From contig NZ_LT934425.1 of the NCBI RefSeq assembly GCF_900232105.1, positions 2,340,001-2,372,000 on the forward strand: a stretch of 32,000 nt of DNA, given 5' to 3'. The translations under genes and the position numbers were made by a program. The DNA comes from Candidatus Kuenenia stuttgartensis. GTDB taxonomy: Bacteria > Planctomycetota > Brocadiia > Brocadiales > Brocadiaceae. Under the pieces are notes generated by a model, which was not told the DNA's origin, searched no databases, and was given only the letters and a program-made list of their open reading frames with translations. Shown piece after piece: positions 1 through 32,000 of the stretch. Each line of letters begins with the position of its first letter. Position 1 is the stretch's first letter.

Positions 1-100
1 GTTATTATACATTGATTCTTTTTGTTTGTTTCATAATGAAAATACCATCTTTATCTTTCATTCCCATGTAATCGGGCATCCGGAAATGTGGATCGGCAAT

Positions 101-307
101 TCATGGATTTACACTACCGGATTCCTGCCTTCGCAGGGATGATATTTTCGATCCCTCTTGTATTTTTGTGAGGCAGGTATGCTGCCTTTTATTAAGCAAC
201 AGCTTGTTTTTTGTTGTCATAAAAGTTTTCATTTCGCTGTAACAATCATCGCAACCATAAGGGTATTCAATACAGACAGAACAATTTTTTTTGCTATACT
301 TTTTCAT
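101..307 (-). CDS. small Cys-rich hypothetical protein (N-terminal CxxC-x6-CxxC, zinc-ribbon-like)
   Basis: The ORF track gives 101..313 with a TTG start. An internal ATG at 307 is preceded on the minus strand by AAGAGGAG about 10 nt upstream. The N-terminus reads KKNCSVCIEYPYGCDDCY. I recognise no family. Confidence 0.35.
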   Translation of the reverse strand: MKKYSKKNCSVCIEYPYGCDDCYSEMKTFMTTKNKLLLNKRQHTCLTKIQEGSKISSLRRQESGSVNP

Positions 308-918
308 GAACAATTCACTCCTCTTTTATTCAATTAAATAACTATCGGTGATGAATGTTTATAAAAATTCTGATATCACTTTTCGCAATTATAGTGCCCG
401 AAGAATGTATTCATATGCGTATGTTGAAAAATGGATACATTTTTCCCGGGAAAAACCAGAAACTGTGGGGATATAAAGTACATCAAAAAAACAATTTATG
501 TATTTAAAAACTATTATGAGATGGTAATAAAAATAGTTAAGGATTGTTTTTGCGGGAATCAAGCCTTTCCTCTTAAAAAAGGTGTTAATTTCGCTTTTTT
601 CAGGCAAAAATTTCAATGAATATTCTGTAAGTATTTATTTTAATAAGCGTTACATGAATGATGCAAATTTTGCCATGGTCTTAATTATTAGACAAGGGTT
701 TCTAAGGAGGGGCAATATTTTCAGGGTATTGGCGCAAAAAATGCGTTTTGTGACAAAGGCGATATAATCAATGTAATGTGCATTTATAACATAGGTCGGG
801 AATTTTTAGATAGGCGAATAGATCAAATTATCACGACAGCGACATTTTATTCTTACATCCTGCGCAAGAATATGATAGGTTTTCACTCATAAGGTGTGAG
901 TAAAATTTATTAGACAGT

Positions 919-1007
919 AATGTGGATTAAGTGACAGCAAATACACAGTTCCTTCATTATTATTGATGGATTCGATGCGAAAAAAACCGCTCCTTAATCA
1001 ACCCTAC
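919..1007 (+). repeat. dispersed structured repeat, family E, copy 1 (about 90 nt)
   Basis: AATGTGGATTAAGTGACAGCAAATACACAG...GGATTCGATGCGAAAAAAACCGCTCCTTAATCAACCCTAC aligns by eye at roughly 80% identity with 21111..21200. Its ends are mutually complementary (GGATTAAG / CTTAATC). Confidence 0.7.
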
Positions 1008-1140
1008 CCGGGAAATAAAAATGTTGCAGCAATGTTGTTTAGTACCTTAAGAGTTATAGCCAAACAAATATGATTTTAGAAATTTGGCGATAAAATGGCT
1101 TTCTAAAAAACAGATTTATTTGACTAAGCATATTATCAAA

Positions 1141-1180
1141 CACACCCCAGTCCCCTCTAAAAAGAGGGGACTGGGGTGTG
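1141..1180 (-). terminator. perfect 17-bp-stem hairpin 30 nt downstream of the gyrB stop
   Basis: Sequence is CACACCCCAGTCCCCTC-TAAAAA-GAGGGGACTGGGGTGTG. On the minus strand it is followed by TTTGATAAT. This is a candidate intrinsic terminator, but the T-run is weak. Confidence 0.55.
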
Positions 1181-1209
1181 TAAATTTTTCGAAAACATTA
1201 TTTGTTTGA

Positions 1210-4028
<2,819 letters not shown>

Positions 4029-4062
4029 AATTGTATAAATGTTGCAGGGACGACCCTAAAAT

Positions 4063-4083
4063 TGACCAATGACTAATGACCAA
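4063..4083. repeat. heptamer tandem tract TGACCAA-TGACTAA-TGACCAA
   Basis: Three phased 7-nt units read directly in the dnaN-DUF721 spacer. Confidence 0.8.
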
Positions 4084-4128
4084 ACTTAGAAATTCAACCT
4101 TTTTGGTTGAGGCTTGTGATGTGACCTA

Positions 4129-5229
4129 TTACTTCCATTCAACGGGCATCATGACGTTTATTTCTTCATGCCCGGTTTTAAACAATGCTGCATCGTCGAT
4201 TTCGCCAAGTTCAATGGTGATCGTTTCGCAATCTGAAGCCTTTAAAAAATCTAAAATGTAATCGGGATTGAAGGTATTCGTATAATCAGGTCCGTCATAT
4301 TGCGCAGCAATTTCCAATGCAGCCTCCCCGACATTTGCGGCGCTCGAAAAGATTGACAGTTTGTTTTTTGTTAATGAAAATTCGACCACGCGGTATTCGT
4401 CATTGGTGACAAATGACGCCATTCTTACTATGGATAATAGTTCATCCCGGTTTACTTCAATCTTTTTATCGTTATTTTTGGGTATCACCTCATCATAGTT
4501 TGGATATTTTCCCTCTATGAGTTGCGATATTACTTCTCCTTTTTCTCCGATGAAATGTATTTGTGATTCGCCCATCCCGACCATCAATGTACCTTTGCAT
4601 TCAGATACAAAACGCTGCAAAAAAGCGAGGCATTTTACGCCCACTATTCCCGACATGGAAACGTTTTCCGGATTACGGACCTTTCGTTTTACCACTGCCA
4701 GCCTGTTCATATCGGAGCCTACCATGATAATGGTATCGCCAAAAATTTTAACCGATATCCCGCTGTAAATGCTGAGCGCTTTTATGGAAGATACCGCATA
4801 TGCAACCTTTTCCACCATCTTACCAAGTATTTCACCGTCTATTTCGACAAATGAGGTTACGTCTGTTTTTGTTATATTGGGGAACTGAAGGCAGTCGTCC
4901 CCCAAAATCTTAAAACTACCCCCCTTTGATTGCAATGTACAATGGCCTGCTTCTACCGTTACAGAAATTTCTTCGTTGCCCGCCCATTCCCGGAAAATAT
5001 TATTAGCCCTCGATGCAGGCAACACAATACCGCCCTCGCCTTCGCATGCCTTTGCCGGTATCCTGTATTTAACAAGCACTTCCAGATCTGTTGCGGTTAA
5101 CTCGGCACAGTTGTCCGCCACTTCCAGCTTTACACCCTGCAGAATTTGTTTCATGGCGGAAGAGGGCACTACACTTGCCGTTAAGCTAAAACCTTTATGT
5201 AAAGCGTCTCCTGAAAATAGTATTTTCAT
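4129..5229 (-). CDS. dnaN: DNA polymerase III beta subunit (sliding clamp)
   Basis: 366-aa ORF of canonical clamp length lying directly downstream of dnaA. The sequence looks like a three-domain beta clamp and ends in ...EINVMMPVEWK. Confidence 0.92.
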   Translation of the reverse strand: MKILFSGDALHKGFSLTASVVPSSAMKQILQGVKLEVADNCAELTATDLEVLVKYRIPAKACEGEGGIVLPASRANNIFREWAGNEEISVTVEAGHCTLQSKGGSFKILGDDCLQFPNITKTDVTSFVEIDGEILGKMVEKVAYAVSSIKALSIYSGISVKIFGDTIIMVGSDMNRLAVVKRKVRNPENVSMSGIVGVKCLAFLQRFVSECKGTLMVGMGESQIHFIGEKGEVISQLIEGKYPNYDEVIPKNNDKKIEVNRDELLSIVRMASFVTNDEYRVVEFSLTKNKLSIFSSAANVGEAALEIAAQYDGPDYTNTFNPDYILDFLKASDCETITIELGEIDDAALFKTGHEEINVMMPVEWK

Positions 5230-5345
5230 TGTTATGGTTCCTGGTTTTTATGTGAAAATGGGGTAAACACGTGTTTGTTACTATACACATGCCGGTAAGG
5301 CGAAGCCTTTGGCCGGTAAAAAAAACTTAAACAACAGATTACTTG

Positions 5346-5489
5346 GCGCAGCCTTTGGCCGCAACCAAATTTGTAATGCGAATATCGAAATATGAAATAA
5401 TTTCAAGTGACAAAAAACTCAATACTCCAAACCTTGCGTAATGCATTTTGAAAAACTAGCATAAAAAACAAGAAGTTGATGGATAGTAG
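5346..5489 (+). repeat. miniature C-D module pair (module C 5346..5369, module D 5450..5489)
   Basis: GCGCAGCCTTTGGCCGCAACCAAA matches 27102..27125 at 23/24. GAAAAACTAGCATAAAAAACAAGAAGTTGATGGATAGTAG matches 28758..28797 at 37/40. Order and orientation are the same at both loci. Confidence 0.75.
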
Positions 5490-5494
5490 AATAT

Positions 5495-5521
5495 GTAGTG
5501 CGACGAGGTTCGTCGCACTAC
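5495..5521 (-). terminator. 11-bp perfect-stem hairpin downstream of dnaA
   Basis: Sequence is GTAGTGCGACG-AGGTT-CGTCGCACTAC, about 40 nt past the dnaA stop. No T-run follows, so terminator function is uncertain. Confidence 0.35.
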
Positions 5522-5534
5522 AAATTACGATTTC

Positions 5535-5559
5535 CAGTTTCAAAAGGCTAAAGTGTTCC
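5535..5559 (+). repeat. B motif copy 1 (TTTCAAAAGGCTAAAGTGTTCC), abutting the dnaA stop codon
   Basis: It shares the core TTTCA[A/G]AA[A/G][A/G]CTAAAG[T/C]GTT with 12504..12526, 24151..24173 (reverse complement) and 24264..24287. Confidence 0.6.
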
Positions 5560-7002
5560 TTATTTCAACAATTCACCTTCCAGCTTTTGTATAATAAACG
5601 AAAGATTTTTATCATTCCCTGCCTTTTTGATGATAGTTTCATCACCATGTATTACGGTTGAATGGTCTCTCCCGCCAAGGTATCCCCCTATTTCTGTCAG
5701 GGACATATTGGTTAATTTTCTCGAAAGATGCATAGCAATTTGCCTTGGCAGCGCCACGGTACGCGTGCGGCGCTTCGATAAAAGCTCTGAAACGCTCACA
5801 TTAAATTTTTTTGAGATAGCGCCGAGAACCGCTTCAATACTAACGGTTTTTTTACTGCCCGATATTTCCCGGGAGACCTTTCTGATGAAATCGAAAGAAA
5901 CGGCATTATTTGTTGCCTTTGCTTCATTGCTCAGCCGCGCAATGGCGCCTTCCAGTTCCCGGATATTGCCCGGTATATTTTCCGCGAGGTATACGGCAGA
6001 TTCATGGGAAACCTTAATATTCCAGGCGGCAGCCCTTTTTTCAACAATTGCGGCTCGTGTTTCCAGGGAAGGCGTACTAATGCCGCATACAAGCCCCCAT
6101 TTAAAGCGGGATACCAAACGGTCTTCCATGTATGCAATAGATTCCGGGGGATAATTGCTTGTGATGACAATTTGTTTTCCGTCATTATAAAGGGCGTTGA
6201 AGGTATGGAAGAACTCTTCCCTGCTTCCGTAGGAATTCTCAAAAAATTGTATATCGTCCATCAAAAGCACGTCCACATTCCGGTAAAACTTTCTAAATGC
6301 TTCCATGTTGTTGGATTGTATTGCGGAAATGTAGTGGTTTACAAAATGTTCACAGGATAAATAGAACGTCTTCAAACGGCCTTGTTGAAGGATGAAATTA
6401 TTAATGGCGTGCATAAGGTGCGTTTTCCCCAATCCACTGGCGCCATGGATAAAAAGAGGGTTATATGCATATCCCGGAGAGCCGGCAACGGAAACTGCCG
6501 CTGCGTGCGCCATACGGTTATATGCGGCAACAACAAAGTTTTCGAAGGTATATCTTTTGTTTATTGATGAGAGAGAAACAATATTCATAGACGATGCATT
6601 TGCATTAGAGATGTCATTGTCTTTGGATTGTAATTGCATTTGCGTTGTGATGGCAGGTTTTTCCGCCGAAATAATGTCGATTTCAAATGAGGGGTGCAGC
6701 AGTTTATACACTATACTAGAAATGAATTCCAGGTAATCTGCGCATATCCGGTTTTTTATGGAATCGCCTGGCACGGCAAACGTAATGCTGTTATCGGTAA
6801 TAGAGGAGATTTCCATGCGGGAAAACCATTGGTCATATTGTTCCGGAGGAACGGTTTTTCGTATCTCTGCACGGATGCTTTCTATCAGGTAATCACTTTC
6901 TGTGGAGGTGAGCATCTGTATTGTTTGAAATCCATATGACGAGGGATTGAGTTGTTGTTTGTCGTTATCGTTATACATGGGAAGCCGCCTGTATATTTTC
7001 AA
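5560..7002 (-). CDS. dnaA: chromosomal replication initiator protein DnaA
   Basis: 480-aa ORF with AAA+ Walker A (GASGLGKTHLMHA) and the C-terminal DnaA-box-binding signature (RQIAMHLSRKLTNMSLTEIGGYLGGRDHSTVIHG). An alternative start at M9 (6978) is possible. Confidence 0.96.
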   Translation of the reverse strand: MKIYRRLPMYNDNDKQQLNPSSYGFQTIQMLTSTESDYLIESIRAEIRKTVPPEQYDQWFSRMEISSITDNSITFAVPGDSIKNRICADYLEFISSIVYKLLHPSFEIDIISAEKPAITTQMQLQSKDNDISNANASSMNIVSLSSINKRYTFENFVVAAYNRMAHAAAVSVAGSPGYAYNPLFIHGASGLGKTHLMHAINNFILQQGRLKTFYLSCEHFVNHYISAIQSNNMEAFRKFYRNVDVLLMDDIQFFENSYGSREEFFHTFNALYNDGKQIVITSNYPPESIAYMEDRLVSRFKWGLVCGISTPSLETRAAIVEKRAAAWNIKVSHESAVYLAENIPGNIRELEGAIARLSNEAKATNNAVSFDFIRKVSREISGSKKTVSIEAVLGAISKKFNVSVSELLSKRRTRTVALPRQIAMHLSRKLTNMSLTEIGGYLGGRDHSTVIHGDETIIKKAGNDKNLSFIIQKLEGELLK

Positions 7003-7014
7003 TATGATAAAAGA

Positions 7015-7275
7015 TCAAAGCCATATGCCATTTTTATCTGATTTTACGTTTATCTTGTTAATATTCAATAATTTATTGTTTTCGCATATTTCAATTTCAA
7101 AATGTCCGTGTATGCCATTGTGAGTGAGGTGTTTTTTTAACGACGATGCGGGAAATTTTATTGTTTCGCCGGACGCGGTAGTTGTCTGTATGTATTTCGC
7201 AGTGCCCCTATAGTAAGCCAGATACTCATCCGGAGAAATATTGAGTGAAAATTGAAAACGCCGTGTCGTGGTCAT
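7015..7275 (-). CDS. DUF2835-family small protein
   Basis: 86-aa ORF. FQFSLNISPDEYLAYYRGTAKYIQTTTASGETIKFPASSLKKHLTHNGIHGHFEIEICENNKLLNI matches my recollection of the DUF2835 pattern (F.FSL.IS..EYL.YY.G.A..V......G..I.FPA..LR.F....GI.G.F). It ends 12 nt upstream of dnaA. Confidence 0.55.
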   Translation of the reverse strand: MTTTRRFQFSLNISPDEYLAYYRGTAKYIQTTTASGETIKFPASSLKKHLTHNGIHGHFEIEICENNKLLNINKINVKSDKNGIWL

Positions 7276-7362
7276 TTTAAATTGCGATAAATGAAATGGT
7301 GAGCGGTAAATAGGGTAAATATTCTATAATAATACGCCAAATACTTTCCTCATTCTCATTCT

Positions 7363-8598
7363 TCATTTACTTGCATGATAACAAACAGCACCTGCTATCA
7401 TGGTAAAAATATTTTTAGCCGATGAATCAAGTATTTGATCATAGACGCTGCCGGTCGGGTTGCCGGGCAATCTGATACCGCACATGTCCGCTTCAAAGCC
7501 TTCTTTTAGCTGGCCGATAGCTGTTTCCATCCCTAGCGCCTTTGCGCCATTTTTTGTAGCGATTGAAAATAGTACCTTTGGTGGTAATGAATAATGGGTA
7601 TGTAAAAATTTCATCTCTTCCAGTATGTCTAATGTATCATTACTTGCCAAACTGTCCGTGCCTAATCCTACGTTGATCCCTTTTTCCAGTAGTTTTGGCA
7701 GCGGATGATTTTTGTGGCCGAAGAAGTGGTGACTTTTTGGGCAAAAAGCTATGCTGGCGCCTGATGCATGTAGTAATTGAATCTCCTCTTCAGTAAGATA
7801 ATTGCAATGAATTAGCAGTGTTTTTTCGTTTAACACCCCCGCTTCATATAAATATTGTATGGGTTTACGTTCCGGAGGTTGCCATCCTTCAGGCATTGCC
7901 TTTAATTTTTGCAGCAAAACAGGCAAATGCCCGGATCCTTTTGCGAGAAATTCAATTTCATCCTCTGTTTCTGCTATGTGGGTACAAATCAGAATGTTTC
8001 TTTCTTTGGCAAGTTGGGAAGCGGCCACATACAGTTCTTTCGAAACAGAATAAGGGGCATGGGGAGAAATGCCTGCATGGTAAAGGTCTGTGGCTTTTAT
8101 TTTCGCCAATTCCATGGAAGTTTTTGCTATTATTTTTTGCGCATATGCAGGATTCAGCCCAATGATCTCTTTGTAAACAACCTTGCGAAGCGGGTTTTTT
8201 TCCAATACGGAAAACGAGTGTTCAGCACTTGCAATATCTGCCACCGTAGTTGTGCCGCCGGCGATACACAATGCGATTCCTTTTTTTATTGAAGCAATGG
8301 TGTCGTCTGCTTTCCATCTTGATTTTAGTGCGATTAGTTGAAATACCCAGTGTGTGAAATTGCTGGTGGGGGCAATAAGGTTTTTACTTTCCGTCAGGTC
8401 AAGATGAGTATGTACGTTTATAAGCCCTGGCAACAACGCAGTATTTTTCAAATCAATAATTGCCGCATTATCCCCCAGATTCCTGATTTCATCAAATGTA
8501 CCCACCTTACGTATTTTGGTGCCTTCGATAGCTATGGCGCCATTTTCAATGTAGTGGTTATTGTCTTGTACAAGATACTTTGCTTTTATGACTATCAT
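7363..8598 (-). CDS. amidohydrolase-superfamily deaminase (MtaD / aminodeoxyfutalosine-deaminase-like)
   Basis: 411-aa ORF with the HxH metal site (LINVHTHLDLT), an HxAE catalytic motif (THIAETEDE) and a late Asp (GLGTDSLASN). These are typical of nucleoside/nucleobase deaminases of this superfamily. The substrate cannot be resolved from sequence alone. Confidence 0.85.
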   Translation of the reverse strand: MIVIKAKYLVQDNNHYIENGAIAIEGTKIRKVGTFDEIRNLGDNAAIIDLKNTALLPGLINVHTHLDLTESKNLIAPTSNFTHWVFQLIALKSRWKADDTIASIKKGIALCIAGGTTTVADIASAEHSFSVLEKNPLRKVVYKEIIGLNPAYAQKIIAKTSMELAKIKATDLYHAGISPHAPYSVSKELYVAASQLAKERNILICTHIAETEDEIEFLAKGSGHLPVLLQKLKAMPEGWQPPERKPIQYLYEAGVLNEKTLLIHCNYLTEEEIQLLHASGASIAFCPKSHHFFGHKNHPLPKLLEKGINVGLGTDSLASNDTLDILEEMKFLHTHYSLPPKVLFSIATKNGAKALGMETAIGQLKEGFEADMCGIRLPGNPTGSVYDQILDSSAKNIFTMIAGAVCYHASK

Positions 8599-8699
8599 GA
8601 GTAATATGTTTTGTATTGCAAAAGATAATCGAAATGATTTCAGAAAGTATGAGCCTAAGGTTCATGTTAAGGGACTCGTAATTTTTCGTCATACCGTAG

Positions 8700-8800
8700 C
8701 AGTCGGCAGATTGCAGATTGTGGACTGCCAAATGTAGATTGCAAAAGTAACCATTAAATATTTTGCCAAAAAATGTAAAGAAATTACTGATAGTACTAAG
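8700..8800 (+). repeat. dispersed repeat family A, copy 1
   Basis: CAGTCGGCAGATTGCAGATTG...TAAATATTTTGCCAAAAAATGTAAAGAAATTACTGATAGTACTAAG parallels 12389..12487. The roughly 40-nt core is nearly identical. It contains the heptamer-phased tract 8707..8741 (CAGATTG x2, then variants). Its 3' end overlaps the MTAP-like stop codon. Confidence 0.7.
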
Positions 8801-9743
8801 GCATTGCCACCCAACTATGCCAATCAGGGCCTATATCTCCCCTGCGTTTGTAGCGTTCCATTAACGATTGGCACTGGCAGGTCATTTTTTGCTGACTACT
8901 ATTTTCTGCTATTTTCTTTATAATTTGAGGAAAAAGTGCGACAGCACTTCTCACCGCTTCGCGGTCGCTGTCAGTTGCGAGTCCCTCAAACAATTCTCCC
9001 GCTTTAAAAGGTCTGCTTGCGATTCCCTCCGCGTAGTTTGTGACGTAACAGATAGATGCGTAACACATTTCTAGTTCTTTGGCAAGAAAGACTTCGGGGA
9101 CAAGCGTCATGCCGACAAGGTCTCCGCCGTACAACTTATATTTTCTTATTTCAGCGGGTGTTTCCAGCCGCGGCCCCTGTGTGCACACATAGACGCCTTT
9201 GCCGGTAATGCCAATGCCTAGAAATTTTAGTGTGTGCAGGATACTTTCTCTTAAGGTGGGGCAAAAAACAGGAAACTGACGTATAAATCCGATTCCCAGA
9301 TGCTTATAGAAGGTTGATTCTCTGCCATGCGTTTCGTCGATAATATCGTCTATCAATACGTATTCGCCGATTTTGTAATTTTCATTCATAGCGCCGGGGC
9401 CTGACCATGACACTATTTGCTTGGCGCCCAGTTCTTTTAGTGCGTAGATATTTGCCCTGTAGTTAACAAAGGGTGCGGTAACGCCGTAGCCTTTTTCGCC
9501 ATGACGCGATAAAAAAAGCATTTCTGCATTAGCATCTCTGATGAAATATACCGGCTGCGACCGCCCGTAAGGGGTATTGATCTCCCCCAGCCTTTTGCCT
9601 TTAATGCAACCGCTAAGAAGCAAATCATAGGCCTGGCTACCGCCAATTACCGCAAGGGAGGCTTTGGTGTTGTTTACCAAGCGTGAACCTCCCGTTTTTT
9701 TTCTATCGCTTTTGTGGGACATTCTTCCGCACAGATCATACAC
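8796..9743 (-). CDS. S-methyl-5'-thioadenosine (or methylthioinosine) phosphorylase, MTAP/PNP family
   Basis: Strong MTAP-like motifs are present: LAVIGGS, VNYRANIYALKELG, MTLVPEVFLAKELEMCYASI. The true start is probably TTG at 9680, which is preceded by GGGAGG 7 nt upstream and overlaps the upstream gene by only 7 nt. The ORF-track ATG at 9743 would overlap by 70 nt. Confidence 0.9.
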   Translation of the reverse strand: MYDLCGRMSHKSDRKKTGGSRLVNNTKASLAVIGGSQAYDLLLSGCIKGKRLGEINTPYGRSQPVYFIRDANAEMLFLSRHGEKGYGVTAPFVNYRANIYALKELGAKQIVSWSGPGAMNENYKIGEYVLIDDIIDETHGRESTFYKHLGIGFIRQFPVFCPTLRESILHTLKFLGIGITGKGVYVCTQGPRLETPAEIRKYKLYGGDLVGMTLVPEVFLAKELEMCYASICYVTNYAEGIASRPFKAGELFEGLATDSDREAVRSAVALFPQIIKKIAENSSQQKMTCQCQSLMERYKRRGDIGPDWHSWVAMP

Positions 9744-10588
9744 CCTTTGCAGTTGTCATAATCAGCAAAGGGAAAACCCTCTTTATTAACGGAAATACAA
9801 CTGTCCGGGCATCTGTTGACGCATATCATACATTTTGTGCAGGCATCGTAATTCCATTGGGGTTTAAATATTCTCCAGTTGCCGGTTTTTCGCCGGGGAG
9901 TGTTTGCTACGGAATATACCGCAGGGCTCGAAATAGTTGCAGGTTCAAAAGTAACAGAGAAGACGGGATTATCCTTATGAACAATTTCCTTTGCATCGAT
10001 CATTACCGAAGAAATGGCATGGAAACAATAAAGAGAGGCCTTGATATTTTTTTCGATGAGGCCCCTATCCTGTATTATTTCTGACACTTCCTTTTCGACA
10101 GCTTGTCTTAAGAAATCTTCTTCCATCCTGGTAATCTTTGCCGCAACACCCCCCGACAGTGTGCTTAGAATTGGTTTCCCCAGCATTTCAAAACTGATTT
10201 TTGTAATGTCAAGCGTTATTGTTTGTCCGGTAAGATGGTATTTTGTTTTTATTTCTTCAGGGGTGTGGGTGGTATTGATAAAAACAATGCCGCCATTTTT
10301 TAATCCTGATAAAGGACTTGCTGCGGTATCGTCCAAAAGGGTCTCATCCATTATTATGATACCATCGGGGTCGCTTATTACTCCCCGTTCCTGTATTGGT
10401 TCTGAAGAAATACGTGTACAGGCTAGTATCGGTGCGCCCCTGCGTTCCGCCCCGTAAAGCGGAAAGTCCTGCGCATAAAATCCTCCTAAAAAGGCTGTTG
10501 TCCCCAGTATTCTGCTGGCAACTTTTGCGCCCTGGCCGCCTCTTCCGTGAAATCGTATTCTGTAAGTAAAGGTATTTTCTGTTTTCAT
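9674..10588 (-). CDS. 2-oxoacid:ferredoxin oxidoreductase gamma-delta fusion protein (no alpha/beta partner in the window)
   Basis: The N-terminus is a POR gamma domain (RFHGRGGQGAKVASRILGTTAFLGGFYAQDFPLYGAERRGAP). The C-terminus carries two CxxCxxCxxxCP ferredoxin motifs (CTKCMICVNRCP, CKGCMICAEECP), which is delta-subunit-like. Confidence 0.85.
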   Translation of the reverse strand: MKTENTFTYRIRFHGRGGQGAKVASRILGTTAFLGGFYAQDFPLYGAERRGAPILACTRISSEPIQERGVISDPDGIIIMDETLLDDTAASPLSGLKNGGIVFINTTHTPEEIKTKYHLTGQTITLDITKISFEMLGKPILSTLSGGVAAKITRMEEDFLRQAVEKEVSEIIQDRGLIEKNIKASLYCFHAISSVMIDAKEIVHKDNPVFSVTFEPATISSPAVYSVANTPRRKTGNWRIFKPQWNYDACTKCMICVNRCPDSCISVNKEGFPFADYDNCKGCMICAEECPTKAIEKKREVHAW

Positions 10589-10633
10589 GATAAAGAATTA
10601 TCCGGTTCAAATAATTTTTTAACGTAGTACAAG

Positions 10634-10663
10634 ATTATACTCAAAAAAATAGTTTCCAGGCAA
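10634..10663 (-). promoter_or_regulatory. candidate sigma70-type promoter for the gamma-delta / MTAP operon
   Basis: The minus strand reads TTGCCT, 18 nt, TATAAT. The -10 element lies about 46 nt upstream of the start at 10588. Confidence 0.4.
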
Positions 10664-10784
10664 GAAAACGTTTTTTTGGGTATTTTCAAGAGAAATGACG
10701 GTGCTGTTTTTTATAATACCAGGTTGTTCCGTAAAAAATACCAATGTTATTTTGCTAATATTGTTTACAGAGCAATCATTTAGC

Positions 10785-10813
10785 TTGACTTGCAAAAATG
10801 ATACATATAGAAT
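10785..10813 (+). promoter_or_regulatory. candidate sigma70-type promoter for the citrate-synthase-type gene
   Basis: The plus strand reads TTGACT, 17 nt, TAGAAT, about 67 nt upstream of the ATG at 10880. Confidence 0.4.
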
Positions 10814-10879
10814 TTAGCGACTTTTGACTCATTAATTAACGAGGTGTATTGGGAAACTTAAATACAAAGGAAAACAAAG

Positions 10880-12256
10880 ATGCTCCGATTAAACAAACAA
10901 CGTAATACTTTAGAACCCGAAGAACATCATTTTGAATTGAAAGATTCGGAAGAACCGAATCTTTTTCGCGATATATTCCCGTACGACAAAGTGCCCAAGA
11001 TACCATTCAATTACCGGCTTAATCCAATGAATATGCCTGAAGAAATCTGGATTACCGATACTACATTCCGGGATGGCCAGCAGTCAATGCCGCCTTATAC
11101 GGTGAAACAAATAGTGGATTTATTCGATATGATACACAAGCTTGGCGGCAAAAGAGGGCTTATCCGGCAGTGTGAATTTTTTCTGTATAATGAAAAGGAT
11201 AAGGAAGCCGTACGAAAATGTATGGAGAGAGGGTATAAATATCCGGAGATAACGGGCTGGATTCGTGCGGTAAAAAGCGATTTCAAACTGGCAAAAGAAA
11301 TGGGGCTTAAGGAAACGGGTATTTTATGTTCCTCTTCTGATTACCATATTTATTTAAAATTAAAGAAGACGCGAAAACAGGCGTTGGAAATGTATCTGGA
11401 TATCGTACGCGCGGCCCTGGAAGAGGGCATGATTCCAAGATGTCATTTTGAAGATATAACAAGAGCAGACCTTTATGGGTTTGTAATACCATTCGCAAAG
11501 GAACTCATGAAGCTGTCGAGAGAAAGCGGTATCCCCATAAAAATCCGTGCTTGTGATACCATGGGAGTGGGGGTAAGCTACCCCGGTGCAGCGCCGCCGC
11601 GCAGTGTTCCCGGAATTATTTACGGACTGACGCACTTTGCGGACGTCCCTTCCGAATGCCTGGAATGGCACGGCCATAATGATTTGTATTTAGCGATGAG
11701 CAATGCAACTGCCGCCTGGTTGTATGGTTGTAGTGTTATTAATGGGGCTTTGCTGGGTTTGGGGGAACGTACGGGGAACACGCCAATAGAAGCCCTGGTT
11801 ATTGAGTACCTTGCGTTACGGGGCAACGATGACGAAATTGATACTACGGTAATTACTGACATTGCGGACTACTACCGGAATGAGATTGGATATCAGATCC
11901 CGCCAAATCAGCCTTTGGTAGGCTCTGGATTCAATGTGACCAGGGCGGGCATACATTCGGACGGTTTATTAAAAAATGAAGAAATCTATAATATTTTCGA
12001 TACCACTAAGTTGTTGAAAAGGCCTGTAGGTGTTTCTATCACGGATAAGTCAGGAATTGCAGGGATCGTTCAGTGGATTGATATTTATTATAAATTGCAG
12101 GGAGATGAGAGAATCTCTAAGGACCATCCGGGCGTGGTAAAGATCAGGGAGTGGATTGATGAACAATATGCCATGGGCAGGATTACTTCTGTTTCCGAGA
12201 AAGAAATGGTTGAACTGGTAAATATTCACCTCAAAGACGTTTTTGCCGGCAGGTAG
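10880..12256 (+). CDS. HMGL-like (DRE-TIM) Claisen condensing enzyme of the homocitrate / isopropylmalate / Re-citrate synthase family; Re-citrate-synthase type suspected
   Basis: 458-aa ORF with the N-terminal ITDTTFRDGQQ motif and the metal-ligand region EWHGHNDLYLA. FRDGQQ replaces the LRDGEQ of LeuA/NifV, and the roughly 450-aa length fits my recollection of clostridial Re-citrate synthases. The family call is secure; the subtype is an inference. Confidence 0.8.
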   Translation: MLRLNKQRNTLEPEEHHFELKDSEEPNLFRDIFPYDKVPKIPFNYRLNPMNMPEEIWITDTTFRDGQQSMPPYTVKQIVDLFDMIHKLGGKRGLIRQCEFFLYNEKDKEAVRKCMERGYKYPEITGWIRAVKSDFKLAKEMGLKETGILCSSSDYHIYLKLKKTRKQALEMYLDIVRAALEEGMIPRCHFEDITRADLYGFVIPFAKELMKLSRESGIPIKIRACDTMGVGVSYPGAAPPRSVPGIIYGLTHFADVPSECLEWHGHNDLYLAMSNATAAWLYGCSVINGALLGLGERTGNTPIEALVIEYLALRGNDDEIDTTVITDIADYYRNEIGYQIPPNQPLVGSGFNVTRAGIHSDGLLKNEEIYNIFDTTKLLKRPVGVSITDKSGIAGIVQWIDIYYKLQGDERISKDHPGVVKIREWIDEQYAMGRITSVSEKEMVELVNIHLKDVFAGR

Positions 12257-12388
12257 CATAAGGCATGGTAATGTCTGCCATGATAAATTTCACGGCGTAT
12301 AATCGGCACCCAATTTCCGGTAGGCAGTGTTTTACCCTACATGCCTAAGCTAACATGGCAAAAACCAAACAAGCACGAAAACAGTTTT

Positions 12389-12487
12389 CAGTCTGCAATT
12401 TGCCGATTACAGATTGTAGATTGTAGAAGTTACCAGTAAATATTTTGCCAAAAAATGCTAAGAAATCACTGATAAGGGGTACTAAAG
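12389..12487 (+). repeat. dispersed repeat family A, copy 2
   Basis: CAGTCTGCAATTTGCCGATTACAGATTGTAGATTGTAG...TAAATATTTTGCCAAAAAATGCTAAGAAATCACTGATAAGGGGTACTAAAG. It contains the heptamer-phased tract 12396..12430. Confidence 0.7.
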
Positions 12488-12503
12488 CCCCTGACATTTT
12501 TAT

Positions 12504-12526
12504 TTTTCAAAAAACTAAAGCGTTAC
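12504..12526 (+). repeat. B motif copy 2, 18 nt upstream of the sucC start
   Basis: TTTTTCAAAAAACTAAAGCGTTAC, followed by GGTTTTGAAA, which pairs with the TTTCAAAA at its 5' end. Confidence 0.6.
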
Positions 12527-12543
12527 GGTTTTGAAAGAATACT

Positions 12544-13716
12544 TTGAGAGTATATGAATTTCAGGCAAAGGACATATTAAAGACGTATAGCATCTGTGTT
12601 CCCCGTGGGCGGGTGGTGTCAGCAGCCGACGACGCCCGAACGGCATATAAAGAAATCGGCGGCGGTAAGTGTGTGGTAAAGGCGCAAATACTTGCCGGCG
12701 GGCGCGGAAAGAGTGGCGGCGTCCGATTCGTCAATTCATCCGAAGAAGCAGAGTCATGTATCTCCGGCATGCTCGGCTCAAGGCTTACAACATATCAAAC
12801 TAACCAGGAATCCTTTGAAATTAAACATGTTCTTCTGGAAGAAGCTGTTTCGATTCAAAAGGAGTTCTATCTTGCCATAACGATTGATCGTTCCTTACAA
12901 TCACTTCTATTAATAGTGAGCGCTGAAGGCGGTGTTGCCATAGAAGATGTCGCGAAAAAGACGCCCGAAAAAATTTTCAAAGAACCTGTTGACCTGTTTT
13001 TTGGACTGCTGCCATTTCAGTTGCGTCGTATTACGGAAAAATTAATGATTTCAGCGAAACTGTCAGAGAAGGTAAACGAACTGATAAAAAAACTATTCTC
13101 TGTCTTTATAAATAAAGATTGTTCGTTGCTGGAAATCAACCCTTTGGTGCTCACAGAGAATAATGAACTGGTTGTGCTTGACGCCAAAATGGAGTTAGAC
13201 GATAACGCCATTTTTCGCCATCCGGAGTTAGAGTACATTTTGGCGGAACAGGATATTCCGCCTGATGAAGCATTGGCAAAGAAGCATGGGCTGAGTTATA
13301 TACACCTTGATGGAGATATCGGATGTCTTGTAAATGGTGCAGGCCTTGCAATGGCCACCATGGATAGTATTAAACTTTGCGGGGGGGAACCGGCAAATTT
13401 TCTCGATGTCGGCGGTGATGCGTCTCTGGAACAGGTGACGCGGGCGTTTAAAATAATTTTGTCCGACAGAAAAGTAAAAGCCGTCTTGATCAATATTTTC
13501 GGCGGCATAATGAAATGCGATGTGATCGCCGAAGGCATCATAAGGGTCGTCAAAGAAGCGGATATTCCATTTATCGTAAGACTGGAAGGTACTAATGTGG
13601 ATTTGGCCAGAAAAATTCTTGACGACTCCGGGTTAAAAATTATTTCTGTCGGGAATATGAAGGATGCGGCACGTTTTGCGGTAAAGGCGTCAAAAGGTGA
13701 GTATATTAATCAATAA
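12544..13716 (+). CDS. sucC: succinyl-CoA synthetase (ADP-forming) beta subunit
   Basis: 390-aa ORF with a TTG start. It has an ATP-grasp N-terminus ([26 protein letters not shown]) and a CoA-ligase domain ([11 protein letters not shown]). Confidence 0.92.
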
Positions 13717-14578
13717 GGAAACAAAGGTTGTATGCCAGGGTATAACGGGACAAGCCGGAAGTTTTCATGCAATGCAGATGCTGGAGTATGGGACTAAACT
13801 GGTTGCAGGGGTAACTCCCGGTAAAGGTGGTACGATACATAATGGAATTCCCGTGTTCGGAAGCATGCTCGAGGCTGTTAATAAAACGGGGGCAAATGCC
13901 TCTGTAATATACGTCCCGGCCTCTTTTGCCGCGGACGCTATAATGGAAGCAGTGGATGCGGAGATAGCGTTGGTGGTATGTATTACGGAGGGAATACCCA
14001 CACTGGATATGTTAAGGGTGGTAAAATACCTTGCCGCCGGAAAATCAAGGCTTATAGGCCCTAATTGCCCCGGCATTATTACGCCTGACGCTTGTAAAAT
14101 CGGCATTATGCCTGGATACATTCATAAAAAAGGCAGCGTTGGAGTTGTTTCGCGCAGCGGTACCCTCACGTATGAGATTGTATGGCAACTTACGCAACAA
14201 GGTATTGGGCAATCAACATGTGCCGGGATAGGAGGCGACCCCATCATAGGAACGCATTTTGTTGATATCCTTAAGATGTTTCAGCATGATGAAGAAACAT
14301 CGGCGATTGTGCTTATTGGCGAAATAGGCGGAAGTATGGAAGAAGAGGCCGCTGAGTATATAAAGAAGGAAATTACAAAGCCGGTTATCGGCTTTATTGC
14401 CGGCAGGTCAGCGCCGCACGGCAAGCGTATGGGACATGCCGGAGCAATCATTGCCGGTGATAAAGGCAAGGCTGTTACAAAGGTCGCAGCGTTGCAGGAT
14501 GCGGGCGCCTTTATGGTGGATAACCCTGCGGATATTGGCATAACCGTATCTAAAATTTTAAAAGACGCCGGGAAGTAG
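13697..14578 (+). CDS. sucD: succinyl-CoA synthetase alpha subunit
   Basis: 293-aa ORF with a GTG start that overlaps sucC by 20 nt. It has the CoA-binding [14 protein letters not shown] motif and the phosphohistidine loop [10 protein letters not shown]. Confidence 0.95.
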
Positions 14579-14645
14579 ATTGTCTTTTATTACCGGAGTA
14601 ATTCATTGCGATTGCTCCGTTACGAGCGAAGCGCCACTTCGCTCA

Positions 14646-14680
14646 CCAAATCCCAAATCCCAAATCGTAAATAGTAAAAA
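14646..14680. repeat. heptamer tandem tract (CCAAATC)x3 decaying into GTAAATA, GTAAAAA
   Basis: Read directly from the sequence. Related fragments occur at 14712..14728 and, as the reverse complement (GATTTGG GCATTGG), at 28916..28929. Confidence 0.8.
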
Positions 14681-14831
14681 GAGAAACCACAGATTGCTCA
14701 GATAAAAAAATGATAAATCGTAAATCTCTCCGGTATTTTTTCTGTTTCCTTGATAATTGCTGAGGCATTTGCTAAAGTAGCCTCGTAGTACTACAACATA
14801 AATGTTTTTATAAAGGATTATTGCGGAAAAC

Positions 14832-16940
14832 ATGTTTTTGATTATGAGGTTAATGTATCGAATAGTGCCTCTTCTCTCTGTTTTGTTGAGTGTAATATCC
14901 CTGGATGCGCATGCCAGAGGGGTAAGTAGCAGCATTAAAAGCCACGTCATTGAGGTCGAATTCTCTCTGAATGAAAATAAGCTCAGAGCAGAGGATCATG
15001 TATGTGTGCAAAAGGGCGAGAGCAATGAGGTGCTGTTTCTCATCAACAAGTCGTTTAAGGTGACGTCAATAGCGTCTTCCGGTAAGGATCTGGCATTTAA
15101 GCCGGGAAAAATGGGAAATGCTCAAACAATGAAGATTACCGTCCCGGCAACGGTAAAAAGTAAGGAAACTATTTGTTTTGACATCAAATATGAAGGACTT
15201 CTTCCTTCTCTGCCTGACTCCTTCAGCGGAGAAGACATTGGCGCTACCTCCGGCATTATTGGAGAATATGGTGTTTATTTGAGTCCCGCGTGCAGATGGT
15301 ATCCCGATATGGCTGATTCACTGGCAACATTCAAGGTTACCGTCGTTATGCCGAAAGAATATGAGGCCGTAACCCAGGGGATTCTTGTGAGTAAAAAAAC
15401 AGCAGATAATAAAGTTTCTATAACGTGGGAGGAAGGCAATGTGTCCGAGGGGTGCAGCCTTGTGGCGGGGAAATATAAAGTGACGGCAGTGCGGCATAAT
15501 GATATTGACATTTACGCTTACTTTTATCCGGAAGAACAGCCCTTGGTTGATACATATTTGGATGCAACAAAACGATACCTGGATATATACCAGGATTTAA
15601 TTGGAAAATACCCGTATAAAAAATTTGCCATTGTTGAAAACTTCTTTCAAACAGGTTATGGTATGCCGTCATTTACCCTGCTGGGCAGCGAAGTAGTGAA
15701 GCTCCCCTTTATTGTTGACATTTCATTAGGGCACGAAGTTTTGCATAACTGGTGGGGAAACTCTGTTTTTGTTGATGATAGCCGGGGGAACTGGTGCGAG
15801 GGTCTCACGACCTATATGGCGGATTACTATTATAAGGAAATAAAAGGTGACGTTGCCGCAACGACCTATCGTAACGAGATTTGCAGAAAATATACCCATT
15901 ATGTTACCACGCAGAATGATTTCCCACTGAAAATGTTTCTAGGCAGAAGCGACAAGGCAACGCAGGCTATTGGATATGGAAAAACGGCAATGGTTTTCCA
16001 TATGCTGAGAAAAATGCTGGGCGATGAGGTTTTTTACCAGGCGCTCAGAGATTTTTATAAAAATATGCTGTGGCAGCGTGCGAATTGGGAGGATATTGAA
16101 AAGGTATTTGAAAAAGTGAGCGGCCTGGAATTGGCGTGGTTTTTTGATCAGTGGGTGAACAAAAAAGGCGCCCCCGTTATCGAATTGGGTGAAACGACTG
16201 TTAATAAGGAAGGAAATGCGTGGGTTGTAAAGGCTGAAATCCTGCAAAAAACGAACGAACCGTATCGTCTTCATTTGCCTGTCTACGTACAACTGGAGGA
16301 GGGCATTTTTCATACGACCGCCGAAATAAAAAACGCTTCTGACCGTATTTCCCTGCCGGTAAAATCCCGCCCCGAAAACATTGCGATAGATCCTTACACA
16401 GAGGTCTTCCGGCGCTTGCATGCGGATGAGATTCCTCCTACGATAGACCTTGTAATGGGAGACAGTAAAATTATCATCTATCCGGCAAATTGTGAAGATT
16501 CCATGAAGGTGGAATATAAGAAACTGGCGCATATCCTGGCGAATGAACGGGATTCTATTAAGGCGGATACCGAAATTACCGAAGTGGAAATAGCGCAAAC
16601 AAGCTTGTTTATACTGGGTGGCGTGGAAGAAAACAAAATAAGCAAACTCGTTCAAAATAACTTACCCGTGGGATTATCGCTCACAAAAGATGCCTTTGGC
16701 GCTGATACCGTTATGTACGGCGATAAAAAGGATGCCTTTCTGGTAACAATAAAGCATCCTTCTCATAAGGAAAAAGGGATTGCTTTGTTTGCGGGATTTA
16801 GCCCCGAAGCGATAAATAAAGCAGGATACAAAATTCAACATTATGGGAAATACAGTTATCTTGTTTTTTCTGACGGAAATAATAGGGTGAAAGAGGTCGT
16901 TAGCATCGGGGATAGCCCGCTGCAAAAAACCCTTCAATGA
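14832..16940 (+). CDS. secreted M1-family (gluzincin) zinc metallopeptidase
   Basis: 702-aa ORF with an N-terminal signal-like segment (MYRIVPLLSVLLSVISLDAHA) and the zinc site HEVLHNWWGN...NWCEGLTTY (HExxH plus a distal Glu). The start may instead be an internal Met (aa 5 or 8). Confidence 0.85.
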   Translation: MFLIMRLMYRIVPLLSVLLSVISLDAHARGVSSSIKSHVIEVEFSLNENKLRAEDHVCVQKGESNEVLFLINKSFKVTSIASSGKDLAFKPGKMGNAQTMKITVPATVKSKETICFDIKYEGLLPSLPDSFSGEDIGATSGIIGEYGVYLSPACRWYPDMADSLATFKVTVVMPKEYEAVTQGILVSKKTADNKVSITWEEGNVSEGCSLVAGKYKVTAVRHNDIDIYAYFYPEEQPLVDTYLDATKRYLDIYQDLIGKYPYKKFAIVENFFQTGYGMPSFTLLGSEVVKLPFIVDISLGHEVLHNWWGNSVFVDDSRGNWCEGLTTYMADYYYKEIKGDVAATTYRNEICRKYTHYVTTQNDFPLKMFLGRSDKATQAIGYGKTAMVFHMLRKMLGDEVFYQALRDFYKNMLWQRANWEDIEKVFEKVSGLELAWFFDQWVNKKGAPVIELGETTVNKEGNAWVVKAEILQKTNEPYRLHLPVYVQLEEGIFHTTAEIKNASDRISLPVKSRPENIAIDPYTEVFRRLHADEIPPTIDLVMGDSKIIIYPANCEDSMKVEYKKLAHILANERDSIKADTEITEVEIAQTSLFILGGVEENKISKLVQNNLPVGLSLTKDAFGADTVMYGDKKDAFLVTIKHPSHKEKGIALFAGFSPEAINKAGYKIQHYGKYSYLVFSDGNNRVKEVVSIGDSPLQKTLQ

Positions 16941-16984
16941 TTTGGTAGCTGGCATAGGCAGACCAAACAAACAATAAATAAAAA

Positions 16985-17012
16985 ATACGAAATTCGAAGT
17001 ACGAAATACGAA
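16985..17012. repeat. heptamer tandem tract ATACGAA-ATTCGAA-GTACGAA-ATACGAA
   Basis: Four phased units read directly. A single related unit (AATACGAAAA) lies at about 27072. Confidence 0.8.
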
Positions 17013-17451
17013 ACGATTTTCAAAATACAAAGTCCCAATTAAAAACCGGGTTTTGAATATTTCCTAGACTCGTTACAAACAGAGAGTTTGGGAACAAGCA
17101 GAAATTTTCCTCATTACCTCCCCCAAAGGGGGAGAATGTTCCCCGCTGGCGTGGATGCAGGAAGTGGATTCGTATTTAGCATTTCGGGTTTTACTATTAG
17201 ATTTGACTTGTCTTGCGAATATATATTGCAAAGGGTGTTTAATGGGATTTGTATTTTTGAAAGCAACATTTCATAGTTGAAATTGCTTTTGCGGGAACGG
17301 CGTGTGAAGCAGGCATATTTGCATGGTTTAATGTGTTTGAAATCAGCAACTTATGGGATATTTCAACTTTCATTTCTTTTTGTCCGGCGAGGGAACGGTT
17401 TTTGTCCGTTTACAAAGGATTGTTAAACTTTTTGGAAAACGGTGGGGCTGA

Positions 17452-18192
17452 ATGAAACAAACACTATCTTTATCTTTGTGTATTTTTGCGTGGTTTTTTT
17501 ATTGCACTCTTTTTTGTTCAGAAGAGATGCTGGCAGGTGAGCATTATACCGTGGTAGAGGTGCAGGATGGGGGATGCATTACCGGATATGTCATCCGTGG
17601 GGGGGACGCCGGGATGCCTTCAATAGACTTATATGCAGGGTGGGAATTGCCGAAATCTTCCCAGGTTATTTCTGAAAAGCTAGAAGTAAACAGGGTAAAC
17701 AACGGTGTGAAGAATGCCATCGTCTCTATTTCTAATATTGTGCGGGGAAAAAAGGGGATAGTCCCGCCAATTCATCCCGTCATAGATCAGCAAAGGGGGG
17801 TATTCGTTCCTCGTGTAACGGCTATACTCGCCGGCACAACGGTTGATTTGCTGAATGGTGATGAGGAAATGCACAACATTCATACCAAATCAATGAGAAA
17901 TCAACCTTTTAATCTTGGCATGTCGTATAAACAAAGAGTCTTGAAAAAATTTGATTATCCTGAGACGATAAAACTGTCTTGTGATATACACCATGAATAT
18001 GCCTGGATTGTTGTTTTTGGGCATCCTTATTTTGATGTAACGGATAGGAACGGATATTTTGAAATATGCGATATTCCTGAAGGCACTTATGTGTTTAGGG
18101 TATGGCATGAAGAATTAGGAAAACGAGAAAAGGAGGTAATGATACGGCCGAGAAAAACAGAAAGTATAGAGATTGTTTATGAGCAGAATTAA
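17452..18192 (+). CDS. exported cupredoxin-like plus carboxypeptidase-regulatory-like domain protein
   Basis: 246-aa ORF with an N-terminal hydrophobic signal or anchor. NGDEEMHNIHT and SCDIHHEYAWIVV resemble the N.D..HN / C.IH..M pattern of 'methylamine utilisation / plastocyanin-like' proteins. The C-terminal YFEICDIPEGTYVFRVWHE is a typical CarboxypepD_reg-like strand pattern. Confidence 0.6.
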   Translation: MKQTLSLSLCIFAWFFYCTLFCSEEMLAGEHYTVVEVQDGGCITGYVIRGGDAGMPSIDLYAGWELPKSSQVISEKLEVNRVNNGVKNAIVSISNIVRGKKGIVPPIHPVIDQQRGVFVPRVTAILAGTTVDLLNGDEEMHNIHTKSMRNQPFNLGMSYKQRVLKKFDYPETIKLSCDIHHEYAWIVVFGHPYFDVTDRNGYFEICDIPEGTYVFRVWHEELGKREKEVMIRPRKTESIEIVYEQN

Positions 18193-18276
18193 TGGGAAAT
18201 GAACATTGTAACAATGACGGGTGATTTTTAATTAGGTTTTTTTTACATTCGCAACCGGAAAGGAGGATTTGCTGAT

Positions 18277-19059
18277 ATGAAACCTAAGGGTTTATTTTAT
18301 ACATTTGGCTTTCTGAGCGCCGCAGTATTTTCCTGTGCAGTGCTGACTGTTGTCATGCGCCCTAATACTGCATCAGCAATTGAAATTCCCAAAGAAGTTA
18401 CTGAAGAAGGAAAAAATGTTTACAAGAAGTATTGTGCCCCTTGCCATGGTGAAGAGGGTGGCGGAGATGGACTACTTTCAAGATCGATGCTCCCCAAACC
18501 TCGCAATTTCACACTGGGGGCTTATAAGTTTAGGACGACACCAAGCGGTTCGCTTCCTACAGATGAAGATATTTATAGGACGATATCATATGGTGTACCA
18601 AATTCTACCATGATTCCCTGGGATATTTTAACCGAGGAGCAACGTGCTTCCGTAGTGCCGGTTCTCAAGAGTTTTTCAGAAGCCTTCGAGTATCGCGAAC
18701 CGGAACCTTCCGTTGATGTTGGTCTGCCGTTGAGACCGACAGAAAGAACCATTTTGGCAGGGAAAAAAATATATGAAGAAAAATTAGAATGCTGGAAGTG
18801 TCATGGTGTTGAAGGTCGCGGAGACGGCCCAAGCGCATCGGAACAGGAAGACGATTTTGGATTTCCGATAAAACCATTCGATTTTACTACTGGTAAGTTT
18901 AAAGGCGGCAATTCGCCAACTGATGTTTATCTGAGATTTACCACGGGCTTGAACGGAACACCAATGCCTTCTTTCGCGAAAGAACTTAGCGATGACGAAA
19001 GATGGTATTTAACCCATTATGTTATGTCACTCGTTCAACCAGAGAAATGTAGAAAATAA
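18277..19059 (+). CDS. diheme c-type cytochrome
   Basis: 260-aa ORF with AAGGAGG 10 nt upstream. It has a signal or anchor segment and two CxxCH motifs (CAPCH, CWKCH), each in a cytochrome-c-like half. Confidence 0.88.
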   Translation: MKPKGLFYTFGFLSAAVFSCAVLTVVMRPNTASAIEIPKEVTEEGKNVYKKYCAPCHGEEGGGDGLLSRSMLPKPRNFTLGAYKFRTTPSGSLPTDEDIYRTISYGVPNSTMIPWDILTEEQRASVVPVLKSFSEAFEYREPEPSVDVGLPLRPTERTILAGKKIYEEKLECWKCHGVEGRGDGPSASEQEDDFGFPIKPFDFTTGKFKGGNSPTDVYLRFTTGLNGTPMPSFAKELSDDERWYLTHYVMSLVQPEKCRK

Positions 19060-19084
19060 AAAATTAATAGTTTTCTGTCTTTAA

Positions 19085-20749
19085 ATGTTGACCATACGGA
19101 GGTGTTTTGAAATGAAAAAGATATTATTGGGCATGGTTGCGTTTGCTGTGATGTTGCCCGCTATAGTGGAATGGACTTCGGGCCAGTCAAATGTAGCCTG
19201 GGCTACAGAACAAAAAACCGAAGAGATTCCACCGCCAGATTTGTATAAGGATACGCCTGCCTGGTACCAGGCAGTTTACAAAGACAATGTTGGGCTGAGT
19301 GAGGGTTCAGGTCCATTTACCAAGTACTTTAAGGCACAGATGCTGGATATGTACTGGCAGCCGAACAGACATTATGAACCAATGGAAAATCTGGACCATT
19401 CAATTTTCATTGAACAGGAGAGGAGGGATTTGTGCGTTATATGTCACGAGGAAGCCACCCCAGGCATAGTAGCGGACTGGAGGAGTTCCGGACATAAACA
19501 TCCAAAAAGCACCCCCTATCTTTCAAGCAAGACCGCCCAGATAGAGAAAAACGTCGGCAGGGTTCTAGACGAGGTACACTGCTTTGATTGCCATGCCGAT
19601 ACGGAAAAGAATCAGATAAGGATGCCTACCGGTGAAGTATGCGGCGGATGTCATAGGCAGCAGTTTGATGAATTCCTCAGGGAAAGAGAGGTTGGCCGCC
19701 CAAACCACTTACAATCATGGGAGGCGAATACTATAGTTCCTTGGTATGCAGAGGCTGCGAGAAGGGGCTATTTATATGGACAGCATGGTTGTGATATGTG
19801 CCATTCCGGGGCTGAAAAGTGCGATGTTTGTCATACCAGGCACAAGTTCAGCGCTGTAGAGGGCAGGCAGCCAGAAGCCTGTATGACGTGCCATATGGGT
19901 CCTGATCATCCTGATGCAGAATCCTATGGCGAATCAAAACATGGCAAGATTTATGAAAAAGAGGAAGAACATTACGACTTTACAAAGCCACTCGTAGAAG
20001 TTCGTCCCGGAGAGGATTATCGTACGCCTACATGTCAGTACTGCCACATGTACGAAAAACATGGCAGATTTATTCATAATCCTGTTATGAAGGGTATTTG
20101 GCGTATGGGAACGGTTCCGCCTTCTAACTTAGAGTATACCTCTTCGCTCAAGGACTATCCTTACGGAATTAAGATCATCGCAGATAAGATCGATATTTAC
20201 TCAGAGGAAAATGTTGCCAAGAGGTCATATTGGTTAGAGGTTTGCGCTAAGTGCCATAGCGACCGTTTTGCGGATACCTACCTGAAATCATTGGATCAAT
20301 TCATGTTTCAGGCGCACACCCTTGCTGATCAGGCGCAAAAAATCGTTGAAGACCTGATTGCTGATGGTCTTTTATATCCTGATGCAGCGAACAGAGATCC
20401 CTATCCGTTAAGCGATGGGATTGTTAAAGAACTTAGTGCGGATTTCCTTGGCGAACCGGTTTATAATGCATTTAAGACGCTCCAGGGTAAATTCCCTGTT
20501 GTAGGACCTATTCTTGGCGTCTATGGTATGTTCTTGCAAATGCAGGATAATCCGTCTGACATCGAAAATATGTACAACAGATTATGGTTCTGGTATAAAC
20601 TACAGGGGTACAAAGGAACTGCACACGCCCAGCAGGATGTTTCATGGTGGTGGGGACAGGCTCCTATGATGATGGAAATGACAAGGATACAGGCAGAAGC
20701 TGCTCGTTTACGCAGATTAGCCGGGATTGAAAAGACAATCTCCAAGTAA
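19085..20749 (+). CDS. octaheme hydroxylamine-oxidoreductase-like (HAO family) cytochrome c
   Basis: Eight CxxCH motifs are present: CVICH, CFDCH, CGGCH, CDMCH, CDVCH, CMTCH, CQYCH, CAKCH. The likely true start is the ATG at 19112 (MKKILLGMVAFAV... signal peptide), with GGAGG 9 nt upstream. Confidence 0.9.
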   Translation: MLTIRRCFEMKKILLGMVAFAVMLPAIVEWTSGQSNVAWATEQKTEEIPPPDLYKDTPAWYQAVYKDNVGLSEGSGPFTKYFKAQMLDMYWQPNRHYEPMENLDHSIFIEQERRDLCVICHEEATPGIVADWRSSGHKHPKSTPYLSSKTAQIEKNVGRVLDEVHCFDCHADTEKNQIRMPTGEVCGGCHRQQFDEFLREREVGRPNHLQSWEANTIVPWYAEAARRGYLYGQHGCDMCHSGAEKCDVCHTRHKFSAVEGRQPEACMTCHMGPDHPDAESYGESKHGKIYEKEEEHYDFTKPLVEVRPGEDYRTPTCQYCHMYEKHGRFIHNPVMKGIWRMGTVPPSNLEYTSSLKDYPYGIKIIADKIDIYSEENVAKRSYWLEVCAKCHSDRFADTYLKSLDQFMFQAHTLADQAQKIVEDLIADGLLYPDAANRDPYPLSDGIVKELSADFLGEPVYNAFKTLQGKFPVVGPILGVYGMFLQMQDNPSDIENMYNRLWFWYKLQGYKGTAHAQQDVSWWWGQAPMMMEMTRIQAEAARLRRLAGIEKTISK

Positions 20750-20776
20750 AAGAGCGACGGCATACAAAAATAAAAA

Positions 20777-20810
20777 GCCCATGATATGTATAATATCATG
20801 GGCTTTTTTT
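20777..20810 (+). terminator. rho-independent terminator of the HAO-like operon
   Basis: GCCCATGATAT-GTATA-ATATCATGGGC followed by TTTTTTT, 28 nt after the stop codon. Confidence 0.85.
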
Positions 20811-20910
20811 ATTAAATGCGGACAAACATGAGAAAGTTGTAATATACTCAAGATGCTTATAAAATGTGAATTCTAAGTTGTTAATAGGGTGGCACTGATT
20901 TTATTTTATG

Positions 20911-20949
20911 GTTGGGTGGGTTAAAACGATAGCGAATTCACCTTCCCAG
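20911..20949 (+). repeat. family E partial copy
   Basis: GGTTGGGTGGGTTAAAACGATAGCGAATTCACCTTCCCA parallels the 5' half of 21111..21200 (GTAGGGTGGATTAAGCGACAGCGAATCCACCTTTCCA). Confidence 0.55.
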
Positions 20950-21027
20950 CTATAACACTACAACGGTATTTTTATTTCAGATATTGCGGCAATTTTTTGT
21001 ATACTTCATCTGAAAATGAAAGAAACT

Positions 21028-21058
21028 ACCCTGACAGGGTTTGGAACCCTGTCAGGGT
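21028..21058. repeat. perfect 14-bp-stem hairpin (ACCCTGACAGGGTT-TGG-AACCCTGTCAGGGT)
   Basis: Read directly. It lies mid-spacer, 280 nt past the HAO-like stop and after the real terminator, so it is not needed for termination. Confidence 0.8.
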
Positions 21059-21110
21059 TAATACACCATGCTTGCAAATACTATGTTGTTTCATTTGGTG
21101 TTTCAAACGC

Positions 21111-21200
21111 GTAGGGTGGATTAAGCGACAGCGAATCCACCTTTCCATATTAATAATTGTTGGATTCGGTGCGAAAAAACCGCGCCTTAATCCATCCTAC
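21111..21200 (+). repeat. dispersed structured repeat, family E, copy 2
   Basis: GTAGGGTGGATTAAGCGACAGCGAATCCACC...GGATTCGGTGCGAAAAAACCGCGCCTTAATCCATCCTAC. The outer arms GTAGGGTGGATTAAG / CTTAATCCATCCTAC pair, and there is an inner hairpin GGTGGATT...AATCCACC. Confidence 0.75.
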
Positions 21201-21327
21201 TGCTTGACGGATTTTACCCACACCACATGATGGGGGAAAACTTATCATATTCTTGTGCAGGACGTAAGAATAAAATGTCGCTGTAGTGATAATTGCTTTT
21301 TAACAAATATACAAGAACTTACAAAAA

Positions 21328-24153
21328 ATGAAACACTCTATTGTCGCTTGCGGTATACGTGTACATAATTTAAAAAATATTGACGTTGAAATTCCACATA
21401 ACAAATTAGTTGTCATTACGGGTGTGAGCGGTTCTGGCAAGTCCAGCCTTGCATTTGATACCCTTTTTGCAGAGGGACAAAGAAGGTATGTGGAATCTTT
21501 TTCTGCTTACGCGCGGCAATTTCTTGAAAAAATGGACAAGCCTGATGTCGATCACATAGAAGGTATCCTGCCTGCAATCGCTATTCAGCAGAAAAATCCT
21601 GTAAAAAACCGTCGTTCGACTGTAGGCACCGCAACAGAAATCAACGATTACCTGCGGTTGCTCTATGCCCGCATTGGAAAGACGTATTGTAAAAGCTGCA
21701 AGCGGCAGGTACGGATTGACACTGTTTCGCATATTGTAGAATTTATACTCTCCTTGCCGGAGGGCACGAAATTTCTAGTCACATTTCCTCTCAATATCAG
21801 CCAAAAAATTTCGGGTGAGGAACAAATAAATCTCCTGAAAGAACGCGGCATAGTGAGAATCCTGGCTGATAACGACATTGTTGACATCACGAACGAACAA
21901 AACAGTTTTGACATCCGTGCCGCAAAGACTGTGTACGGAATTATCGACCGGCTGGTTGTAAAATACACAATAAAAGACCGCCTTATCGATTCTCTGGAAA
22001 CCTCATACCGTATGGGTTCAGGGCACTTAAGTATCTTTTATACTAACGATGCGCTTTCCAGTGAAGCGATAAAACCATCAACAGATGATCTTGTGCGCAT
22101 TCAGGATTCACCATGGGTTGAAATGAAATATAGCAAAAAGTTTTTTTGCAGTTATTGTGCAATTGAATACCCCGAACCGTCCCCTGCCTTATTTTCCTTT
22201 AATAATCCAATAGGGGCATGCCCCAAATGCCAGGGATTCGGTCACACGATAGACATAGATATGGATGCCGTTATTCCCGATAAAGAGAAATCTCTTGAAC
22301 AGGGTGCGATAGTTCCCTGGAATACCCCCGCATACAGGGAGTTGTATGAGGAACTTGAATCTGCCGCCTCAAAATATGACATTCCCATGGATGTTCCTTT
22401 CCGGAAATTGACAAAAAAACAGTTGAATCTGCTTTTTGAAGGAACAAAGGATTTTTGCGGTATTAACGAATTTTTCAACTGGCTGGAAGGCCGAAAATAC
22501 AAGATACACGTTCGTGTTATCCTTAGCAAATACAGGGGCTATAATGTGTGCCGCACCTGCGAAGGAACCCGATTGAAAAAAGAGGCGCTTACCATAGTAA
22601 TTCAGCAGAGAAGTATTGCGGAAGTTTGCACTATGACCATAGAACAGGCGCACATGTTCTTTCAAAAGCTGCAGCTTTCTGACTATGAAAGAAATATTGC
22701 GCACTTAATCCTGCAGGAGATAACAAAACGTCTTGGCTATATGATCAAGGTCGGACTCGGATACCTCACTCTGGACCGTATGACTCGTACGTTATCAGGC
22801 GGTGAAGCCCAAAGGGTAAATCTTACCACATCATTAGGTTCTTCTCTGGTAAACACCTTGTACATACTGGATGAACCGAGCGTAGGGCTACATCCCAGGG
22901 ATACTGACCGGTTGATTCATATACTGACGCGGTTAAGGGACATTGGAAATACCGTTGTTGTGGTGGAGCATGATGCGGAGGTTATAAAGAACTCAGATAT
23001 GATTATTGATTTAGGACCCGGCGCCGGAGAAAACGGAGGGAGGCTTGTTTATCATGGCACCTTTGCACAACTGCCCGCAAATAACTGTTCTCTGACTGGG
23101 CAGTATTTAAAAGGAGAAAAGGCGATAAAAATACCTTCTTCCCGGAGAAAGCCTTCCAGAAAGGCTATCGTTTTAAAAGGCGCGTCGCAAAATAATTTAA
23201 AAAATATCGATGTCACATTTCCGCTTAATATGCTAGTCTGTGTGACGGGCGTTTCGGGGTCGGGAAAGAGTACGCTCGTACAGGATACTCTTTACGGCGC
23301 ACTGAAAAAGAAGCTGGGAATTTATTCAGGGTTTGTGGGAAAACATACGGCCATTGAAGGTGAGAGGTTTATCAATGACATCCTTCTCGTTGATCAATCC
23401 CCTATTGGGCGCACACCACGTTCTAATCCCGTAACGTATATAAAAATATTCGATGAAATAAGAAAACTTTTTGCCTTCACGAGGGAGGCAAAAGCGCGCA
23501 AATTGACCATCGGTTCATTCTCTTTTAATATTGCCGGCGGAAGATGTGAGTTTTGCGAAGGCGCGGGATATGTAAAGGTTGATATGCAATTTCTTGCTGA
23601 TATCTTTGTCACATGTGAGAAATGCGGCGGAAAGCGGTTTAACAAAAAAGTACTAGAGGTGAAATATAAAAATAAAAATATCCATGAAGTTCTGAGCATA
23701 ACGGTGGATGAAGCAATTGAATTTTTTCGTGAATCTGTGAATATCACAAAGGTATTGAAGTGTTTGCAGGAAACCGGGCTAGGTTATTTAAAATTGGGTC
23801 AGCCAGCAACAACCTTGTCGGGGGGTGAAGCGCAACGTCTCAAGGTATCCACGTATATATCGCAGGAAAATATGGAGTCAATGCTCTTTGTCTTTGACGA
23901 ACCAACCATCGGCCTGCATATGGATGACATTCAGAAATTACTGAATTGTTTTCAAAGATTGCTCCAGGCGGGACATTCTCTCATCGTGGTGGAACATAAC
24001 CTTGATATTATTAAATCCTCCGATTATATTATCGACCTTGGCCCTGAAGGGGGCAATGAAGGGGGATATGTAATCGGATGCGGAACGCCGGAGAAAATTT
24101 CTAAAATAAAAACAAGCCATACGGGCGCATACTTAAAACCATACTTTTTGTAA
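21328..24153 (+). CDS. uvrA: excinuclease ABC subunit A
   Basis: 941-aa ORF collinear with canonical UvrA. It has two Walker A sites (GVSGSGKSSLAFDTL, GVSGSGKSTLVQDTL), two ABC signatures (LSGGEAQRVNL, LSGGEAQRLKV) and zinc modules (CSYC...ACPKCQGFG, CRTCEGTRL, GGRCEFCEGAG...CEKCGGKRF). Confidence 0.94.
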   Translation: MKHSIVACGIRVHNLKNIDVEIPHNKLVVITGVSGSGKSSLAFDTLFAEGQRRYVESFSAYARQFLEKMDKPDVDHIEGILPAIAIQQKNPVKNRRSTVGTATEINDYLRLLYARIGKTYCKSCKRQVRIDTVSHIVEFILSLPEGTKFLVTFPLNISQKISGEEQINLLKERGIVRILADNDIVDITNEQNSFDIRAAKTVYGIIDRLVVKYTIKDRLIDSLETSYRMGSGHLSIFYTNDALSSEAIKPSTDDLVRIQDSPWVEMKYSKKFFCSYCAIEYPEPSPALFSFNNPIGACPKCQGFGHTIDIDMDAVIPDKEKSLEQGAIVPWNTPAYRELYEELESAASKYDIPMDVPFRKLTKKQLNLLFEGTKDFCGINEFFNWLEGRKYKIHVRVILSKYRGYNVCRTCEGTRLKKEALTIVIQQRSIAEVCTMTIEQAHMFFQKLQLSDYERNIAHLILQEITKRLGYMIKVGLGYLTLDRMTRTLSGGEAQRVNLTTSLGSSLVNTLYILDEPSVGLHPRDTDRLIHILTRLRDIGNTVVVVEHDAEVIKNSDMIIDLGPGAGENGGRLVYHGTFAQLPANNCSLTGQYLKGEKAIKIPSSRRKPSRKAIVLKGASQNNLKNIDVTFPLNMLVCVTGVSGSGKSTLVQDTLYGALKKKLGIYSGFVGKHTAIEGERFINDILLVDQSPIGRTPRSNPVTYIKIFDEIRKLFAFTREAKARKLTIGSFSFNIAGGRCEFCEGAGYVKVDMQFLADIFVTCEKCGGKRFNKKVLEVKYKNKNIHEVLSITVDEAIEFFRESVNITKVLKCLQETGLGYLKLGQPATTLSGGEAQRLKVSTYISQENMESMLFVFDEPTIGLHMDDIQKLLNCFQRLLQAGHSLIVVEHNLDIIKSSDYIIDLGPEGGNEGGYVIGCGTPEKISKIKTSHTGAYLKPYFL

Positions 24154-24287
24154 CACTTTAGTTTTTTGAAAAAATAAGGGCGAAGCATTTGCTCTGTTTG
24201 TGTTTGAACGCATTTATGACAATTTACGGCAAATGCTTCGCCCCTATACTGCGATTATTGGAATTTTTCAGAAAACTAAAGTGTTAC
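24151..24287. repeat. 137-bp nested palindrome starting at the uvrA stop codon (B motif copies 3 and 4 as outer arms)
   Basis: Outer arms are TAACACTTTAGTTTTTTGAAAAA (24151..24173) and TTTTTCAGAAAACTAAAGTGTTAC (24264..24287). Inner arms are AAGGGCGAAGCATTTGC (24176..24192) and GCAAATGCTTCGCCCCT (24229..24245). Confidence 0.8.
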
Positions 24288-24339
24288 TACTTTTTATGAG
24301 TCGTACAAAAATATATTTTACGAAAGGCAAAAAACAACA

Positions 24340-25452
24340 TTGAGCAAGAAAAACATCCTATTTATTGTGAGCATTATAGTAAGCCTTGGTTGTTCATGGC
24401 TATTCATACGAAGCATAGAATGGGCGTCTTTGAAGAATGCGTTAATTGAGGCAAATTATTGGTTTATAATCCCCGCTACGATATTGGCGCTTCTCCTCTA
24501 TGTGGTGCGGGCATTTCGATGGCAGGGTCTGCTGTCGCACATAAAACCAATTTCCCCATGGAGCTTGCTATCGATTACTTCCATTGGTTTCATGGCAAAC
24601 AATATACTTCCTGCCAGGGTTGGAGAAGTATTGCGGCCGTTTCTCCTTTATAAAAAAGAGAACATTAAATTCTCTACCTCATTTGCAACGGTTGTTGTTG
24701 AAAGAATTTTCGACATGCTGGGACTCATTCTCTTTGCCGTTGCAACGTTGTTCCTGCTTCCCAACCCTGATACCTCCCATCATATCCCGTCTTTCGAATT
24801 AATAACCACTGATGTGGTAAAAACGGGAGGGTCGATAATTCCTTCATTAAAAAAATGGACAGAAGTCTTTGCCGCTTTTGGTAGCATGACCATTATCCTG
24901 CTTTTTCTTATCGTGGCAAAACCACTTTTTTTTAAAAACATACTCACCACATGGTGTTCATTTCTTCCCCACAAACTTAAAGATAAAATTTTCAACCTGT
25001 ATGATTCATTCGTATTTGGCCTGAAAATACTGGAAAATAAATCAAAGACGATATGGATACTTATCTTATCACTGATTGTATGGCTCATGGGTGGAATAGA
25101 AATCTATATACTGGGGTTTGCCTTCGATTTGCAGCTTCCTTTTGCCGGGGCATGTCTTGTTGCTGTTTGCCTTGCCCTGGCAGTAGCACTGCCGCAAGCC
25201 CCTGGCTATATCGGCGTTTTTCACATTGCCGTTTTAAAATCGCTGCATATCTTTGGCATAGAAACAACGTTAGCTCAGAGTTATGCTATTATTTTGTGGG
25301 CAATATCTATCTTCCCTGCCACAACTATGGGTTTTTTCTTTCTCTGGAAGGAAGGAATTGCTTTTCGTGAAGTGGTAAAACTGGAAGAAGAAATTTCCGA
25401 AGGAAAGCTTGAAGAAGCAGAAGGTGTTTCAAAAACTCCTCCGCAATTATAA
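24340..25452 (+). CDS. polytopic membrane protein, UPF0104 / LPG_synthase_TM (flippase-like) family
   Basis: 370-aa ORF with a TTG start. It has many hydrophobic helices and the RAFRWQGLL-type motif after the second helix that is typical of this family. The C-terminal tail is acidic. Confidence 0.65.
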   Translation: MSKKNILFIVSIIVSLGCSWLFIRSIEWASLKNALIEANYWFIIPATILALLLYVVRAFRWQGLLSHIKPISPWSLLSITSIGFMANNILPARVGEVLRPFLLYKKENIKFSTSFATVVVERIFDMLGLILFAVATLFLLPNPDTSHHIPSFELITTDVVKTGGSIIPSLKKWTEVFAAFGSMTIILLFLIVAKPLFFKNILTTWCSFLPHKLKDKIFNLYDSFVFGLKILENKSKTIWILILSLIVWLMGGIEIYILGFAFDLQLPFAGACLVAVCLALAVALPQAPGYIGVFHIAVLKSLHIFGIETTLAQSYAIILWAISIFPATTMGFFFLWKEGIAFREVVKLEEEISEGKLEEAEGVSKTPPQL

Positions 25453-25713
25453 TAGGGATAATCTGCGGAATTTTACCCGCCAAAAACGGTATAACTCATG
25501 AAATCTTAGGTTTCATATCCTGCAAGGAGGACTTTATTAAAAAATGAATGTAATTGAAAATACCTGCATGTTATGACATAATCGTAAAACTTTACGTATG
25601 ACAACACGTACCGTTTTATTCTTTTTTATCAAACATCCTGCTGGCAGAAAATAGCGGGATATCCCCATTAATTTACTGAAATAGCATTTACATAGTTAAG
25701 AACGGCTTATTGT

Positions 25714-27021
25714 ATGCAACAATTACTAACAAAAAAAAATACATTAAACATTTCGAACGTATCTGAACAGGAAGCAAGGTATCTTACATTTGAAATATGC
25801 GGGGAAGAATATGGCATAGAAGTTTTAAGGGTAAAAGAGATTATTAGGATGGTAAAAATTACGCCTGTGCCAAAAACCCCTGAATATGTAAAAGGCATAA
25901 TAAATCTCCGCGGCAAGATTATTCCTGTCATTGATTTGCGGTTAAAATTAGGAATGCGGGAATCAATGGCCGGAGACGGCAGATGTATCATTATCGTTGA
26001 GACATGCAATGGTCTGAAAGGGATAATCGTTGATATGGTATCGGAGGTGCTCGTTGTGAACGCCGATGATATGGAGCCTTTTCCCCAATCGAAAAGCAAC
26101 ATTGACGCCGATTTTTTTCTGGGAATTGCAAAAATAAAGGAAAAACTAAAACTATTACTTAATATTGATAATATATTTTGTGAAGACGGACGGCAGACTC
26201 ATGGTGAAAAAAATAACCGGATAAATGAAAACAAAAAAGACCTTAGCGGAGGAAACAGTGATAACGAGGATTTCAGAAAGGAGGTTTCCCTGATACTGGA
26301 AACAGAAAACACAGAAGGCATTTTTGCTGAAAAACCAAAAGAAGATATTTTGCCGGAAGATAGTGTCATAAAGGAAAATGCAGAGAATGAAACCGCCGCA
26401 ATCTATGAAAAACAAACGGATATACTCTTAGGCGATAACGCCTGTACTCTGCAAACAATTGGAACAGACGTAACAAACAAGGCGGATGAGCCTATAGATC
26501 TCAATGCCGTTGCAGAAAACATATCCGTTGATATCAGGGAAGCAACAACATCATTATTTGAAACAATGATTATGATGGATATGAAATTCAAAGAGTATGC
26601 ACTGGTTGACGAGACTAAAATAAAAAGCGATGTGGTATGCATGATAAGCTTCACCGGCAGATACCATGGCATTGTAAGTTTATTTTGTACAAAGGAGCTT
26701 GCATTACAAGTTGCTTCAAATATGCTGATGGAAGAGCAAACAACATTGTCCACTGAAGTAAAAGATGCAGTGGGTGAAGTACTCAATATGATTGCTGGAG
26801 GAGTAAAGACCAAAATTGCTGAAAAATACGGTGAGATGTACCTTTCCATACCACTGGTAATTGTGGGAGAAGATATTTCTGTTTCCGTTACAGAAACTCA
26901 GGAAAAGCGCTACAAAACAACGGTTGTGTGTTTTACGAAAGACCCATGGATTACGACACGTTTTGGCTATAATGATGAAATTATGACTGTAGGATTATTG
27001 CTTAAAAAAACAGCCCAGTAA
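25714..27021 (+). CDS. CheW-domain / CheX-domain fusion protein joined by a long acidic low-complexity linker
   Basis: The N-terminus is a CheW fold (YLTFEICGEEYGIEVLRVKEIIRMVKITPVPKTPEYVKGIINLRGKIIPVIDLR). The C-terminus is CheX-like (ISFTGRYHGIVSLFCTKELALQVASNML ... DAVGEVLNMIAGG ... LSIPLVIVG) and carries the D-x3-E-x2-N ... P phosphatase motif. Confidence 0.8.
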   Translation: MQQLLTKKNTLNISNVSEQEARYLTFEICGEEYGIEVLRVKEIIRMVKITPVPKTPEYVKGIINLRGKIIPVIDLRLKLGMRESMAGDGRCIIIVETCNGLKGIIVDMVSEVLVVNADDMEPFPQSKSNIDADFFLGIAKIKEKLKLLLNIDNIFCEDGRQTHGEKNNRINENKKDLSGGNSDNEDFRKEVSLILETENTEGIFAEKPKEDILPEDSVIKENAENETAAIYEKQTDILLGDNACTLQTIGTDVTNKADEPIDLNAVAENISVDIREATTSLFETMIMMDMKFKEYALVDETKIKSDVVCMISFTGRYHGIVSLFCTKELALQVASNMLMEEQTTLSTEVKDAVGEVLNMIAGGVKTKIAEKYGEMYLSIPLVIVGEDISVSVTETQEKRYKTTVVCFTKDPWITTRFGYNDEIMTVGLLLKKTAQ

Positions 27022-27101
27022 AGAGTCTAAGCAGGCATAGCAAGAAACCAGGCAGGCAGGAAAGAAATAAAAAATACGAAAATGGAACCACAGATCACCT
27101 A

Positions 27102-27125
27102 GCGCGGCCTTTGGCCGCAACCAAA
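27102..27125 (+). repeat. module C copy 2
   Basis: GCGCGGCCTTTGGCCGCAACCAAA, 23/24 identical to 5346..5369. Confidence 0.75.
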
Positions 27126-27202
27126 AAGGTGATTTTTAGTTTATTATAAAGTATAGTAGTATCCTCGTAAATAGTAATCAGACAATTTGGAGGACACTAC
27201 TT

Positions 27203-28759
27203 ATGAATAAGTTGATGGAATTATATCGAGACAGGATCGTGGGTGCAATAAGCGGTCTGGACAGGATTCGTTTTCGCGGGACATTGCGGTGGTTGGCCAG
27301 TGAGCGTGGGATGGGAACATTCATGAACCAAGCGAGAATTCTGCTTAAGGATTTTTCCGGTTGGGTCAATGGGCTTACGGCACAGGTGCGAGACAGTTGT
27401 GAATCGCGGGCGAAAGATTTGGGTATCGAGGTGCGGTATTTGATGAGCAGCGGTGTTGATAAGGAGAAGTTGGCTCGCCAGATCGCGGCGGATAAGAGGA
27501 TTACGGAAGGTTCCATCTGCCTGTTGAGTGTGGTAGAGCCTTGTATTGCGCCGATGGTCAAGGGCAACAAGGCCAGCAAGAAGCTCGAGTTGGTAATGGC
27601 GCCCCGCAAGTGTGTCTTTGTGTATCATTATTTTAATGATCCAGTGTTTGGTTTTGGTCATGTTCGTATCCAGAGTTGGGCGCCGTTTAATATTTTCATT
27701 TGTCTCAATGGTCGTCATTGGCTGGAGCGGCAACTTCAGAAGCAAGGTATTGATTATGTTAAGGACGGCAACTGTTTTGTGCGTATAGAGGATATTGCGG
27801 CTGCGCAGGTTCTGCTCCATGAGCAGCTTAAGACTGACTGGGCGAAGCTGCTGAACGGGCTTGCGTTAGGCAGTTGCCCGGCATTGTCGCAGATTCTTCG
27901 TCCGTTGGAACCGGAGTATTACTGGTCTGCGGATGAGACGGAGTGGGCGACGGACATCATGTTTAAATCGGTTGAGGCATTGGAGGAGTTGTTTCCATCG
28001 TTTGTTCATCATGCGATGCGGGTTTGCGACAGTTCTTCGGTGATGAAGTATTTGGGTAGGCGTAACCTTGCAGGCGCTGCCCCTGATGAGGTTATCAGCG
28101 ACTATCGAAGACGCTATGAAGGTATACGGGTCAAGCACAGTGTGAATTATAATTCAGTGAAGATGTATAACAAGAGCGGTAGTCTCTTGCGTATTGAGAC
28201 AACGATCAATAATACGCGGGACTTTAAGGTCTTTCGGAGTCCCAATGATGATGAAGGCAAACCGGCGTCATGGCAGAAGATGCGTAAGGGCGTAAGCGAT
28301 CTTCATCGACGGTGTGAGGTGAGCCAACAATGCAATGATCGTTATGGGGATGCTTTGGCGGCGGCTCAGGTAGAGGAGAAACTGAAAGAAGTGGTGAGCA
28401 GCGCTTGTAACAAGGTTGTCAAAGAGGGCAAGAGGTATCGAGGTTTGAATCCCTGGCAGCAGGATGATTACCAGATGCTGATGTTCCTGTCCAAAGGCGA
28501 AAACGCGATAAATGGATTCCGCAACCATGATTTGCGTAAGTGGCTTTACCGGGAATCCGAACAATCCGGCAAGGATCAGCAAAAGAAATATTCCGGACGA
28601 ACGACCCGACGGATAAAGATGCTGCGGGCACACGGTCTAATCCGCAAAGTTCCGAGGGCCAACCGCTATGTTTTGACGGAGAAAGGCCAGAAGTTCTCTT
28701 GTTCACTGATGACCGCTTCAGCCCTTGATATTAAAGCACTTACGGAAATGGCGGCATGA
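27203..28759 (+). CDS. hypothetical protein, compositionally foreign, with a C-terminal winged-helix-like basic segment; function unknown
   Basis: 518-aa uninterrupted ORF with GGAGG 9 nt upstream of the ATG. Hand counts of 60-nt lines give about 43-58% G+C, against a window average of about 40% and clearly lower values in its AT-rich neighbours. The C-terminus reads RTTRRIKMLRAHGLIRKVPRANRYVLTEKGQKF. I recognised no catalytic motif. Confidence 0.8.
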   Translation: MNKLMELYRDRIVGAISGLDRIRFRGTLRWLASERGMGTFMNQARILLKDFSGWVNGLTAQVRDSCESRAKDLGIEVRYLMSSGVDKEKLARQIAADKRITEGSICLLSVVEPCIAPMVKGNKASKKLELVMAPRKCVFVYHYFNDPVFGFGHVRIQSWAPFNIFICLNGRHWLERQLQKQGIDYVKDGNCFVRIEDIAAAQVLLHEQLKTDWAKLLNGLALGSCPALSQILRPLEPEYYWSADETEWATDIMFKSVEALEELFPSFVHHAMRVCDSSSVMKYLGRRNLAGAAPDEVISDYRRRYEGIRVKHSVNYNSVKMYNKSGSLLRIETTINNTRDFKVFRSPNDDEGKPASWQKMRKGVSDLHRRCEVSQQCNDRYGDALAAAQVEEKLKEVVSSACNKVVKEGKRYRGLNPWQQDDYQMLMFLSKGENAINGFRNHDLRKWLYRESEQSGKDQQKKYSGRTTRRIKMLRAHGLIRKVPRANRYVLTEKGQKFSCSLMTASALDIKALTEMAA

Positions 28760-28797
28760 AAAACACGCATAAAAAACAAGAAATTGATGGATAGTAG
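28758..28797 (+). repeat. module D copy 2 (starts inside the stop codon of the 518-aa ORF)
   Basis: GAAAAACACGCATAAAAAACAAGAAATTGATGGATAGTAG, 37/40 identical to 5450..5489. Confidence 0.75.
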
Positions 28798-28894
28798 TAC
28801 AGATTAAAAGATCCCGGCGGGTTCAGGTTTGCAACCAGAACCAAACGTTTTATACTTTCAATCCAGCCTTCTATTCGCAGAACAAATGGCAAAT

Positions 28895-28936
28895 AAATTC
28901 CAGATTCCAAACAGGGATTTGGGCATTGGATTTTAC
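28895..28936. repeat. heptamer-phased tract (AAATTCC AGATTCC AAACAGG GATTTGG GCATTGG ATTTTAC)
   Basis: Read directly. The GATTTGG units are the reverse complement of the CCAAATC units at 14646..14666. Confidence 0.6.
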
Positions 28937-28939
28937 CTA

Positions 28940-29029
28940 CGTTCCCAAACAGATACTTCACTATGTTTAGTACAAGGTTTGAGAACGAGTTGTACTTCGG
29001 TAGTTTAATAGTTTACGCTGAATAGTTAC
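28940..29029 (+). repeat. F-H repeat module (hairpin F 28940..28988 plus H ending GTTTACGCTGAATAGTTAC)
   Basis: The reverse complement of 30681..30759 matches it by eye: the H 19-mer is identical, and the F stem and loop are about 90% identical. Confidence 0.75.
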
Positions 29030-29078
29030 AAAAAATTACTGATAAGGTATTAATGATTAATAGAGAGATATACTAAAA

Positions 29079-29837
29079 ATGATTACCGTATGGTTTTATA
29101 CGCTGGCAAGTGTTTTTGCTATCAGTATATGTTCATTGATAGGGGTTGTAACGTTATCATTTAGAGAAACGAATCTAAAGCAAGTCCTTATTTATTTTGT
29201 TAGTTTTTCCGCAGGAAGCTTACTTGGCAACGCTTTTTTACACCTGCTTCCGGAGGCCGTTGAAAAAGCAGGTTCAACCTTTCGGTTAAGCACTTCCCTG
29301 TTTGTTTTATGCGGGGTAGTTGTCTACTTTAGCGTAGAAAAATTTGTCCGCTGGCGACATTGCCACATACCAGCAACAGAAGAACATCCCCACCCTTTTT
29401 CTTTAATGGTGTTGTTTGGAGATGCCGTGCATAATTTTATCGATGGATTGATCATCGGAGCAAGTTACATGGTGAGCATTCAGCTAGGTTTTGCCACGAC
29501 AATGGCAGTTGTCTTCCACGAAATCCCCCAGGAGGTTGGAGATTTCGGTTCTTTATTACATGGCGGATTCAGTAAAATAAAGGCGCTTTTTTTCAATTTT
29601 CTTTCCGCATTAACCGCCATACTCGGCGCAATTATCGTCCTGGTAATGGGATCTTATGTGGAGGGATTAACCACTTTTTTAGTGCCTTTTGCCGCGGGAG
29701 GCTTCATTTATATTGCAAGTTGCGACCTTATACCGGAATTGCACAGAGAGGTGAAAATTACGAAATCAATCCTCCAGTTAGTATTTTTCATATTAGGGGT
29801 GTTGGTGATGCTGGCATTGTCTTTTGTCGGAGAATAG
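29079..29837 (+). CDS. ZIP-family divalent metal transporter (ZupT/GufA-like)
   Basis: 252-aa polytopic ORF with ZIP signatures HNFIDGLIIGASY and FHEIPQEVGDFGSLL. Confidence 0.9.
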   Translation: MITVWFYTLASVFAISICSLIGVVTLSFRETNLKQVLIYFVSFSAGSLLGNAFLHLLPEAVEKAGSTFRLSTSLFVLCGVVVYFSVEKFVRWRHCHIPATEEHPHPFSLMVLFGDAVHNFIDGLIIGASYMVSIQLGFATTMAVVFHEIPQEVGDFGSLLHGGFSKIKALFFNFLSALTAILGAIIVLVMGSYVEGLTTFLVPFAAGGFIYIASCDLIPELHREVKITKSILQLVFFILGVLVMLALSFVGE

Positions 29838-29951
29838 CACCCTTTCCGCTAAGAAAAAGAACGGGCGCAGAAGAAAAACAATGAGAAAAACGGTTGTTTG
29901 GTGAGCATTGCATTTGGTACCGCATGATATAAGATTTAATCGGAATGATTG

Positions 29952-30623
29952 TTAATAATGGCGGTAGTATGCTCTGGGAAACAGTTTTATGAGAATAATT
30001 CCTATCACGAAACCCCCGATGTGTGCCCACCACGCTACGCCGCCATCCCGGGTGTTTGCAATGGCCGCCGTACCATTAAAAAATTGTATGAAAAACCAGA
30101 ATCCCAATACAATATACGCCGGCAATTCAAAGATAAACAAGAGCGGTAGCAAAACCAGCACACGCGCCCGCGGATAGCTTATCATGTAAGCACCCAATAC
30201 ACCCGCAACCGCGCCACTTGCGCCAATACAAGGCACACCTGACTGGCGGTTAAAGGAAATATACACCACCGCTGAACCAATGCCGCAAATTAAGTAAAAA
30301 ACCACGAAGCCGAAACGCCCCAATATGTCTTCGATATTATCTCCAAAAATCCACAAATACCACATATTACCTAAAAGATGAATAAGCCCGCCATGGAGGA
30401 ACATGTAACTCAGGAAAGGGAAATATGTATTTGCCATATTCACCTCCGGGATATCCGCCGACTGGAAAATTTTGAGGGGAACTATGCCATAGGAGAAAAG
30501 GAAATATGTTAAATTCCTTCCTAAAGAGAGTTCAAAAAGAAAGGTCAGTACGTTTATAAGGATAATAATAACCGTGATAAGCGGGAATGTTCCGGATGGA
30601 TTTCGGTCTCGGATTGGTATCAT
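29952..30623 (-). CDS. rhomboid-family intramembrane serine protease
   Basis: 223-aa polytopic ORF with HGGLIHLLGNMWYLWIFG, the catalytic GASGAVAGVLGAY (GxSG) and the catalytic His in WAHIGGFVIG. Confidence 0.9.
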   Translation of the reverse strand: MIPIRDRNPSGTFPLITVIIILINVLTFLFELSLGRNLTYFLFSYGIVPLKIFQSADIPEVNMANTYFPFLSYMFLHGGLIHLLGNMWYLWIFGDNIEDILGRFGFVVFYLICGIGSAVVYISFNRQSGVPCIGASGAVAGVLGAYMISYPRARVLVLLPLLFIFELPAYIVLGFWFFIQFFNGTAAIANTRDGGVAWWAHIGGFVIGIILIKLFPRAYYRHY

Positions 30624-30680
30624 TTGTTTTTTGGCCGAAATGGTAAAAATTCATCTCTTAAAAAACTATACTCTTTTGTT

Positions 30681-30806
30681 GTAACTATTCAGCGTAAACA
30701 ATACACGTCTCGTTCCAAACCTTGTACTGAGCATAGTGAAGTATCTGTTTGGGAACGAGTTGCGCTCTGATCTCTTGTAGTTTAATAAATTACGCTGAAT
30801 AGTTAC
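30681..30806. repeat. palindromic H'-F-H repeat module
   Basis: GTAACTATTCAGCGTAAAC (30681..30699, reverse complement of H), hairpin F (30709..30759), then direct H (GTAGTTTAATAAATTACGCTGAATAGTTAC, ending at 30806). Confidence 0.75.
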
Positions 30807-30852
30807 CTTTTGTTACTGAAATAACTTCTCAATAAGTTTAGATTTTAGCAAT

Positions 30853-30919
30853 AATTTCTATAGTCCACACTCTGCAATTTGCCGACGGTAGATTGCAGTG
30901 TGCTGACTATATAGAAATT
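30853..30919. repeat. long imperfect hairpin related to the 5' part of family A
   Basis: AATTTCTATAGTC-CACACTCTGCAAT...ATTGCAGTGTG-CT-GACTATATAGAAATT. The core CTGCAATTTGCCGA..GTAGATTGCAG resembles 12392..12423. Confidence 0.6.
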
Positions 30920-30979
30920 CCCCATTAAAAAAGGAAGCAAAACAGTGGAGTTGTTTACATAAATTTATTTAGAAGTTAC

Positions 30980-31600
30980 TTACTGAAAGGTATTGGCAAG
31001 CAGTTTGTAATAGGGGAAATTCCGTCCAGGGCAATCGGTTTGTTTGCAGTGCCTGTGCATAAGAACATTATCAGTAGGGATGTGACAACGTTCCTGTATG
31101 TATTCCACTAATGCGGAAAGTGATTTCATCTGTGCTTGCGTAGGATACGTTTTATTAAAATTCCCTACCAGACATATTCCTACGCCAAATTGGTTATATT
31201 CCTTTATCCCTGCGTGTGCACCATCTATCTGCCTTTTCCATCTATCACCCATTTCAATTTCACCATCGCCGGAACCCTTTCCATTTCCTATAACAAAATG
31301 GTATCCCAACCCGTTTTGCCATCCGCGCGATTGCCGGTGATATTTATCAAATTCTTCAGCGCTTCCGGTATCGGATGCGCTGTGATGGACAACAATGTAC
31401 TTCCAGTCGCGAACAAAACAACGTTCCAATTGGTTTTTAATATCGCTGCTCAGGTAGAAGTCCAATTTTTTTTCAGGTAGTTTCGCGCTTGGTTTCATAA
31501 TAGTCGATGTTGGTGGAATTGTTGGTGGAGAATAACATCCGCTCATGAAATAAAGAAGGGGGAAAAACATGCAAATACTCATTTTTTGCCAAAAAAGCAT
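30980..31600 (-). CDS. N-acetylmuramoyl-L-alanine amidase (Amidase_2 / PGRP domain) lipoprotein
   Basis: 206-aa ORF with a lipobox-like LLYFMSGC. Amidase_2 motifs are IVVHHSAS, GYHFVIGNG, GAHAG, and HRHCKQTDCPG (zinc-ligand region). Confidence 0.85.
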   Translation of the reverse strand: MLFWQKMSICMFFPLLYFMSGCYSPPTIPPTSTIMKPSAKLPEKKLDFYLSSDIKNQLERCFVRDWKYIVVHHSASDTGSAEEFDKYHRQSRGWQNGLGYHFVIGNGKGSGDGEIEMGDRWKRQIDGAHAGIKEYNQFGVGICLVGNFNKTYPTQAQMKSLSALVEYIQERCHIPTDNVLMHRHCKQTDCPGRNFPYYKLLANTFQ

Positions 31601-31974
31601 TATAATTCTCCTAATAAATGTTTAACACTTGCATGCAACAATGAGTAAATCTTATAATCAGCGGGGATTATAACAAATGAAAGCCTTTTGTCAAATAACA
31701 AATATGGAGGTATTTTGTTATCTCCAGTAGCCCCATGATACGGTATATTGGGGCGTGAAAGACTACCCATGAGGGGATGTAGACCAATCACTACAATATG
31801 TAGTTGGAACTGGAGCCAACAGAGTACCCCTATTTTAAGGAATGAATGGATGCAAATAATTAACCAGGTAGATTTAAAAAGAATGTTAAACATCATAGAA
31901 AAACCCCTTTTCTTTAGCAACTTATCAATGCAGGGAAAAAATAGAATGGTATGTCTGAATTCGCATTTTATCAT
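31600..31974 (-). CDS. hypothetical small membrane protein (start uncertain)
   Basis: 124-aa ORF whose stop overlaps the amidase start. A more plausible start is MMFNILFK at 31896, preceded by AAGGGG 7 nt upstream, which gives 98 aa with an N-terminal hydrophobic helix. I recognise no family. Confidence 0.3.
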   Translation of the reverse strand: MIKCEFRHTILFFPCIDKLLKKRGFSMMFNILFKSTWLIICIHSFLKIGVLCWLQFQLHIVVIGLHPLMGSLSRPNIPYHGATGDNKIPPYLLFDKRLSFVIIPADYKIYSLLHASVKHLLGEL

Positions 31975-32000
31975 TTTTCAAAAGTGAGAATACCTTGTTC

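Follow-up and report, generated by a model that had tools for sequence, protein, structure and literature searches.

The closest described system is the HAOr complex of Candidatus Kuenenia stuttgartiensis (PDB 6H5L; Dietl 2019; Ferousi 2021, PMC8042395), in which the proteins Kustc0458 and Kustc0457 form an alpha6beta6, 60-heme assembly that reduces nitrite to NO without a tyrosine cross-link. The complex was purified and crystallised from these two proteins only, without a third chain (PMC8042395), and PDB 6H5L contains two chain types. In anammox bacteria that have neither NirS nor NirK, the nitrite reductase has long been sought, and HAOr is the foremost candidate. The protein Kustc0456, of the blue-copper type, has already been listed as a possible redox partner, in a statement of Kartal 2013 as relayed in PMC12053348. 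The copper proteins closest to Kustc0456 are the amicyanin/plastocyanin type-1 cupredoxins (Paracoccus amicyanin, PDB 1AAC/1ID2), the proteins encoded at the Kuenenia NXR cluster, which the literature regards as high-potential blue copper carriers, and the purple cupredoxin Nmar_1307 of Nitrosopumilus maritimus (PDB 5FC9). The last is a mononuclear His2Cys protein of a nitrogen-cycle organism and has no axial Met (CSFHPWR). A water in its axial position and the oxidation of NO to nitrite have been reported for it.

The window analysed here, a stretch of 32,000 nucleotides, contains the kustc0456-kustc0457-kustc0458 locus of Ca. K. stuttgartiensis. The locus, the Kustc0458/Kustc0457 complex and the proposal that kustc0456 encodes a cupredoxin redox partner have all been published, and no new system is added. 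A first-pass annotation made from the sequence had described three + strand ORFs at 17452-18192 (246 aa), 18277-19059 (260 aa) and 19085-20749 (554 aa). All three were found, and a recount returned its gaps of 84 and 25 nt when its own start for the third ORF is used. The motif count also agreed, with CAPCH and CWKCH in the second product and exactly eight CxxCH motifs in the third. The annotation had likened the last two genes to Kustc0457 and Kustc0458, and the relation proved to be more than a resemblance, since over their mature parts the products match the crystallised chains with 100% identity. Residues 35-260 of the kustc0457 product (18277..19059, + strand), the diheme cytochrome c that forms the beta subunit of HAOr, match chain B of PDB 6H5L, and residues 38-554 (554-aa numbering) of the kustc0458 product, the octaheme HAO-family nitrite reductase, match chain A. 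The gene adjacency is also the same. Kustc0457 matches the Pfam models Cytochrom_C and Cytochrome_CBB3, and Kustc0458 matches PF13447 (E = 1.8e-55).

The absence of the cross-linking tyrosine, which the annotation had described for Kustc0458 and had suggested checking by alignment, was confirmed. When the 10 HAO paralogues encoded in the genome are aligned, Trp521 of Kustc0458 falls in the column of the cross-linking Tyr. Trp is likewise present in the two closest paralogues, whereas Tyr is found in HOX (the paralogue identified as PDB 4N4J) and in both HDH copies, in agreement with PMC8042395. Identity and the literature together establish Kustc0458 as a cross-link-free octaheme enzyme of the HAO family that is complexed with the diheme protein Kustc0457.

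The first gene, kustc0456 (17452..18192, + strand), encodes an exported protein of 246 aa with a predicted N-terminal signal peptide and, according to TMHMM, no transmembrane helix. Its description as cupredoxin-like is supported by an AlphaFold2 model (pLDDT 84.7), for which the top Foldseek matches were the NirK cupredoxin domain, amicyanin, plastocyanin and pseudoazurin, the last three with a probability of 1.0 and TM-scores of 0.65-0.72 on the target. The similarity surfaced only with a domain profile and the fold search. A profile of the cupredoxin domain matched the NirK cupredoxin domain (1e-5), Nmar_1307 (5FC9, second best, E = 3e-5) and amicyanin (0.01), with the ligand columns aligned. 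A single-sequence search of the PDB gave only weak Ig-like scaffoldin matches on the C-terminal domain, the Pfam cupredoxin models PF00127 and PF13473 did not match Kustc0456 above threshold, and NCBIfam holds no family for the protein. The distant relative P0075 does pass PF00127 (23.3 bits against a cut-off of 21.2).

Residues 190-242 of Kustc0456 gave a weak Pfam match to CarboxypepD_reg (24.3 bits, below the cut-off of 32.3), and the relatives P0073, P0075 and L078 pass the cut-off of the CarboxypepD_reg-like models PF13620 / PF13715. From strand 41-49, a conserved GG-x-I-x-G motif and a Pfam match that starts at profile position 27, we infer a nested arrangement in which an amicyanin-like cupredoxin domain (approximately residues 85-190) is probably inserted in a CarboxypepD_reg-like beta-sandwich made up of strand 41-49 and residues 190-246. 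Kustc0456 shares a predicted Greek-key fold with amicyanin and plastocyanin, but its cupredoxin domain would be embedded in this sandwich and not free-standing.

The putative copper ligands of Kustc0456 are His141 (codon 17872-17874), Cys177 (17980-17982) and His180 (17989-17991), which lie between 17872 and 17991 on the + strand and are invariant in 42 relatives. They align column for column with the ligands of amicyanin, plastocyanin and the NirK cupredoxin domain, that is, with the upstream His of the HN-motif and the C-x2-H loop. Spacing in the wider family is that of amicyanin, C-x2-H-x2-M, but Kustc0456 and its Brocadiaceae orthologues have no Met. The ligand loop reads CDIHHEYAW in Kustc0456 and CD[IL]HK[KNDRH][SAT]YAW in other genera, and in all orthologues the axial position is either deleted or occupied by Ala, Ser or Thr. 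Among the 150 best family representatives the Met is kept in 127 and missing in 8, and it is retained by all four Kuenenia paralogues and by the sister copy in the other anammox family (f5). As judged from these alignments, the loss is confined to the HAOr-linked clade of the Brocadiaceae. His144 was considered as a replacement for the lost Met and was rejected, being present also in relatives that keep the Met.

Paralogues of kustc0456 flank the NXR cluster. Two blue copper proteins encoded there, kustd1699 and kustd1713, belong to the same family as Kustc0456 (36-41% identity), have the same two-domain layout and, like it, adjoin genes for a nitrite-converting enzyme. They differ in keeping the axial Met (CNVHAEM and CDVHKWM) and in being linked to NXR, whereas Kustc0456 is linked to HAOr. 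Nmar_1307 shares the Met-less site with Kustc0456, but the similarity is remote: the archaeal protein has a single domain and carries Arg at the Met position, where the Kustc0456 orthologues have Ala, Ser, Thr or a deletion.

Conservation of the three-gene order, another check suggested by the annotation, was found in part. All 33 named Brocadiaceae loci show this order, as does a genome of a further family (f5), whereas Scalinduaceae have the diheme-HAO pair only, kustc0456 being absent from 21/21 loci that carry a Kustc0457 orthologue (the label Scalinduaceae rests on the clustering of the g24 protein with Ca. Scalindua arabica and Scalindua sp.). The pair itself is thus conserved in Brocadiaceae, f5 and Scalinduaceae, and the 21 loci without the gene indicate that HAOr does not depend on kustc0456. 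An unlinked orthologue in Scalinduaceae was considered and rejected, as the tree puts the best copies of this family in a clade of their own, apart from that of kustc0456. The HAOr-linked cupredoxin of f5 is sister to the Brocadiaceae clade (support 95/88), which sits on a fully supported stem branch with a length of 0.86. The cupredoxins are 55-60% identical while their neighbours are 75-80% and 80-84% identical, so the cupredoxin evolves much faster. The cupredoxin copies in two MAGs appear disrupted. Upstream, an M1-peptidase gene is equally syntenic without an obvious functional link, and in Brocadiaceae loci a spacer of about 250-520 nt, comparable to the 421 nt in front of kustc0456 here, separates the M1-peptidase and cupredoxin matches.

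Published expression data bear out the co-expression that the annotation had proposed to look for. In a NO-fed reactor kustc0456 was down 15.6-fold, kustc0457 39.1-fold and kustc0458 27.8-fold (PMC6423088 and its supplement), and on exposure to hydrazine kustc0457 and kustc0456 were significantly down-regulated (PMC12053348). The three genes are therefore co-regulated. Kustc0456 is annotated in the proteome tables of strain CSTR1 (PMC11897245), and its signal of 6.0e8 is approximately 16-fold lower than those of the complex subunits (9.8e9 and 9.1e9; PMC11897245 Table S1). The same table places 58% of Kustc0456 in the soluble fraction, with a SEC peak in F20, compared with 82-83% of the complex in the pellet and a SEC peak in F8. 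The ultracentrifugation profile of Kustc0456 also differs from that of Kustc0458/7 (PMC11897245).

The annotation had suggested that the cupredoxin could be an unrecognised third component of the complex, such as an electron shuttle or an assembly or anchoring factor. The protein is not unrecognised, as the literature already names it as a possible partner, and these data contradict a stable component while leaving a transient shuttle plausible. An adjacent, same-strand and co-regulated gene whose order is conserved in Brocadiaceae would fit a protein that belongs to the complex as a stable third subunit, anchors it in the membrane or helps to assemble it. Yet the purified and crystallised complex contains Kustc0458/7 alone, as alpha6beta6, Kustc0456 is rarer, mostly soluble and found in another SEC fraction, it has no predicted helix to anchor it, and its gene is missing from every Scalinduaceae locus. 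This explanation has already been largely refuted and we consider it very improbable. The co-regulation, set against the lower abundance and the lack of co-fractionation, makes Kustc0456 at most a transient soluble partner and not a stable subunit or anchor. The reading that we favour, and hold to be reasonably probable, is that kustc0456-0458 is an HAOr locus of three co-regulated genes with Kustc0456 as a proposed low-abundance, transient copper electron carrier. Such a carrier would be a Sec-exported, soluble, predicted amicyanin-type cupredoxin with His-Cys-His ligands and no axial Met. It would bind HAOr transiently and either give electrons to the diheme subunit or swap them with it, exchanging at a potential near the +380 mV of the nitrite/NO couple, and it might also connect HAOr with those blue-copper proteins of its family that are associated with NXR. 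Against this reading stand the missing axial Met, the Pfam cupredoxin models that stay below threshold, the Scalinduaceae loci without the gene, the fast divergence of the cupredoxin on its long stem branch and the signs of partly separate expression. The loss of the Met, the apparently nested domain, the absence from Scalinduaceae and the published fractionation, which speaks against stable association, sharpen the question of the physiological electron donor of HAOr and leave the overall picture unchanged.

The missing ligand also allows another role, in which Kustc0456 would not be a plain shuttle but would use an open axial site on its copper to bind or convert NO, nitrite or hydroxylamine, and would scavenge, sense or re-oxidise NO leaking from HAOr. 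The Met was lost specifically in the HAOr-linked clade of the Brocadiaceae, with Ala, Ser, Thr or a deletion in its place, and its absence is rare in the family as a whole; Nmar_1307, the second-best profile match, is also Met-less and has a reported NO-to-nitrite activity; and a functional shift is suggested by the stem branch, which is long and has full support. Low abundance, however, suits a carrier equally well, and type-1 copper sites without Met, such as those of laccases, usually remain pure electron-transfer centres, so that we consider an open-site role unlikely. More doubtful again is an evolutionary version, in which the axial Met would have been lost after the gene had settled beside the nitrite reductase, turning a carrier into an open-site copper protein at the NO exit comparable to Nmar_1307. 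If it were true, Kustc0456 could be a binding or conversion site for NO, nitrite or hydroxylamine at the place where HAOr releases NO. A similarly low probability is given to the view that Kustc0456 has no functional tie to HAOr, with a gene order inherited in one lineage and a protein that serves another pathway or has lost copper binding. The Scalinduaceae loci without the gene, the rapid sequence evolution, the two apparently disrupted MAG copies and the M1-peptidase gene, equally syntenic with no obvious functional link, would all be in keeping with it. Against it, the His, Cys and His residues are invariant across orthologues, two families (f1 and f5) retain the linkage, the protein is expressed, and kustc0456 fell 15.6-fold alongside kustc0457/8 upon nitrite withdrawal.

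The expression signals were analysed across the locus. The kustc0456 gene is preceded by an intergenic region of 421 nt (17031..17451, + strand), presumed to hold its promoter. A promoter scan by consensus found no candidate on the + strand before the first ORF or in the 84-nt spacer behind it, folding against shuffled sequences gave no significant hairpin in either intergenic gap, and a search of 16800-21400 returned no Rfam family at E <= 0.1. The strong SD sequences described for the three genes are borne out for kustc0457, which has a perfect AAAGGAGGA, while kustc0456 has just GGTGGGG. For kustc0458 a strong SD (GGAGGTG) exists but serves another start. It lies 7 nt 5' of the second ATG (19112, Met10), no SD-like sequence was seen before the annotated start at 19085, and the orthologues align from residue 9 onwards only. 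For these reasons the true start is most likely 19112, which would place kustc0458 at 19112..20749 on the + strand with a product of 545 aa and a gap of 52 nt to kustc0457. This probable start is the sole difference from the published HAOr complex.

The clean terminator reported after the third gene was confirmed as an intrinsic terminator at 20772..20812 (+ strand), with a 16-bp hairpin (20772-20808) followed by a T run. The hairpin has a folding energy of -27.5 kcal/mol (z = -7.3), 0/200 shuffles were as good, and the terminator is able to act in both directions. In an alignment of 23 kustc0456-kustc0457 spacers from Kuenenia, Brocadia, Jettenia, Wunengus, Loosdrechtia and others, conservation is seen in the 3' half of the 84-nt spacer but not in the 5' half. 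The conserved element (18232..18267, + strand) has the family consensus TTAGG-TTTATAAAAT-GCAAT-GGAAAGGAGGA and may represent a candidate internal promoter or leader together with the kustc0457 SD, so that transcription from a single promoter is not established. The diheme-HAO pair is probably also expressed from further signals that belong to it, and the conserved element, with the 16-fold difference in abundance, suggests that kustc0456 is expressed partly separately from kustc0457/8. A similar AT-rich box also precedes the diheme gene of Scalindua.

The second and third genes encode the subunits of a known complex that has been characterised both structurally and biochemically. Residues 38-554 of the octaheme product and residues 35-260 of the diheme product are 100% identical to chains A and B, respectively, of PDB 6H5L, and this sequence match identifies them as Kustc0458 and Kustc0457 and the source of the window as Candidatus Kuenenia stuttgartiensis itself. 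The first-pass annotation, which had described a likeness to this pair, thus read the locus correctly. Kustc0458 and Kustc0457 purify as an equimolar alpha6beta6 complex with 60 hemes which reduces nitrite to NO and is unable to oxidise hydroxylamine or hydrazine (PMC8042395). The cross-linking tyrosine, proposed earlier as a check, was scored independently in an alignment of ten HAO paralogues from the Kuenenia genome. This column is Tyr in both copies of HDH and in HOX, the cross-linked oxidative paralogue (Tyr451; confirmed as PDB 4N4J), and Trp in Kustc0458 and its two closest paralogues. These two paralogues (G000:C1, the genome contig, 4108723-4110522 and 3713479-3716040; 584 and 852 aa; 50-51% identity) are likely to be reductive HAOs as well, because Trp replaces the cross-linking Tyr.

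The three genes lie on the forward strand as originally described: the cupredoxin-like kustc0456 at 17452-18192 (246 aa), kustc0457 at 18277-19059 (260 aa, with CAPCH and CWKCH) and kustc0458, as first read, at 19085-20749 (554 aa, with exactly eight CxxCH motifs). The start of kustc0458 needs revision. Its first ATG has no Shine-Dalgarno sequence, GGAGGTG lies 7 nt before the second ATG (19112, Met10) and orthologue alignments begin only at residue 9, so the gene most likely encodes 545 aa and the second gap is 52 nt. The strong ribosome binding sites claimed for all three genes hold for kustc0457 (a perfect AAAGGAGGA) but not for kustc0456 (only GGTGGGG) or the first ATG of kustc0458. The predicted terminator after kustc0458 corresponds to a hairpin at 20772-20808 (-27.5 kcal/mol, z-score -7.3, 0/200 shuffles as good) followed by a T run, and folding against shuffles gave no significant hairpin in either intergenic gap. 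Tandem heptamer-like repeats (ATACGAA/GTACGAA type) at 16978-17012, right after a peptidase gene, open the long spacer 5' of kustc0456.

The cupredoxin-diheme-HAO order is found in all 33 named Brocadiaceae loci, wherever contig extent permits, with similar spacer lengths in genera that include Kuenenia, Brocadia, Jettenia, Wunengus and Loosdrechtia, and is identical in a genome of another anammox family (f5). This conservation does not extend to the Scalinduaceae, whose genus g24 is Scalindua by the names on an identical protein cluster. There, the diheme-HAO pair is present (21/21 genomes carrying a Kustc0457 orthologue), and no homologue of the cupredoxin or its paralogues was found upstream at any of the 21 loci (~1.3-1.5 kb available in most, less in four). 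In a maximum-likelihood tree, the kustc0456 clade excludes the best Scalinduaceae copies, which are located at other sites in those genomes. On these sequence comparisons the diheme-HAO pair is the core module and the cupredoxin a lineage-restricted addition. Between Kuenenia and other genera the cupredoxin is the least conserved of the three (55-60% identity, compared to 75-80% for the diheme cytochrome and 80-84% for the HAO).

An M1-family peptidase gene (Pfam PF01433; 14832-16940, forward strand) lies just upstream of kustc0456 and is kept at that position in 30/33 Brocadiaceae loci (L045-L077; 50-59% identity outside the genus), making this a conserved order of four genes. In the f5 genome the upstream ORF differs and bears a heme motif. 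One Brocadiaceae MAG (L070:6161-6448) carries an in-frame stop in its kustc0456 orthologue, and the Ca. Brocadia carolinensis assembly (L071:4004-4740) has the gene divided between two reading frames; these copies may be pseudogenes or assembly errors.

Pfam gave only sub-threshold CarboxypepD_reg matches to Kustc0456, at residues 190-242, and an NCBIfam search gave no match. The description as cupredoxin-like is nevertheless supported by structure prediction and profile alignment. An AlphaFold2 model built from 42 relatives (mean pLDDT 84.7) has as its best Foldseek matches the NirK cupredoxin domain, amicyanin, Nitrosopumilus purple cupredoxin, plastocyanin and pseudoazurin (probability 1.0; TM-scores on target 0.65-0.72). 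A PDB profile search with the cupredoxin domain alone matched the NirK cupredoxin domain (E-value 1e-5), the Nitrosopumilus cupredoxin 5FC9 (3e-5) and amicyanin (0.01). The same alignments place the HN-motif His and the C-x2-H loop of the family at the copper-ligand positions of known cupredoxins, and His141, Cys177 and His180 are invariant among the 42 relatives. The cupredoxin is probably inserted into a small beta-sandwich, as suggested by a conserved N-terminal strand (41-49) with a GG-x-I-x-G motif, by high model confidence in that strand and by a Pfam match that opens only at profile position 27.

The Kuenenia genome encodes five members of this family. The four paralogues of kustc0456 (loci L002-L005; G000:C1 257070-257825, 1571850-1572641, 1590791-1591549 and 3147810-3148469) include two that flank the NXR cluster and are known in the literature as its blue copper proteins; one immediately adjoins the 1148-aa NxrA gene. 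L004 is immediately 5' of a gene whose 469-aa product has two heme motifs and matches no Pfam family. The amicyanin spacing C-x2-H-x2-M occurs in all four paralogues. The Kustc0456 loop is CDIHHEYAW, and its orthologues have CD[IL]HK-x-[SAT]-YAW; in these orthologues the expected Met position holds Ala, Ser or Thr. This very large family comprises 3650 representative clusters at E <= 1e-10, and among the best 150 of these, 127 have C-x2-H-x2-M and only 8 a Met-less loop. The HAOr-linked copy of f5 keeps CDVHKWM and is sister to the Brocadiaceae clade (support 95/88), which has a long, fully supported stem branch (0.86) in the maximum-likelihood tree. The copper site thus appears non-canonical specifically in the Brocadiaceae HAOr-linked clade, and the tree indicates that the gene entered the HAOr locus first and lost the Met afterwards, with accelerated change. 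Elsewhere in the family (P0096-P0243), Glu or Thr replaces the axial Met in a minority and the domain also occurs inside 2000-3000-aa proteins; one member lies beside a cytochrome c gene on an Acidobacteria contig (L078).

The first-pass annotation suggested that Kustc0456 could be an unrecognised third component, such as an electron shuttle or an assembly or anchoring factor. The protein is not new, as it was listed as a blue-copper-type protein and possible redox partner by Kartal et al., as cited in PMC12053348, and carries the same annotation in the strain CSTR1 proteome tables (PMC11897245); the suggested role has been published as a hypothesis, and its stronger form is partly contradicted by published fractionation data. 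In an NO-fed reactor kustc0456, kustc0457 and kustc0458 decreased 15.6, 39.1 and 27.8 fold (PMC6423088), and kustc0457 and kustc0456 were significantly down-regulated by hydrazine (PMC12053348). Kustc0456 has an MS intensity of 6.0e8, a signal peptide and no helix (SignalP, TMHMM), is 58% soluble and peaks at SEC fraction F20, adjacent to the F21 peak of the small NaxLS pair, whereas Kustc0458 and Kustc0457 have intensities of 9.8e9 and 9.1e9, signal peptides with 0 and 1 helix, 82-83% in the pellet and a peak at F8 (PMC11897245 Table S1). The low intensity, solubility and separate SEC peak argue against a role as stable subunit, anchor or assembly scaffold; the pattern is that expected for a minor soluble carrier.

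In the HAOr complex, electrons entering at the diheme subunits travel along the HAO trimer's heme ring and reach the catalytic heme of Kustc0458, which is five-coordinate; there they reduce nitrite to NO destined for hydrazine synthase (PMC8042395). We infer that Kustc0456 would be a periplasm-type (anammoxosomal) copper carrier docking transiently on this complex. Loss of an axial Met typically shifts a type-1 potential upward by ~100 mV, provided that no water enters the site (PMC12109610). The nitrite/NO couple lies at +380 mV (PMC8042395) and the related NXR-cluster carriers work near +400 mV, so it is reasonable that Kustc0456 would pass electrons among nitrite-converting enzymes. The main alternative, in which an open copper site of Kustc0456 would handle a small nitrogen species, is suggested by analogy with the purple cupredoxin Nmar_1307, which likewise lacks the axial Met and is reported to hold a water at the axial position and to oxidise NO (PMC12109610).

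In the 84-nt spacer between kustc0456 and kustc0457, conservation spans at least six genera in the 3' half (18232-18267) but is lacking in the 5' half. The conserved element reads TTAGG-TTTATAAAAT-GCAAT-GGAAAGGAGGA and is a candidate internal promoter or leader, a role that would account for the higher level of the diheme-HAO pair. A similar AT-rich ATTTATTAATGA box lies 5' of the Scalindua diheme gene.
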